Assembly (NCBI GenBank): GCA_963708185.1
Contig: OY970195.1
Span: forward strand, 224,001-288,000
From: Candidatus Peregrinibacteria bacterium
GTDB taxonomy: Bacteria > Patescibacteriota > Gracilibacteria > UBA1369
DNA length: 64,000 nucleotides
Reading direction: 5' to 3'
The notes beneath the pieces were generated by a model. That model worked only from the letters and a program-made list of their open reading frames with translations. It had not been told where the DNA came from and searched no databases. The number at the start of each line of letters is the position of its first letter. The stretch's first letter is position 1. Made by a program: the position numbers and the translations under genes. Positions 1-64,000 of this stretch are shown here, piece by piece.

Positions 1-103
1 CGCGCTTCAATGATTGGATGCAAAAAGTGGCGGATTTTGATTGATGAATATGCGTGCCGTCATGTGGTATGATGGCGATGTTTGATATCTTCACCGATTT
101 CCT

Positions 104-451
104 ATGATCTTGATGATTTTCATTAATTGGCTTCTTCTGGCAGCCGCACTTTGGGTTACCGCCTATCTGCTTCCGGGTGTTCATATCCAGGGAGGGTTTG
201 AGACCTTGCTGGTCCTGGCGGTGGTCATAGGGCTTATTAATGCTATCCTCAAGCCGATTCTTAAACTTTTGACTCTGCCGATCACTATTTTGACCCTTGG
301 GTTATTTTCGTTGGTGATCAACGCGCTGTTGATTCTTCTGGCTTCGAGCATTGTTCCCGGGTTTGTCGTTGACGGCTTTTGGTGGGCTCTGCTTTTTTCC
401 TTGGTGCTTTCCCTCGTCAACTGGTTCCTTTCAGCCTTGAAATACGCTTAG
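104..451 (+). CDS. Phage holin family / YvlD-like 4-TM membrane protein
   Basis: 115-aa hydrophobic ORF with the family motif 'GLINAILKPILKLLTLPITILTLGLFSLVINA...VPGFVVDGFWWALLFSLVLS'. Confidence 0.85.
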   Translation: MILMIFINWLLLAAALWVTAYLLPGVHIQGGFETLLVLAVVIGLINAILKPILKLLTLPITILTLGLFSLVINALLILLASSIVPGFVVDGFWWALLFSLVLSLVNWFLSALKYA

Positions 452-481
452 TTCGTCTAAAGTAAGGTGGAATTTGGGTAC

Positions 482-515
482 TTGACACAGTGTGTATACT
501 ATTATATAATAGTAT
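482..515 (+). promoter_or_regulatory. Consensus sigma70 promoter with an overlapping perfect palindrome
   Basis: TTGACA (482-487), 17-bp spacer, TATAAT (505-510); 20-bp perfect palindrome ATACTATTATATAATAGTAT at 496-515. Confidence 0.75.
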
Positions 516-538
516 GATATCACTTTAACCCAACCACT

Positions 539-730
539 ATGGCTATGCGTGTGCCCCCGGAGTTTGACCGTCATGACGTGCCTGAGTCACAGCCTCAGTC
601 ACGCCGCAGAGAATCAGATCCGGCTCCGCCTCAAGGCAGAGTTTTGAAAACCACAAGTCGGATCAGGATGAATATCGCGAACATTTTCAAGAGAGCCAAA
701 GAGGATTCTTCAGAAGGAGACCTTGGATAA
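539..730 (+). CDS. Small hypothetical protein (63 aa)
   Basis: ATG-started ORF directly downstream of a consensus promoter; no recognisable domain. Confidence 0.55.
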   Translation: MAMRVPPEFDRHDVPESQPQSRRRESDPAPPQGRVLKTTSRIRMNIANIFKRAKEDSSEGDLG

Positions 731-798
731 CATTTTCCGACTCGGCAAAAACACCACCCATCATCAATTGGTGCTTTTGCTTGTTTCTCAATGGAGTT

Positions 799-1224
799 TT
801 ATTTTTTCGGTCCCGCGAATTTGAAGCTTGCGTAGGAAAGATACCCCGCCACAACGGTGCCGACCCAGCTGAGCCAGTACGGTGCCATCCATCCCCCCAG
901 CACGACTTCAAAACTGAAGAGCAATCTTAGGAGGTGGAGGATCGAAACAACTCCAAGGATTGTCCCCACGATCAGGAAAAAATTTCTCTGGCTTATTGAA
1001 GGTGCGTGAATTTCGGCCTTCCATCCGTAATGGACGAGCAAACCAAGGAGGATGAGGTCAAAAATAATCCAGGGAACGACCATGGGTTCCGTGACGGTGA
1101 TGCCGAGTAAGTTTATCGGCAGAAGGTGGCTGAAGTACAGCCAAAGACCACAAAGGATATCGGCTGCAATCAGCCCTGAGGCGAACTTCGAAAGCTCGCG
1201 CAGAACATGTTGATGTCTGGTCAT
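799..1224 (-). CDS. Hypothetical membrane protein (about 4 TM, internally duplicated hairpin module)
   Basis: 141-aa hydrophobic ORF; 'ILHLLRLLFSFEVVLGGWMAPYWLSW' segment. Confidence 0.7.
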   Translation of the reverse strand: MTRHQHVLRELSKFASGLIAADILCGLWLYFSHLLPINLLGITVTEPMVVPWIIFDLILLGLLVHYGWKAEIHAPSISQRNFFLIVGTILGVVSILHLLRLLFSFEVVLGGWMAPYWLSWVGTVVAGYLSYASFKFAGPKK

Positions 1225-1252
1225 GGTTTGGAGGGTTAGAGGATATTTTTTG

Positions 1253-1804
1253 TTATTTGTTGTTGAGCGTTTTGTCCGGAATGTTGAAGGTATTGAACCT
1301 GATTTTTATGGAGTTGGGGAGTGCCACTTCCACGAACCTGGATCCCTGGATTTTTTGCGCGGTGGAGTAATCGAAAACGAAAGCAGGCACCTGTTTGCCG
1401 TTTCTGTCCGCAAGTTTGTAATTCAGTTTCATGTCGGTGAAACCTGAGTTTGCGATCGAATAGGCCGCACCGTTAAAAACCCGGCCGTCCACGAAGTTCC
1501 AGTTGTTGCTTTTGAAAATATCCGTCACGTTGGGTCCGTAGATGAGAAAATTGCTCCCGTCCTTCACCACATAATATTCCAGAGGATCAAGGTTGAAAAC
1601 ACAGTAGGGAGTTTCTTTCACGGCGGTGTCCGGGCATTGCACCTCGGCAACCCGCGAGACCTTTTTGGTGCCCGGCTGTAAACTCAGTGCTCCGAAATTG
1701 AGCTGGCCCTGGCCGTACAGTATGGCGAAAACCGTAACCAGCAGGATGACCCCGGCGCCGGTCCACATCCATAGAGGAGAGTATGGAGGTTTCTTTTTTG
1801 CCAT
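1253..1804 (-). CDS. Hypothetical protein with N-terminal membrane anchor
   Basis: 183-aa ORF; basic N-terminus followed by one TM helix. Confidence 0.7.
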   Translation of the reverse strand: MAKKKPPYSPLWMWTGAGVILLVTVFAILYGQGQLNFGALSLQPGTKKVSRVAEVQCPDTAVKETPYCVFNLDPLEYYVVKDGSNFLIYGPNVTDIFKSNNWNFVDGRVFNGAAYSIANSGFTDMKLNYKLADRNGKQVPAFVFDYSTAQKIQGSRFVEVALPNSIKIRFNTFNIPDKTLNNK

Positions 1805-1878
1805 AAATAACGAATTATGGGGTAGGTGTTTCTTTTATATCTTCCATCATGATAGTACTTTTAGGTCCCGAGAACAAA

Positions 1879-2988
1879 TTACAGTCCGAGCAGTACAGCC
1901 GCAATCCAGGGGAAGGCCACGGTGGCGTCGCTCTGGATGATCTGATAGTAACTCTTTGTGGAAAGTTTATCCCAGGTGATTTTTTCTTTTCCTCCTGCTC
2001 CGGAATACGATCCGTAGGACATCGGGGAGGAACCGATTTCAATGAATCCGGCCCAGTCGCGAACTTTGGGATATGAGAGGTCGTGTTTGAGCGAAGGAAC
2101 GATGCAGATCGGGAAGTCGGCTGCGATACCTCCTCCCAGTTGAAGGAAGGCGACCGGATGATTTTTGGACGCTTCCATGTACCAGTCGTAGAGCGAAGTG
2201 AAGTATTCGAGGCCGGTTTTCATGACGTTTGGATCGACCATCACGCTTTTATCTCTGCGGTATTTCCCAGAGTAGGTATAGCTTGCGAAAATATTTCCCA
2301 TCGTGGAGTCTTCGAATCCGGGGATCACAATGGGGATGTTCTTCTTGTACGCGGCGTAGGCCCAGCAGTCGCTTGGGTTAGCCACCGGATCGGGTTTGAT
2401 CAGTCCTTCGGAAAAAAGCCGGCGGAAGTATTCGTGCGGGAAATAGCGCTTGCCGTCTTTTTCGGCTTTTTTCCACATCTTTAAAAGATGCGGTTCCATG
2501 ATGCGGACGCTTTCATCTTCGGGGAGGAAGGTGTCCGTGATGCGGCGGAGACCGGCGTCGCGAAGTTCAGCTTCCTGTTCCGGCGTGAGTTCAGTGTAGC
2601 GGGGGATGTATGCGTAATGGGAATGCGCCACGTAACGATAGTAGGACTCTTCATGATTGGCTCCCGTGGCTGAGATAAGATGGATTTTGTCCTGACGGAT
2701 GAGTTCGGCAAGCATGACTCCGATCTGGAAGGAGCTCAGCGCCCCGGCGATGGTGACGACAAGTTTTCCTCCGTGGTCGAGATGGTTCTTGAGCCAGGCG
2801 GCCGCCTGCATCGTCGCGCCGCCGTTGGTATGGTTCAGGGTGCGTTCAGCGAACGAGGACACCGGTGTTTTGCTTTTCTTGATGTAGGAACTCAGCGTGC
2901 CTTTGGCGTTTTTCCCGGCTCCGGCGCCTTCATGCGAGATGATCAGTTTTTTCAAATTCGGAGAGAGTTTCGTGAATTTTTTTTGCAT
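1879..2988 (-). CDS. Deoxyhypusine synthase-like protein (homospermidine synthase family)
   Basis: Motifs 'ISATGANHEE', 'QLGGGIAADFPIC', 'YGSYSGAGGKEKITWDKL', 'IQSDATVAFP'; start placed at ATG 2988 (MQKKF). Confidence 0.85.
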   Translation of the reverse strand: MQKKFTKLSPNLKKLIISHEGAGAGKNAKGTLSSYIKKSKTPVSSFAERTLNHTNGGATMQAAAWLKNHLDHGGKLVVTIAGALSSFQIGVMLAELIRQDKIHLISATGANHEESYYRYVAHSHYAYIPRYTELTPEQEAELRDAGLRRITDTFLPEDESVRIMEPHLLKMWKKAEKDGKRYFPHEYFRRLFSEGLIKPDPVANPSDCWAYAAYKKNIPIVIPGFEDSTMGNIFASYTYSGKYRRDKSVMVDPNVMKTGLEYFTSLYDWYMEASKNHPVAFLQLGGGIAADFPICIVPSLKHDLSYPKVRDWAGFIEIGSSPMSYGSYSGAGGKEKITWDKLSTKSYYQIIQSDATVAFPWIAAVLLGL

Positions 2989-3129
2989 AGTTTTTTGGAT
3001 TAATTTGCCTGTGAAACGTTTGTATATTGAATAATTTTCATGCAAAAAGCAATTGAAGCTTCGATTTCTTCATTCTTGGTTTTTGCGCTATAATTTCTGA
3101 TATCTGCATTGAATTGATTAACAAAGATT

Positions 3130-4143
3130 ATGTACGGGATCGTATTGCTGCTGATTTTTTTTGTTTTCCTGCTCTGGCTGACCGGCTGGTTTTCAGGAAC
3201 TGAAACCGCTTTAACTCATCTCACGTTTTCCAGTCTTGCGGTGATGAAAAAGCGCGGCGAAAAGAACGTGACGTATTTGCTGAAGCTCAAGAAGAACATG
3301 AACTCGACGCTCATCGTCATTCTGATCTGCAACAATGTCATCAATATTATCTTGTCGGTGCTGGCGGCTCTTCTGGCCAATTCGATTTTTCACGCGCTCG
3401 GAGTGACGATCGTCGTCGGACTGATGACTTTTTTGATCATTATTTTCGGAGAAATCATTCCGAAGTCGCATGCCGTCCACGATACAGAAAGGGTCGCCAT
3501 CAACCGTGCCAGAACCATTTATTACCTCACGATCATTTTTACGCCCGTTCTCTGGTTGTTTACGGTTCCGTCCCGGGCGATTCTTTTGCTTATGGGACAG
3601 AAACCAAAACCTACCCAGCTCATCGTGACCGAAGAAAGTATTAAAAGTATGGCGACCCTGGGGGAGTCGGAAGGTTCGATTCAGGCCATCGAGAAAGATA
3701 TTATTTACAACGTTTTTAAATTCGCCGACCGAAAGACGCGGGATATCATGGTCCCATTGGAAAAAGTTTTTTGTATTCCTGTCGATACCAGTCTGCAGAG
3801 AGCCAAAAAAATGCTTGCGGAAAGCGGGTTTACCAGAATCCCCGTGGTGAACGAGAAAGGAAGAATCATGGGGATTCTCTACAGTAAGGATCTTTTGGCG
3901 AAGAAAAACGGCAGCATACGCTCGTTTTTACGGAAGCCGATGTTCCTGACCGCAAACAGTTACGTCCCGCACTCGTTTCACCAGATGATCAAGAACCGTA
4001 CCCATATTGCCGTGATTACCGGGAAGAAGAAAAAAAATATCGGTATCGTCACCCTCGAGGATATTCTTGAAGAGCTCGTGGGTGAAATTTACGATGAATA
4101 TTCTCAGGTCAAACACGATTTCAGTGAAAAACGGTTTCCTTAG
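3130..4143 (+). CDS. CNNM/DUF21 + CBS-pair protein (hemolysin/CorC family, Mg transport-related)
   Basis: 'FSGTETAL', 'IIFGEIIPKS', 'GFTRIPV', 'GIVTLEDILEELVGEIYDE'. Confidence 0.9.
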   Translation: MYGIVLLLIFFVFLLWLTGWFSGTETALTHLTFSSLAVMKKRGEKNVTYLLKLKKNMNSTLIVILICNNVINIILSVLAALLANSIFHALGVTIVVGLMTFLIIIFGEIIPKSHAVHDTERVAINRARTIYYLTIIFTPVLWLFTVPSRAILLLMGQKPKPTQLIVTEESIKSMATLGESEGSIQAIEKDIIYNVFKFADRKTRDIMVPLEKVFCIPVDTSLQRAKKMLAESGFTRIPVVNEKGRIMGILYSKDLLAKKNGSIRSFLRKPMFLTANSYVPHSFHQMIKNRTHIAVITGKKKKNIGIVTLEDILEELVGEIYDEYSQVKHDFSEKRFP

Positions 4144-4236
4144 CCTTCCGTTTCAATCGAAGATCGTTTTCTATCATTGCATAAATAATTTTGAGCCGAT
4201 ATAATTCCTTCAGTGTATTTTTTAATCAATTTTTTC

Positions 4237-4671
4237 ATGTTTAATTTTGGAAAAAAAGACGATGATCAAGATCAGAATGATCCCAAAAAGGCTCTTCAGA
4301 AAGCCAGTGACAAACTGAACAAAGGCATGATGGGCGGTTTGACCAAGGCATTCATGGGTAAAGGTTTTGTTGATAAGATGAACAATACCATCGCTCAGGG
4401 GAATCAGGCATTGGACAGCGTCGCGGCAAACCAGGAGGTTGCAAAAAACGGTGCTGACGCCGATGCTGAGGTTCTCTCCGTCCAGGATACCGGGACAACC
4501 TTGAATATGAACCCCGTTGTTGTGTTGACGCTCAAGGTCACTCCGGCCGTCGGTGCTGAATTCCAGACAGCGGCTCAGGTGATGGTCTCCCGAATCGCCA
4601 TTCCCCGTGCCGGCGATAAGATCAAGATCAAGTACAATCCTGAAAATCCGTCACAGGTCGCGATTGTATAG
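4237..4671 (+). CDS. Hypothetical protein with C-terminal beta-barrel (OB-like) domain
   Basis: 'ADAEVLSVQDTGTTLNMNPVVVLTLKV...GDKIKIKYNPENP'; start moved to ATG 4237. Confidence 0.7.
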   Translation: MFNFGKKDDDQDQNDPKKALQKASDKLNKGMMGGLTKAFMGKGFVDKMNNTIAQGNQALDSVAANQEVAKNGADADAEVLSVQDTGTTLNMNPVVVLTLKVTPAVGAEFQTAAQVMVSRIAIPRAGDKIKIKYNPENPSQVAIV

Positions 4672-4728
4672 CCCTGACGTTTGAATGGTATTATAGTTGA
4701 AGGTGAAATATCCTTTAACAGTGTTTTT

Positions 4729-5124
4729 ATGCCTTTCCATACAGATATTTTTCAGGCAACCCGGGAGAATAATAATTTCAGGAAAGTTATTTTTACCGGA
4801 AAGAAGAGTCAGCTTGTGGTTATGGCCATTCCGGCAGGGGAAGAGGTCGGTGCCGAAACGCACGAACACGTTGAACAGACGCTTTTTTTCTTCAGCGGTC
4901 ACGGGAAGGCTGTTCTCGACGGTGTGGAGTCCGAGGTGAAGGCGGGTGACGTATATGTGGTTACCCCGGGGACGCATCATAATTTTATCAATACCGGAAC
5001 TGAACCTTTGAAAATTTATACCGTTTACGCGCCGCCGAATCATATCGACGGGCGTATTCACGCAACCAAAGCTGATGCTGACGCTGACCAGGAGGATGAG
5101 GGTTTTGGGCACAAGGCACAATGA
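4729..5124 (+). CDS. Cupin domain protein
   Basis: 'GAETHEHVEQTLFFFSGHG...VTPGTHHNFINTG...YAPPNH'; ATG at 4729. Confidence 0.9.
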   Translation: MPFHTDIFQATRENNNFRKVIFTGKKSQLVVMAIPAGEEVGAETHEHVEQTLFFFSGHGKAVLDGVESEVKAGDVYVVTPGTHHNFINTGTEPLKIYTVYAPPNHIDGRIHATKADADADQEDEGFGHKAQ

Positions 5125-5217
5125 TTTTGTTTATGAGGTGAAGGGCAAGCTTGCGCAGGCCGTTGACTTAATTAGTATTTGTGGCATACTTAAGTCTTCT
5201 CAACTTTACCAATCGCC

Positions 5218-6159
5218 ATGAGCAAGCACAGGGATGCGGCAGACAGCATTGAGAACGGGCTCACTCGTTTTACGGAAACCGAGTATGTCCAGCGAGAGCT
5301 TCGCGACGAAGTGAACCATTTTGTGTTCAGTTTTTCCATTTACCGGTGCCGTCCTGCCGAAGCGCGGGCGCTGACGGGGCGGGTTATGACATCGAACGAT
5401 CCGAAGGTTTTAAAACCAGACTGCGTCATCGATCTCTATACGCGTATGGTCGAAGCCGCCGTTCTGGAAAAAGACCGTCTGGAGAGAGCCGGGAGCCGTT
5501 GTTTATTGCCTTTTCTTGATATTGATCCCGAAACCAGGACGTTGCGGGTCAATGTCGTGCCGTTTGATTCCTCGACGCCGATCAACTCACAGCAGGAGTT
5601 ACGGAACAGTATTTTCATGATCCGTGACACAGAAAACTATCTCAATGATGCAGCCGTTGATCCGAAGGGGTTCCCTCATATCCGTGAACTGCTGAAATCT
5701 TTTTTTGTGTATGTTCATGTCCAGTTCAGCGGAGGAAAACGGCTGGGATATCCCTTGGAAGTTGATTTCGCGCTCGCTCACAAGATGCTTGAGTCGCTTG
5801 AGTTTACACCGGGAGAGAGCCTGAGGGATCTTTCGTATCAGGATAAATACGAAAAGTTCAAAAAACTGATGGAAGCCAAAGGGTATGAATTTTCAGCGCA
5901 AAAAAAGGACTTCCAGCAATGGATGAAAGCCAAAGACGGTGATCCTGTGCATGCCAGGATCCGCCAGGTGTTTGAACGCGATTTAGAAGCGGCACTGGCA
6001 AAGAAAGTCGGTGACTTGAAAGAGGATTTGGCAGAGCAGTTCAGGATGATGGCCGAACGTCAAAAGCCCCAAGCATCCACCCGAACCGAAACCGTCAGAG
6101 CAGAGGTTTCCGGAAAATTGGAAACGTTGCTTCGTTCAGATACGGAAAAACTGAAGTAG
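5218..6159 (+). CDS. Hypothetical protein (313 aa, orphan-like)
   Basis: Long ATG ORF with upstream TTGACT...CATACT promoter-like sequence (5163-5190); no recognised domain. Confidence 0.7.
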   Translation: MSKHRDAADSIENGLTRFTETEYVQRELRDEVNHFVFSFSIYRCRPAEARALTGRVMTSNDPKVLKPDCVIDLYTRMVEAAVLEKDRLERAGSRCLLPFLDIDPETRTLRVNVVPFDSSTPINSQQELRNSIFMIRDTENYLNDAAVDPKGFPHIRELLKSFFVYVHVQFSGGKRLGYPLEVDFALAHKMLESLEFTPGESLRDLSYQDKYEKFKKLMEAKGYEFSAQKKDFQQWMKAKDGDPVHARIRQVFERDLEAALAKKVGDLKEDLAEQFRMMAERQKPQASTRTETVRAEVSGKLETLLRSDTEKLK

Positions 6160-6171
6160 TTTCGCGGGCGT

Positions 6172-6594
6172 CTATCTGCTTTCCGTATACTTTTTGAAGT
6201 TATCCAGAATGGCCTGCCAGCCGCTCTGCTGTTTTTCTTTCAAATTTTCATGCTCCATGTCGAACGTTTCCATGACCTTGATTCCTTCCGGCGTTTTGGT
6301 GAAATCTATTCTGACGTGTCTGCCGTCGTCGATGTCGTACTCGATGAGTTCAAGGTTTTTTACGGCTGTGTATGTTCCGCCAAAATCAAAACCCGCACTT
6401 TTATCCTTTGCGGCCATGGCGGTTTTGAATTTTCCTCCGATCCTGAGGTCATTTTCAGCGCTGGGAGCTTCCCAGTCGTCCGAGGCGTGACACCAGTTGG
6501 TAATGTGCTTCGGGTCCGTCCAAAATTCCCAGACTTTTTCAATGGGTGCCTTGACGACGGTTTCGACCGTGATGGTCTTTTTGTTATCGGGCAT
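6172..6594 (-). CDS. SRPBCC / AHSA1-like domain protein
   Basis: 'APIEKVWEFWTDPKHITNW...DLRIGGKF...GWQAILDNFKKY'. Confidence 0.9.
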   Translation of the reverse strand: MPDNKKTITVETVVKAPIEKVWEFWTDPKHITNWCHASDDWEAPSAENDLRIGGKFKTAMAAKDKSAGFDFGGTYTAVKNLELIEYDIDDGRHVRIDFTKTPEGIKVMETFDMEHENLKEKQQSGWQAILDNFKKYTESR

Positions 6595-6615
6595 GGGGAT
6601 AAAGTTAGTAGATCC

Positions 6616-7155
6616 TTAATTTTTTTGCATCGGTTCAAGAAGCACCCCGTTGTGCGATACTGAAGGTTCGGTACATGCGCTGCGGTTAAAACAACATGGT
6701 GATCGTTTCCCGGATTTGAGCTTGGAGAATGTTTTTTCGATCCGAATCTTCCGTGTTTCCGGGTTTTTGGTTGATCGGATCCAGCGGATCCAGTCCCACC
6801 GCGATTTTGTCGTGACATCCAGCCAGAGTTCTTGCGCACGCGGGTCGTCCGCGAGGGCTTTCTTCAGATCCGCCGGGATTTCGGGTTCCGGCCACTCTTC
6901 AGCAGGTTTTATCTCCAGTGTCAGCGTGTCGCCGGTTTTTGATCCTGTGGCTTTTTGCATGGCTTTGTCGAAATTGAACCAGTGGCTTCCTTTGCCGTCA
7001 GGTTCGAGTGGAATTTGAAAGTGCTTACCATTCAATGTCCCTTCGGCCATGCACATTCCGCGTGACGGAAACTTCTCGCTCGCGCTCTTGGGCAGTTCGA
7101 GCAGCGTCCACGAACCGATTTTTACCAGTTGAGCTTTACAATGGATGGTCGACAT
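6616..7155 (-). CDS. DUF1905 + YdeI/OmpD-associated family protein
   Basis: 'FPSRGM..AEGTLNG', 'PEIPADLKKAL', 'WIRWIRSTKNPETRKIRI'; start at ATG 7155. Confidence 0.85.
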   Translation of the reverse strand: MSTIHCKAQLVKIGSWTLLELPKSASEKFPSRGMCMAEGTLNGKHFQIPLEPDGKGSHWFNFDKAMQKATGSKTGDTLTLEIKPAEEWPEPEIPADLKKALADDPRAQELWLDVTTKSRWDWIRWIRSTKNPETRKIRIEKTFSKLKSGKRSPCCFNRSACTEPSVSHNGVLLEPMQKN

Positions 7156-7267
7156 CTTTTTGCACCTTAAAAACATTGTTATTGTAGCATATCTATTTTG
7201 GGCATTGACAATCATTCTTTATGTGTTAAATTATTTTTCCTTGATTTACGATCTATAGCTGTTTTTC

Positions 7268-9025
7268 ATGGAGGAAGGAAAATTTAAAAGTTACAGGGAG
7301 ACCGAAGGGCTGGATTCATTGTTCATGGAAATCCAGGGATATTTTGACCATCTTTATCAATCGGTAAGGGAGAGGCGCAGTGTTGAAAGTTTTGCGGGCA
7401 TGGATATGTCTCAGGATAATAAAAAACTCACAGAGATTCTGGATAAACTCAATCTTGGATTGGACCCGCTCCGCAAATCCGAAGGAGAGGTCCGAGAAGA
7501 GCACATCATCGTCTTTATTGACGCTGTTCTTGAACTGCTGACTTTTATCGGCAATAAAGGGTCCATAAAGGACCCGCTGAAAGCAAAAATCGATACAATG
7601 CTTTACAAGGAAAACGAGGTTTTTGGTCGAAGAAATCAGCGGCGAGATAAGTTAATGCTCCTATTATCTGTCGCCGGTACCTCGTTGGAGGTTTGTTCCT
7701 TCAATATGGTCCATACCGCTATTTTTGCTCTCAATGCTTACCTCACGGGAGGAATGGCCCGTTCCGATCAAGCAATAACCAGCGATCCGCGGATGGTAGG
7801 TATTGCACGGACTCAGTTCGTGGATACTTTGGTCGAAAAAACCGGTAGGACTCCGCCGCAAATGTTCGCATATATCAACAGGGTCAGGACTTATCTTTTG
7901 GCTGCCGGACTCACTTTCATGACGGTTAATTCTTTCAGAAGCACGGCGTCGCATCATACGCTGGGAGAGGTTATCAGTTCTGTTTCTCATCCTTCTCACG
8001 CCAAAATTGATGCTCGTGAGCGAACTGAATTCCTTTTAGAATTTGCGCTTTCCATTATCCGCGTGTTTCTCTTAACATCCATGGCGAGGCGTTTAGGTGA
8101 TATCGTCAGAACTTCCTCCCTTGTTGATTATGCCGCTTACCAGCGTTTTAAATTGGGAGAATTTGAGTCGGAAAGGCTCGATTCATCCCAACTCAAGAAT
8201 TTAAAGAAACTTTTTTTAGAGTTACAGGCGGCGTTGAAGCGTATGAGCAAGGATGACGGTTATGATCCCACGCCGCTCATCGAAAAAATTAAGGAAGGGT
8301 TTGAGGCCGTAGTCCAAGGCCAAACCGTTTATGTAAAAGATTTTTTGAAATCAAGCAGAAGGATTGTCCATGAAGATTACAAACGGAAAGTCGTTCTTAG
8401 AAACACGGGAAAAAGCGATTCAGCCATACGACAAGGTACCAGTAAAAAGATTGTGAACGTCGCCCGGTTTGAATTGCCGCTCATCAGAAAAAAGCTTTCA
8501 CGTGAGGAAAGAAAAGAACTTTATGCCAGAAATAAAGCGGTTGCAAAAATGCATGATCACGACCAGCCGGTGGAACCGGTCATTCCGGAAAAAAATAGTG
8601 GCGATTTTTCCCAGGTTTGTTACCAGCCCACAAACGATGGGGCAGAAACGATCAGTGGACGAGAACAGATGATACGGAATATCGATTTCCACAGGACATT
8701 GGATGGCATCCAGTTCCGGAAATTTTTAAAGGCAATGTCATTTCAACAAACAGAAGGAGGCAAAGGAAGCCATGAAAAGTATGCTCTTGAAATCGGCGGT
8801 GGAACGCTTATTGTTGTCCTTTCACGCAAATTCGACCGTTTTAATGATAATATTATTAAGAATGATATCTTGAGAAAACCGCCATATCTGAATCCGGAAT
8901 GGGTTTACTGGCAATATTGTGAACAGTTTTCCTTCCCCGAATCCATAAGCGCTTACCAGAAGCTTTTTGGAAAAGAGTTTGATTCCAAGAACCAGCCATC
9001 TCCATTGAAACAGGGAACTGAATAA
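7268..9025 (+). CDS. Large hypothetical protein with C-terminal HicA-like domain
   Basis: 585-aa ORF; C-terminal 'FRKFLKAMSFQQTEGGKGSHEKYALEIGGGTLIVVL' resembles the HicA GSH motif; TTGACA promoter at 7205. Confidence 0.65.
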   Translation: MEEGKFKSYRETEGLDSLFMEIQGYFDHLYQSVRERRSVESFAGMDMSQDNKKLTEILDKLNLGLDPLRKSEGEVREEHIIVFIDAVLELLTFIGNKGSIKDPLKAKIDTMLYKENEVFGRRNQRRDKLMLLLSVAGTSLEVCSFNMVHTAIFALNAYLTGGMARSDQAITSDPRMVGIARTQFVDTLVEKTGRTPPQMFAYINRVRTYLLAAGLTFMTVNSFRSTASHHTLGEVISSVSHPSHAKIDARERTEFLLEFALSIIRVFLLTSMARRLGDIVRTSSLVDYAAYQRFKLGEFESERLDSSQLKNLKKLFLELQAALKRMSKDDGYDPTPLIEKIKEGFEAVVQGQTVYVKDFLKSSRRIVHEDYKRKVVLRNTGKSDSAIRQGTSKKIVNVARFELPLIRKKLSREERKELYARNKAVAKMHDHDQPVEPVIPEKNSGDFSQVCYQPTNDGAETISGREQMIRNIDFHRTLDGIQFRKFLKAMSFQQTEGGKGSHEKYALEIGGGTLIVVLSRKFDRFNDNIIKNDILRKPPYLNPEWVYWQYCEQFSFPESISAYQKLFGKEFDSKNQPSPLKQGTE

Positions 9026-9071
9026 AAAATTGGCTCCCCCGACTGGGCTCGAACCAGTGACCTACCGGTTA

Positions 9072-9582
9072 CACGTATCTCTATGTTTCCATAAAGGGTG
9101 GACTATATCTTCACCTTTCCCGCTTATGGCGGGATTCAGGTGCGTCTGTATCTAGTCTCTACGGTGCCCCTCACATTTTCGAGGGTTCCCACGGTATTGG
9201 CTTGGTCGTGTCGCGACGTTAGCTTTCACCGTTATCCAGACGAGTTTCATCCCCGATTTCGCGGGGAAGCTGCGTTATGCCATTTTCGACCTCACGGTGA
9301 CAATTCGCACAAAGTAAGACACAGATATCGAGTTCCTTTTGTACCTTTTTCCAACTTCTTGTGTATCCCTTTGCAGAGATGCCAAAATTTTTTTCGTTGA
9401 GAAAATGGTGGAACTCGAGTGCTTCGATGCACGTATTGTAGCCGCAAAGCTGACACTGGCCGCCTTTATACTCAAGTGCTTGTTGCCGGAGCAGTTTCCT
9501 GCGTTTGGCTACAGCTTGTTTCAAGTATTCAGCGCGGTCGGCATAGGATCTTTTATCTTTCATTGAGAGAAGATAGTGTTTC
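9072..9582 (-). mobile_element. Group I self-splicing intron (511 nt) in the tRNA-Asn anticodon, between positions 35 and 36
   Basis: 5' exon ends in U and the intron ends in G. IGS GCAGC (9273-9269) pairs with exon GCUGU, giving a U.G pair. P3 CGTCTG/CAGACG; P4 ACGGTG/TACCGT; P7 GACTA/TAGTC; S motif AAGATATAGTCC; P9 CTTTATG-GAAA-CATAGAG. Confidence 0.93.
9219..9563 (-). CDS. Intron-encoded HNH homing endonuclease (114 aa)
   Basis: 'KGGQCQLCGY...ALEFHH...ELDICVLLCANCHREV': CxxC...HH...CxNCH Zn-finger HNH; ATG about 20 nt inside the intron. Confidence 0.88.
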   Translation of the reverse strand: MKDKRSYADRAEYLKQAVAKRRKLLRQQALEYKGGQCQLCGYNTCIEALEFHHFLNEKNFGISAKGYTRSWKKVQKELDICVLLCANCHREVENGITQLPREIGDETRLDNGES

Positions 9583-9623
9583 ACAGCCGGTTGCTCTACC
9601 ACTGAGCTACAGGGGAATGCCGG

Positions 9624-9718
9624 GTTTTCAATAGGCGCGGAACGGCGCCGAACAAGATGGAAAATCGGCTCCAAGAATGGAGCACGGATACTATAGCCAA
9701 GCTGCAGGTAATTTTCAA
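9624..9718 (-). promoter_or_regulatory. tRNA-Asn promoter and boxA-like leader motif
   Basis: TTGAAA (9718-9713), 17 bp, TATAGT (9695-9690); leader GCGCCG..GCGCCTATTGAAAAC ending at 9624. Confidence 0.6.
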
Positions 9719-9725
9719 CGCAATT

Positions 9726-10973
9726 TTATGTGCTGACGAATTTCCAGATTTCGCGACAGACGATCTGGTCCGGACGGTCGTAGATGAGGCCATAACGCTG
9801 GTAGACTTTGAGTCCGAATTTTTTGCTGATGTCCCCCGGAATGATCGGTTCGGCCTTGAAGCCGAGCTTGGCGATATCCTCCACAAGGTTTTCAAGGAAG
9901 AAATAGCGGTCTTTGCGTTTGTAGGCGAGCAGGCTGATCACTACGGGAGTGTCTTTCTTGATGAGGGGTTTGATCGCTTTAAAGAACCGGAACAGGGTTT
10001 CGCGGATGTTGCTGAAGGTTTTTCGCATATTTTCCGGGATGGGGAACTGGCTGACCGGAGGTCCAAGGTAGGATTCAGTGACGATGATGTCCGGAGTTTT
10101 GGGGAGATCTTTTGAGGTAATCTGGGTGGCGTCTTTGGCAAAAAGTTTGGGCTGTGAAGCAATGATGTTGTATTTCTGGAGCATCCAGTCGATGTTTTTT
10201 TGCGCTTTTGCGAGCGCTTCCTGGCTGATGTCGGAACCCATGACTTTATATCCCATGAGCAGCCCTTCGGTGAGGATGGTCCCTACGCCGGTGAAGGGAT
10301 CGTACAGCAGTTTGTCGGTTTTGACGGGTTCCTCCATTGCGGTGACGCCGGAGAGGTTGATCATGATCTGGGCCAGTTTTGGCGGCAGCATACCGAGTCG
10401 GGGATCTCTTCCCGGGCGGTCGTAGTCGCGTTGGCTGTATTTTTCAATATCCTGGAGGGCGACGGTTCGACCGTAAAAATAGTGGTGATTGCCCTGGATA
10501 ATGCTGATATGAGCCCCATCACGGATGAGTTTTTCACCATGGATGGCGGCGTTTTCCACGTTCTTGAAGTTTTTGTTGACGAAGCGGCTTTTGAGGCCGG
10601 CTTTGACGAGCTCTTTTTTGAGCTGAATTAAGGATTTTTTTAAAATTTCTTCATGTCTTTCTGTAAAACTGAAGATGCTTACTCCGTAATTGAGCTTGTT
10701 CGGTCTTCCCTGAAACGTCGTTGTCAGGAATTCGCCCACTGCCGGGACGATGGCAGTTTTTTCTTTCTTTGATTGGGTGAAAACTTCCGCAATGCTGATT
10801 GTTCCGCCAAGACGGTCCAGGCTCGATTGCGGGTTGGTCAGCGGATGGGGCAGCTCGGCGATGAGCGCTTCGGGGACGATATCGATAATTTTTGCTTCCC
10901 GGCCCAGCACGCTGCAGAGTTCCGCAATGGAAAGTTGGTGCTTGCGCCCGAGAATGAATGCGTACATTGCCAT
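9726..10973 (-). CDS. Trm11/UPF0020-like (THUMP + SAM) RNA methyltransferase
   Basis: 'RDYDRPGRDPRLGMLPPKLAQIMINL', 'LYDPFTGVGTILTEG', 'GSDIS', 'IVTESYLGP'. Confidence 0.8.
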   Translation of the reverse strand: MAMYAFILGRKHQLSIAELCSVLGREAKIIDIVPEALIAELPHPLTNPQSSLDRLGGTISIAEVFTQSKKEKTAIVPAVGEFLTTTFQGRPNKLNYGVSIFSFTERHEEILKKSLIQLKKELVKAGLKSRFVNKNFKNVENAAIHGEKLIRDGAHISIIQGNHHYFYGRTVALQDIEKYSQRDYDRPGRDPRLGMLPPKLAQIMINLSGVTAMEEPVKTDKLLYDPFTGVGTILTEGLLMGYKVMGSDISQEALAKAQKNIDWMLQKYNIIASQPKLFAKDATQITSKDLPKTPDIIVTESYLGPPVSQFPIPENMRKTFSNIRETLFRFFKAIKPLIKKDTPVVISLLAYKRKDRYFFLENLVEDIAKLGFKAEPIIPGDISKKFGLKVYQRYGLIYDRPDQIVCREIWKFVST

Positions 10974-10997
10974 ACCCGTGTATCATTTCATGTTTTT

Positions 10998-11207
10998 ATG
11001 AAAAAGCAACAGCAAACTGTTCCTTCAGGGCTTTTGCCGCAGGTTTTGTCCAGGCGTACGATAACGGTCTGTGCGGCTGCGGGGTTTGCGGTCGTGCTTT
11101 TAGCTTTTGGATACGGGTATTTTTTTGGGAGATACCAGCAGATTCAGATCAATAAATCCGTTTTGAAGCCCATCCCGGACGTGAATTGTTCACAAGAAGT
11201 CCATTAA
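10998..11207 (+). CDS. Small single-TM hypothetical protein
   Basis: ATG 10998 (MKKQQQ...), one hydrophobic segment. Confidence 0.5.
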   Translation: MKKQQQTVPSGLLPQVLSRRTITVCAAAGFAVVLLAFGYGYFFGRYQQIQINKSVLKPIPDVNCSQEVH

Positions 11208-11292
11208 AGAATTTTGGCAAGCGTAACTTGTTGTTTTGATATGGCTGAGTTTATATAGTAAGCCATGTTTTTAGTTTTTAATCTCGAACAGT

Positions 11293-11799
11293 ATGGCAAT
11301 GTCTTTGAACCGCGCCCAGATTATCGGAAACGTGACCCGCGATCCCGAACTCCGTCAGATTCCCGGGGGACAGACCGTGGCAAGTTTCAGCGTGGCGACG
11401 AATTTCGTGTGGACCGATCAGTCCGGTCAAAAACAGGAAAGAGCTGAATTTCATAATATTGTGGCGTGGCGCAAGCTCGCCGAAATCGTCGGGCAGTTTG
11501 TGAAGAAGGGGAGTAAAGTCTACGTGGAAGGCCGCATCCAGACCCGCGATTGGGAGGGTGAAGACGGCGTCAAACGCTACCGCACAGAAATCGTCGCCGA
11601 AAACGTCATCATGCTCGACCGTAAAGGCAGCAGCGGTGACGGTGAAATGGGAGGTTATACCGGTGCTCCTCGCAGGGCAGCTGGCATCCAACAGAACCAA
11701 CAGGCAGAGAACCAGCCAGCGGAATCAGGCGGAGACATGGAGAACGCTCCGCAGTCCGCTCCTCAGGATGAAGTGGCCATTGAGGATCTGCCGTTTTAG
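11293..11799 (+). CDS. ssb: Single-stranded DNA-binding protein
   Basis: 'SLNRAQIIGNVTRDPELR', 'KGSKVYVEGRIQTRDW', acidic C-terminal tail 'EDLPF'. Confidence 0.97.
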   Translation: MAMSLNRAQIIGNVTRDPELRQIPGGQTVASFSVATNFVWTDQSGQKQERAEFHNIVAWRKLAEIVGQFVKKGSKVYVEGRIQTRDWEGEDGVKRYRTEIVAENVIMLDRKGSSGDGEMGGYTGAPRRAAGIQQNQQAENQPAESGGDMENAPQSAPQDEVAIEDLPF

Positions 11800-11830
11800 A
11801 TCCGGCTTTCCCGGTGCATCAATGCATATG

Positions 11831-11868
11831 GAAAAAGGGTCCGGTTTATTCTATAAGCCGGACCCTTC
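11831..11868 (-). terminator. Intrinsic terminator, probably bidirectional with ssb
   Basis: GAAGGGTCCGGCTTAT-AGA-ATAAACCGGACCCTTTTTC on the minus strand. Confidence 0.75.
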
Positions 11869-12383
11869 GTAATGCTCGCTGATCTTACCCTATCAGCTGC
11901 TTGTTTGAAGCGCTGAGGATAAAGAAGATCAAGGAGCGATTGGCAACAAGGCTGCGAATAAAGTGTCCCTGTTACCGTCTTCCGGTTAAAAAACTGAAAA
12001 ACATTGCTCCCTACCGTTCTTTGGTGTTTTGTTTTGGGACGCTGGTACACCTGCGTCCTTTTGTGTTTTTGTTTTTTGCGTTTCTCTCCCGGCCGAAGGC
12101 GAGGAGAAGTAAACTTTTTGGTTGAGTGTGTTTTTGATTTTTGTAGGAACCTCCACGTGACCCGCAAAAAAGTTTCTGCGGGAAGTCCGGTGGAGGCTAC
12201 TTTAGGTTGGAGCCAGTTATCGCGCTGGCTGCATCGAAAAGTAGGGAGGCAGAAGCCATTCCCACTGATAGCTTGTGTCTGACTACTTTTCGACGTTTGT
12301 GTTTTCAAGGAGCGGGCGGCGCTATAGAGGGGCGGATTGATAACGTGTCCTGTTTCAGTTCGCTCTTGCGAGCGAAGTTATCC
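11831..12383 (-). ncRNA. Candidate large structured non-coding RNA (about 550 nt, family not recognised)
   Basis: Own promoter (12388-12416), boxA-like GCTCCTTGAAAAC (12313-12301), at least 8 hairpins, A/C-rich linkers and a terminator at 11831-11868; no credible ORF. Confidence 0.7.
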
Positions 12384-12387
12384 TAGT

Positions 12388-12416
12388 ATTCTAGCATTTT
12401 TTTCGCTTTTCTTCAA
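12388..12416 (-). promoter_or_regulatory. Sigma70 promoter for the candidate ncRNA
   Basis: TTGAAG (12416-12411), 17 bp ending in TGC (extended -10), TAGAAT (12393-12388). Confidence 0.7.
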
Positions 12417-12535
12417 TGCTCAGAGAGCGGCGGCGGGACGGGTAATTTTTTTTTTGCTATACTCTTTTCAGGTTTTCAGTTATCATATTATTATAAAATA
12501 TTTTTAAGCTTTAGTCAATTACCCCTGACGCAACA

Positions 12536-13126
12536 ATGAATGGACTTCTGTTTATCATTTCCGGACCCTCTGGCGTCGGCAAGGGGACCGTGATACGGGC
12601 GCTGAAGGAGAAGTATCCGCAGTTTGTTTTTCCGCTTTCCCATACAACGCGCGCCATTCGTCCCGGGGAAAAGGACGGAGAAACGTATCACTTTATTAGT
12701 GTTGAACGTTTTGAGGACGAGATCCACAAAGGGAACTTTCTGGAATGGGCGAAGGTTCACCAAAAGGACTATTACGGTACGTTGAAGAAGCCCATCATGG
12801 ACGCTCTGGAGGCCGGAAAAATTGTCATCCGTGAAGTCGACGTGCAGGGATTTCATTCCATCCGCAACGTGGTACCCAAGGAAAATCTTGTGACGATTTT
12901 TTTGAAAGCCGAGAGTCCGCAGAAACTTCTTGATCGCATTGCCAAGCGCGGGAAATTGCCAGAAGAAGAAATCCAAAGACGTATGGAAAGCGCACAGCAC
13001 GAAATGAAAGATGCTGATCTTTTTGATTATCAGGTGTGGAGTTTGGAAAACCGGATCCCCAAATGCGTGGGCGACGTTGAAAAGATCATTCTGGAGCATA
13101 TTGCCAAGGCGGGCTTGAAGGTTTAA
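12536..13126 (+). CDS. gmk: Guanylate kinase
   Basis: 'IISGPSGVGKGT', 'SHTTRAIRPGEKDGETYHF', 'FLEWAKVH..YYGT'. Confidence 0.97.
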   Translation: MNGLLFIISGPSGVGKGTVIRALKEKYPQFVFPLSHTTRAIRPGEKDGETYHFISVERFEDEIHKGNFLEWAKVHQKDYYGTLKKPIMDALEAGKIVIREVDVQGFHSIRNVVPKENLVTIFLKAESPQKLLDRIAKRGKLPEEEIQRRMESAQHEMKDADLFDYQVWSLENRIPKCVGDVEKIILEHIAKAGLKV

Positions 13127-13180
13127 AACTATTTGGGTACAATCCCGGTGCGGGCGTTTTTAGACGTCAGGCAGCAACGC

Positions 13181-13255
13181 TGGGGAATCGCCAAGTGGTA
13201 AGGCACCGCTCTCTGGAAGCGGCATTCGGGGGTTCGAATCCCTCTTCCCCAGCCA
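13181..13255 (+). tRNA. trnQ: tRNA-Gln(CTG)
   Basis: TGGGGAA acceptor stem, anticodon arm CCGCT-CTCTGGA-AGCGG, GGTTCGAATCC T-arm, CCA end. Confidence 0.95.
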
Positions 13256-13271
13256 TTTTTATTTTCAAACT

Positions 13272-13760
13272 ATGGACAAGCGCATTATCAATATTGATGA
13301 ACTTGAATACGCTCCTTTTCCGGGGCCGATGCCCGAGAAAGTAAAAGAGAAATATGAGGGTTCCAAGTTGGCCTGGATCGGACCGATGATCGGTTCTCAA
13401 AAGCTCGGGTATAACGTCACGATCGTCCCGCCGGGGAAACGGGCGTTTCCTTTTCATAGTCATCGCGTGAATGAAGAGATGTTTTTTATTCTTGAAGGAC
13501 AAGGCGAAGTTCGCATCGGAAATGAAGTGTTCCCCATCAAGAAGGGTGATTTTGTCGCTCATCCGCCCGGCGGACCCGAAACAGCTCATCAGATTGTGAA
13601 TACCTCTCAGGAGGATTTGAAGTATCTTGCCGTCAGTACGAAGTTTTCTCCGGAAATCGCCGATTATCCGGATTCGGGAAAATTTGGCGTTTTGGCGGAG
13701 AACTTTCGTTTCCTTGGCCATCCGGGCGACTCTCTTGGGTATTGGGACGGCGAGGAATAG
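13272..13760 (+). CDS. Cupin domain protein
   Basis: 'VPPGKRAFPFHSHRVNEEMFFILEG', 'AHQIVNTS', 'YPDSGK'. Confidence 0.9.
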   Translation: MDKRIINIDELEYAPFPGPMPEKVKEKYEGSKLAWIGPMIGSQKLGYNVTIVPPGKRAFPFHSHRVNEEMFFILEGQGEVRIGNEVFPIKKGDFVAHPPGGPETAHQIVNTSQEDLKYLAVSTKFSPEIADYPDSGKFGVLAENFRFLGHPGDSLGYWDGEE

Positions 13761-13799
13761 TCGTCCGTCAATTTTTGGATCTCGTTTGTATTTTATGGC

Positions 13800-14396
13800 A
13801 TGATTAACGAAGGTTTTGTCATCGTGGGTGCTCTGATCAGTTTTGTCGGAGGACTCAGCTATTTGATCGATACTGTTTCCGGAAAAACCAAGCCAAATCG
13901 TGTCACGTGGTTGTTGTGGTCGCTGGCTCCGGGGATAGCGTTGGCGGGACAGTTAACTCAGGGAGTCCGGGCGGCTGCGCTTCTTACCTTTATCGTCGCG
14001 TTCAATCCGGCGCTTATTTTTATTGCTTCGTTTTTTAATAAAAAATCTTACTGGAAGTTGACGGGATTTGATTATGTTTGTGGTGCGTTGTCGGTTTTGG
14101 CGATTATCCTTTGGCAAGTTACAAAAGTCGGGAATGTTGCCATCGGACTCAGTATTTTGGCGGATTTTTTTGCAGGTGTCCCGACGATCGTCAAAGCATA
14201 CAGATTTCCCAAAACCGAAAATTATAAAGTATTTTTGGGAGGGGCTGTCGCGGCGATCATTACCTTGCTGACGATCACAACGTGGAATTTTGAAAACTAC
14301 GGATTCGCGGTTTATATTTTGGCGATAAATATTTTACTGGTTTTTTTGATTATGAGCGAAAAGTTTCGTTTTGGTGTTCAGGCAGTGGAAAAATAG
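13800..14396 (+). CDS. Hypothetical multi-pass membrane protein (PQ-loop-like repeat pattern)
   Basis: 'GKTKPNRVTWLLW', 'PTIVKAYRFPKTE'; about 7 TM segments. Confidence 0.75.
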   Translation: MINEGFVIVGALISFVGGLSYLIDTVSGKTKPNRVTWLLWSLAPGIALAGQLTQGVRAAALLTFIVAFNPALIFIASFFNKKSYWKLTGFDYVCGALSVLAIILWQVTKVGNVAIGLSILADFFAGVPTIVKAYRFPKTENYKVFLGGAVAAIITLLTITTWNFENYGFAVYILAINILLVFLIMSEKFRFGVQAVEK

Positions 14397-14426
14397 AATG
14401 GATGTTTAATATCGCGAAGTTTTTTG

Positions 14427-14484
14427 TTGACATTCGTTTAGGTTTAATTACAATACTGTTGCATTTATAATTTTAACAGTATTG
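14427..14484 (+). promoter_or_regulatory. Promoter with inverted-repeat operator upstream of the metal ABC operon
   Basis: TTGACA (14427) ... TACAAT (14449); inverted repeat CAATACTGTT (14451-14460) / AACAGTATTG (14475-14484). Confidence 0.6.
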
Positions 14485-14488
14485 CATT

Positions 14489-15418
14489 ATGAACAGATAT
14501 CTTGCCTTGTCGATGGTGGTGGTCTCCATGGTTTTCTTTGCCGGTTGTTCAAATGGACAAGCTCCGACGCAGACTTTTTCGAATCCGCAAAATACTCAAC
14601 AGACTTCAAAAGTCGTTCAGATTGTCGCCGCTGAAAATTTTTACGGGGATATTGCTCAACAACTGGCCGGCGATCACGCTAACGTGGTGAGCATTCTTTC
14701 CAATCCCGATGAAGATCCGCATGAGTATGATTCAACGGTCCAGGACGGGATCAATGTGGCCAACGCGGACATCGTGATCGAAAACGGTTTGGACTATGAT
14801 ACCTGGATGGATAAGCTCATTGGCGCCTCGCCGAACCAGAACAGGACCGTTATCAACGTTGGCACGATTGCTCCCGATATTCTTCCCGATAACCCGCACA
14901 TCTGGTACGGCGTTGATAACATGCCGGTTATCGCCCAGCAGATTCATGACGCGCTGGTGAAGGCTGATCCGGCTCATTCCGCTGATTACGATAAAAATAT
15001 GGCGACGTTTGACGCTTCCATCGCCGCACTCCTGAATACCATGGATGCGATCAAAAATCAGTTCAACGGGACGCCCGTTGCGCTCACCGAAACGATTTTC
15101 CTTTATCAGACCAAGGCTATGAATTTGAATGTTCTCACTCCGCTGACTTTTGAACAGGACGTGGCGGAAGGGAACGATCCCACTGCGCAGGATATCCAGG
15201 CAGCGAACGACCAGGTCAACAACAAAGCGGTCAAGGTTCTCATCTACAATAAACAGACGGTCACGCCGATTACGACGAATCTTCAGAATGAGGCGAAACA
15301 GCAGGGTATTCCCCAGGTTTTCGTTACGGAAACCATGCCTTTGGGTAAAACTTACCAGACGTGGATGATGGATCAGTTGAATGCTCTCCAACAAAGCCTC
15401 CAACAAGTGGTACAATAG
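14489..15418 (+). CDS. Zn/Mn ABC transporter substrate-binding lipoprotein (ZnuA-like)
   Basis: Lipobox FAGC, 'DPHEYD', 'NPHIWY'. Confidence 0.92.
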   Translation: MNRYLALSMVVVSMVFFAGCSNGQAPTQTFSNPQNTQQTSKVVQIVAAENFYGDIAQQLAGDHANVVSILSNPDEDPHEYDSTVQDGINVANADIVIENGLDYDTWMDKLIGASPNQNRTVINVGTIAPDILPDNPHIWYGVDNMPVIAQQIHDALVKADPAHSADYDKNMATFDASIAALLNTMDAIKNQFNGTPVALTETIFLYQTKAMNLNVLTPLTFEQDVAEGNDPTAQDIQAANDQVNNKAVKVLIYNKQTVTPITTNLQNEAKQQGIPQVFVTETMPLGKTYQTWMMDQLNALQQSLQQVVQ

Positions 15419-15424
15419 CCGAGT

Positions 15425-16195
15425 ATGAAAAAAGATTCCGTCATTTCGATCCAAAAACTTTGCTACAACGTGGGCGGGCGAAGAATCATCCATGAGATGA
15501 GTCTTGATGTTGAGCAGGGCGAGTTTATTGCCATCCTCGGCCCAAACGGTTCCGGAAAAAGTACCTTGTTGAAACTGTTGTTGGGCTTGCTCCGGCCTAC
15601 CAGAGGAAACATATCGATCCTTGGAAAAACTCCCAAAAGAGGGAACAGCATGATCGGTTATGCTCCTCAACATCGCGTACTTGAAGCCGATTTGGCTTTA
15701 CGCGCCCGGGATGTGGTCGGTTTTGGTCTGGATGGAAACAAGTGGGGGATCGGATTTCCCAATAAAAAAAGAACGGAACTTATTACGAATGCTCTGGATG
15801 AGGTCGATGCACTCGGTTTTGCAGATGCTCCCGTTGGACATCTTTCGGGGGGAGAACAGCAGCGTCTGCTCATAGCACAGGCACTTATTACCAATCCGAA
15901 AATCATGCTGCTCGACGAGCCGCTTTCCAACATAGATATCCATCACGGGCAGGAAATTATCTCCCTGCTCAGAAAACTTGCCATGAAAAAGAATGTGACG
16001 ATTTTGTTTGTTTCCCATGACGTAAATCCTTTGCTTCCGGTGATCGATCGCGTTTTGTTCATGGTCAACGGGCACAGCGCCGTGGGCACCACGGACAAAG
16101 TCCTGACGAGTGAAACATTGAGCAAGATTTACAGCACGCCCATTCAGGTCGTGAAGGCTCTGGACCGCATCTTTGTCGTGGGTGCGGAAATTTGA
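15425..16195 (+). CDS. Zn/Mn ABC transporter ATPase (ZnuC-like)
   Basis: Walker A GPNGSGKST, LSGGEQQR, LLDEP, VSHD. Confidence 0.93.
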   Translation: MKKDSVISIQKLCYNVGGRRIIHEMSLDVEQGEFIAILGPNGSGKSTLLKLLLGLLRPTRGNISILGKTPKRGNSMIGYAPQHRVLEADLALRARDVVGFGLDGNKWGIGFPNKKRTELITNALDEVDALGFADAPVGHLSGGEQQRLLIAQALITNPKIMLLDEPLSNIDIHHGQEIISLLRKLAMKKNVTILFVSHDVNPLLPVIDRVLFMVNGHSAVGTTDKVLTSETLSKIYSTPIQVVKALDRIFVVGAEI

Positions 16196-16217
16196 TTTTG
16201 TCCCATAAGGGAAAACC

Positions 16218-17066
16218 ATGCTCGATTTGCTTCAATATCCGTTTATCCAGAACGCCTTTCTCGCCGGTTCGATGGTGGCGGTCGTCGCCGCAGTCATCGG
16301 GTATTTTTTGTTGACGAGGGGACTGACGTTTGCCGGTCATGCCTTGTCGCACATCGGTTTCGCGGGTGCGGCCGGAGCGATCGTTTTGGGCATTGATCCG
16401 GTGATCGGGTTGTTGGTTTTTACGGTTCTGGCGGGTATGGGCATCGGGATTTTTGCGAAAAGACTCAGCGAACGTGATGTGACGATTGGCGTTATCATGA
16501 CGTTGATGCTCGGGCTCGGCGCTTTATTTATTTCGTTATATTCAGGCTACGCCGAGCAGGCCTACAGTATTCTTTTTGGAACGATTCTTGGGATCAGCAG
16601 GACCGACGTTCTGATAACCGCCGTTTTCAGCATTTTTGTTTTGGCCTGCGTTTTTTTCGTGTTCCGTCCTCTGCTTTTCAGTTCTTTCGATCAGGACGTC
16701 GCTGAAGCCAGAGGCGTTCCGGTGAGGCTTCTTTCCGTGATTTTTCTTGTCTTGGTCGGAATCACGGTTTCGATGTCGGTTCAAGTTGTTGGAGTGTTGT
16801 TGATTTTTACTCTGCTCGTAGGACCCGCGGCAACGGCGATACGGCTGGTGCACCGGCCAGTCTGGGCGATAACGCTTTCGGTTTTTCTGGCCCTCTTTTA
16901 TACGTGGTTGGGGATTTTTCTTGCCATCGGGGGCTCGTGGCCGGTCACGTTTTATATCGCCACGATCTCTTTTGCGGTGTATCTGCCGGTCCGTCTTTTC
17001 TCCCGTCATGAACGCAGACGCGACCTGCACGTTCCCGTTTCACACGCTCAGACTTCAGCCTTATGA
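16218..17066 (+). CDS. Metal ABC transporter permease (ABC-3)
   Basis: 'FAGHALSHIGFAGA', 'SFDQDVAEARGVPV', 'VGVLLIFTLLVGPAATA'. Confidence 0.92.
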   Translation: MLDLLQYPFIQNAFLAGSMVAVVAAVIGYFLLTRGLTFAGHALSHIGFAGAAGAIVLGIDPVIGLLVFTVLAGMGIGIFAKRLSERDVTIGVIMTLMLGLGALFISLYSGYAEQAYSILFGTILGISRTDVLITAVFSIFVLACVFFVFRPLLFSSFDQDVAEARGVPVRLLSVIFLVLVGITVSMSVQVVGVLLIFTLLVGPAATAIRLVHRPVWAITLSVFLALFYTWLGIFLAIGGSWPVTFYIATISFAVYLPVRLFSRHERRRDLHVPVSHAQTSAL

Positions 17067-17905
17067 TTGAACTTTTCCAACAACCTTTCGTGCAGAACGC
17101 TTTCCTTGCCGGAACGCTCATCGCCGTGGTGGCCGGAGTCATCGGTTATTTTGTTGTTTTGCGGTCACAGGCTTTTGCCGCGCACGCCCTTTCCCATGTG
17201 GGTTTCGCCGGGGCGACCGGTGCGGCGTTTTTGGGGATGAGTTCACTCGTGGGAATGTTTGCCTTTACCATTCTGGCCGCGTTGGGGATGGGATCTCTCG
17301 AAAAGAGGATTCAGGGACGGGATGTCGAGATAGGCATGGTTCTTTCTTTCGTGCTTGGTCTCGGTGTGCTTTTTTTGCGCCTCTACACGAATTCGGCGAG
17401 TGAGGCGGTGGGGGTACTGTTCGGTTCGATCTGGAGCGTTTCAACGTTTGATCTGGTACTGACACTCGTCAGCGGGGCGGTGATACTGGTCGCTTTGGCG
17501 GTGATTTTCAGGCCGCTTCTTTTTGTTTCGATCGATCCCGGTGTTGCCGAGGCGCGCGGCGTTCCGGTGAAGTTCATTTCGGTTTTTTTCATGCTGCTCG
17601 TGGCGATGACCGTCGCCGAAGCGGTCTTGATGGTGGGGATTCTTCTGGTGTTCGCTCTTATTGTCGTGCCGGCCGCATCGGCGCAGCACATGACGAGGAA
17701 ACCTTTTTCCGTCATCGCTCTGTCGGTGACCCTGGCGTTGTTTTTTACCTGGGGCGGCCTTTCTCTTTCGATTTTTACCGGATTTCCTCCAAGTTTTTAT
17801 ATCGCGGCGTTGGCTGCCGTCAGTTATTTTTTGATTGTCACGTTGAGCCATTTCAATTCGCCTCATCCGGCGGAGACGTTGATGCATCCCCATCATGAGG
17901 TTTGA
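17063..17905 (+). CDS. Metal ABC transporter permease (ABC-3), second paralog
   Basis: 'FAAHALSHVGFAGA', 'IDPGVAEARGVPV'; His-rich C-terminus; ATGA overlap with the previous gene. Confidence 0.92.
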   Translation: MIELFQQPFVQNAFLAGTLIAVVAGVIGYFVVLRSQAFAAHALSHVGFAGATGAAFLGMSSLVGMFAFTILAALGMGSLEKRIQGRDVEIGMVLSFVLGLGVLFLRLYTNSASEAVGVLFGSIWSVSTFDLVLTLVSGAVILVALAVIFRPLLFVSIDPGVAEARGVPVKFISVFFMLLVAMTVAEAVLMVGILLVFALIVVPAASAQHMTRKPFSVIALSVTLALFFTWGGLSLSIFTGFPPSFYIAALAAVSYFLIVTLSHFNSPHPAETLMHPHHEV

Positions 17906-17969
17906 TATTTATTTGATTTTGCGGCTTTTTGTGATCTAATGGAGCAAGATATTTTTTAATCTTTCCCCA

Positions 17970-18779
17970 ATGGATCCAAAAGATATTAAAAAGATTGTTG
18001 CCGCGGGCGTCGTTGTCCTCGTGGTTTTTGCCGTTATTCTCTTGAATCCTCTGGTTGTCGTCGATGCCGGTGAACGCGGCGTCGTGCTCAACTGGGGTGC
18101 ATTCCAGGGACAGGTGATGGAGCCGGGATTGCATTTCCGGATTCCGTTCATGCAGCAGGTCGTGAAAATCAATGTCCAGACTCAAAAGGTGGAAATCAAT
18201 GATTCTGAAGCTTACTCCCACGATCTTCAGGTCGTGACGGTTCAGAGTGCTTTGACCTATAACATCGATCCCAAAGAGGTCGGTCTGCTTTATGCCGAAA
18301 TAGGTCCCGCCTATGAAGAGAAGATCATCGATCCGGCTTTGGAAGCGTCGGTCAAACAGGTTTACGCTCAGTATACTGCTGAAGAACTTCTTTCCAAACG
18401 CAGCCAGGTTCAGTCCGAAATTGAGGACAGCTTCAAGAAGACGATCGAAGGGAAACATATTATCGTTCAGCATTATGCTCTGAAAGACGAAGCGTTCAGT
18501 CCTGATTTTGAAAGTGCCATCGAACAGAAACAGATTGCAGAGCAGTCCGCTTTAAAGGCCAAGAACGATCTCGACAGAATCAAGATCGAATCGCAACAGC
18601 GTGTGACGCAGGCCCAGGCTGAAGCTGAAGCCATCAAGATACAGGCTGAAGCCATCCAGCAGCAGGGAGGGCAGGAATACGTTCAGCTTCAGGCCATCGA
18701 CAAATGGGACGGCAGGTTGCCGACGCAGATGCTTTCGGGAGGAACGGTGCCGTTTATTAATGTCGGAACCGCCAAGTAA
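17970..18779 (+). CDS. SPFH/prohibitin family protein
   Basis: 'VDAGERGVV..WG', 'PGLHFRIPFMQ', 'AIEQKQIAEQ', 'AIDKWDGRLP'. Confidence 0.92.
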   Translation: MDPKDIKKIVAAGVVVLVVFAVILLNPLVVVDAGERGVVLNWGAFQGQVMEPGLHFRIPFMQQVVKINVQTQKVEINDSEAYSHDLQVVTVQSALTYNIDPKEVGLLYAEIGPAYEEKIIDPALEASVKQVYAQYTAEELLSKRSQVQSEIEDSFKKTIEGKHIIVQHYALKDEAFSPDFESAIEQKQIAEQSALKAKNDLDRIKIESQQRVTQAQAEAEAIKIQAEAIQQQGGQEYVQLQAIDKWDGRLPTQMLSGGTVPFINVGTAK

Positions 18780-18800
18780 AACGTAGTTTCACATGAGATG

Positions 18801-18831
18801 AAAAAGCCCCCGAAACGTCGGGGGCTTTTTT
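18801..18831. terminator. Bidirectional intrinsic terminator
   Basis: AAAAAGCCCCCGA-AACG-TCGGGGGCTTTTTT between convergent genes. Confidence 0.85.
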
Positions 18832-18859
18832 GGTCTCTATATTTTTCAGTTGCTCTTAT

Positions 18860-19579
18860 TTATTGCTGGGATTGCGTGGTGCTGGTTCCCGTGCTTTGTG
18901 ATCCGTTTTGTGGAGCGGGCATTTTTGCCATCATGGCTGCTTCCTGCTGAAGCTTGGTGACGGTCGCTGCGTCGGTAGAGGTCAAGGTGATCTGGATTCC
19001 GTTGTCGATGTTCTGGACGGAACGGGTGACGTTCTTGTCGAACTCCTGACCGAACATGCCGGGCATGCCCGGACCTCGCTTGCCTCGTTCAACACCGATT
19101 CCGAAATCGAACCCATGCGCGTTGGGAGCGTTGGTCTGGAGTTTGGTGACCGTGGCGGCGTCGGTTGATGTCACGGTAATCTGGATGCCGTTGGAAACGT
19201 TAACGCTGCTGACGGAGAGATTGGGTCTGTTGACGTTTTGATCGGCATTTGCGCGCGATTGAGGCACTTTTAAGGATTGGAGCTTGGTGACGGTCGCTGC
19301 GTCGGTAGAGGTCAAGGTGATCTGAACTCCGCTATCGATGTTCTGGACGGAACGGGTGACGTTCTTGTCGAACTCCTGACCGAACATGCCGGGCATGCCC
19401 GGACCTCCTTTTCTTTCCATCATGCCGAATTTATGACTCTGTACCGTTGAAGCGCCGTTCTGCGTATTCGTCGCCGTGGTGGATGCCAGTGTCGTCGGAA
19501 TCAATGCCGATCCTGCCAAACTTGCAAGCGCGCCGACGGTCGCGATGCCAATGGTGATTTTCTGTGAAAGGTTGCTCAT
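18860..19579 (-). CDS. Secreted protein with three internal 'SVQNIDNGIQITLTSTDAATVTKLQ' repeats
   Basis: Signal peptide from ATG 19579 (MSNLSQKITIG...), three repeat modules. Confidence 0.8.
   Translation of the reverse strand: MSNLSQKITIGIATVGALASLAGSALIPTTLASTTATNTQNGASTVQSHKFGMMERKGGPGMPGMFGQEFDKNVTRSVQNIDSGVQITLTSTDAATVTKLQSLKVPQSRANADQNVNRPNLSVSSVNVSNGIQITVTSTDAATVTKLQTNAPNAHGFDFGIGVERGKRGPGMPGMFGQEFDKNVTRSVQNIDNGIQITLTSTDAATVTKLQQEAAMMAKMPAPQNGSQSTGTSTTQSQQ
18951..19407. repeat. 127-bp near-identical direct repeat (18951-19077 and 19281-19407) with a diverged middle copy
   Basis: The two copies differ at only 4 positions; 330-bp offset. Confidence 0.9.
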
Positions 19580-19800
19580 GGTGTTTTTGTTAATGATTAA
19601 TGGATATGAGCGAGGTAAGTGTTTGTTTGCAATTGCATGGGTTAATACGTACCGGCAATTTTTTTGGGTGCACAATGGTGCATGCTGATGGACCGGTTTT
19701 TTAAGAAATCGGCTTATGGTTGCAAAATAATGCGATGTTTACTATACTTCATCTTACGTGAGTCTTGGTTTAAAAATCCAAGTTTTATAATCCAATTTTT

Positions 19801-20358
19801 ATGAAAGTCATCGCTTTTACCGGAAGTCTTCGTAAGGGGTCTTTTAATCACGCCCTTTTACTGGCTGCCCAGGAATTAAAGCCTGAGGGAATGGAGATTG
19901 AGATTGTTGACGTCGGCCAGCTCCCGCTTTTCAATCAGGATCTTGAAATGAATCTTCCCCAGGTTGTCGCTGATTTTAAAAATAAGGTCAAAGCGGCGGA
20001 TTCGGTGTTAATCGCGTCGCCTGAATACAACTATTCCATCCCGGGCGTCCTTAAGAACGCCCTTGACTGGGGTTCACGTCCTTACGGGGATAACAGTTTT
20101 GAAGAAAAGACCGTCGCGATCATGGGAGCTTCCAGTGGGATGACCGGGACGGCCCGCGTGCAGTATCATCTTCGTCAGACGTTTGTTTTTTTGAACATGT
20201 ACGCTCTCAACAGGCCGGAGGTTATGGTCCCAACTGCCCAGGACAAGTTCGACAAAGACCTCAAACTGACGGATCAAAAAACCAGAGATAAAGTCAAAGA
20301 GCTGCTTGCGGCGCTTGTTGCCTGGCATGACCGTCTCAGCAGAGCTTCATCCTCGTAA
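19801..20358 (+). CDS. NADPH-dependent FMN reductase (ChrR-like)
   Basis: 'GSLRKGSFN', 'SPEYNYSIPGVLKNALDW'. Confidence 0.95.
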   Translation: MKVIAFTGSLRKGSFNHALLLAAQELKPEGMEIEIVDVGQLPLFNQDLEMNLPQVVADFKNKVKAADSVLIASPEYNYSIPGVLKNALDWGSRPYGDNSFEEKTVAIMGASSGMTGTARVQYHLRQTFVFLNMYALNRPEVMVPTAQDKFDKDLKLTDQKTRDKVKELLAALVAWHDRLSRASSS

Positions 20359-20368
20359 CCCCTGATGT

Positions 20369-21019
20369 ATGTGTTTTTCGGCCCCGGCCAGTTTTATCGC
20401 CGGAGGATCGCTGAGTGTTATGGGCAGGGTGACGGTCAAGCAGACGAAACATAAATCTGAAGTTCCGTTCGCCATCATTCCGTTATTGTTCGGGATCCAG
20501 CAGTTCATTGAAGGTTTCGTGTGGATCTCTTTCGGAATGCCGGTGCTTCATGCGATTGCGACCTACGGGTTTGTTTTTTTTGCCTATGTCGTCTGGCCGA
20601 TCTGGGTGCCGTATTCAATCATGCTGCTCGAGCATGACAAGTTGCGCAGAAAAATCCTGGTGTTCTTTTTTGCTGCGGGCCTCGCCGTCGGATTTGCCCA
20701 GCTCTATTATATGTTTACCGAACCGGTCAGTTCATACATTTCTTCGAATAGTATCGTTTATGTCGTCCCAAATGCCTTCGGCTTCTTCATGATGTTTTTG
20801 TACCTGATGGCGACCTGTTTGAGTTGCGCTTTTTCCAGCCACAGAATGGTTAAACTTTTCGGGTTCGCTTTGTTTGTTTCTTTGGCGATCGCTTACCATT
20901 TTTATACCGTCAGTTGTTTTTCGGTGTGGTGTTTTTTTGCGGCACTTTTGAGTCTGATTATTTTTATTCAGTTTCGATTGAAGGCCGATGTAACCGGAAA
21001 AGTCCCGGCGCACGGGTAG
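20369..21019 (+). CDS. Membrane protein (DUF6629-like)
   Basis: 'MCFSAPASF', 'PLLFGIQQFIEG', 'FSVWCFFAA'. Confidence 0.8.
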   Translation: MCFSAPASFIAGGSLSVMGRVTVKQTKHKSEVPFAIIPLLFGIQQFIEGFVWISFGMPVLHAIATYGFVFFAYVVWPIWVPYSIMLLEHDKLRRKILVFFFAAGLAVGFAQLYYMFTEPVSSYISSNSIVYVVPNAFGFFMMFLYLMATCLSCAFSSHRMVKLFGFALFVSLAIAYHFYTVSCFSVWCFFAALLSLIIFIQFRLKADVTGKVPAHG

Positions 21020-21034
21020 TTTTGGAAAATTTTC

Positions 21035-21065
21035 TTGACCCTTACGTTACGTGAGGGATTATGGT
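21035..21065 (+). promoter_or_regulatory. MerR-type promoter/operator
   Basis: TTGACC, 19-bp spacer, TATGGT, with dyad CCCTTACGT-T-ACGTGAGGG (21039-21057). Confidence 0.85.
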
Positions 21066-21123
21066 GGTGTCGTGTGGCCGCAAACATCACGATATCTTCA
21101 TCTTAATTACCCATGAAAAATTT

Positions 21124-21870
21124 ATGAAATCGCCGGCTCAGCTGTGGAAAGTCGGAGAACTGGCGAAGCTCGTCGGTGTCTCGGTGCGTACGCTTCATCA
21201 TTACGATAACCTCGGGCTGCTCACGCCTTCCCGCAGAAGCGAAAAAGGATATCGCCTTTATACCGCCGAGGATCTGATGAAGCTCCAGCTCATCAAATCG
21301 CTTCAACAGCTTGATTTTTCCCTCGTACAGATCAAGCAGTCGCTGGAACGTCCGGGGTTTTCACTTCTCGACGTCATCCCGCAGCAGATTCAACGTCTGC
21401 AGGAACAGATCACCGCACAACAGACTTTGTGCGATCGACTCGCCACCGTTGCGGAACGCATGAAGGCGAGGCAGCAAGTCAGTCCGCAGGAATTCATACA
21501 ACTTATTTATCTTACTACCATGATCGACAACCATTATTCTCCCGAACAAAGGGAGTGGATGAAAAAACGTGCTGAAGAGTTGGGCCCTGAACACATCAAA
21601 GAAGTGGAACAGGAATGGCCCAAACTCATCGCGACCGTCCGGGCCGAAATGGAAAAGGGGACAGATCCTTCCGATCCGGTCGTGCAAAAACTCGCCAGGC
21701 GATGGATGGAACTCGTTAAAGAGTTTACCGGCGGCAGGCCGGACATGGAAAAGAGCGTCGGAAATGTCTGGAAGCACGAAGGAGACAAGCTGCGTCAGCA
21801 GCATGGCGACGGCGTTCCCACGCCTGAAATGTTCCAGTACATCCAGAAAGCCATGAAAGAGTCGGAGTAG
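21124..21870 (+). CDS. MerR family regulator with TipAS domain (TipA/Mta-like)
   Basis: 'KVGELAKLVGVSVRTLHHYDNLGLL.P', 'GTDPSDPVVQKLARRW'; ATG 21124. Confidence 0.92.
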   Translation: MKSPAQLWKVGELAKLVGVSVRTLHHYDNLGLLTPSRRSEKGYRLYTAEDLMKLQLIKSLQQLDFSLVQIKQSLERPGFSLLDVIPQQIQRLQEQITAQQTLCDRLATVAERMKARQQVSPQEFIQLIYLTTMIDNHYSPEQREWMKKRAEELGPEHIKEVEQEWPKLIATVRAEMEKGTDPSDPVVQKLARRWMELVKEFTGGRPDMEKSVGNVWKHEGDKLRQQHGDGVPTPEMFQYIQKAMKESE

Positions 21871-21918
21871 CATTTTGGCCTGATTTGGGGTAGAGTGGAT
21901 GCTGATTTTTGTATTTTT

Positions 21919-22245
21919 ATGACACTGTTTCAGAAGCATTGCGTACCGTGTGAAGGGGGAAGTCAGCCTCTGCCCCAAAAAGAAGCCCAGGCCTACCACG
22001 CGGAAATCCCCGAGTGGACGCTTCATCACAAATCCCTGCAACGTGAATGGAAGTTCAAGGATTTTAAAGCGGCCATGGGTTTTGTGGATAAAATTGCGGC
22101 TGTCGCCGAAGAGGAGGGTCATCATCCGGACATGTATATTTTTTACAACAGGGTCCGTTTGCAGCTCAGTACCCATGCCATCGGTGGGCTTTCCACGAAC
22201 GATTTTATCCTTGCGGCCAAGATTGATCGTTTACTTCCTTCGTGA
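21919..22245 (+). CDS. Pterin-4-alpha-carbinolamine dehydratase
   Basis: 'CVPCEGG', 'AEEEGHHPD', 'THAIGGLSTNDFILAAKID'. Confidence 0.93.
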   Translation: MTLFQKHCVPCEGGSQPLPQKEAQAYHAEIPEWTLHHKSLQREWKFKDFKAAMGFVDKIAAVAEEEGHHPDMYIFYNRVRLQLSTHAIGGLSTNDFILAAKIDRLLPS

Positions 22246-22706
22246 TGATACACATCCGTCCCTATCAAGACAGTGACAAATCGCAGATTGTCAGAGTCAT
22301 TTCCAGGGTCCTCGGAGAGTTCGGATACCACTATTCGCGACAGCTTGATCGCGACCTTTTGAATATCCCCCGGTATTATGCCCAAAGAGGCGGTCAATTT
22401 TGGGTGTTGGAAGCGGGCGGCAAAGTCGTCGGAACCATCGGTGTCAGCGGGATCAACGCCAAGGTCTGTAAATTGCGGCGTTTTTATATTTTGAAACGTT
22501 ACCGTCATAAAGGGTGGGGATTATTGCTGTATAAAAAGGCCCTGGCTTTCATCAAACGGAAAGGCTACCGTGAAGTGTGGACGTCCACGACGGAGAGATT
22601 CAAGGATTCTATCCGGTTTCAGGAAAAAGCGGGGTTCAAACATACCAAAAGAGTTTTGTGGCCTTACAAGCGCGCCGGAATTTTTCATATCCTCAGACTT
22701 TCCTGA
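22242..22706 (+). CDS. GNAT family N-acetyltransferase
   Basis: 'KLRRFYILKRYRHKGWG', 'EKAGF'. Confidence 0.88.
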   Translation: MMIHIRPYQDSDKSQIVRVISRVLGEFGYHYSRQLDRDLLNIPRYYAQRGGQFWVLEAGGKVVGTIGVSGINAKVCKLRRFYILKRYRHKGWGLLLYKKALAFIKRKGYREVWTSTTERFKDSIRFQEKAGFKHTKRVLWPYKRAGIFHILRLS

Positions 22707-22775
22707 ACGGATTGTTGGAAAGTTTGTTTCTTTTGGCTTCTGGGGTATAATTCCCAGTAGTTTTTGATTCGACGC

Positions 22776-23501
22776 ATGAAGAAAAATGATCAACTTCAAA
22801 GTGACGTTCAAACTTCGTTCATCAACGAGAATCATCGTGGGAACCGTTTGAGTGATGTCATCCTGGGAGGCCAGGACGGCTTGGTGAACGTTCTCGGAGT
22901 CATTCTCGGTGTGGCCGCCGCATCACAGGACACGCGCATCGTGCTTGCCGGCGGACTGGCCGCAACCTTCGCCGAATCCATTTCCATGGCCGCTGTGGCT
23001 TATACTTCCAAGGTAGCGGAACGTGATTTCTATTTCAGCGAACTTGAACGGGAGAAAAAAGAGATCAGGGAGGTTCCGGAGCTCGAAACCGAAGAGATTC
23101 GCGAGATTTACCGACGGAAAGGTTTCAAAGGCAAACTGCTCGAAGATATCGTGAAAGTCATCATATCGGACGAAAAGATCTGGCTCCAGACCATGATGAG
23201 CGATGAACTGAACTTAAGTCCCGTGGAAAAGAAGCGACCCGTCACGTCGGCGTTCGTCGTGGGATTTTCCGCCGTCATCGGTTCGCTCGTTCCGTTATGG
23301 CCGTTCTTTTTTCTTCCCGTGCAGACGGGCATCTGGACATCGATGATCGTTTCGGCGATTGTTCTTTTCTTCGTCGGGGTCATGAAGGCCAAGCTGACGA
23401 TCGGAAGTCTGGCGCGGAGTGGCCTTGAAATGGCCATCATCGGGATGGTTTCGGCACTTGCCGGATACGGCATCGGATTACTTTTTACCCCACCGGCCTA
23501 A
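22776..23501 (+). CDS. VIT1/CCC1 family Fe/Mn transporter
   Basis: 'DVILGGQDGLV', 'AESISMA', 'ETEEIREIYRRKG'. Confidence 0.92.
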   Translation: MKKNDQLQSDVQTSFINENHRGNRLSDVILGGQDGLVNVLGVILGVAAASQDTRIVLAGGLAATFAESISMAAVAYTSKVAERDFYFSELEREKKEIREVPELETEEIREIYRRKGFKGKLLEDIVKVIISDEKIWLQTMMSDELNLSPVEKKRPVTSAFVVGFSAVIGSLVPLWPFFFLPVQTGIWTSMIVSAIVLFFVGVMKAKLTIGSLARSGLEMAIIGMVSALAGYGIGLLFTPPA

Positions 23502-23511
23502 CTTCAACATT

Positions 23512-24618
23512 ATGGCAGTCAAAACAAAAAGCAATGGCGTCGTCCTCAAGTATTTCCCGGGATATTTTCTCATCACCTGCCTTGTCCTGTCGGTTATTTT
23601 TCTTTACTGGCTCTTTCAGCCTTTCTTGACGGTCCTCGTGCTGGCGGCCATTTTTTCGACGACGTTCTATCCGCTGTATAGATGGATTCTCAAGCTTTTC
23701 AGAAACAGATCCAGCCTGGCTTCGTTTGTGACGTGCGTATTGATTCTGTTTCTCATCATCATTCCGCTTATTTTGTTTGTCTTTCTGCTGGCGCGCCAGG
23801 CGGTGGACATCTACACGTTCCTCCAGCATAAGGTTGCCAGCGGAGAATTTGACGCCTATTTGAAATGGCAGCACGGGAACTTTTTCTACGATTTTTATCA
23901 GGCCAATCTGGCACAGCTCAACGGTGCCATTGACGTCAATGCGCTCGATCTCAAACAGGGGCTTACCGATCTTGCCAGAAACGTGAGTACTTTTCTTGTG
24001 GACCAGAGTGCGTCGCTCCTTAAAGGCTTGGGAAGGATCATTGTCGGATTTTTCATTCTGATGTTCGCGATGTTTTATCTGTTCAGGGGACATAAGGATA
24101 TCACCAAGAAGCTCATGAAAATCAGCCCTCTTCCTCTTGAATACGAACTCGAACTGTTCAAAAAATTCAAGGAGATGAGCAAGGCGACGGTATACGGTAT
24201 TTTTCTGGTTTCCGTCATTAAAGGTATTCTCGGCGGAATCGGGTTTTTGATCGCCGGCATTCCCAATCCGTTGTTTTGGGGTACGGCCATCGGGATTTTT
24301 TCACTCGTGCCTTTGTTCGGCGCCACGATTATCTGGCTACCCGCCGCGATTCTTCTTTTGGTCAATGGACAGCTGGTTCCGGGTATCTTCCTGCTTCTAT
24401 GGGGAACCTTCGTCGTGAGCACGGTCGATAATATTTTTCAGGCCTTTTTTATCGGCAACCAGGCGAACCTCAATCCGTTGCTGGTTTTCCTGGCGGTTTT
24501 TGGGGGAATCGGGCTGTTCGGACTGTTGGGCGTTATTTTCGGACCTTTGATTTTGACGATTTTCTTCACGTTCCTTCATATTTACGAACTGGAGTATAAA
24601 AAGATCCTGAGTAAGTGA
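23512..24618 (+). CDS. AI-2E family transporter
   Basis: 'SLVPLFGATIIWLP', 'VDNIFQAFFIG', 'GLFGLLGVIFGPLI'; ATG 23512. Confidence 0.92.
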   Translation: MAVKTKSNGVVLKYFPGYFLITCLVLSVIFLYWLFQPFLTVLVLAAIFSTTFYPLYRWILKLFRNRSSLASFVTCVLILFLIIIPLILFVFLLARQAVDIYTFLQHKVASGEFDAYLKWQHGNFFYDFYQANLAQLNGAIDVNALDLKQGLTDLARNVSTFLVDQSASLLKGLGRIIVGFFILMFAMFYLFRGHKDITKKLMKISPLPLEYELELFKKFKEMSKATVYGIFLVSVIKGILGGIGFLIAGIPNPLFWGTAIGIFSLVPLFGATIIWLPAAILLLVNGQLVPGIFLLLWGTFVVSTVDNIFQAFFIGNQANLNPLLVFLAVFGGIGLFGLLGVIFGPLILTIFFTFLHIYELEYKKILSK

Positions 24619-24702
24619 GGAAAGGGCGTCTTCAGGTTTTGAGTATTGCTAAATATTTTAAATATGTTATAATTTTCTGATACATCGATATCAGAAAGTT
24701 AT

Positions 24703-25473
24703 ATGCAGAAAAACAAAAAACAACGTTCTTCATTTTTGATTACCTTTTTCCATCGGGACAAACTGATTGCCTTCGGTACGGTTTTTTTTGTGACGGCTCT
24801 TGTGCTGCTCGTGGGAATGTTTCTTTTTCCGACGGTACGATCAGTCCTTCATACGTCGGCGTTGGCGACGGGAATGGTCCCGGGAAGAGTATCAACCCCG
24901 GAAGCCCCGCCGGTGGTGATTTTCAAGGATGTGGATTCCACCCATCCGAACGCTGAAGCCATCGCTTATTTGAAAGATCATCATTTTTTGACGGGATATC
25001 CGGACGGAACCTTCAAGCCGGATGATTTTGTGACACGAGCCGAACTTTTGAAACTTCTTTTTTCCGTACAGCAGGTCGATCCGACCCCGGCCGTGTATCG
25101 AGCATGTTTTCAGGACGTGGCCGACGACTGGTTCGCGCCGTTCGTCTGTTACGCAAAAGCCAAGGGGTTGGTCCAGGGGTACGCGGATAAAACGTTTGCC
25201 CCGGGGAAAAGCGTTACCGTCGCCGAAGCGCTCAAAATTATTTTACTGGAGTTTCGGCTGGATCTTGCGGACGCTTCGGGTTTCCAGGAAATGAAAATGG
25301 ACGACGGGGCCTGGTTTGCTCCGTATGTCCGGACGGCTTTGAGTAAAAATCTCATTACCTGGGAAGAGTTTGTCCGGCCGGGGGTCATTCCCAATTTGAA
25401 CCATACTACCGTCGCCACAGCGCTCCTCAACAGAGCGCAGCTCGCTGAAATTCTTTACCGGCTGGTGAAATAG
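24703..25473 (+). CDS. S-layer homology (SLH) domain protein
   Basis: 'FKDVDSTHPNAEAIAYLK..GYPDGTFKPDDFVTRAE', 'GYADKTFAPGKSVTVAE'. Confidence 0.9.
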   Translation: MQKNKKQRSSFLITFFHRDKLIAFGTVFFVTALVLLVGMFLFPTVRSVLHTSALATGMVPGRVSTPEAPPVVIFKDVDSTHPNAEAIAYLKDHHFLTGYPDGTFKPDDFVTRAELLKLLFSVQQVDPTPAVYRACFQDVADDWFAPFVCYAKAKGLVQGYADKTFAPGKSVTVAEALKIILLEFRLDLADASGFQEMKMDDGAWFAPYVRTALSKNLITWEEFVRPGVIPNLNHTTVATALLNRAQLAEILYRLVK

Positions 25474-25474
25474 T

Positions 25475-26227
25475 CTATTTCTTGTTGAGTTCCTGTTCGA
25501 TGGTCTGCTGGAACGTATAGTAATCCTGAGCACCGACGACTTTCTGGTCGTTGATGAAGATGGTCGGTGTGCCGGAGATTCCTTTTTTGTCACCCGAAGC
25601 TATGTCCTGTTGGATGGTGTCGGCGTATTTGCTGGTTGAAAGGCACTGGGCGAATTTTCCGGCATCCAGGCCCGCGCTCTGGGCGAGGGTTTCAAAAACC
25701 TGGACGTCGTTGCTGTTTCCTGACCACATGTTCTGGTTGGCGAAGAGCAGGTCATGGTAATCCCAGAATTTATCCTGGTCCGCAGCGCATAAAGCCGCTT
25801 CAGCCGCTTTCGGCGCCTGGGGGTGGATATTGAGAGGGTAGTTGTGGAAGGTGTAATAAACTTTTCCGGTGTCTACGTAGTTTTTGAGGATTTGAGGATA
25901 TGCCGTGGAGAAATAACGTTCACAATATGGACATTGGAAATCTCCGAATTCGACGATCTTCACTTTTGCGTCTTTGTTGCCGAGAGAAAGGTGACCGTCG
26001 CTGTCCACGGATTTGTCGACGGTATCGTATGCGTTGGGGGGAGTCGTCTGGAGTGTGGGCTGTTGCGCTATGGTGTTCTGGTTATTGCTCACGCCGGTCG
26101 TTCCGGCAGTTTGATTGTATGTTGTAGGCAAAGTAGAGAAGCCAAGGCTTAGTCTTCCGACGCCAAAACCAATGATCAGTCCCAACAAAAAAACCGTCGC
26201 CAGCATCCAAGGGTTTGTATTTTTCAT
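25475..26227 (-). CDS. DsbA family thiol-disulfide oxidoreductase
   Basis: 'EFGDFQCPYC', 'GISGTPTIFIN', N-terminal anchor. Confidence 0.93.
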   Translation of the reverse strand: MKNTNPWMLATVFLLGLIIGFGVGRLSLGFSTLPTTYNQTAGTTGVSNNQNTIAQQPTLQTTPPNAYDTVDKSVDSDGHLSLGNKDAKVKIVEFGDFQCPYCERYFSTAYPQILKNYVDTGKVYYTFHNYPLNIHPQAPKAAEAALCAADQDKFWDYHDLLFANQNMWSGNSNDVQVFETLAQSAGLDAGKFAQCLSTSKYADTIQQDIASGDKKGISGTPTIFINDQKVVGAQDYYTFQQTIEQELNKK

Positions 26228-26235
26228 ATCTTCGA

Positions 26236-26979
26236 TTAAAGGAGTGAAATGTTGTTCACATTATACGACAGATTGATCCAGTTCACCAGTGCGTTTAAGT
26301 TGTTGGTCATGAGCAAAAGGCCGAGCAGCATCACGAATGCGCCGGCGATCACGGAAGAGTAACGTGCGACCTTGCGGAATTTTTTGAGTTTTTGTGAAGC
26401 GTGCGCCACGAAAAAGGTGAAGATGAAGAGAGGCAGGAGAAAACCCAAGGAATAAAAAGTGAAAAGCAGGATCGCTTCGTTGAAGTTTGCCTGCGTGGCG
26501 GCAAGGGTGAAGATGGCACCGATAATGGGGCCGTAGCATGGTGCCCAGCCGAACGCGAAAAATATTCCGGTCACGAATGAACGGAGGTATTCCACCTTCT
26601 TGAGTCTGGGTGAAAGCTCGAATTTTTTTTCTTTCAGCAAGAATTTGATGTTGATGAGTCCCGTGAGCTGCAACCCGAAAAGGATGATGATGATTCCTCC
26701 GACGGTTTGAAAGATGGGTCGATTCAACACCAGCGTTTCTCCTACGACCCCGATGACCGCTCCAAAGAGGAGGAAGATGATCGAAAATCCCAGGCCGAAG
26801 AGGAGCGTATTGAGAAGCAGTTTTTTGCGCGCTTCTTTTTTCCCGAGGTTTTTGTAGCCGTGCGAAAGCGATACTCCCGCGATGTAACCTAAAAACGAAG
26901 GGATGATCGGCAGGACGCAGGGTGAAGCGACGGAGAGGACTCCGGCGAGGAAAGCGATGATGATTCCGGGCGTGGACAT
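26236..26979 (-). CDS. ccdA: CcdA/DsbD-like transmembrane redox protein
   Basis: 'SPCVLPIIP', 'FAFGWAPCYGPIIG'. Confidence 0.9.
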   Translation of the reverse strand: MSTPGIIIAFLAGVLSVASPCVLPIIPSFLGYIAGVSLSHGYKNLGKKEARKKLLLNTLLFGLGFSIIFLLFGAVIGVVGETLVLNRPIFQTVGGIIIILFGLQLTGLINIKFLLKEKKFELSPRLKKVEYLRSFVTGIFFAFGWAPCYGPIIGAIFTLAATQANFNEAILLFTFYSLGFLLPLFIFTFFVAHASQKLKKFRKVARYSSVIAGAFVMLLGLLLMTNNLNALVNWINLSYNVNNISLL

Positions 26980-27005
26980 GAAGAAAAAATATTTTGTCTG
27001 ACTCG

Positions 27006-28633
27006 CTATATTTTACCATAGATTTTTTTTATTTTTTGGAGGACGTACCAGAATCCCGCGCCGCCGGGAGGAATCAATCCAAGATAGTACCAGGGCGAAG
27101 CATTGGTGTCTGAAGCCGGCGACGAACCGATGATTTCATATTTTTTGAGGATGAGGTTGTTGGTCTGTTGTTGCGTGGAAGAGGATTGGGCGTTTGCAGG
27201 ATCCGAAGTTGAAGCCTCCGGGGCTGAAGGGAGATCTGTCGCAAGAATTTTGATTTGAGAACCTTTGACGAAGGTCGCTTTCGCCAAAGGCCCTGCCAGC
27301 AGCGATTCATCAAAAGTCACCGTGTAGTTTGTGCCGTTGTCCGTCCTTAAGGGAAAGCTGTACGTGTCTCCGAAGTCGGCGTCGGACGTGATTTCACCGG
27401 AAAGTTCCAGATACACGGGATTCGGCTGGCCGGGAGTCGGTTGATTTTCCCAGATCCATTGGGAGTCGGTTGAACCGTCTTCCTTGGATATGAGGATATT
27501 GGCATAGGATTGGGCTTTCGGAGCTTCATCGTATTCAACGGTCTGGAGAAGTTTCCCGGTGGGATCGAAGAGGCGGACCTGGTCTTTGGTATTATTGAGC
27601 GAGAGTTTCGAATCCGAAGCTTTGATGAGGTAGGTGCTTTGTGGAGCGATGCTGATGCTGTCCCCAAGGACGTAGGGTTTGCTTCCTCCTTCCGCGTCGT
27701 CGACCTGCCAGTTGCCCATATTTATCGTATCGCTGCCTCTGTTGGTGAGTTCGATCCATTCGTTGTTGCGGTCGTCGCTCTCGGCATGTGGAAGAATTTC
27801 GGAAATGACGATGTCGTTGCTGAGATCGCCGTTGCGGTAACTTTTGATGCTTTTTGTCGTTGAGGATTTTGACGTGGTGCTTGTCCTTGTTGTCGAGGCC
27901 GCTTTTTTGGTCGCCGGCTTCGGGACTGCGACGGCCGTCGCGGAAGTTTGCTTTGTCGGAATCGTTGTTGCTGAAGTTTCTGGTGGCGGGACTTCATTGT
28001 TGGGTTTTCCGGGGGTAGTATCGTCGGTCAGGCTCCAGTCGTCCACGGAATTGCTGTCTCTCATGTTTTTTCTGATCAGACTCTGGTCTGTCCCGATTTT
28101 ATCGCTCGGGAAACAGTCCTTCGGGTCGGCGGATATCCATCCGTGGTTTTGGAAAAGTTTTTCCGTATCGTTGATCTCACTGCTCGTTGGGGTGGCACTG
28201 CTCCAGCACAATGCATCGACGATTTTTCCGTGAGGATCCAGAAGGATGATTTGTTCCGTCGTCGCCGTGCGCCGGAACGGGTCGTGTTGATAACGTGTTT
28301 GCTCTGGTCGTCGGGGGCCTGGTTTTTGAATTGTACAAGAACATACCCTCCGGATTCGATCCAATAGTCTCCGTCGACGGTTTTAAAAATCCCGTCGTCC
28401 TGAAACTTGAAGCCCTTGATGTTGAAAGGTTTTCCGGAAGGGGATGAATAAAAGATCTCGATCCAGTCCGCGGTTTTGTTCTTGATATTCGCTTCGGTGA
28501 TGAGAAGTTTGGCTCCGGGTTCGGCGAACGTTTCCGGCGTTGCAAGGTTTTCGCTGATAGTTTGTGCGAAGGCGTTGTTTCCAAACCATAATATGAAGAG
28601 GAAGGTTTGAAGGAAGATGTTTTTCTTTTTCAT
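27006..28633 (-). CDS. Two-lamin-tail-domain surface protein with C-terminal anchor, interrupted by a 1-nt frameshift near 28270
   Basis: ORF 28633-28076 (signal peptide, 'LLITEAN..ADWIEI') continues as '..TATTEQIILLDPHG' in ORF 28364-27006 ('VISEILP..EWIELTNRG', 'LNNTKDQVRL', 'PTPGQPN'). Confidence 0.8.
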
Positions 28634-28861
28634 GGTTTTTCCATTAATTTTTTTTACCCTACGCTTCCAACCGTGAAATTCTTTTTAAGACTTTCTTAAT
28701 TTTGTGAGGCTCTTTTTGTTAATTTTATTCTTTTGAAATAAAATTAAAGTTTAGTCAATTCAAATTCGAGAGAAAAAAAGAGTCGGGTTCTCGAAAACAA
28801 GCCGTTGGGCAAAAGCCGGGTTTGACTTGCCAGGACATGGTGTTTTATGCTGTTGTTAGTT

Positions 28862-29047
28862 CAAAAGTCACAAGAGGTACTTCGTATGTATTTTCCTTCC
28901 CGGAGGTCCAAAGGAATCCGAACTAAAGCAGTATTTTCCATGATTTCTCTCCAAGTCGAACAACACGGTTTCAGGTTGTTAAAACTGCTAGAATAGCGGG
29001 ATTCTTTCTGTGAAGCGGAAATTCGAATGCACCTTTTGGGATGACCT
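28862..29047 (+). ncRNA. ssrS: Probable 6S RNA
   Basis: About 180-nt rod-like fold (GTCAcAAGAGGT/ACCTTTTgggaTGAC; TTTCC/GGAAA; AAGGAATCC/GGATTCTTT; GCAGT/ACTGC; AACAAC/GTTGTT); upstream TTGACT-18-TATGCT promoter; lies directly upstream of rny, a known 6S synteny. Confidence 0.7.
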
Positions 29048-29068
29048 TATTCCCTTATTTTCAATAAT

Positions 29069-30592
29069 ATGTCTCCAGGTGCAATTGTCATTGCGCTGGT
29101 AGCTCTCGCCCTTGGTGCAGTTGGTGGATACTTTGTCCAGAAGAAGCAAATTGAAGCCAAAAATAAAGATACGATCGATCAGGGAGAGAAGCTCATACAG
29201 CAGGCTCAGGCCAAAGCAAAAGAGATCCTTTATGAAGCAAAGAACGACGCTTTAAAGGAACTTGAAAAACTCAAGGCTGAAGAAGAGAAGAAACGTCAAC
29301 AGTTGGATAAAGTGGAAAGCCGTCTGGTTGAAAAAGAGGAAGCGCTCGATAAGAAAATTCAGGCTTCCGATCAACTTAAAACGGATCTTGATGCCAAAGT
29401 ACTATCGGTCAAGCAGCTCCGGGAGGAGGTCCAGAAAATCCATGATATGCAGTCGGTTGAACTTGAAAAGGTCGCCGCACTTTCCCGCGAGGAAGCGAAG
29501 GCCATTTTGCTCAAACAGGTCGAAGAAGATTCCAGGGCCGAGATCGTGGAACACATTAAACGTTCCGAAAAAGAGCTTATGGACCGGGCCAAGGAAAAAG
29601 CCAAGTTCATTCTCGCTGACGCCATCCAGAAGTACGCAGCCGAGACGGCTACCGAAGCCACCATCACCGTTATCAATTTGCCGAGCGACGATCTGAAAGG
29701 CCGTATTATCGGACGTGAAGGACGCAACATCAACGCTTTTGAGGAAGCGACGGGTATCGACGTCATCGTGGACGATACGCCGGGTTCAATCGTGATTTCA
29801 GGTTTCGACCTGGTGCGTCGCTATATTGCCAAAGTGGCTTTGGAGAAATTGATCGCCGATGGACGCATCCACCCGGCACGCATTGAAGAGACCGTGGAAA
29901 AAACCAAGGAAGAGGTCAACAACATGATCAAGGAACTTGGTGAAAAGGCCGCTTACGAAACGGGAGTGGCCGGACTTCACCCCAACCTTATCAAGCTGTT
30001 GGGCCGTTTGAAGTTCCGCACCAGCTATGGACAGAATGTTTTGAAGCATTCGATGGAGGTTTCTTTCCTGGCCGCCAATCTGGCTTCCGAGCTCGGCGCC
30101 GACGTGAACGTTTGTCGCAAGGCAGGCCTGTTGCATGACATCGGCAAGGCCGTTGATCATGAAATCCAGGGGAACCCCGCCGTCATCGGACGGGATATCG
30201 CCAAGAAGTTCGGTCTTCAGGATAACGTGGCCCGTGCCATTGAAGGTGAAATGGGCGATCCGAACACCGTGACGCTTGAAACCATGATTGTCCAGGCTGC
30301 CAATGCTATTTCCGAATCCAGGCCCGGTGCAAACCGAGAGAATCTTGATTCCTACATCAAGCGTCTTGATGAGCTTGAAAACACCGCAAAATCCTTTGAA
30401 GGTGTCGTTAAAGCGTATGCCATCCAGTCGGGGGCCGAAGTCCGTATTTTCGTTGCTTCGGATGTCGATGATCTTGGCGCGATCAAGTTGAGCCACGACA
30501 TTTCCCGAAAGATCGAACGAGACCTCCAGTATCCCGGGCAGATCAAAGTGACCGTGATCCGCGAGACGCGTTCTGAAGCTTTCGCTGTTTAA
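29069..30592 (+). CDS. rny: Ribonuclease Y (TM, coiled coil, KH, HD) with degenerate HD metal ligands
   Basis: 'KGRIIGREGRNI', 'DGRIHPARIEE', 'FRTSYGQNVLKHS', 'LLHDIGKA', 'YPGQIKVTVIRETR'. Confidence 0.96.
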   Translation: MSPGAIVIALVALALGAVGGYFVQKKQIEAKNKDTIDQGEKLIQQAQAKAKEILYEAKNDALKELEKLKAEEEKKRQQLDKVESRLVEKEEALDKKIQASDQLKTDLDAKVLSVKQLREEVQKIHDMQSVELEKVAALSREEAKAILLKQVEEDSRAEIVEHIKRSEKELMDRAKEKAKFILADAIQKYAAETATEATITVINLPSDDLKGRIIGREGRNINAFEEATGIDVIVDDTPGSIVISGFDLVRRYIAKVALEKLIADGRIHPARIEETVEKTKEEVNNMIKELGEKAAYETGVAGLHPNLIKLLGRLKFRTSYGQNVLKHSMEVSFLAANLASELGADVNVCRKAGLLHDIGKAVDHEIQGNPAVIGRDIAKKFGLQDNVARAIEGEMGDPNTVTLETMIVQAANAISESRPGANRENLDSYIKRLDELENTAKSFEGVVKAYAIQSGAEVRIFVASDVDDLGAIKLSHDISRKIERDLQYPGQIKVTVIRETRSEAFAV

Positions 30593-30604
30593 TTTTCAAC
30601 TGCT

Positions 30605-31453
30605 ATGTCACCAGCCGGCATCAGCAATATCAACGTTGAAGGAGAAAAGCTCCAGCTTGTCCTTGATTCGCTTGGATGGGAGAAAGCCCGCAAGATGGCG
30701 GAAGAACACAAAGTGAAAGCCATGGGGATGCTCCAGTCCTTTCTGTTCCAGCCAAAAAAGGAAGACATCACTATCTCCTACGAGGAAAAACGTTATCAGG
30801 CTTTCTGGCACATTGTCGGAACTTCATTCTTTGAATACAAACGTCGTGCGCGCTATCGCGTGCCCGTCGAAACCGTGGTCGAGGACGTCAACTATGAAGG
30901 AAAGGAGTATAAGGTCGATAAGGAACATACTTTCGGGATTGAAGGGATTGAACATTGCAAGGAAAACTATCGTGAAGAGGTCATGGTGGATGCCCAGACC
31001 GACCAGCCCGGTGATTTTAAGAGGTATCTTCAGTTTCCGGCCAAGGATTTGAAGAGTACCGACGAGCTGACCAAGGACGGAACGCCGGTCGTCAATCTTG
31101 AAACCAAGGCGTCGTTCCTGGTGAGAAAGATTTTGAATCAGCTCGTGAAGCCCATCAAAGCCGATGAGATCCTCGACGAAAAGATCAGCATTGAGACGTT
31201 GAGTCTTTATTTTTACCCGATCTATACGTTTGAGTTTACCTGGGCTGCCAAGAACAAAAAATCTGTCGTGGAGTTTGACGGGGTCACCGGAGAATTGCGC
31301 AAAGGGCGCAAGATCGGAGACCAACTGCGTCACGCTTTCACCAACGACGAACTGTTCGATTTCGCCAAGGAGGTCGCCAATTTTGTTCCCGGAGGCGCGC
31401 TGGCGATGATGGCGGGCAAGAAGGCCATCGAGATGGCGAAGAAAAAGGATTAG
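30605..31453 (+). CDS. Hypothetical protein, probably co-transcribed with rny
   Basis: 282-aa ORF starting 12 nt after rny; typical codon usage. Confidence 0.8.
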   Translation: MSPAGISNINVEGEKLQLVLDSLGWEKARKMAEEHKVKAMGMLQSFLFQPKKEDITISYEEKRYQAFWHIVGTSFFEYKRRARYRVPVETVVEDVNYEGKEYKVDKEHTFGIEGIEHCKENYREEVMVDAQTDQPGDFKRYLQFPAKDLKSTDELTKDGTPVVNLETKASFLVRKILNQLVKPIKADEILDEKISIETLSLYFYPIYTFEFTWAAKNKKSVVEFDGVTGELRKGRKIGDQLRHAFTNDELFDFAKEVANFVPGGALAMMAGKKAIEMAKKKD

Positions 31454-32097
31454 TTTTTTTGTTCCGCAGCTTCCGTTATCAATTTTAAGACGAGCGTTGC
31501 TTGATGCATGGCGTTTTTGCCGATGGGATCGTTGAATAAAACGTTGATCGGTGCTTCGCCGAAATAAAGCTGATGGGAGACCAACAGCGTGATTCTGGCG
31601 TTGCCTTTTTCCGGAGCCGTCAGGCGGGCGAATTCCCATGGGCCGATCTTGGTGATGATGGTTTCACCTTCAGCGAACAGAGCATCTGTGAGTTTTTTTG
31701 ACGCATCGGTCGGAGCGTCCCAGACGATGAGTTTTTCGGAGTGATTGATATAACGGGCCGTTCCGTCTTTGTATGCCGCCAACGTGTCCAGTCCTTCATC
31801 GAGCGCGATTTCAATGATCATCCCGAGCAGTTTTTTGTCCGGTGAAGGATTTCCCATGTCAGCGAGTTTGCGGTAGGCCAGAATTTTGGGGCGAGTCTCG
31901 AGGTTGAGGTTTTCGATGATTTTCTGGAGATCAGCCTGCTTCGGTGAAGCTGAAAAGAGGATGTTCCAGGGATACTGGTCCTGGATGTGGGGAGTTTTGT
32001 AGCGTTCGATCCAGTCGCAAAAAAGCATCTGGTATACACGGTTTATTGCTTCATTGTTATAGGGATCGACGTTGCTTTCGTGATTGGCGTTGGTCAT
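31450..32097 (-). CDS. Hypothetical protein
   Basis: 215-aa ATG ORF ('GLDTLAAYKDGTARYINHS'). Confidence 0.75.
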   Translation of the reverse strand: MTNANHESNVDPYNNEAINRVYQMLFCDWIERYKTPHIQDQYPWNILFSASPKQADLQKIIENLNLETRPKILAYRKLADMGNPSPDKKLLGMIIEIALDEGLDTLAAYKDGTARYINHSEKLIVWDAPTDASKKLTDALFAEGETIITKIGPWEFARLTAPEKGNARITLLVSHQLYFGEAPINVLFNDPIGKNAMHQATLVLKLITEAAEQKN

Positions 32098-32399
32098 GGC
32101 TTAACGTGAATCAATGCGTAGGATCATCGTACTGTTTTTTTGTTTTTGAGCCAATGGCTGGCGTGGCGATCGTTTTGCCAATTGACAATCTGTCTGATTG
32201 CAGTAGGATGGCAATTCCGGAAGGAATGATGATCTTTGACATACAATACGAAATCCGCAGGGAGTTATCTGTCGGCTTAAATCATCCGTCTTCAAGGGAC
32301 CGGAGAAATTTACCGGCAGATATTCTCTCTGCTTGCGTTGAACAATGCTGCCGATCCAACACTATTGACCGGGCAACCGGTTTCAGGCCTCAACAATTT

Positions 32400-32834
32400 A
32401 TGAAAGGACCTCGAACAATGAATAAGAGTGAATGTACAGTTTTGTGGGAAGAGGCGCAGCGTTTCAATGGTGACCTTGCGAGGCACTACGAGACGCTGAA
32501 CTCGGCGCTGCGGAAGGGGGGATTCGTCAATGTGACGATTCTCGAGCGTATGGGGAAGGCTCAGGCCACCCTCTATGCGGCCGTGGATATTCTCTATGAG
32601 AACCACCAGAGCGATAAGAGGTTGACTGCCGAGCAGTGGACCGAGGCGGAGAAGGCGGTCATGGCCTTTTCCGATACTCTCCTGGATGTTTCGCAGGAGC
32701 TTCCGCCCGATTCTTGTCATCTTGATCTTCTTCAGAACATGGGCAGGTGTCACGAACACATGGCTATGAGGCTGGAGAAGCTTCAAAATGCTCAGGATCG
32801 TTCACAGAAAAACGGAGCAGCAACCCTCAACTGA
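32400..32834 (+). CDS. Hypothetical alpha-helical protein
   Basis: Likely start at ATG 32400 or 32418 within the 31944-32834 ORF; followed by a strong hairpin. Confidence 0.6.
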   Translation: MKGPRTMNKSECTVLWEEAQRFNGDLARHYETLNSALRKGGFVNVTILERMGKAQATLYAAVDILYENHQSDKRLTAEQWTEAEKAVMAFSDTLLDVSQELPPDSCHLDLLQNMGRCHEHMAMRLEKLQNAQDRSQKNGAATLN

Positions 32835-32851
32835 ATCAATGCATGCAGAGC

Positions 32852-32881
32852 GCGGGGCCGACGATACGTCGTCGGCCCCGC
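32852..32881 (+). terminator. GC-rich hairpin, probable terminator
   Basis: GCGGGGCCGACGA-TACG-TCGTCGGCCCCGC, 13-bp perfect stem. Confidence 0.7.
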
Positions 32882-32916
32882 TTCTCGCTATAAGGAAATT
32901 CCCGGAGAGTTGATTT

Positions 32917-32984
32917 TTAGCACTTGACCGTTCCGGGTGCTAAAATGTATCATGGTATTAGCAGTCTTTTTTGGAGAGTGCTAG
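32917..32984 (+). promoter_or_regulatory. Tandem CIRCE elements (HrcA operators) at the groESL promoter
   Basis: TTAGCACTT-N9-GGGTGCTAA (32917-32943) and TTAGCAGTC-N9-GAGTGCTAG (32958-32984), against consensus TTAGCACTC-N9-GAGTGCTAA. Confidence 0.9.
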
Positions 32985-33039
32985 TTGAAAAACGGTTCAC
33001 ATATATGTCAAATTTTATTTTTTAATCAATATAAAACCT

Positions 33040-33348
33040 ATGTCAGACACAAAGTCTCATAAACTCCGCCCGTTGGAGGATCGTATCGTGGTAGAGCCGA
33101 TGAGTGAAATGGAAACCACCGCGTCGGGCATCATTATTCCGGACACCGTTTCCAAGGGAAAACCCAAGAAAGGGAAAGTAGTCGCCGTCGGGGAAGGGAA
33201 GTTTGATAACAATGGAAAACGTATTCCCATGGACGTTAAAGTCGGCGATGTTGTTCTTCTTGAAGACTGGGGAGCAACTGAGGTGAAGGTTGAGGGAAGG
33301 GAACTTTATGTTGTGGATGCTGGTCGTGTTTTGGCGATCCTTGAATAG
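33040..33348 (+). CDS. groES: Co-chaperonin GroES
   Basis: 'LRPLEDRIVV', 'TASGIIIPDT', 'GKVVAVGEG', 'VKVGDVV'. Confidence 0.97.
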   Translation: MSDTKSHKLRPLEDRIVVEPMSEMETTASGIIIPDTVSKGKPKKGKVVAVGEGKFDNNGKRIPMDVKVGDVVLLEDWGATEVKVEGRELYVVDAGRVLAILE

Positions 33349-33430
33349 TGGCGCCGCTTTTTTGCAAGCCATTTCAATGCATGGTCGTATAAATTATTTA
33401 TACAATTAATTTCTAACTTTTACATCTATT

Positions 33431-35080
33431 ATGTCAAAACAAATTATCTTCGGTGACAACTCCCGACAGAAAATTATTTCCGGAGTGAATCAACTCGCCC
33501 AGGCGGTGCGGATCACTCTCGGTCCCAAGGGACGCAACGTGATTCTGGATAGAAAATATGGTGCTCCCATGATCACCAACGACGGCGTGACCATTGCCAA
33601 GGAGATTGATCTCAAAGATCCCTATGAAAATATGGGTGCCCAGCTGGTCAAAGAAGTGGCTACCAAGACCAATGACGTCGCGGGTGACGGAACGACGACC
33701 GCGACGGTACTTGCCGCGGCGATTATTGCGGAAGGTCTGCGTAACGTGACCGCCGGTGCCAATCCGGTCCAGCTGAAAAGGGGGATAGATATGGCTACGG
33801 CAAAGGTTTGCGAAGAACTCGACAACATGAAAGTCGAGATCGGTGATTCCAAGGAGAAGATCGCCCAGGTCGCGACGATTTCGGCCCAGGATCCTGAGGT
33901 CGGCAAATTGATCGCCGACGTGCTCGATGAGGTCGGTCATGACGGCGTCATCACGGTTGAAGAATCCCAGGCCATGGGTTTGAGCAAGGAGGTCGTGAAG
34001 GGGATGCAGTTCGACAACGGATATCTTTCCGCCTATATGGTTACCGATGCCGCCCGCATGGAGGCCGTATATGAAGACGTGAAGATTTTGATCACCGACA
34101 AGAAACTTTCTTCGATCCAGGAACTGCTGCCGCTCATCGAAAAAATGGCGCAGGCAGGATATAAAGAGCTCGTCATTATTGCCGAAGACGTCGAAGGTGA
34201 GGCTCTTGCCACTTTTGTGCTGAACAAACTGAAAGGTGTTTTCAACGTTCTTGCCATCAAGGCTCCGGCCTACGGCGACCGCCGCAAGGAGATGCTCCGG
34301 GACATTGCCGCGTTGACCGGTGGAACCGTGATCACGGAAGAGCTCGGTAGAAAAATGGAGAGCGTTGAACTGTCTGATCTTGGTGAAGCCCGCAAAGTGA
34401 TCGCGGATAAAGACAAGACGATCATCGTGGAAGGCAAGGGGGATAAGAAAGACGTGCAGGCTCGCGTTGACGAGATCAAGGTTCTTTTGGAAAAGAGCAG
34501 TTCTGATTTCGACAAAGAAAAACTGCTCGAACGTATGGCCAAGTTGTCCGGGGGGGTCGGCGTGATCAAAGTCGGTGCCGCCACTGAAACCGAGCTCAAG
34601 GAAAAGAAACTTCGCATCGAAGACGCTGTGTCCGCCACCAAAGCCGCCGTTGAGGAAGGCATCGTGCCGGGCGGCGGAGTTTCGCTGCTTCATGCTTCAA
34701 AGGTTCTTGAAAAACTCGAAGGTGATGCCGACGAAACAACCGGTATCCAGATTGTGAAACGAGCGCTTTCTTCTCCGCTTCAGCAGATTGCCGTTAATGC
34801 GGGCAAAGACGGAGCGGTGGTCGTTCATAAAGTCGAGGAATCCAAGCCTGGTATTGGCTACGATGCCGCCAAGGATGAATATGTCGATATGGTCAAAGCC
34901 GGGATCATTGATCCGAAGAAGGTGACGCGTTCCGCATTGCAGAATGCGGCTTCGATCGCGGGAATCTTCCTGACCACCGAGGCAGCCATTACCGATCTTC
35001 CCGAAGAAAAGCCTGAAACTCCGGTCATGCCGGGAGGCATGGGTGGCATGGGAGGCATGGGCGGAATGGGGATGATGTAA
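33431..35080 (+). CDS. groEL: Chaperonin GroEL
   Basis: 'TLGPKGRNV', '[12 protein letters not shown]', GGM-repeat tail. Confidence 0.99.
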
Positions 35081-35098
35081 AGAGATTTGTGATATCCT

Positions 35099-35128
35099 AA
35101 AAGGAGATCTGAAAGGGTCTCCTTTTTT
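35099..35128 (+). terminator. groEL terminator
   Basis: AAAAGGAGATCT-GAA-AGGGTCTCCTTTTTT. Confidence 0.75.
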
Positions 35129-35180
35129 ATTCCATTTTGCTTGCGGGAGTTTTGTGGTATATTTTCATGTAGCAAATTAC

Positions 35181-35699
35181 ATGAACATTTCTATGGCCAT
35201 TTCGCAGAAAAAATCTTCTTCATCCAGTAAATCCAAAAGGGGCAGCGGGTCGGTCCGCGACATTACCGTCAAGAAGATCAAGCGCGAAGACGAAGCCTTC
35301 CGTGTTCACCATATCCATAACGATTCTTCAGATATGCCTTCTGTTGAGCCACTCGTCAGCCCCGCGGCTATTAATAACGAAAAAAAGAGCGTCGAATCCG
35401 AAGTGGAGGAAGCGCTGGCAAGTATCGACAGCGCCCAGGAGAAAGAACAGAACATCGCGGATGTTGAACCGAGAGATTTTGTGAAGGTAAAGTTTGCGAA
35501 ATTCGTTCAGCTCGTCACGAGCCGCGACTGCAGCGACGTGGTCGATGCCAACATCGACGAGGACGTGGTGATGAGTTCGAACCTGCTGACGGAACTTGCC
35601 GGTGCGCATGACGAACGTGAAGAGAAAAAAATTCCCCTGGTTTTTCTGGTTGGCCTCGCCATCGGCGTGGTTCTTACGTACATTTTGATCATGAAATAA
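35181..35699 (+). CDS. Hypothetical protein with C-terminal TM anchor
   Basis: Disordered N-terminus, C-terminal 'IPLVFLVGLAIGVVLTYILIMK'; ends 1 nt before pyrH. Confidence 0.75.
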   Translation: MNISMAISQKKSSSSSKSKRGSGSVRDITVKKIKREDEAFRVHHIHNDSSDMPSVEPLVSPAAINNEKKSVESEVEEALASIDSAQEKEQNIADVEPRDFVKVKFAKFVQLVTSRDCSDVVDANIDEDVVMSSNLLTELAGAHDEREEKKIPLVFLVGLAIGVVLTYILIMK

Positions 35700-35700
35700 C

Positions 35701-36417
35701 ATGGCTAAGAAGCTGAAGTATAAACGCATCCTGTTGAAGCTGTCAGGGGAGGTTCTCCAAGGCGGCAGAGACGGCGGTATTGACTTTAAAGTTGTCCGGG
35801 AACTCTGTAAGGAGGTCGCGGAAGTGAAGAAGCTCGGCGTGGAGATCGCCATCGTCATCGGCGGCGGGAACATCTGGCGCTACCGCGATTCCAAAGATTC
35901 CGGGGTGGACCGCGTGACATCGGATTATATGGGTATGCTCGCCACGATCATGAATTCGATGGCTTTGCAGGATCAGTTCGAAAAGATAGGCATCGGAGCG
36001 CCGATCGGTTCTGCCATCAGCATGCCGATCGTTGTCGGTACCTATTTGAGACCCAAAGCTCTGGATTACCTTAAGAAAGGAAAAGTTTTGATTTGCGCCG
36101 GTGGAACCGGAAACCCTTATTTTACGACGGATACCGCGGGAGCTTTACGAGCCATGGAATTGAATTGCGACATCATGCTCAAAGCCACGAAGGTGGATTT
36201 TGTTTACGATAAAGATCCCATGAAATATAAGGACGCCAAAAAGTTTAAGCATCTCAGCTATCATGAGGTGTTAAGCCGTGAACTCGGCGTGATGGATCTG
36301 GCGGCCGTATCGTTGTGCATGGAGAAGAAACTTCCGATTATGGTCTTTAATCTCCATAAGAAAGGAAACATCGCCCGCGTGGTCAAAGGGGATCAGGTCG
36401 GTACACTTATCAGTTAA
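35701..36417 (+). CDS. pyrH: Uridylate kinase
   Basis: 'RILLKLSGE', 'DYMGMLATIMN', 'GNPYFTTDT'. Confidence 0.97.
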   Translation: MAKKLKYKRILLKLSGEVLQGGRDGGIDFKVVRELCKEVAEVKKLGVEIAIVIGGGNIWRYRDSKDSGVDRVTSDYMGMLATIMNSMALQDQFEKIGIGAPIGSAISMPIVVGTYLRPKALDYLKKGKVLICAGGTGNPYFTTDTAGALRAMELNCDIMLKATKVDFVYDKDPMKYKDAKKFKHLSYHEVLSRELGVMDLAAVSLCMEKKLPIMVFNLHKKGNIARVVKGDQVGTLIS

Positions 36418-36429
36418 TTTTTTACGTCT

Positions 36430-36987
36430 ATGGCCGCAGATATTATTGCCCAGGGTGAAGTTGAAATGAAAAAAGTCATCGAACATCTGAAGACAGAATA
36501 TTCCCATCTGCAGATCGGACGTGCCAGCGCTTCCCTCGTTGAAGGCGTCATGGTTGAAGCCTACGGAACGCATCAGTCTTTGAAAGGGTTGGCCCACATC
36601 TCCGTTCCCGACGCCAAAACCATCCAGATCCAACCTTGGGATAAAAGTACCCTTCAGCCGATCGAAAAGGCCATCATGATGGCGAATATCGGTCTGACTC
36701 CGAATAATGACGGTATCGTCATCCGCATCAATATTCCTCCTCTTACTGAAGAGCGCCGCAAGGATCTCACCAAGGTTGTCCACAAACTTGCCGAGGATGC
36801 CCGCATCAGCGTCCGTCATGCCCGTCAGGGGGTCATGGACAAGATCAAGGCACAGGAAAAGGCCAAGGAGCTCAGTGAAGATGCAGCCGGAGGCCTGGAA
36901 AAGAAACTTCAGGACAAAGTTGATTCCATGAATAAAGAGATTGAGACGTTGGCCAAAAACAAAGAGCATGATGTGATGACGGTCTAG
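36430..36987 (+). CDS. frr: Ribosome recycling factor
   Basis: 'IGRAS', 'IQPWDK', 'PPLTEERRKDL'. Confidence 0.97.
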   Translation: MAADIIAQGEVEMKKVIEHLKTEYSHLQIGRASASLVEGVMVEAYGTHQSLKGLAHISVPDAKTIQIQPWDKSTLQPIEKAIMMANIGLTPNNDGIVIRINIPPLTEERRKDLTKVVHKLAEDARISVRHARQGVMDKIKAQEKAKELSEDAAGGLEKKLQDKVDSMNKEIETLAKNKEHDVMTV

Positions 36988-37015
36988 TCCGGCTCAACAC
37001 GGTATTTCCTCCAGT

Positions 37016-38635
37016 ATGAATTTTTTTCTTACAGCGGTCGCGTTTATCATCATTTTTTCCGTACTCGTGCTTATTCACGAGTTTGGTCATTATATTGTGG
37101 CCAAGAAAAGCGGTATTAAGGTCGAAGAGTTCGGATTCGGTTTGCCGCCGAGGATTTGGGGCGTTCGCAAAGGAGAAACGATCTATTCCATCAATGCAAT
37201 TCCTTTCGGCGGTTTCGTGAGACTTTTGGGTGAAGATGCCCGTGACGCGAAGGTTGCAAAAAATCCGAGAAGTTTCGTCAGCAAGCCGGCGCGAGTCCGT
37301 ATTCTGGTCATCGTTGCCGGGGTCATCATGAATTTTATTCTGGCATGGCTGTTGCTGACAATCGGGTTTATTTTCGGTATCCAACCTTTGATTTTAAGTC
37401 CGGATGACGTTTTGAATTCGATCCAGGACGGGACGATCCAGATTCAGCCCGGGATCATCGTTCAGGACGTTCAGGCCGGCGGTGTCGCGGAACAGGCGGG
37501 CATGCAGGCGGGAGACCAGATTGTTCAGGTCAACGGCAAGGATGTTTTTTCTCCCGATGATCTTCAGAGTACGATTACCAATACCAAGAACGCTGCGGTG
37601 GTGGTTGAGATCGACCGCGGCGGGACCCATGATTTTTTGCGGCTCCAGGCTGAAGATAAGGGAGGATTGGGGTTCACTCCGGATCAATTGATTTTTCTGC
37701 CGAGGCTGGTGGTTCAGAACGTGAACCCCGCGCTCAACTATGAAAGCGGGGACATCCAGCCGGGAGACGTGGTCTTGAATCTCAACAATCAAAATATTTA
37801 TAGTTATGATGATTACGTCGCGGCTTTGAGCCAATCGAAACAGGTGACGCTCATGTTGTGGCGTCAGGATAAGGTTGTTAACACGGTCGTTGATCTCCCG
37901 GTCAAACAGCGTGTGGTGATTTCTGACGTGTTTCCCGACAGCCCCGCGGAAAAAGCGAACTTTCAGTCCGGAGACATCGTCTTAAGCGTGAACGGTCAGG
38001 ATATCGTTCTTCCTGATGACGTCCTCGCCATCACCAAACAAAGCCAGGGTAAAGCGTTGACCTACGACGTGCTTCGCAACGGAGAACAGAAGGCCATTCA
38101 GGTCCAGCCCGATCAGAACGGTTTGATCGGCGTGGGACTTTCCTTACTTTATCCGAGTGAAAACCAGTTCATGACCTTGTATGACAAAGATGAACCGACG
38201 TCGGTGTTGAAGATCCAGGATGTTCATTATCCCGTATGGATCGCGCCGGTGAAGGCCGTGGAGGAATCGGTCCGGCTCTCGGGCCTCACCGTGCAGATGT
38301 TCGGGAATGTACTGCGTTCGTTTTTTACCAAGTTTACGATTCCCGAAGGCGTGGCCGGACCAGTCGGCATTGCCCAACTCACCTACACGTTCGTACAACA
38401 GGGCATCTTGTCGGTGTTGCGTTTCATGGCGCTGCTTTCGTTGAGTCTGGCCATCATTAACGTGCTTCCTTTTCCCGCTTTGGATGGAGGAAGACTGTTC
38501 TTTATTTTGGTGGAACTCGCGATCGGCAGAAGGGTCAACGGTAAATGGGAAGCGGTCATTCACACCATCGGATTTTTCCTGTTGATGGCCCTGATTGTGG
38601 CCGTGACCTATAGCGATATTCTGAAATTATTTTAA
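37016..38635 (+). CDS. rseP: RIP metalloprotease RseP (site-2 protease) with three PDZ-like domains
   Basis: 'HEFGH', 'NAIPFGGFV', 'NVLPFPALDGG'. Confidence 0.93.
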   Translation: MNFFLTAVAFIIIFSVLVLIHEFGHYIVAKKSGIKVEEFGFGLPPRIWGVRKGETIYSINAIPFGGFVRLLGEDARDAKVAKNPRSFVSKPARVRILVIVAGVIMNFILAWLLLTIGFIFGIQPLILSPDDVLNSIQDGTIQIQPGIIVQDVQAGGVAEQAGMQAGDQIVQVNGKDVFSPDDLQSTITNTKNAAVVVEIDRGGTHDFLRLQAEDKGGLGFTPDQLIFLPRLVVQNVNPALNYESGDIQPGDVVLNLNNQNIYSYDDYVAALSQSKQVTLMLWRQDKVVNTVVDLPVKQRVVISDVFPDSPAEKANFQSGDIVLSVNGQDIVLPDDVLAITKQSQGKALTYDVLRNGEQKAIQVQPDQNGLIGVGLSLLYPSENQFMTLYDKDEPTSVLKIQDVHYPVWIAPVKAVEESVRLSGLTVQMFGNVLRSFFTKFTIPEGVAGPVGIAQLTYTFVQQGILSVLRFMALLSLSLAIINVLPFPALDGGRLFFILVELAIGRRVNGKWEAVIHTIGFFLLMALIVAVTYSDILKLF

Positions 38636-38886
38636 AGGAAAAATAAATTTTCTTGCGCTCCAAACTTTTTTAGTTTGGGGTCGTTATTGATGGAATTTTA
38701 TAAATATTTTTTAGTAAAGGTTTTTCCCAAGATCTAGTATGTTCGTGGTGTCAAGGTCGCTAGGTGTTGTGTAGTGAAGGTTTGATTTTTTTGACTTGTG
38801 GAAGCCAAAAAAAGTCTTTAGTATTCAGCGTGTTTTCACGGTCATTTTTTAATGACTTTTTAAAACTTTTTCATTTGCTCGGAACG

Positions 38887-40308
38887 ATGGATAAGAAACT
38901 CTTCTGGGAAAAAGTGCTTATGACATTGGCCCCAAAAGCCGGGAAAGCGCATCTCCTCACATTTTTCAAGGATACGATCGTTGCCGGTTACGTTGACGGT
39001 GTCCTCACGATCGGAGTTTCGGGAATCGTTTCCAGAGACAACATCCGCCATCGTTACCATACGAAACTTCTGGAAATCACCAAGTCGTTCGATGCCAACG
39101 TCACCCATATCGAATATGAAGTCATTTCCACGCTTTTGAGCGAAGATCATCCTGACAAGGTTGATCTGAAGAACATTCTGAGCGACGAAACCCCGAAGAT
39201 CCGCAAAGTGCCCAATAAGCAGGAGGTGTTTGTCGACGGCATGCGCAGCAAAATGATGAAGTACACGCTGGACAGCTATATCCCCGGCGCGGACAACCGT
39301 CTCGTCCATGCGGCATGTCTTGCCGTCGCCGCCAAACCCGGCAGCATTTACAATCCACTCTATATTTACGGCGGCGTTGGACTCGGGAAAACGCACCTTT
39401 TACAGGCGACCGGTAACCAGATCCATAAAAACTATCCCAACCTCCGCGTCGTTTACATGACTTCGGAAACTTTCACCAACGAGATCATTGAAGCCATTGG
39501 CAAGCGCCACACCAAACCTTTTAAAGACAAGTATCGAAACGTGGATTGTCTCATCGTTGACGATATCCAGTTTTTTGCCAACAAAGCCACTTCTGAACAG
39601 GAGTTTTTCCATACCTTCAATGAACTTTACGATGCTGGAAAGCAGATCATCATGAGCGCGGACCGTCCTCCTCGCGAACTTGGAGGTCTCGACGACCGTC
39701 TGCGCAGTCGTTTTGCGATGGGCATGGTCATTGAAGTCTGCGTGCCGGAGTTTGAAACGCGTTTTGCCATTCTTCAAAGCAAATGCCAGGAGTACGGCGA
39801 ACTTATCGATCCGGAAATCTTGACGTTGATCGCCAACAACGTCACGAGCAGCGTCCGTGAAATGATCGGCGTGCTGGTCAACGTCATCGCCCAATCGCAA
39901 CTCGAGAATGCGACACCCACCGTGAATTCGGTAACGCATATTCTTCAAAAACTTAACAAGGCCCAGCAAATCATCGGCAAGGCCATGGACCCCCAGGCCG
40001 GGCAGCAGGAACGTCATGTCGTCAGAACACTCGATGACGTCATCGACACCGTCGCGCACTATTACAAGATCGACCGTCAGGTTCTTACCGGTCTGGAACG
40101 CCGCCGCGAAGTCATTATTCCGCGACAGATTTGCATGTATCTCATCCGCGAACTGCTCAACCAGTCTTACGAAACCATCGGCGAAAATTTCGGCGGAAAG
40201 AATCACACAACCGTACTTCATTCCTGCAACAAGATCATGGCCCAGATCAAGGAAGATCAACGGCTCATGCGTGACGTGAACGCCCTGAAGAGAGAGATGG
40301 GCTTTTAG
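38887..40308 (+). CDS. dnaA: Chromosomal replication initiator DnaA
   Basis: 'YNPLYIYGGVGLGKTHLL', 'VDDIQF', 'EFFHTFN', 'FGGKNHTTVLH'; ATG 38887. Confidence 0.96.
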   Translation: MDKKLFWEKVLMTLAPKAGKAHLLTFFKDTIVAGYVDGVLTIGVSGIVSRDNIRHRYHTKLLEITKSFDANVTHIEYEVISTLLSEDHPDKVDLKNILSDETPKIRKVPNKQEVFVDGMRSKMMKYTLDSYIPGADNRLVHAACLAVAAKPGSIYNPLYIYGGVGLGKTHLLQATGNQIHKNYPNLRVVYMTSETFTNEIIEAIGKRHTKPFKDKYRNVDCLIVDDIQFFANKATSEQEFFHTFNELYDAGKQIIMSADRPPRELGGLDDRLRSRFAMGMVIEVCVPEFETRFAILQSKCQEYGELIDPEILTLIANNVTSSVREMIGVLVNVIAQSQLENATPTVNSVTHILQKLNKAQQIIGKAMDPQAGQQERHVVRTLDDVIDTVAHYYKIDRQVLTGLERRREVIIPRQICMYLIRELLNQSYETIGENFGGKNHTTVLHSCNKIMAQIKEDQRLMRDVNALKREMGF

Positions 40309-40380
40309 TCCGCTTTTTTCTTTACATGGGGGCCATTCTTGTTATACTTTGGTCGGTTTTATTTTTAGCAGATTTTTGCT

Positions 40381-41979
40381 ATGCGCCGTGTTTACCGCCG
40401 CAAACGTCCATTCGAATATTTGCTGCCTTTCCTCATTTTTGTCGGGATCGGTGTCATTGTCGTCCTGGGATTCCAGCTCTGGAATAATTTGCAGGGCGTG
40501 AAAGGCGACGTGTATTTTTACGTTGCCAGCGGCAAGGCCAAGATGCTTCAGTACGGGCTTACTGAATGGGATAATGCCTACAGTGGTACCAAACTTCTTT
40601 TGGGTGATTCTGTAAAAACCAGCCAGGACAGCCGTGGCGTTCTGCAGTTTTTTAACGGGACGATCGTCCGTCTCGGCGATGATACGGAAGTGACGATTAC
40701 CGATATCACCAAACGCAGTGACGTGGAAAAAATCGGTCTGACCCTTACTCACGGAAGTGTCTGGATCGACAAGAAACAGACCGAGGGCGTGGACCAGTCC
40801 GATTTCCAGGTCAGAACTTCACATATGCTCGTCAGTGACGTCGGAACGGTTTTTGAGGTGGAAAGTGATACCGATGAAACGGTTCGCGTGATGAAAGGCA
40901 ACGTGAAAGCCCAGATTTTAGGCAATCCGACCGATGTAACTTCCATTCTCGACAGCGTCCAGGTCGGTGTAGGGCAGGAAATGACTCTCAATGCGGCGAT
41001 TTTGAAATCTTTCCAGAATCACGAGACTCCTTCGGTCCTCATGGCGCTGAGTGACGATTTTAAGCTTTCCGACTGGTATTTGTGGAACAGCCGCGAGGAT
41101 GAAAGTCCTTCGGATTTCAGCATTTCCAGCGGGATTGAAACGTCCGGCAGTTCCGAGGCCATGACCTCGATTGAACCGACATCACTTGATACCGAACAGT
41201 CCGCGACTCCATCGACCGAGCAGATCGTCACTCCCGCGCCGACGGGATCAACTTCGACGACGCTTCAGCCTCCGGTCATCAGCCAGCCGAGTCCCGCCGT
41301 CGTCACGACCGACAAGAATAAAATGACGATCAGCGGAACGGTCGGAGCCGGAACGGCAAAAATCGTCATCAGCGAAACGATCGGCGGCAATACCGATGAG
41401 TATACCCTGGGCAAGTTCAAATCGGGAGATACCTCCTTCAGTTATAATGTTTCTGACGCCTTGGGCAACTACAAGTCCGGTGAGAATATTTATCGTGTGT
41501 TTGCGGTCGATGCCGACGGTAAACGCAGCGATTCGTCTGACGTGCATATTACCTATAGCAAACCCGAGGTGACGATCACCGATGCCTTGTCCGCTCCTCA
41601 GGTCAGTACCTATAACGGTTCGCCGTCCTCGACGGTGACCGTTGGGGTGGTGAAAGTCGAAGGAACGGTCGCCGGCGCGAAGAGCGTCGTCGTGAACGGT
41701 TATACGTTAAGCCAGTTCCAGCCGGGGGATAAAACCTGGGTCTATTATGCCAACGAAAGCGCCGGCAATCTGACTCCCGGAGAGAACAGTTATCAAGTCT
41801 ATGCTGTCGATCCACAGGGGAACAAAAGCGATACGACGACCTTTGCGATCACCTATAATAAAACCGCATCTGCTCAAACGCAGGCTTCGTCCGGTTCGAC
41901 GACTTCAAGTTCAACGACAACGTCAACCACTCAAACGACAGGCGGAAGTTCAACCGAAGCGGTTCCGGAAGGGTTTTAA
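40381..41979 (+). CDS. FecR-domain membrane-anchored protein with C-terminal Ig-like domains and S/T-rich linkers
   Basis: TM, 'LLLGDSVKTSQDSRGVLQFFNGTIVRLGDDTEV', 'FQVRT....SDVGTVF'. Confidence 0.78.
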   Translation: MRRVYRRKRPFEYLLPFLIFVGIGVIVVLGFQLWNNLQGVKGDVYFYVASGKAKMLQYGLTEWDNAYSGTKLLLGDSVKTSQDSRGVLQFFNGTIVRLGDDTEVTITDITKRSDVEKIGLTLTHGSVWIDKKQTEGVDQSDFQVRTSHMLVSDVGTVFEVESDTDETVRVMKGNVKAQILGNPTDVTSILDSVQVGVGQEMTLNAAILKSFQNHETPSVLMALSDDFKLSDWYLWNSREDESPSDFSISSGIETSGSSEAMTSIEPTSLDTEQSATPSTEQIVTPAPTGSTSTTLQPPVISQPSPAVVTTDKNKMTISGTVGAGTAKIVISETIGGNTDEYTLGKFKSGDTSFSYNVSDALGNYKSGENIYRVFAVDADGKRSDSSDVHITYSKPEVTITDALSAPQVSTYNGSPSSTVTVGVVKVEGTVAGAKSVVVNGYTLSQFQPGDKTWVYYANESAGNLTPGENSYQVYAVDPQGNKSDTTTFAITYNKTASAQTQASSGSTTSSSTTTSTTQTTGGSSTEAVPEGF

Positions 41980-41997
41980 ACCCGGGTTCAAACGATT

Positions 41998-43038
41998 CTA
42001 TTGGAGATATTTCGCCTTGTTGGCGTTCTGTTCGTCGTTGGTTTTGGCGTAGACCATTTCGCCGGTATCCGGCTTTGTGAGATAATAGAAGTACGGCGAA
42101 TCCTGCGGTTCCAGAGCGGCGGTGATCGCTTTTAACCCGGGATTATCGATCGGGCCGGGAGGAAGCCCCTGGTTCTTGCGGGTATTGTATGGAGAGTCGG
42201 TCTGGAGGTCCTGATAATCGATGGTGTTGTCGTTTTTAAGGTAGAGCAACGTCGCGTCCGCTCCCAGCAGCCAGTGGTTGTCGAGACGTTTCCAGAGGAT
42301 GCCGGAGACGATGGGGCGGTCGGTATCGGTGCTGACTTCCTTTTCGATGATGGACGCCATGGTGATGACGTCATAAAGCGTGTGTCCCTGTTGTTGTGCA
42401 AGTTCGTCGGCGTTGTCGGGAAGGCGTTTCTGGAAGTCCTTCAGCATGAGGTCAATCATGTCCTTGTTGTTGTAATGTGTGAGATCGATATAGTAAGTGT
42501 CGGGAAAAAGGTAGCCTTCGAGAGGATGGGGGAGCTGTTTCATTTTTTGTTGATCCAGGAAGGGATATTTTGCGTAATTGTCGAAATCCTTTACCGCCTG
42601 GACGAACTCTCCGGCCTGGATCGCCCCTAGTCCGGCAAGGCGTTCGTCGATCCCTTCGATCGTTGTGCCTTCGGGAATGGTCAGGGTGAGTTCTCCCTGG
42701 TCGGGATTGATGATCTTTTCGGCGATTTGGGGAATCGTCAGCGCCTGGTTCAGGAGGAATTTCCCGGCAATGATTTTACGGTCGTATCCGCTTTGTTTGG
42801 CGTAATTTTTAAAGGCGTCTTCATCAAGAATAAGGTCCTTGTCATGGAGATTCGTTGCGATGGTGGCGATGGAGTCTCCCTTTTTGATGAGGAACGCCGT
42901 ATCAATGGCATTGTTGGGATTGACCGGCGTGCTGATGAAGTACTGGTAGCGGCTTGAGGTATACCAGAAGTATCCGACGGCAAGGATAACAACGGCTCCG
43001 ATAACGAGGAACACACGTGAACTTCGACGTTTATGCAT
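41998..43038 (-). CDS. mltG: Endolytic transglycosylase MltG
   Basis: 'LEGYLFPDTY', 'ASIIEKE', 'SPYNTRKNQGLPPGPIDNPG'. Confidence 0.95.
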   Translation of the reverse strand: MHKRRSSRVFLVIGAVVILAVGYFWYTSSRYQYFISTPVNPNNAIDTAFLIKKGDSIATIATNLHDKDLILDEDAFKNYAKQSGYDRKIIAGKFLLNQALTIPQIAEKIINPDQGELTLTIPEGTTIEGIDERLAGLGAIQAGEFVQAVKDFDNYAKYPFLDQQKMKQLPHPLEGYLFPDTYYIDLTHYNNKDMIDLMLKDFQKRLPDNADELAQQQGHTLYDVITMASIIEKEVSTDTDRPIVSGILWKRLDNHWLLGADATLLYLKNDNTIDYQDLQTDSPYNTRKNQGLPPGPIDNPGLKAITAALEPQDSPYFYYLTKPDTGEMVYAKTNDEQNANKAKYLQ

Positions 43039-43054
43039 GAAGAATCAATTAAAA

Positions 43055-43348
43055 TTACGCTCCCGGAAGTCCCAGGTCGCCCATGACGCCTTTCATTTTG
43101 TCGGCGGCGATTTGTTGAGATTTTTTGATGGCCTTGTTCAAAGCCTTGATGAGGTTTTCCTGAAGTTTTCCCGGATTCTGGTGCGCCTCTTCCGGAATGG
43201 TGATGGATACGACTTCCTGCTCCCCGTCGATGACGACGACGATTCCGTCGACTTCGGCTTCGATATGCGTATTGCGGAGGTCTTTCTTGATCTCTTTGGC
43301 CTGTCGCTGAAGCTGATAAAGGTTTTTGGCCTGATCGAACATTCCCAT
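43055..43348 (-). CDS. ybaB: YbaB/EbfC nucleoid-associated protein
   Basis: 97 aa, 'VVVIDGEQEVVSITI', 'ALNKAIKKSQ'. Confidence 0.85.
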   Translation of the reverse strand: MGMFDQAKNLYQLQRQAKEIKKDLRNTHIEAEVDGIVVVIDGEQEVVSITIPEEAHQNPGKLQENLIKALNKAIKKSQQIAADKMKGVMGDLGLPGA

Positions 43349-43532
43349 GGGTGTTTTGTTAGTAAATAGTGCTTTATGGCTTTTTTAGGCCGGTATCGGC
43401 GCAATTCCATGCTGCTTTTTGATTGTACGGAAGCCTTCCCCGGGCGTCAATAAAAAACGTTGCTTTCCGCCATTTGTTCGGGTAAACTGCTCGTGCTTTT
43501 GTCTTCAATGAAATTTATTATATTTTAATATT

Positions 43533-44207
43533 ATGGAAAAGATTCTTTTGGACGCCAAGGTCCGCGATGTAAAGATTTCGCCAAGCTACCTTCGCAAACA
43601 ACGCAAGATTCCCGCAATTTATTACGGACACAAAGAGGAAAACATGGCTTTGGAACTTGATTATCAGCCATTCCGTAAAGCTTTCGATAAAGCCGGAAGC
43701 AACCAGATCATCGAACTGAACATTGACGGAAAGACCAAGCCGGTCCTGGTTCATGACGTGCAGTATAATCCTTTGACCGACACGTTTGATCATATCGATT
43801 TTGTTCACGTCAACATGAATGAAGAGGTGAGAGCCGATATTCCCGTCGTCATCATTGGGGTCGCTCCGGCCGTGAAGAACCTCGGAGGTATTTTGACGAC
43901 ACTCCGTCACGAACTTGAAGTGAAATGTCTTCCCGCCGATCTTCCTCATGAGATTCAAGTCGACGTTTCTTCTCTTGAGGAACTCCACAGTTCCATCCAT
44001 ATCCGCGATTTGAATGTTCCGAAAGGTGTGAAAATTTCCGCCAGTCCCGACGATGTTATCGTGACGGTTTCCGTCGTGAAACAGGAAGTCGAAGAAACTC
44101 CTGCGACTGAAGCAGTTGTTGAAGGTGCAGAAGGAGCAGCTCCGGCTGAAGGCGCGGCACCAGCCGAGGGAGCAGCAGCTCCGGCGGCCGCTGAGGAAAA
44201 GAAGTAA
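43533..44207 (+). CDS. rplY: 50S ribosomal protein L25 (Ctc long form)
   Basis: 'LRKQRKIPAIYYG', 'VQYNP....HIDF', 'CLPADLP'. Confidence 0.95.
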   Translation: MEKILLDAKVRDVKISPSYLRKQRKIPAIYYGHKEENMALELDYQPFRKAFDKAGSNQIIELNIDGKTKPVLVHDVQYNPLTDTFDHIDFVHVNMNEEVRADIPVVIIGVAPAVKNLGGILTTLRHELEVKCLPADLPHEIQVDVSSLEELHSSIHIRDLNVPKGVKISASPDDVIVTVSVVKQEVEETPATEAVVEGAEGAAPAEGAAPAEGAAAPAAAEEKK

Positions 44208-44233
44208 GAAGTTCTCCATTGACCTTGTATTGC

Positions 44234-44266
44234 AAGAGACCCGCTGCGAGCAGCGGGTCTCTTTTT
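44234..44266. terminator. Intrinsic terminator
   Basis: AAGAGACCCGCTGC-GA-GCAGCGGGTCTCTTTTT. Confidence 0.85.
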
Positions 44267-44291
44267 GAATCCTTTGAATATACTGTTGGTT

Positions 44292-44834
44292 TTATTTTTT
44301 TGCAGCTATCTTCAGGACGGTGTTCCAGTTGCGGGTGGTCACGTGTTTCCCGAACGTTTTTCCGATGATCTCCATGGCATCAACGGTACGGTTTCCGGGA
44401 ATGATCGTGAGTACGCTGATGAGCGCGTTATCTTTTATCGCCAGGATAGTGAAGTTTTTTTGGGGAGAGACATACGGCAGTTTCATGCTTTGTTCCGGTT
44501 TGCTTTTCAAAAAAGTGATGTACAGGCGCGTATCTTTGGTTATGGGGATGTTCTTAAAAGGGGCCGAAGCGATGAGGGAGTCGATTTGATCCATCGATCT
44601 CAAGATCACTTCGATTTCATGGCCGAACGTTTTTTCCAGTTTTTTTTCGATGATGCCGGTAAGCTCTATCGGGTCGGTTTCCTGCGTTTCGAAAATGGCG
44701 TTCCCGCTTGCGAGAAGCGTCGCCACGTTTTTGAATTTGAGGCTTTGGAGCGTTTTACGAAGGTCTTCCATTTTGACCATTTTGTTTCCGCCAACATTGA
44801 TGCCGCGGAGAAATGCCACGTATTTTGCCATCAT
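44292..44834 (-). CDS. DUF1697 family protein
   Basis: 'YVAFLRGINVGG', 'LASGNAIF', 'TTRNWNTV'. Confidence 0.92.
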   Translation of the reverse strand: MMAKYVAFLRGINVGGNKMVKMEDLRKTLQSLKFKNVATLLASGNAIFETQETDPIELTGIIEKKLEKTFGHEIEVILRSMDQIDSLIASAPFKNIPITKDTRLYITFLKSKPEQSMKLPYVSPQKNFTILAIKDNALISVLTIIPGNRTVDAMEIIGKTFGKHVTTRNWNTVLKIAAKK

Positions 44835-44840
44835 GTCGGG

Positions 44841-45122
44841 TCAGTTGATCAAACTTTCGAGCAGCTTGCGCTGCTGGTCGAGATCTTTGTTTCCTTTTTT
44901 TGATTTTTCTTTTTCGAGGACCTGTTGGATTGCGGTCACCGGGTGATCTTTCAGTTCGAGAAGAATTTTTTCTCCCACCTGAATGTCCCGATCAAGCATG
45001 TTGAGCGGCCACTGGAACGTCTCATAACTTCCGGCGAGTTGAAGCTCTGCGCAGTTTCCGTTGATGGAAGATATGACGGCTTCAACTTGTGAGATGAGCT
45101 GGTTGTTGACGGGATTTTCCAT
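44841..45122 (-). CDS. Small hypothetical protein (DUF3006-like)
   Basis: 'WPLNMLD..IQVGEKI', C-terminal 'RKLLESLIN'. Confidence 0.65.
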   Translation of the reverse strand: MENPVNNQLISQVEAVISSINGNCAELQLAGSYETFQWPLNMLDRDIQVGEKILLELKDHPVTAIQQVLEKEKSKKGNKDLDQQRKLLESLIN

Positions 45123-45151
45123 GGTGTGATTCGAGTGGGGGAAGAGTGTTG

Positions 45152-45179
45152 AAAAGGCGGCCCCGTACGGGGCCGCCTT
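45152..45179 (-). terminator. hppA terminator
   Basis: AAGGCGGCCCC-GTAC-GGGGCCGCCTTTT on the minus strand. Confidence 0.75.
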
Positions 45180-45184
45180 GGTGG

Positions 45185-47254
45185 TTATTTCATGAGAAGA
45201 GCGGCAAGCATCGGAGCCATGATGAGGGCGATGGTGTTGACCACTTTGATGAGCGAGTTGATGGCGGGACCGGCCGTGTCCTTGAACGGGTCGCCGACGG
45301 TGTCACCGACAACAGCGGCTTTGTGGGCGTCGGAACCTTTCCCCCCGAAATGTCCGGATTCAATGTATTTTTTGCCGTTGTCCCAGGCGCCGCCTCCGGT
45401 GCACATCATGAGGGCGAGGAGGAATCCCGAGACGATAAGTCCTCCAAGCATTCCGCCGAGGGCGAGAGGTCCGAGGACATATCCGGTAAAAATGGTCGTA
45501 AAGACCGCCATGAGGGCGGGATAGATCATTCTGCTGAGAGCTGCTTTGGTGACGATGTCCACGCATTGGCCGTAATCAGGTTTTTCTTTTCCGGACATGA
45601 TACCTTTGATCTCTTTGAACTGACGGCGTACTTCTTCCACAACCTTGTAGGCCGTTTTTCCTACGGATTCCATGAGAGAAGCTGCAAAGATGAACGGCAG
45701 TAAACCCCCGATGAACAGTCCCATCAGGACGGCGGGGTTGGTGATGTCGAAAACGAAATGCGCGGTCGGAGCATGAGCGGTGAGTTCCTCGGTATACGCC
45801 TGGAAGAGGACGAGTGCGGCAAGTGCGGCCGAAGCGATGGCGTATCCTTTGGTCACGGCTTTCGTGGTGTTGCCAACGGCGTCGAGTGCGTCGGTGTGGT
45901 TGCGGACTTTTTCAGGGAGTCCGGCCATTTCGGCGATGCCTCCGGCGTTGTCGGTGATTGGACCGTAGGAGTCCGTTGCGATGACCATGCCGGTCGTCGA
46001 CAACATGGCGACCGCCGCGATGGCGATGCCGTAGATCCCGTTCCCGAGGACGGAGTTCTGTCCGAAGTAGTATGCGAGGAAAATCGCCACGAGCACGAGG
46101 ACGACCGGCGCGGCGGTGCTTTCAAGCCCGACGGCGAGACCGGTAATGACGTTGGTCCCTGCTCCGGTTTCGGAAGATTTGGCGATTTTTTTCACGGGAT
46201 CGTATTCCGTTGAAGTGTAGTATTCGGTGATGATGTTAATAAAGAAAGTCACGCCGAGCCCGACGAGAGACGCGTAGTAGATGTTGATGTCTCCGATGAA
46301 AGACTGGTTGATGAAGTAAAATCCGACGGCCGCGAGAATTCCGGTGACGAGCATGCCTTTATACATGGCCATCATAATATTTTTCTTGGGGCCGAGTTTT
46401 ACAAAAAGTGTTCCGATGATGGAAGTGATGACGGCGAGGGATCCGAGGGCGAGGGGGTATTCAACCCCTTTGGCTCCGATGGTGTCGGTGAGCGTTGAAG
46501 CGGCAAGGATCATGGCTGCTATAAGCGTCACGGCGTATGTCTCAAAAAGATCTGCTCCCATGCCTGCACAGTCACCGACGTTGTCTCCGACGTTATCGGC
46601 GATGACCGCCGGATTGCGAGGATCGTCCTCAGGAATGTTTTTTTCGACTTTCCCCACGATGTCCGCTCCCACGTCGGCGGCTTTGGTGAAAATGCCTCCA
46701 CCGATACGGGCAAAGAGTGAAATGAGGGATGCTCCGAATCCGAAGCCGATGAGAAGTTTCGGTGCCTGGTCGACGGATATCCCGAGATTATTCGTGAAGA
46801 TGAAATAGAATCCGCTGACACCAAGAAGGGCCAGCCCCACGACGGCGAGTCCGGTGACCGAACCACCGCGGAAAGCTACGGACAGCGCGTCCTGAAGTGA
46901 GTTTTTTGCCGCTTCGGTGGTGCGCACGTTGGCACGGACCGAAACGTTCATGCCGATATAACCGGCAAGACCGGAAAAAAACGCACCGACGATAAATCCG
47001 ATCGCCGTGAGAATGTTGTCATGGTGTTGCCCCTGAGGAAGAATGTACGCCATCGCGATGAAAATAAGCGTTGCGATGACAATGATCGTCAAAGACTGAC
47101 GGTTCAGATACGCCATGGCACCTTCCTGGATTGATTTGGCAATTTCCTGCATTTTTTCGTTTCCCGGAGATCGCTTCAGGATCGTGACGATAAGCGCAAC
47201 GGCATAAAGAAGGGCAAAAATACTTACAATCATTGCCACTACAGCGACTTGCAT
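45185..47254 (-). CDS. hppA: Membrane-bound pyrophosphatase (K+-independent H+-PPase signature)
   Basis: '[29 protein letters not shown]', 'DNAGGIAEM', '[13 protein letters not shown]', '[11 protein letters not shown]'. Confidence 0.97.
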
Positions 47255-47461
47255 AGAAAAATAAATTAAGAATTAATCCGGTGTGAAATTGTAGCGAAGA
47301 TCGGGGGATGGAGAAATGTTTATCTTGCACTTTGATTTGATAGATTGTCACTTTTGTGTTTTGGCTATTTTCTCGGCAATTTATTGTGAAGGGTCATTGC
47401 TTTTTTTGATATTTTTCCTTACAATTGTGCATGTTTTACTTTTTAATATTACCCTTTCCAT

Positions 47462-48139
47462 ATGATGGATGAACATCACTCCGAACATTCTGAACACTCA
47501 GAACACAAACATGATAACGGCAGCATGCCGGAAATTCCAAAGGTAGACATGAAAAAAATGAATCCCGATGCCCTGAAAGGGGGATTCGGAGATATTATTG
47601 AAATTCTCAAACTCAACAAGGGTGCCATGGAAAAGGTTGCTGCCAGAGATTCAGAAGGCATCAATCTTGCCATCGTTTACCTTGCCGTCGGTGCCATTGG
47701 CGCTCCTCTCGGTGGTATGATTCTTGGATATACTTTCTTGGGAGTGACCGTCCGCACACCGATCGTGAATGGACTTATCGGGGCAGTGCTCGCTGTTGTC
47801 ATGGGTGTTTTGGTCTACTATGTCACCAACCTCGTCGCAGAAAAGATGTTTCACGGCAAGGCAAAATTTGCTGAGTATTTCCGTGTCATGGGCTACGCTT
47901 CACTTTTGAACGTTCTCGGATTTTTGACCGTTGTTCCGATTATCAGCACTTTGGCTGCGCTCTGGATTCTCGTCATTAACTATTTTGCCCTGACGACCGT
48001 TCATAAGTTGAATGCAACCAATGCGGTCTTGACGATCATCGTTACGATCGTTGTTTTCATAGCTTTGACAGCGGTTATCGGCGCTCTCGGTCTTTCAGCC
48101 GCCGGTCTCGGTGGAGCTTCTTTCTCATTGAGCAGCTAA
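47462..48139 (+). CDS. Yip1 domain membrane protein with His-rich N-terminus
   Basis: 5 TM, 'FHGKAKFAEYFRVMGYAS', 'VHKLNATNA'. Confidence 0.8.
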   Translation: MMDEHHSEHSEHSEHKHDNGSMPEIPKVDMKKMNPDALKGGFGDIIEILKLNKGAMEKVAARDSEGINLAIVYLAVGAIGAPLGGMILGYTFLGVTVRTPIVNGLIGAVLAVVMGVLVYYVTNLVAEKMFHGKAKFAEYFRVMGYASLLNVLGFLTVVPIISTLAALWILVINYFALTTVHKLNATNAVLTIIVTIVVFIALTAVIGALGLSAAGLGGASFSLSS

Positions 48140-48170
48140 GAAAAGCCGTTTTTTATTGATACGAACCTTT

Positions 48171-48199
48171 AAAAGCCCCGTTTTCAAACGGGGCTTTTT
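48171..48199 (+). terminator. Intrinsic terminator
   Basis: AAAAGCCCCGTTT-TC-AAACGGGGCTTTTT. Confidence 0.8.
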
Positions 48200-48232
48200 G
48201 TGCTAAAATATAAGGATTATAAGGTTTTTCGT

Positions 48233-50128
48233 ATGGCAGAAGGAGACGCATCTCAAAATCAGGGGCAAAAAGGACAAAATGACCTCTCAAAAGAGGTCAA
48301 ATCCGAAGCTGCGGACCCGAAGAAGCTTGAACGTGCAGCGAAAGAGCGCGAACGCCGTCGCCGTCGTCGACGGAAAAAGGCCGAGCTGCGGCGTTTGGCG
48401 AAAGAGGCCCCGGGACCGGTTCCGTCTTCCGATGAAGTCCCTCAGAAAAAGCCGAGATCCAAATCCAGTCCGCCGAAATCCGAGCAACCGAAAAAGACGG
48501 GAACTGCTCCCGTGCCTTCTGGAGAACCCCAAATGCCTCGTTCTGAAGAGCCCGTCGCGCGTTCAAAAAACATTGTTCCACAGGCTGAACCGGAAAAAGA
48601 GTCCGTTCCGGGTGAGCAGAAAAACGTAGAACACCCTATGGCTCATAAAACGCACAGTTTTGCCGGACCTTTGATTCAACCCAAACAGCCGACAAAGAAG
48701 GAAGAGCCGAGGGAAGAGCCTGTTTCCGAACCTGAGCCTCAACCTGTTTCCCAACCGGTCACCGAACCTGAACCGGAATCAGTCGTCGAACCCGAACCGA
48801 CCCCCGAACCCGTGCAGTCGATTCCGGAACCTGAACCAGAACCCGCTCCCGCACAGCCGTCCCAGCCGCCATCGGAAGATATCGTCATCCGTGGGGAACA
48901 TGAGGACCGTCGTCCGCAGGTTGAAATGCGCCAGCCACATCCGGAGGAGGAAGAAGAAGTCCATGAAGTACCGTCAATTTTTCCCGAAGATGAGGAAGAG
49001 CCGACAGAGGTTCATCCTCCCGAACAACACACGGAAGAACCCGAACAGCATAATGAGGAAGTTCCGGCTGAAGTCATTGAATCCGCCCCGCACGAAGAAG
49101 TGAAACCGGGAGAGCAGAAGGTTCATGAACAACCTGAGCAAAACGAAACTTCAAAAGAGCTCCTGGAGGGATCTGAAGGCTTGCAGGAACGGAAGCCGGC
49201 ATGGCAGTCAGCGGGCAGTTTCTTTTCGGGTTTTTTTAAAAACGTCGGATCGGCGATCCTGAAATTCAGATTGAAGTTCGATTTCCGCAAGCTGGGGGTG
49301 TTCGTCGTCCTGGTCATTCTGGGAGGAGCGCTGTATGCCGGATATGTCTTCAAGGTTCATGAAAAAGTTTACAACTACGTTGCGGGATTTTTTAAGGCTC
49401 CGGTCCCTGTTGAAATCAATGTTGATGAAGAACTTTTACGCGAGTGGGGGATTACGACAGCACTTGTTTTCGGCGATAACCGGGGGAACAGCCAGGATCT
49501 TCTGGCGTCGCAGATTTATAACGCTTACTACTTCGGTTTCCTGAAAGAACCGAAGGTCCAGGGAGAGACGGGCATTACGCCGGCATATTATTATGGAACC
49601 GGCGCCGACCAGGTTGCGCAAACCAACCAGTTCATCGATGACATCAGCAATCTTCGTGAACTGGTGAGCCTCTATGACGTGGATGTCTATCGGATGCTCG
49701 ATCAGACCACGGACCGCGAAAAAGCTCTGGACGGTTATGTGACGAAACTTCATGCAACCATGGATAAAAGCCAGACCATCTCCGACCAGCTCAAGACGGA
49801 GATCGACGACCTGAAGGTTTCCTACGACAGCCTGACGCCCGACAAGACCCAGTTTGAAAGTGATTTCTTCACGGCGCTCCAGGGGCTTGCCGGGGAAAAG
49901 TCCGACTTTCTTTTGAAGAGTTTTATCGACGTTACACAAAAACAGGCGGCTTTGAAAGCAAGGTACTCCGCACTCCAGCAGCTTGCCACGTACTACGATT
50001 CGGCCATGCAGAAACTTTCGGTCCGCATTACCGCTGTTGAACAGAATCACCAGGCGCTCGTGCAGGGGATTCACGTGGTGGATATTCCGGGCGCCAACCT
50101 GGATATCATCCTCCAATCGAACCAGTAA
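48233..50128 (+). CDS. Bitopic membrane protein: Arg-rich N-terminus, long Pro/Glu-rich disordered region, TM, exported coiled coil
   Basis: ATG 48233; 'ERERRRRRRRKK', PEPEP repeats, TM 'LGVFVVLVILGGALYAGYVF'. Confidence 0.8.
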   Translation: MAEGDASQNQGQKGQNDLSKEVKSEAADPKKLERAAKERERRRRRRRKKAELRRLAKEAPGPVPSSDEVPQKKPRSKSSPPKSEQPKKTGTAPVPSGEPQMPRSEEPVARSKNIVPQAEPEKESVPGEQKNVEHPMAHKTHSFAGPLIQPKQPTKKEEPREEPVSEPEPQPVSQPVTEPEPESVVEPEPTPEPVQSIPEPEPEPAPAQPSQPPSEDIVIRGEHEDRRPQVEMRQPHPEEEEEVHEVPSIFPEDEEEPTEVHPPEQHTEEPEQHNEEVPAEVIESAPHEEVKPGEQKVHEQPEQNETSKELLEGSEGLQERKPAWQSAGSFFSGFFKNVGSAILKFRLKFDFRKLGVFVVLVILGGALYAGYVFKVHEKVYNYVAGFFKAPVPVEINVDEELLREWGITTALVFGDNRGNSQDLLASQIYNAYYFGFLKEPKVQGETGITPAYYYGTGADQVAQTNQFIDDISNLRELVSLYDVDVYRMLDQTTDREKALDGYVTKLHATMDKSQTISDQLKTEIDDLKVSYDSLTPDKTQFESDFFTALQGLAGEKSDFLLKSFIDVTQKQAALKARYSALQQLATYYDSAMQKLSVRITAVEQNHQALVQGIHVVDIPGANLDIILQSNQ

Positions 50129-50220
50129 GGCCCTCGATAGGCTAAAAAGCTGATCAGCTTAAGAAAAAGTTGCTATTTTTGAAAGTGGATGATAGTATTG
50201 TGAATCCCTGAGCTATTTTT

Positions 50221-52480
50221 ATGGTCACGATCGATCAGCTTATCGAAAAAATTCAGGCGTATAAGCCGAAAGTTGACGTTGCGCGAGTGAGGGAAGCTTA
50301 TGACTACGCAAAGCTGCATTTTAAAGGAATGTATCGGGTTTCGGGTGACCCGATGGTGATTCACGCCCTGATGGTGACGGATAATCTTTTGGCGTTTAAA
50401 CCCGACGAAAACAGTATTCTGGCGGCGTTGATGCACGATCTGTGCAAGGTTGCCGACTACAACCCGAAGGAAGTGAAGGAGAAGTTCGGTGAGGACGTGG
50501 CTTCGCTTATTGCCGGCATGGAAAAACTCCAGAGCGTCCATCTGAAAGGAGGCAGAAGCGATCTTGAGGCTTTCCGGAGAATGCTTTTGTCCCTGGCGAG
50601 CGATTTGCGTCTGGTACTGATCCGCCTTTCCGATCTGCTCCATGACGTGGAATCGTTGGATTACGTTCCGTTGGTGCGCAGGAAAGAGGTCGCACGTGAA
50701 ATGCTCGACGTCTACGCCCCCATTGCTTCGCGTTTGGGAATTTATTCCATCAAGTGCCGTCTTGAAGACCTCGCTTTCAAATATCTCTATCCGTCCAAGT
50801 ATGAAGATTTGCAGTCCCAGCTCGAGGAATATATCCGCCGGCAGGAAAAGTTTCTTGACCGGGTCAAAAAAGAATTGAGTGATTTCCTGCAGAAACAGGG
50901 CGTTAATGGACGCGTTGAGGGCCGTTTGAAAAATCTCTACAGCATTTACCGCAAGATGCGGAAAAAAAGTAAAGCTTCCCTTAACGAGATTTACGATATT
51001 TTCGCTTTCAGGATTATTCTTCCCACCCAGTTTCATCGCAGCGGACTTGAGAATACGGAAAAGCTATATACCCTGCTCGGTCTTATTCATAGCCGCTGGA
51101 CCCCTCTTCCTGACCGTTTCAAGGATTATATCGCCGTTCCCAAACCGAACGGCTATCGCAGTCTTCACACGACGCTGATCGGCGACGGGAAGGGGAGTTT
51201 CGATCAGCCTTTCGAGGTACAGATCCGTTCGGAAGCCATGCATCAGCAGTCTGAGTTCGGATTTGCCGCGCACTGGCTGTACGAAGACACCCGTGGGTAC
51301 TCCCCGAAAATTGAAGAGAAAGGTTTTACCCACACTGAAATTCAGGAAATGAAGAACAAGAAATACCAGCAGTGGCTTGATGGACTCGTGAGCATCCAGC
51401 AGGAGCTTCTCCCAGGGAAAAGATATGGGAAAAAAAGTGAAACTGGACATGTTCCATGACCATATTTTCGTGTTTACTCCGGACGGTGAAGTCAAAGATC
51501 TCCCCAAGGGGTCGACACCGGTGGATTTCGCCTACGCGGTCCATACCGATATCGGGCACCGGTGTCAGGGCGCCAAAGTGAATGGTTCGATCGTGCCGCT
51601 CGATTACCAACTGAAAAACGGCGATCACGTTGAAATTTTGACGAGGAACAAAGCCGAACCCAAACCGCATTGGCTTTCTTTCGTGAAGTCTCCGAACACC
51701 AAGTCAAAGATCAAAAGCTACTTTAAAGGATTGGATAACGAAGACAGCTATAAGGAAGGGAAGGAGCTCGTGAATAAATACCTTTCCAGCATGGGGCGCC
51801 CGCAGCTCGATGAAAATTTGTCGATTTTCCGCAAGTACGGAAGACAGAAGCTTTCGCTTAAGGAAAGGCAGGCCCTGCTTGAAGACATCGGGAACGGGGC
51901 AGTCAACGTCGGCGCCGTGCTGAAGAAGGTTTTTGCTTCGCCCGAAAGCACTCCCCGCAAAAAACGTGTTTCCGAAACCAATTTCGTGAAGAAAAGCGCG
52001 TTTGTCTCCGAGCAGAAAAAGGATGAAGTACTTATCGCAGGGGCGGCGGACGTGCCGTATAAACTTTCTTCATGCTGTAAACCGAAACGCGGCGACAGTA
52101 TCGTCGGATACGTGACGCGCGGCAACGCCGTCCGCATTCACAAACAGGGCTGTAAGTTTCTGGCTCACGCCGATCGCAACCGTATGCTTGAGGCCAGCTG
52201 GGGATATCAGATTCACAAGCAGCGGCTGATCCCTGCCGTTATTGATTTGAAGGCGATCGATCGTGTAGGGCTTATCAGTGACGTTGCGTCCACTATTGCC
52301 GGTTTCAACGTCAATATCATCGATTTCGTGCTCAAGGAGCGTCGCGATAACCTTATTCACCGGCAGTTCGTCATCGAGATTTTCAACGATGAGCAGTGCC
52401 AGAACATCGTCAAACGCCTCCGGCAGGTCCGCAACGTGCTTGAAGTCGCGAGGGTCGCCGAGAAAAACGTTTCCGCTTAG
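50221..52480 (+). CDS. relA: RelA/SpoT family (p)ppGpp synthetase, split by a +1 frameshift near 51415-51436
   Basis: ORF1 carries the HD and SYNTH domains ('GRLKNLYSIYRKM', 'RFKDYIAVPKPNGYRSLHT', 'EVQIRS'); ORF2 carries TGS ('FTPDGEVKDLPKGSTPVDFAYAVHT'), ZFD ('CCKP') and ACT. Confidence 0.93.
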
Positions 52481-52501
52481 ACGCTGGGAAGCCGGAAGCC
52501 T

Positions 52502-53254
52502 CTAGATCAGTTCCATGAGGATTTTTTCACTGATGATTTCACGGTCCAGGAAGTGCTGGAGGAAGAACCGCGTGATGTGTTGAAGCTGCTCTTTTTGTTC
52601 GGGAGTGCAGGAGATTTTTTGGACCTGCGCGGCCAGCGGCTGTACAAGATGATGGATGAGTTTGATGATGTTGAACTGGATCTGTTTGGCCGGCGCGTGG
52701 GAAGACACACATTCTCTGCAGCGGAGATGTCCTTCTGGTTCGAGCCAGATGGTGTCGTCGCTGCGCCAGCGCCGGTGGCATGCGTCGCAGTTTTCAAGGT
52801 CGGGCAGGACGCCGATATTGAGCAGAAGGTTGAGTTTGAACCGTTCCACGGTCAGAAAATGCTGGCTGTTCATGCTCAGCTGGCCGAGACTTTGCTCCAG
52901 CAGATCGTAAAGTTCCGGTGAATGTTCGCTGCTGTGCGTGCTTTTATGGAAGATTTCCATGATCAGGCCCGCGATGAGCATCCGGTTGAAGTCGTTGCGG
53001 ATGTTTTTGAAGTTTTCGATGATCTGGCATTGGACGATGGTGTATCGGGCGGGACTTTTGTAAAGTTGGACACTGCAAATATTGAGACTTTCAAGATGTC
53101 CCGAAAATGAACTGGTTATTTTGCGCGCTCCTTTCGCGGTCGCCTGGATTTTTCCGAGGTCCGGGGAATAGAGCGTCACCGAAAAATCGTTTTCACCGAG
53201 CGGGTGTTTTTTGATGATGATGCCCCGGGTATGGATGTTTCTTTGTTCAGCCAT
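52502..53254 (-). CDS. recO: DNA repair protein RecO
   Basis: 'GENDFSVTLYSPDLGKIQATAKGARK', Zn finger CxxC...CxxC. Confidence 0.92.
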   Translation of the reverse strand: MAEQRNIHTRGIIIKKHPLGENDFSVTLYSPDLGKIQATAKGARKITSSFSGHLESLNICSVQLYKSPARYTIVQCQIIENFKNIRNDFNRMLIAGLIMEIFHKSTHSSEHSPELYDLLEQSLGQLSMNSQHFLTVERFKLNLLLNIGVLPDLENCDACHRRWRSDDTIWLEPEGHLRCRECVSSHAPAKQIQFNIIKLIHHLVQPLAAQVQKISCTPEQKEQLQHITRFFLQHFLDREIISEKILMELI

Positions 53255-53266
53255 GATGGACCTTGT

Positions 53267-54232
53267 TTAGGACGTCATGATTTTACCATGAAGGTACTGT
53301 TCCACGGCAGCGAAACTGCTGATCGTTCCAAGAATGATCGTTATGGCGAGCTCGGTGATGAAGACTTTGTTGAGCTCGAGGCTGTTGTAGTAACTCCACA
53401 TCGTCGTCGAGTCGATCTCGATCGTCTTGCCCAAAATGAAAAGAAAAAGAAAACTTGCCAGGACTGCGCAGCTTCCGTAGAGGATGCCCTCAATGATGAA
53501 CGGCATGCGGATGAAGGTCGGCGTCGCTCCGACGAGACGCATGATGGAAATTTCCTGGCGGCGGGTGTAAATGGTGAGCTGGATGGCGTTGAGGATAACG
53601 AGCGTTCCTCCGAGAACGAAAACCAGGACGAGCCAGAAAATGATCTGACGGACGAACTGGCTGATGTTGAGAAGATTCTGTGCGACATTGGAAAGAATGA
53701 TGCTGTCACTGCCGCTGCCTTCTGCGATAAAGTTTTGCATGAAGGTTTTGTACTGGCCCTCTTCAAGAAAATTCTGGACCGTCTTGTAGTCTTCGGGAGT
53801 CTGGGTGGTGATGCTCACGCTCGGAGGGAGGGGGTTGGTGAGGTTGTATTTTCTGAGGAACTCTGCGGTTTTGGGATGGGTTTTGGCCACGATATCCAAG
53901 GCCTGTTCCTTGGAAGTGTAGGTGACGGTTTTGACCCCGGGAATATTCTGCAAAGCCTGCACGAGATTCTGGGCGTCGTACCACTGGATGTCGTCACGCA
54001 GGTAGATGACGATGTCTACCCGCGCGCTCATGGCCTGGAGAGCCTGGTTGCCGATGAAATGGACGGCGAGGATGACGTTGAAAATAAAAAGGATGACGGC
54101 GATGACGCCGATGGTGGCTATCGAGAGGAATTTGTTTCTCCAGAAATTGGTGAGTCCCAGCATGAGGCTCCTGTAAAAAGCAACGAAAATGTTGCTATTG
54201 AAATCCTGGACTTTAAGTTTTGTTTGGGCCAT
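53267..54232 (-). CDS. ftsX: Cell division protein FtsX
   Basis: 'NFWRNKFLS', 'YTSKEQAL', 'NPLP', 'RRQEISIMRLVGATPTFIRMPFIIEG'. Confidence 0.93.
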   Translation of the reverse strand: MAQTKLKVQDFNSNIFVAFYRSLMLGLTNFWRNKFLSIATIGVIAVILFIFNVILAVHFIGNQALQAMSARVDIVIYLRDDIQWYDAQNLVQALQNIPGVKTVTYTSKEQALDIVAKTHPKTAEFLRKYNLTNPLPPSVSITTQTPEDYKTVQNFLEEGQYKTFMQNFIAEGSGSDSIILSNVAQNLLNISQFVRQIIFWLVLVFVLGGTLVILNAIQLTIYTRRQEISIMRLVGATPTFIRMPFIIEGILYGSCAVLASFLFLFILGKTIEIDSTTMWSYYNSLELNKVFITELAITIILGTISSFAAVEQYLHGKIMTS

Positions 54233-54238
54233 CGGGTT

Positions 54239-54736
54239 TTAAGGAAGAACGTTGGTTTTAGGTTCGAGAGCTGCCGGCTGAGCCAACTCTTCTTTGTCGT
54301 TTTGGTCGTTTTGAAGTCCTTTGCGCAGGAGCGAAGATTTGTATATTTGGGGGTAGTACGGCTGGAGACGGACGACCTCCGCTCCGAGTTTGAGGTCGAT
54401 GAGGGTTTTTTCCAGTCTTTGCGTAAACACGAACTGGTCGTAGCCGAGAGCTATGACGTTGGGGCGGAATTTTCTGAGCACTTTGTGCTTGTCGCCTTTG
54501 TAGCCGAGGACGACTTTGTCGGCGATTTCGGATATTTTTACGTTCTTGAGGCGCTGGCGTTCGTTGTGGCTCGGGGCGCGTCCTTTGATTTTCTGGACGG
54601 TTTCGTCACGCGCGATAATGACGATGAGATAATCTCCGAGTTCTTTGGCCTGGCGGAGGTAGTTTTCATGTCCGGCGTGAAAAAGATCGAAGGTTCCAAA
54701 TGCCATCACGGTTTTGAGGTTTTCCTGTTTTTGCAT
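54239..54736 (-). CDS. Cytidylyltransferase-family FAD synthetase (RibL-like)
   Basis: 'FGTFDLFHAGH', 'IIARD', 'IALGYDQ', 'KSS'. Confidence 0.8.
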   Translation of the reverse strand: MQKQENLKTVMAFGTFDLFHAGHENYLRQAKELGDYLIVIIARDETVQKIKGRAPSHNERQRLKNVKISEIADKVVLGYKGDKHKVLRKFRPNVIALGYDQFVFTQRLEKTLIDLKLGAEVVRLQPYYPQIYKSSLLRKGLQNDQNDKEELAQPAALEPKTNVLP

Positions 54737-54739
54737 AAA

Positions 54740-55051
54740 TTAAACGGTTATTTTGTCAGGGACGAAGATGTTAATATAGATCAGTCCCGCGAAAATGAGA
54801 AGGGCAAATGTAATAAAGAGAATATTGATAATTTTATTCCCTCCGTCCTTGAATCCCGCCTTGATGCTTGATAGTCCGTAAATGAGGGCGATCATGGCAA
54901 AGGGGATGTCCATGATGTGGTTCACGATGAAGGTGTAGGGCAATCCGATGTTGCTTGTCATCAGGAACCCGGTCAGGATGTGGATAAGTCCCAGGACGAT
55001 AAAGAGGATCAGCGAAACTTTTTTGAGATTTTCTGCGGTTTTTGCGGCCAT
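54740..55051 (-). CDS. Small 3-TM membrane protein
   Basis: ATG 55051 (MAAKT...), hydrophobic. Confidence 0.7.
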   Translation of the reverse strand: MAAKTAENLKKVSLILFIVLGLIHILTGFLMTSNIGLPYTFIVNHIMDIPFAMIALIYGLSSIKAGFKDGGNKIINILFITFALLIFAGLIYINIFVPDKITV

Positions 55052-55124
55052 GGTTGTTGGAAAGTGGCTTGTTGTATTATAGCGGTCTTTCATCTATACT
55101 GCTAGCGTTGTTTCTTCCAACGCC

Positions 55125-55415
55125 ATGATTACTCAAGAACAAGTAAAACATATCGCCAAGCTGGCACGTTTGGGATTGAAGGACGAGGACGTCGAGAAGT
55201 TTTCCAAACAACTCAGCAGCATTATGGAGTACGTTGAAAAGCTCAATGAGGTCGACGTCAAAGACGTTGAACCGACTTCCCAGGTTACGGGGCTTGAAAA
55301 CGTCATGCGCGAAGACACGGAAGAACGTTTTTCAAACCGCGAGGACCTTTTGAAGTGTACTGAACTGCCCGTTCAGAACGACCAGATAGAGGTCCAATCC
55401 GTTATTACGATGTAA
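55125..55415 (+). CDS. gatC: Asp/Glu-tRNA amidotransferase subunit C
   Basis: 'ITQEQVKHIAKLARL', 'VEPT', 'NVMRED'. Confidence 0.95.
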   Translation: MITQEQVKHIAKLARLGLKDEDVEKFSKQLSSIMEYVEKLNEVDVKDVEPTSQVTGLENVMREDTEERFSNREDLLKCTELPVQNDQIEVQSVITM

Positions 55416-55418
55416 GTT

Positions 55419-56879
55419 ATGCTGCATACTTTAACGCTTGCCGAAGCGTCGGAAGGTCTCAAAAACAAGAAGTTTTCATCCAGAGAGCTGGCGAAAGATC
55501 TGCTGACGCGTATCAAAGACCTCAACGGTTCTTTGAACGTCTATGTGACGGTTGACGAAGAAAATGCGATGAAAATGGCCGAAGAGGCCGATCAGCGTCT
55601 GAAGGACGGCAAAAACGTTACACCTTTGACCGGTGTTCCGGTCGGCATCAAGGATATTTTCAATACTCAAGGAATCAAAACCACCTGTGCCTCGCCATTT
55701 TTGAAAAATTTCGTTCCTCCGTATGATGCCACCGTCGTTACCAAGCTGAAGGAAGCCGGCTACGTACTTACCGGCAAACAGAATATGGATGAGTTCGCCT
55801 GCGGAGGTTCCACCGAACACTCCTGTTTCGGGCCAACCAAGAATCCGTGGGATACCAGCCGCGTTGCCGGAGGTTCATCCGGCGGTTCGGCGGCCGCCGT
55901 CGCTGCAGACATGAGTTTTTACGCTCTTGGAACGGATACCGGCGGCTCGATCCGTGAACCTGCTTCGTTTTGCGGCGTCGTGGGTTTGAAGGTCACCTAT
56001 GGGCGTGTGTCGCGCAGCGGTGTCACTTCCATGGCCTCTTCATGGGATACGATCGGCCCTCTGGGGAAGACGGTACGCGACGTGGCCACTGTTTTGCAGT
56101 ACATCGCCGGGAAGGACGTCCGTGACGCTACCACTCCTCCGGTAGACGTCCCTGATTATTCAAAAGCGCTTGGACAGTCCGTGAAGGGGTTGAAAATCGG
56201 TGTTCCCAAAGAGTATTTCGGTGAAGGAATCGATCCGCAGGTTGAGAAAAGCGTCCGCGACGTCCTCAAGGAATACGAAAAGATGGGAGCCGAGATCGTT
56301 GACATCAGTCTTCCCTATACGTCCTATGCCATCGCCGTCTACTACGTGGCGATGCCCGCGGAGCTTTCTGCCAATCTGGCCCGTTTTGACGGTATCCGTT
56401 TCGGTTCGAAACCCAAAGCGGAAGCGAAAGACATCATCGATTACTACTATCAGGCCCGCAGCGAAGGGTTCGGTGATGAGATCAAACGGCGCATCATGAT
56501 CGGGACGTACGTGCTTTCGGCCGGTTATTATGACGCTTATTACGTACGCGCCCAAAAGGTTCGAACCCTTATCCGAAAAGATTTTGACGAAGCATTTAAA
56601 AATGTCGACGTGATCGTCGCTCCGGTTTCGCCATTCCCTGCTTTCAAGATCGGAGAGAAAAAGGATGATCCGCTTTCGATGTACCTGGCCGACGCTTTTA
56701 CCATTCCGGTGAACTGTGCCGGACTTCCGGCGGTCAGCCTTCCGTGCGGTTTTACCAATGAAAAACTTCCGGTGGGATTTCAGGTCATCGGTCCGCAATT
56801 CAGTGAAGACAGGATTTTGAAGGTGGCTTCCGCGTACGAGCAAGCGACGGAATGGCACAAGATGAAACCGGGTGTGTAA
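55419..56879 (+). CDS. gatA: Asp/Glu-tRNA amidotransferase subunit A
   Basis: 'GGSSGGSAAAV', 'GTDTGGSIREPA', 'RSEGFGDEIKRRIMIGTYVLSAGYYDAYY'. Confidence 0.97.
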   Translation: MLHTLTLAEASEGLKNKKFSSRELAKDLLTRIKDLNGSLNVYVTVDEENAMKMAEEADQRLKDGKNVTPLTGVPVGIKDIFNTQGIKTTCASPFLKNFVPPYDATVVTKLKEAGYVLTGKQNMDEFACGGSTEHSCFGPTKNPWDTSRVAGGSSGGSAAAVAADMSFYALGTDTGGSIREPASFCGVVGLKVTYGRVSRSGVTSMASSWDTIGPLGKTVRDVATVLQYIAGKDVRDATTPPVDVPDYSKALGQSVKGLKIGVPKEYFGEGIDPQVEKSVRDVLKEYEKMGAEIVDISLPYTSYAIAVYYVAMPAELSANLARFDGIRFGSKPKAEAKDIIDYYYQARSEGFGDEIKRRIMIGTYVLSAGYYDAYYVRAQKVRTLIRKDFDEAFKNVDVIVAPVSPFPAFKIGEKKDDPLSMYLADAFTIPVNCAGLPAVSLPCGFTNEKLPVGFQVIGPQFSEDRILKVASAYEQATEWHKMKPGV

Positions 56880-56947
56880 CAATCGTCCCGGGTTTGTCGT
56901 TATAGTTTTCAGCAATCAGGAAATTCCTTATTTCTTAATTTCTCACT

Positions 56948-58786
56948 ATGAAAAAGCTTCTCGCTTATTTTTCAGGTGTGGCGATTCTGTTCACGACTTT
57001 CGTGAGCAGCAGTTTTGCCGCGCTTCCACCGGTGTATCTGAACTGTCATATCGTCCAGAGTTGCGCCGTTTACGTTGACGATGGGGCAGCTCCCGGAGGC
57101 GACGGTTCAAAATCCACCCCATTCCAAACCATTACCGATGCGGTCAGTTTCCTGACGAATCCGGCAAACGCCGACTTCACCACCGTTTATGTCGCAGGAG
57201 GAAACTACAGTTCAGAGTCATTGCCTTTGAGTCTCGACGGAAGTTCATATTCAAAAGGTTTTAACATCTACGGAAGTTATAATTCTTCTTTCAGCACCAG
57301 GGATTACGCTTCGACTCCGACCAATATCCAGGGGGGGAGCGTCAGCGGCGTTTTGAGTCTTAAATCAGTGGCCGGGAACGTGGACGGACTTAATATTTCA
57401 GGGACAAACGGTCCTGCGATTTCCGTTGATAACGAAGGAGCAACCACTTTGGCCGTGACTCTCAGCAACAACACCATCCACAACAACACCATGGACAGCA
57501 CCGTTGCCATGCCGATTCTCTTGAGCGGCTCCAATACCGCAACCGTGAGCAATAACGTTTTCTATAACAATGCCGTCACCAACGGGATCGTTTCCAACTT
57601 TAAAGGGAAGGTAAACGCTTATCTGAATCGTTATTACGGAAACAACGGAGGCAGTTTGAAGTGCAGTAACGGCGCGTTCGTCTATAACAACTATATTCTG
57701 GCCGATCAGGCGGATTATCTCGTTACGGCTGGTGGATCCTGTACCTTCGAAAACAACACGGTTGCCCGCAATGACATCAACGGAGGAACGAACCACGGGG
57801 TCGTCGTCATGCAAAATAACGCCAATACTGTTGCCAACAACGTCATCGCCTATAACGCAGGAGGCGATACCGTCGTCCATATCAGCGGGGACACGTCGCT
57901 TTTTGAGTATAACGCGTTGTTTTCCAACTCCAATGATCCGGCACTTGCCGATAACAATGTGAACTGCGATCCGCTCTTTTCTACGTCCGGGGGGACCGAT
58001 CCGGCAAACCACAAGCTCGGAGACGGTTCGACGTGTATCGATAAGGGCATGGACGTCGGCGGTATTTCCAAAGATTATTTTGGGAACAGCAGACCGCTTG
58101 ACGGTGACGGTGACGGCACGGCCCAGTACGATCCGGGTGCTTATGAAGCCCCGAAAGTCACTCCGCCTCCACCGGCTCCAAGCCCATCACCGAGTCCAAG
58201 TCCTTCACCAAGCCCGTCACCTTCGGCCTGCGCCGGCTTTAGTGACGTTCCGGCTTCCTACAGTGACTGTGATGCCATCACCTACGTGAAAAGCATCGGT
58301 GCCATGACCGGAAATCCGGATGGCACGTTTGCTCCAAACGGAGTACTTCAGCGTGACCAGGTTGCCAAAATCGTCCTGGAGACCTTCAATAAATACGTGG
58401 ACGGCACAAATTACTGCAATAGCTCCAATCCATTCCCGGATGTGACCTCCAGTGAATGGTCATTCCAGTATATCTGCCGCGGGAAAACCCTCGGTATCAT
58501 TACCGGATACCTTGGAGGCGCTGACGCCGGGTACTATCGTCCTGGACGTTCGGTGAATCGCGCCGAGTTCCTGGCTTTGCTGCTCCGCAATCTGAGTGAT
58601 ACGATGCCGGACATCAGCAGTTCGTCCTACATGGATGTTTCCGCGGGTCAGTGGTACAGCGGTTATGCAAAATATTCCTACGATAATTCGCTTTTCAGCG
58701 GGACGAATCTGTATCCGACCCAGGCGACGACAAGAGACGAAGTCGCTGTCGTCATCTACAAACTCCATAATCTGGGCAAAATCTAA
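56948..58786 (+). CDS. Secreted beta-helix (pectin-lyase-like) protein with (PS)n linker and C-terminal SLH domains
   Basis: Signal peptide, 'GDGSKSTPFQTITDA', N-rich beta-helix repeats, 'RPLDGDGDGTAQYDPGAYE', PSPSPS, 'GNPDGTFAPNGVLQRDQ'. Confidence 0.85.
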   Translation: MKKLLAYFSGVAILFTTFVSSSFAALPPVYLNCHIVQSCAVYVDDGAAPGGDGSKSTPFQTITDAVSFLTNPANADFTTVYVAGGNYSSESLPLSLDGSSYSKGFNIYGSYNSSFSTRDYASTPTNIQGGSVSGVLSLKSVAGNVDGLNISGTNGPAISVDNEGATTLAVTLSNNTIHNNTMDSTVAMPILLSGSNTATVSNNVFYNNAVTNGIVSNFKGKVNAYLNRYYGNNGGSLKCSNGAFVYNNYILADQADYLVTAGGSCTFENNTVARNDINGGTNHGVVVMQNNANTVANNVIAYNAGGDTVVHISGDTSLFEYNALFSNSNDPALADNNVNCDPLFSTSGGTDPANHKLGDGSTCIDKGMDVGGISKDYFGNSRPLDGDGDGTAQYDPGAYEAPKVTPPPPAPSPSPSPSPSPSPSPSACAGFSDVPASYSDCDAITYVKSIGAMTGNPDGTFAPNGVLQRDQVAKIVLETFNKYVDGTNYCNSSNPFPDVTSSEWSFQYICRGKTLGIITGYLGGADAGYYRPGRSVNRAEFLALLLRNLSDTMPDISSSSYMDVSAGQWYSGYAKYSYDNSLFSGTNLYPTQATTRDEVAVVIYKLHNLGKI

Positions 58787-58811
58787 ACGATTTTCAATAG
58801 GTATGTTTACA

Positions 58812-58848
58812 GAAAACCCCCGGCTCAATGTTGAACCGGGGGTTTTTC
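58812..58848. terminator. Bidirectional intrinsic terminator
   Basis: GAAAACCCCCGG-CTCAATGTTGAA-CCGGGGGTTTTTC between convergent genes. Confidence 0.8.
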
Positions 58849-58865
58849 AATCCGGGCAATTTCAT

Positions 58866-59848
58866 TCAGCGCACGCAGATTTCGGTGATGAGTTTTTCCA
58901 GAGCCAGCCGCAGTTCAGTATTGTCGCCGGAGGCCAGGCGGATTTTTCCGCTCTTCATGCCGGTATCAATGGCGAGGAGTTTGCCGTAGGTCGAGGTAAG
59001 AAGATCCGGCGTGAAATTTTTGCTTTGGCCCATCGCGGTCATGATGACAAAAGGATGTTCCTTGAGTTTCTGGTTGATGGCGTTTTTGTCCATGCGGCGT
59101 CCCAGGCAGTCCTTGACCTGGATGAGGATGCGGAAGTGGCGCACGATCATAAAGAGGCTTTTAACGATGTCTTCGCCGCTGCCGAGCAGTACGTCAAGCG
59201 TTTTCAATGCCGCTTTGGCGTTGCGTTGGCCCAGATAATCGGTCAGTTTGAAGATGGAGGTGGTAAGGTTGGGCTCGTCAGGTTTTCTACGGCTTCGGAG
59301 GGGATGGGTGTGCCGTTTGCGTAGAGGACGAGTTTGTCGATTTCCTGGGTCATCTGCCAGAGGTTGGGGCCGACGGTATCGGCGAGCTGTCTGGCTTCAC
59401 GCTGGCCGATGCTGCCATTGCGCTGTTGAACCTGTTCCTGGACCCACGTGCTCAGGTTCGGCCCCACGAGCGGTTCGAACTGCTGGATTGATGCGATCTT
59501 TTTAAGTTTTTTGAAAAGGGTCGTCCGGGCATCCGGTTTGTCCTGTTCCAAAAAGAGCACGAAACTGAAATCCGCGATGTCATCAAGTTTTTCGGCCACG
59601 GTTTTTTGGTCGGCCTCCTTGCCGTCGCGCAGGAAGTCGCGCACGAGGATGAATTTTTTCTCGCCGAGGAAGGGAACGGAGTCCACGGCTTCACGGAAAT
59701 CCGCGGCGGTCATGCTCTGGCCTTCCAGCGTGAGCACGTTGAAGTCGCCGTACTTTTTTTCAAACTCCTGGCGCCAGAAGCGGCTTTTGTTCCAGGCGGA
59801 CCAGGTGTCTTCGCCGTAAAAAAGATGGATGTTGGCTTTTGCTGGCAT
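58866..59848 (-). CDS. holA: DNA polymerase III delta subunit, split by a 1-nt frameshift near 59272
   Basis: 'HLFYGED', 'SVPFLGEKK', 'QEIDKLVLY'; one extra C restores 'SPNLTTSIFKLTDYLGQRN' into the 58866-59207 frame ('KEHPFV', 'DTGMKSG'). Confidence 0.9.
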
Positions 59849-59938
59849 GGGATTTGTTGAAACATTCCGGTGGAGGTTCCGGACCTCCAGGAACTTTACT
59901 GTAGCAGGAACTCTCACCTCCTGCCATATGTTTATAGA

Positions 59939-59968
59939 ACAAAAACCCCTCGTTGCCGAGGGGTTTTT
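59939..59968 (-). terminator. Terminator downstream of the giant surface-protein gene
   Basis: AAAAACCCCTCG-TTGC-CGAGGGGTTTTT. Confidence 0.8.
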
Positions 59969-60002
59969 ACAGACACATTTGGGGGGAGAGGCGAATCAGG
60001 GT

Positions 60003-63000
60003 CTACTGCGCGACCTGGTTTTCATTGAGTTGAAGCAGATCGGTCAGTCCCGGCGGAGTATTGAGGATGATGCGTTCGTCGAAGCGGATGACCACGGAAC
60101 CCTGGTTGGCGGACGGATCACCGGCGAATTTGCGATGGGTGAAGAGGTCCTGGATGTCTCCGTAGATGGATCCGTAGAAGGTGATGTTGGTGTAGGCATC
60201 GCCGCCGTTCAAGGAAAGCAGTTTTCCGGTTCCGGCTATGTCGCCCTGCTGGACGAAGATGACGCCGGAGACGTCGGTCACCCCCGGGTCGATCTTGACG
60301 TTGCCGTTCAAAACAATGAAGGCAAGAGAAGCGGTATCGCGGACGGTGCACGGTTCGTTCTTGTTGCAGTCGCCGTACTTGATGTTGTTTTTGATGATGA
60401 GATCGCCGTTTTCAACGATGAAGGTCTTGGCTCCCTGACCGTCGTGGAGGACAAGATCCGATCCGCTGCCGAGAGTGAGGTTGGCGTTGCTCAGGTGGTA
60501 GACGCCCGTGTTCGAAGCCGGGAGACTGTCGAAGGAATTAATGACATGGCTCCAGTTGTTGAGGTTCGGTTCCCAGCGGGATACGCGCGTTTTGTTTTCC
60601 TGGATCGTTGCGGAGATGTTGCTGGAGCTCCAGCTTTCACCCGGTCTGAGTTTGACTTCACAGATCTGGCTGGAAAGGTTCGGAGCGACGGTGTTGCCGT
60701 AGAGGGTTTCGTTGCCTGTTCCCTGGAGGTTCACGTTGAATCCGGTGTTGCAGATTTCATGGCCGATCGGAACGGTGAAGCCCTGACCGGTGCTCGGGAA
60801 GGTCTGTTCCGGTGGAGCACCCGGAGTCACGATAAGGCCGGTGCTGCTTTTGTATTGTGAACATTGTGAGATGTCTTTGCCGAAGTTGAGGTCGGTTTCC
60901 AGATAGATGTCGCCCGACGCGCGGGTCAGAATGTACTGGCAGAAGCTCTGGACGACGGCGCTTTGCTGAATGCTGCCGTTGTCGACCAGGTTGGCGTTCT
61001 GCAGGTCAGGGGAGTCGTATACCGAATAGTTGGAGTTGGCTGTGTTCGGATATTTTTCCTGACAGATTTCGCTGTTGTTGCCGAGACAGTTGGCGTCGTC
61101 AATCAGGCTTCCTTGGACTTTGCCGTGATAGGTGATGGTGATGAGCTGTGTTCCTACTCTGGTTAATGTAATAACCGGTAGTGAGGAACCGTTCGGGGCG
61201 TGATCGAGTGAGTAGCAGTTTGTTTTTACGCTACTTCCATCGCACTGCGCGACGCCCTGGATGTTGAAGGAGTCGTTGTAAACGATTTTTCCTCCGGTCT
61301 GGCTGGTGCTGCCGTTGACGTAGCCTTGGACGTAACCGCTGTTCATCGTATCGGTGAGAGTGGCGTCGGTGTTCGGTGCGGTTGCGGTGAAGGTCATGGT
61401 ATAAAGGACATCTTTGTTGTCGATGGTGCCGGTCTTGCCGTTGGCGTTGTTGCTCGGGACGAGGGTCAGTGGGTTGTTGACTCCTGATTTCACGCCGTAG
61501 CTTTTTTCCGGAGCCGCGGTTGCCTGGACCGTTTTGGTGAAGTGCGGCGGCTCGGAGGCGTCTTGTAGTTTGAGATGTCACAGCTGTTCGGTCCGTTGAC
61601 GTTGACGGTCGCTCCAAGTGGGACATGTTCGCAGGAATCGCCGTTGGTATAGACGTTGGTGCCGTTGATGGTCCAGTTGAACTGACCGTTGTAATTGTTG
61701 GCAGGTGATGGGTTCAAGCACAACTCGTTGGTGTTGATGTCGTAGCTTGGGCTCACGTTCTGGCAGACCGGTGGTTGAGGCTGGAACGGAATGTTACAGG
61801 AGTTCGGTGAACTGACGGCTTCCACCTTGGTAATGAAAAGACCGGAAGGAGGAGCGTAGCAAGTGCCGTTGGTCACGTTGGTTCCGTCGCTCAGGTACCA
61901 GCGGTAGGTGTCGCTGTAGGAACTTGGGTTCGGTTGGACGCAGTATCCTCCGTTGACGTATGGCGTGCTGGAAAGAGAGTTACACTGGCTGTTCTGTGGG
62001 GGATTGTTGTAGCTGATGTCTCTTCTACAAGCGTCTTTCGAACCCAGGTTTGGTGATGCTTCAATGTGGACTGATCCTTTTGTCCCTTGTACTGATGATG
62101 TTTGATAATAGTACTGACATGCTGCTGGCACTTGCATTGATCCTGGAGAGTACAGTGATGGACAAAGCGGAGTTCCGTTCGGCCATGGCCCAAAGGTGTT
62201 GTTTATCAATGCTCCGTTTCCGGTGAGTGTCCAAGTGACATTAGCCGGAGGAGGAGGATTCGTGTTTTGCGGATTTGCTGTTAAAAATTGCGATGCTCCT
62301 CCGCTGACTGTTGATCCAACGTAGTTCAGGTTCAGGTTGCTGCAGACGTTATTTTGCTGCTGTTGGGTCATATTGAATGACGCACTGCATCCTGATTGGG
62401 GTTCTTTTGTGGCCGGATTTATTGCCGTCACGGATACAACCGTTCCGTTGCCGCCGCCGGTATAGTTTTCTACATCTGACGGTTTGTCTGTGGTTGCCGG
62501 ATTTCCTGAAGCAACTCCATTGAAAGAGCCATCTGGCGTTGCGCTCCACAAATAGTCGAGATCAGTATTTACATTTTTACCCGGGGCAATAACACTTACA
62601 GTTAGTCCATTTGTTGAATCTCCAACGTTTAATGTGCTGCCTGATATGGGCGTACCGTTGCGGAGAATCTGCAGGTTGGTACAGACGTTGCCACCGGAGG
62701 GAGTAAAGGTTATTGTTTTTTGGCAAGTTGATGGGAATTCTTGGTTGTAATTGGCCTTGTTCACACCGGTAACCGTTACAGTTACTGGAGAAGTAATAGG
62801 TCCGGTTTTGGTCAGGTTTGTGTTTGTGTTGGTATCGTAATATGTTGACGAGTTTCCATCAAAATTAATGAGTCCAGGAATACTGGCTGTCCATTTATAA
62901 TCCAGTGCAAGGCCTCCCTTTGTGGTTGGAGTGACGGTGATGTTTTTAGGAAGATCAGTATCCTGGTAAGTTGTGGTTGATGGAGTAATCGTGAGGTTTG

Positions 63001-64000
63001 TACAGTCAGGAACCTCCGGTGGCGCTACGACATCGAGATAGCCGTCACATCCGCCGCCGACCACGGTGTTCGTTCCTTTCAGGACTGCTTTAACGGTAAT
63101 ATGCGTTCCCGCGCTGCCGCCTGTATAGTACGTTTGTACGTCGTTGGCGGGAGAGCCGTTATCGCTATCGCGGTCGGTATAGGGGTTTCCTTTGCTGGTC
63201 GAGTTTTTAAAGTCCTCAAACGTCCCAGGGTCAAGAATGGTGAAATTCTGGACCGGAGTTCCAAGATTTACGTTACTGGACGATTGAACGTTGCTTTGTA
63301 CGAGTGCCGCGAGCATATTGGCTTCCATGACCTGTGCCGATCCGTTGGACGTTGCTTCCCACTTATAGTCGAGATCCGGTGGTGTTCCTGCTCCGCTGAA
63401 ATTCGGAGTAACGGTAAATGTTGTATCAGTGTTTGCTTCAAGCGTATGAGCCGTTGCGTTGTATTTTGCCGTATCTGCGGTCACCGTGAGGCTTGTACAG
63501 ACGGCGGGAGGAGTGTTTGATTTTCTCCATACCACGGCTGTGGTACCGATGGGGAACCAGTGGTAGTTGGCTTTTGATCCCCCATACGGATAGTCCTTCT
63601 GGTAACTTGAAGGGACCTGGTTGTCGACGGAACACCAGTAGGTGTAATCGCCGGCGACACTACAGAATTTATTTTCGTTGAGTTTGCTCAGGTCTGTTGT
63701 TTTTTTGATGGCGAAATCACGGATCAAGACTCTGGATGTGGTGGTCGAGCTCCAGAGGTCGGCGGCGATGTTGGTTTTGGTCGGGAGCTGGACTTTACCG
63801 AAAAATTCCCGGTTGACGTCGAGGTTCGAGTTGAATCCGCCGCCGATAATCGGGTCCAGATCCGGATTTTTCCCGAAAATTCTCGGTTTGTCGCCGGGGG
63901 TGTCGATGCCGAATGTCCAAACGACGCCGCTGGCGCTTTTTGAAACGGTTGTACCTCCCCATAATCCCGGGACGTAGCCGTCACAATCGGCGATTGCCGC
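60003..64000 (-). CDS. Giant Cys/Asn/Thr-rich protein, probably exported (more than 1300 aa, 5' end outside the window), with a 1-nt frameshift near 61554
   Basis: The frame of ORF 63727-61490 stays open to the window edge. The 61493-60003 frame extends upstream as 'EPPHFTKTVQATAAPEKSYG'. Repeated 'C[TS]NL.I' modules; C-terminal 'TFIVENGDLIIKNNI..IVLNGNVKID..VSGVI' domain. Confidence 0.8.

Follow-up and report, generated by a model that had tools for sequence, protein, structure and literature searches.

A Peribacteria-like (Patescibacteria/CPR) bacterium has only one tRNA-Asn(GUU) gene, an essential one, and this gene is interrupted inside its anticodon. Judging from sequence comparison, the element that separates U35 from U36 is very probably a mobile, splicing group I intron, and it carries a putative homing endonuclease gene of the HNH type. 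All positions refer to the window, i.e. the whole 64-kb stretch of DNA that was analysed.

The interrupted tRNA-Asn gene

A scripted join without 9582..9072 brings together exons 9616..9583 and 9071..9031 of the minus strand, and ARAGORN reads the product as a 75-nt tRNA-Asn(gtt) with a regular cloverleaf. The joined exons are identical, with 0 mismatches, to the uninterrupted tRNA-Asn genes of relatives in 4/4 loci checked (L010-L013). This match places the junction at CUGU|UAA, between anticodon nucleotides 35 and 36. The two tRNA halves abut in 21/41 genomes examined. The gene comprises the following parts.

9583..9616, minus strand: tRNA-Asn exon 1, 34 nt, ending in CUGU; nucleotides 1-35, with the acceptor 5' strand, the D arm, the anticodon stem 5' strand and C32 U33 G34 U35; matches the corresponding stretch of the intact tRNA-Asn genes L010-L013 at 100% identity
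9072..9582, minus strand: the 511-nt group I intron, with G9582 as its first and omega-G9072 as its last nucleotide; ends set by the intron-less alleles
9031..9071, minus strand: tRNA-Asn exon 2, 41 nt, starting with UAA (U36 A37 A38); anticodon stem 3' strand, variable loop, T arm, acceptor 3' strand, discriminator G and encoded CCA (9033..9031)
9690..9718, minus strand: weak candidate promoter, TTGAAA-17-TATAGT, some 70 nt before the 5' end of the tRNA

The sequence-only reading of this DNA had put the gene at 9031-9616 and the intron at 9072-9582, with the split between nucleotides 35 and 36. These coordinates are exact, on the minus strand, and the split is borne out both by ARAGORN on the join and by the identity to four intron-less alleles. 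The same reading had proposed a search for such alleles, seen here in L010-L013 with their 100% identical exons, and had foreseen that standard scanners would miss the gene, leaving the genome apparently without tRNA-Asn. Indeed, default ARAGORN did not call the unspliced locus in the 64-kb window or in the whole genome, and the locus has no match to the Rfam tRNA model at the gathering score.

The closed 1.44-Mb genome is 99% complete and encodes 45 tRNAs, with the other 19 amino acids all served; a second tRNA-Asn was not found anywhere in it. Since this genome holds no other tRNA-Asn, splicing of the intron presumably has to work.

The scan for promoters and terminators gave no excess over shuffles (one promoter site, against a shuffle mean of 1.2). 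Two kinds of Rfam match in the locus were discarded as chance: HPnc0260, which lies antisense to the 3' half of the tRNA, and CRISPR-DR, which corresponds to the P2 hairpin.

The ribozyme core

The Rfam group I model RF00028 matches the intron at 9326..9079 with the whole model (positions 1-253), at 45.7 bits and an E-value of 3.2e-10, which is 4.3 bits short of the curated gathering score of 50. Nothing else in the genome matches RF00028. For homologous introns at this tRNA site the scores run from 36.5 to 100.5 bits and exceed 50 bits in 9/15 matched loci. The elements of the core are listed below.

9582..9588, minus strand: P1 5' strand (G9588..G9582), i.e. exon nucleotides G30 (numbering uncertain), G31, C32, U33, G34, U35 and intron G+1; pairs with 9268..9274
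9268..9274, minus strand: internal guide sequence (IGS) C GCAG CU, the P1 3' strand; assigned by sequence pairing, giving a 7-bp P1
9250..9267, minus strand: P2 hairpin; both-side changes in 6/6 pairs (22 sequences), also in the single-sequence fold
9242..9237 and 9232..9163, minus strand: P3 5' strand and the P4-P5-P5a-P6-P6a domain, respectively; by covariation and single-sequence fold
9101..9157, minus strand: P7 (9157..9153 with 9105..9101), P3 3' strand (9148..9143), P8 (9142..9112) and J8/7
9072..9099, minus strand: P9.0 (A9099-U9073, C9098-G9074), P9 hairpin (9096..9079) with a GAAA loop, and omega-G9072

Covariation was evaluated on 22 homologues, 12 helices and 56 pairs, with the T-arm pairs, which covary in the same 22 homologues, as internal positive control. 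In the observed register 88.1% of the 1225 cells are paired, compared with 33.6-43.9% when the strands are slid; compensatory changes on both sides occur in 41/56 core pairs, and none of 500 shuffles reaches the observed values. P4 is 100% paired, with five of its six pairs compensatory, while double changes are found in 5/6 pairs of P3 and 4/5 of P8, and 6/7 pairs of P9 are compensatory. P7 is invariant in 22/22 sequences, hence uninformative for covariation; in the P7/P3/P8/J8/7 region, AGAGACUA and GAUAUAGUCC agree with the Rfam consensus. Folded as a single sequence, the core has a minimum free energy with a z-score of −4.14 (0/200 shuffles as good), and the fold recovers P2-P6, P8 and P9.

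Both splice sites have the expected marks. At the 5' site, U9583 forms a wobble pair with G9273, the adjacent pair between intron position +1 and IGS position -1 covaries among homologues (G-C, A-U, C-G), and the guide GCAGC is invariant in 22/22 aligned introns. At the 3' site, the UG directly 5' of the 3' exon is likewise invariant in 22/22; the terminal G is G9072, and it follows a 2-bp P9.0 whose second pair covaries as C-G, A-U and U-A in 18, 3 and 1 sequences.

The earlier reading had claimed a complete group I core (U.G at the 5' splice site, P3, P4, P7, P8, P9 and terminal G) and had named RF00028 as a check. The core stands on the model match just under the 50-bit cut-off, the covariation and the fold, and P2, P5, P6 and the covarying P9.0 extend that earlier list. 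The reading frame that it had noticed inside the intron is present as well and is probably of the HNH type, on the evidence given in the next section.

The putative HNH reading frame

A reading frame for a putative HNH endonuclease lies in the intron.

9219..9563, minus strand: HNH endonuclease ORF, 114 aa plus stop; its ATG is at intron nucleotide 20, and it is the inner part of a 151-aa ORF

The two P1 strands enclose the entire HNH core in the loop of P1; in ORF-less relatives the guide lies 8-22 nt past the 5' splice site. The last 18 codons (97-114) and the stop are read from the IGS, P2, P3, P4 and P5, and the stop UAA (9221..9219) falls inside the conserved GAAAGCUAA of J4/5-P5. Inspection of the sequence before the ATG gave no evident Shine-Dalgarno-like sequence.

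PHROG families annotated as HNH match the protein with E-values of 4.8e-26 and 5.4e-22, and the Pfam HNH model PF01844 remains sub-threshold (16.7 bits, cut-off 21.4). The motif CxxC...HH...CxxCH is invariant in 25/25 homologues (C37, C40, H52, H53, C81, C85, N87, C88 and H89), whose mean column identity is 61%. The ORF is single copy in the genome. Its AlphaFold model has a pLDDT of 79, with the tail 102-114 below 50. A Foldseek search of this model against the PDB gave no match at E <= 0.001; the top rows, weak as they are (best E 0.042), are all HNH nucleases. By sequence, no significant match to a solved structure was found, the best PDB entry (E 0.0055) being a group II intron maturase, matched in its HNH domain. 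An NCBIfam match to FwdF (18.7 bits, cut-off 375) was rejected as noise from cysteine spacing. In one relative (L017) the ORF contains in-frame stops, thus such ORFs do decay.

Distribution among relatives

The 35/36 site of tRNA-Asn is split in 21/151 sampled genomes of the phylum, in line with the introns at this site in Patescibacteria tRNA-Asn that the earlier reading had mentioned. The classification of this sample covers the RF00028 matches that ARAGORN -i placed in a tRNA; many of the others are, we assume, in rRNA genes. The same tRNA-Asn site is also occupied in MAGs of 0.8-1.5 Mb deposited under the labels Omnitrophota and Gammaproteobacteria. The intron is a further instance of a frequent class.

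Within the family, 7/25 genomes have the intron. Relatives show an intron-less gene, an ORF-less intron, or an ORF-less intron beside a free-standing HNH gene, and a sister intron resides in tRNA-Tyr(GUA), a probable jump of the intron to a second tRNA. Presence and absence vary inside one genus: G002 has the intron, G001 and G004 lack it, and at the orthologous locus of G001 and G002 the upstream gene is 76% identical. The intron-bearing gene is 84-87% identical where the flanking gene is only 71-76% identical, and the more distant genome G024 has a more similar intron. This distribution suggests that the element is a mobile group I intron.

Sequencing reads

In the sequencing runs found, the share of matching words is small, at most 0.11. 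Among the reads of X15, X16 and X20 (RNA) and X4 (DNA), the exact 9071/9583 joint is present in RNA run X20 and also in DNA run X4. Given its presence in DNA, and given the intron-less alleles with identical exons, the joint in X20 is no evidence of splicing. In two contigs from RNA libraries (X15 record 1 and X16 record 11), exon 2 continues into roughly 100 nt of a relative's intron; this hints, weakly at best, at the presence of such precursors, or of contaminating DNA, in the libraries.

Proposed mechanism

From its anatomy, the guide C-GCAG-CU (9274..9268) would pair with G31-C32-U33-G34-U35 and the first intron base, thereby setting the U35.G wobble at the 5' splice site. Free guanosine would attack this site; terminal G9072, positioned by P9.0, would then replace the guanosine, and exon ligation would yield the anticodon loop CUGUUAA. 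Because the end of the ORF and its stop are the ribozyme's IGS, P2, P3, P4 and P5, one molecule should not be able to carry a translating ribosome and be folded as the ribozyme at the same time. As for the protein, the distribution among relatives suggests, as its most likely role, nicking or cutting of tRNA-Asn genes that lack the intron, at the insertion site or close to it; repair of the cut would then copy the intron in (homing).

Alternative readings

The locus may also be read as a tRNA-Thr(UGU) gene if the intron is shifted by two bases in the 5' direction (CU|...G|UGUAA). This cut likewise leaves a U at -1, ends the intron in G and yields a loop of 7 nt; ARAGORN -i calls it here, as tRNA-Thr(tgt) i(33,511), and makes the same call for 11/20 homologous loci of the phylum sample, where both cuts are possible. 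However, the intron-less alleles read CUGUUAA and not CUUGUAA, in P1 the guide G pairs as a wobble with U35 whereas U33 pairs with an A, and in 9/20 homologues only the Asn cut is possible. Moreover, a tRNA-Thr(tgt) already exists at 1117888, and the genome would otherwise be without tRNA-Asn. The intron-less alleles, the U35 wobble and the genome's tRNA set together rule out the Thr junction, to which we give practically no credence. It is also highly improbable that the intron is a dead relic in a pseudogene, with asparagine decoding served otherwise. The reads examined contain no direct splicing evidence, RF00028 stays under its gathering score and the homing-endonuclease ORFs of relatives decay, as in L017; but this is the only tRNA-Asn of a closed, 99% complete genome, its exons show 100% identity with functional-looking alleles, none of its core helices is broken and the family maintains these helices by compensatory change, and the catalytic-core strings match the consensus.

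A more serious alternative, still unlikely, is that the ribozyme splices and the HNH protein no longer homes, being inactive or having another role (maturase-like folding help, or an ordinary nuclease). The HNH activity is putative, the overlap of the ORF with the ribozyme core could limit translation, a ribosome-binding site is not obvious and the Pfam score is weak. Against this, the metal-binding and catalytic residues are invariant in all 25 homologues at the 61% mean column identity given above, the intron is present or absent within a genus at the orthologous locus, and its similarity exceeds that of its flanks. The same family also includes introns with no ORF, so the ribozyme appears not to need the protein.

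Relation to known introns

Like the classical tRNA introns of subgroup IC3 (cyanobacterial tRNA-Leu(UAA), Azoarcus tRNA-Ile(CAU) and Agrobacterium tRNA-Arg(CCU)), the present intron is a small anticodon-loop ribozyme, and it shares with them the U-1 wobble in a short P1 built on the bases of the anticodon loop, the terminal G and a sporadic distribution. Unlike them, it has an ORF, placed in the P1 loop, and it interrupts tRNA-Asn(GUU) after U35, a position outside the four classical sites. With their GAAA type, the loops L2 and L9 are presumably reminiscent of Azoarcus, and the intron may resemble those of Azoarcus and Anabaena. The four classical sites are given in the tRNAscan-SE 2.0 paper and in Williams 2020 (bioRxiv 10.1101/2020.01.27.920355).

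Endonuclease genes are known from comparable introns. The tRNA-fMet intron of Synechocystis PCC 6803 (I-Ssp6803I) is likewise an anticodon-loop group I intron that encodes a homing endonuclease aimed at a tRNA gene, but the tRNA, the site and the endonuclease family (HNH here) are different. The I-Ssp6803I endonuclease belongs to the PD-(D/E)XK family. The phage HNH nicking endonucleases I-HmuI, I-BasI and I-TwoI are, as in our case, HNH enzymes in bacterial-type group I introns; they are larger proteins, in phage protein-coding genes. In Hausner et al. 2014 (PMC3984707), the Synechocystis tRNA-fMet intron endonuclease is cited and I-BasI is among the references. ORF-less introns with a free-standing endonuclease gene beside the same target are also the configuration of collaborative homing (phage psbA intron and F-CphI; T4 mobE and I-TevIII), and here, as in those systems, relatives with the endonuclease inside the intron occur alongside. 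Unlike the phage systems, the present case lies in cellular bacterial tRNA genes, not in phage protein genes. The model of collaborative (trans) homing and endonuclease-gene invasion is described in Hausner 2014 (PMC3984707), with PMC2790892 as a further source on such systems.

The genome-wide survey of Williams 2020 (bioRxiv 10.1101/2020.01.27.920355) reported 17 new tRNA/site classes at many anticodon-loop positions; for unnamed phyla, known from metagenomic assemblies, it gives a figure of 0.49 split tRNA genes per genome. In its nomenclature the present intron would be written 'Asn.4Ug', and this may be among the classes of that survey, whose text has nothing on HNH genes, their position or free-standing copies. 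Our literature search, which covered running text including that of Williams 2020, found no text naming a group I intron in a bacterial tRNA-Asn. The part of Lui et al. 2021 (PMC8172020) available states that some CPR tRNAs have group I introns, with no further detail there; 'Asn' does not occur in the part available of Hausner et al. 2014 (PMC3984707), and the corresponding part of Mohanta et al. 2017 (PMC5733544) concerns other tRNAs with very short inserts.

Biological meaning

In the output of annotation pipelines, tRNA-Asn will be missing from this genome and from roughly one in seven of the phylum's sampled genomes, or the gene will be mis-called as tRNA-Thr. Either error distorts completeness checks as well as codon-usage and genetic-code readings in reduced bacteria. 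For the organism itself, a 1.4-Mb genome would rely on an RNA enzyme for every asparagine codon.

A wider joint reading, which we put forward tentatively and consider rather unlikely as a whole, would have one intron lineage with the guide GCAG aimed at the C32-U33-G34-U35 common to GUN-anticodon tRNAs. This lineage would have moved between tRNA-Asn(GUU) and tRNA-Tyr(GUA), with an HNH gene that more than once changed its place, from the P1 loop to a free-standing position next to the tRNA gene or the reverse. In the loop, the HNH end would be read from IGS-P2-P3-P4-P5, and this dual coding would make translation and splicing mutually exclusive. If true, cellular tRNA genes across a whole phylum would hold a natural series of stages in the formation or decay of mobile introns.

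At this one position, the relatives show every stage in the life of a mobile intron: the site may be empty or hold a ribozyme alone, the endonuclease gene may stand next to the ribozyme or within it, and the gene may be decaying. The family thus lends itself well to tests, in nature's own material, of how ribozymes and endonuclease genes become associated.

The split gene is the only tRNA-Asn of the genome

The minus-strand tRNA-Asn(GUU) gene is split into two exons, and the sequence gives the following features:

9616..9583, minus strand: tRNA-Asn exon 1, with 3' end ...CCGGCUGU
9582..9072, minus strand: insert (intron) of 511 nt, with 5' end GAAAC and 3' end ...ACGUG
9071..9031, minus strand: tRNA-Asn exon 2, starting with UAACCGG and with an encoded CCA at the 3' end

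When the exons were joined by script, ARAGORN returned a tRNA-Asn(gtt) of 75 nt with a regular cloverleaf, as the sequence-only reading had proposed for removal of 9072-9582. That reading also held that standard scanners would miss the gene and leave the genome seemingly without tRNA-Asn. Indeed, the unspliced gene was missed by default ARAGORN and by the Rfam tRNA model, and ARAGORN found no Asn tRNA among the 45 tRNAs of the closed host genome (1,437,033 bp, 49.8% G+C, 99% complete), which serve 19 amino acids. The split gene is therefore the genome's only tRNA-Asn.

The sole tRNA in the window that scanners find is an ordinary tRNA-Gln(ctg) (13181-13255, plus strand). A 585-aa ORF without Pfam or NCBIfam match (7268-9025, plus strand) converges on the tRNA-Asn gene, and in comparisons with 10 relatives the DNA on that side showed no conservation. 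Immediately upstream lies a 415-aa ORF (9726-10973, minus strand) with weak methyltransferase matches (UPF0020/RMKL-like, 2.3e-06; TIGR01177, 2.7e-14, far below cut-off), which also adjoins tRNA-Asn in the relatives G002, G001, and G024.

Splice junction

A cut two bases 5' also leaves a U at position -1 and a G at the intron end, and would give a tRNA-Thr(UGU), as called by ARAGORN -i; a tRNA-Thr(tgt) is present elsewhere in the genome. Three grounds exclude this cut. The joined exons equal, with 0 mismatches, the uninterrupted tRNA-Asn at loci L010-L013 of four relatives (G008, G005, G001, and G015); the guide G in P1 wobbles with U35, not U33; and, of the 20 homologous introns in the phylum sample described below, 9 allow the Asn cut alone. 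The intron-less alleles and the wobble thus fix the insertion between nucleotides 35 and 36 (GT/T, the slash marking the splice site), where it had been placed from the sequence.

With introns allowed, ARAGORN wrongly shifted the intron 5' by two bases and reported tRNA-Thr(tgt) for the window's gene and for 11 tRNA-Asn loci of the phylum sample, and split tRNA-Tyr genes were likewise reported as tRNA-Ser(tga). This mis-call is a systematic annotation trap.

Ribozyme structure

The Rfam group I intron model RF00028 matched 9326..9079 (45.7 bits, E 3.2e-10, under the gathering score of 50), its only match in the genome. The helices, assigned on the sequence, are as follows:

Group I intron elements (minus strand)
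G9588..G9582 with U9268..C9274: P1, wobble U9583.G9273
9267..9250: P2
9242..9237 with 9148..9143: P3
9232..9163: P4-P6
9157..9153 with 9105..9101: P7
9142..9112: P8
9099-9098 with 9074-9073: P9.0
9096..9079: P9, GAAA loop
9072: terminal intron G (omega-G)

The single-sequence fold of 9280..9072 recovered P2-P6, P8, and P9 (z -4.14; none of 200 shuffles equally stable). We then counted the window-derived structure on an alignment of homologous introns (22 sequences) that starts at the guide sequence (the 3' strand of P1) and ends at the tRNA 3' end, with the T arm as internal control. Paired cells made up 88.1% of 1225, compared with 33.6-43.9% for slid partners; a structure taken from the window sequence is favoured over slid versions, and compensatory changes are independent of that bias. 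Changes on both sides occurred in 41 of 56 pairs, and no shuffle out of 500 reached any observed covariation measure. P7 is uninformative here because it is invariant in the 22 introns. Independently, RNAalifold returned P2, P4, P5, P5a, P6, P7, P9, and a P9.0-like pairing. The complete group I core claimed at the outset (U.G pair with the guide sequence, P3, P4, P7, P8, P9, and terminal G) is upheld.

The HNH gene overlaps the ribozyme core

The intron carries an ORF, which sits between the two P1 strands:

9563 (ATG) to 9221..9219 (stop), minus strand: HNH ORF, 114 aa (ORF listing)

Its assignment as HNH-type, already made in the sequence-only reading, is likely: PHROG families annotated as HNH endonuclease matched with E 4.8e-26 and 5.4e-22, and C37, C40, H52, H53, C81, C85, N87, C88, and H89 are invariant in 25 homologues. 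Pfam HNH scored 16.7 bits, below its 21.4 cut-off, and among solved structures a group II intron maturase comes closest, through its HNH domain (E 0.0055). The AlphaFold model, built from the 25-homologue alignment, has a mean pLDDT of 79.1, with residues 102-114 below 50. Foldseek returned no match at E <= 0.001, and its top rows, all above that value, contain HNH nucleases only (Gme HNH nicking endonuclease, Cas9 HNH domain, Cap5, and T4 endonuclease VII). The genome holds a single copy of the gene.

In relatives without the ORF, 8-22 nt separate the 5' splice site from the guide sequence. Codons 97 onward of the ORF are read from the ribozyme: T-Q-L-P comes from the IGS plus the first part of P2, and the UAA stop lies within the conserved GAAAGCUAA of J4/5-P5. 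Most intron-borne HNH copies have the C-terminal tail [IV]-[TV]-Q-L-P, and Omnitrophota copies read the ribozyme stretch in a different frame.

Free-standing homologues lie just downstream of an ORF-less tRNA-Asn intron gene at loci L007 (genome G018) and L025, and just upstream of one at L101 and L028. At L007 the protein has 96 aa, is 77% identical over residues 1-94, and its gene follows a terminator-like hairpin. Locus L041 (G116:C1:288185-291479) combines both states on one strand: one copy stands free roughly 38 nt upstream of tRNA-Asn, and a second lies within that tRNA's intron. The 12 ORF-less loci found without the protein as bait include two (L007 and L101) where the 1-1.5 kb of sequence fetched contains such a neighbour. 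At both, the free-standing protein ends directly after the HNH core; at L025, L028, and L041 it has a short tail faintly like the intron-read tail, which would suggest escape from an intron. Movement may have gone either way. In a Peribacteria MAG (L017:1501-1842), two in-frame stops, one of which falls in the conserved EYKGG stretch, break the intron-borne ORF; the endonuclease gene there appears to be decaying within an intron that is otherwise intact.

Distribution and probable lateral movement

The comparison of close relatives covered 41 genomes, the window's own (G000) included. The exon halves abut in 21 of them, including G001 and G004 of the same genus, and four cases were confirmed with ARAGORN. 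Intron and ORF are present in G000, G024 (87% identical), G002 (84%, same genus), and G007 (76%), and an ORF-less intron of 222-237 nt occupies the same site in G023, G018, and G017. Of the 25 genomes in the window's family, 7 have the intron. Identity of the upstream methyltransferase-like gene is 76.4% over 882 nt in G002, 76.1% over 829 nt in the intron-less G001, and 70.6% over 632 nt in G024; that of the intron-bearing tRNA gene is 84.1% in G002 and 86.8% in G024. Identity is thus higher in the intron than in the flanking DNA, and G024, the more distant genome, has the closest intron. This fits lateral movement; stronger constraint on the intron could contribute.

A scan with the HNH protein, one genome per species, returned 19 loci, the closest labelled Candidatus Peregrinibacteria and Peribacteria. 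In 16, tRNA-Asn is split at the window's site; the exceptions are L020, L032, and L030 (Bacillus timonensis, with a longer free-standing protein). By their record titles, the 16 belong to Peribacteria, Gracilibacteria, Staskawiczbacteria, Paceibacteria, 'Patescibacteria group', Omnitrophota (3), and 'Gammaproteobacteria' (3). Five of the loci with the last two labels (L022, L023, L026, L028, and L029; L027 left out) come from genomes of 0.8-1.5 Mb.

In an even phylum sample of 151 genomes, RF00028 matched 57 (E <= 1e-5). ARAGORN -i calls were tested for cuts with U at -1 and omega-G; the counts cover matches that ARAGORN placed in a tRNA and are lower bounds because the filters are strict. The tRNA-Asn cut CUGU/...G/UAA occurs in 20 sampled genomes, or 21 of 151 with the window's own, which bears out the 35/36 introns mentioned for Patescibacteria tRNA-Asn in the sequence-only reading. 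Twelve of these introns have 502-594 nt with an HNH gene, and nine have 195-305 nt and are ORF-less. tRNA-Asn is the commonest split tRNA, followed by tRNA-Phe(GAA) after U33 (8), CAU-anticodon tRNAs after U33 (8), and tRNA-Tyr(GUA) (1); no split tRNA-His or tRNA-Asp was found.

The tRNA-Phe loci are L035, L038, L060, L063, L071, L086, L089, and L092, and the CAU loci L047, L066, L070, L075, L077, L079, L084, and L099. Several of them contain or adjoin more distant HNH homologues (33-42% identity). RF00028 matches also cluster within a few kb (four at G101:C1:141273-148192, three at G179:C1:444945-446915, and three at G113:C4:40571-42579); these places are probably rRNA genes with several insertions each.

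Related introns in tRNA-Tyr

At three loci a class II tRNA is interrupted after CUGU by an intron that has the guide GCAG and no ORF:

L009:1349-1638: tRNA-Tyr intron (G010, same family)
L120 in G001:C15: tRNA-Tyr intron (window's genus)
L096 in G058:C4: tRNA-Tyr intron

Spliced at CUGU/AAA, L009, L120, and L096 match the window genome's tRNA-Tyr(GUA) at 81, 77, and 68 of 86 nt, and its tRNA-Ser genes at no more than 64. By sequence comparison, they are same-family group I introns splitting tRNA-Tyr(GUA) after U35. A quick tree of 36 intron cores, with L009 as the only tRNA-Tyr intron, places it inside the clade holding all Peribacteria tRNA-Asn introns (SH-aLRT 100 for the two main clades, 96 for the inner group with L009); this is a lead and not proof, because the alignment is short and the search quick. 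In G001, tRNA-Asn is intron-less and tRNA-Tyr split; the window's genome shows the reverse.

Discussion

These data establish the anatomy, conservation, and necessity of the split gene, confirming the initial observation and supporting its interpretation. Guanosine-initiated self-splicing would produce the loop CUGUUAA. The HNH gene could be translated from the precursor or the excised intron, and translation and folding would be mutually exclusive over the 57-nt overlap; for comparison, Hausner 2014 cites a case of translation interfering with splicing. DNA exchange between cells may allow homing into intron-less alleles.

Asn is not among the four classical tRNA intron sites (tRNAscan-SE 2.0 paper; Williams 2020), and Lui et al. 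2021 state in one sentence that group I introns interrupt some tRNAs of CPR bacteria. Williams 2020 extends the tRNA/site classes to 21, likely including the CUGU/UAA site of tRNA-Asn. The literature search, which left most subscription journals and all supplements outside, found no text on an HNH gene in P1, the core overlap, free-standing copies, or the Asn/Tyr pair.

The split tRNA-Asn is a typical example of a frequent, poorly documented class. Alone, the window's intron is of moderate interest; it gains some as the entry to a family-wide pattern.
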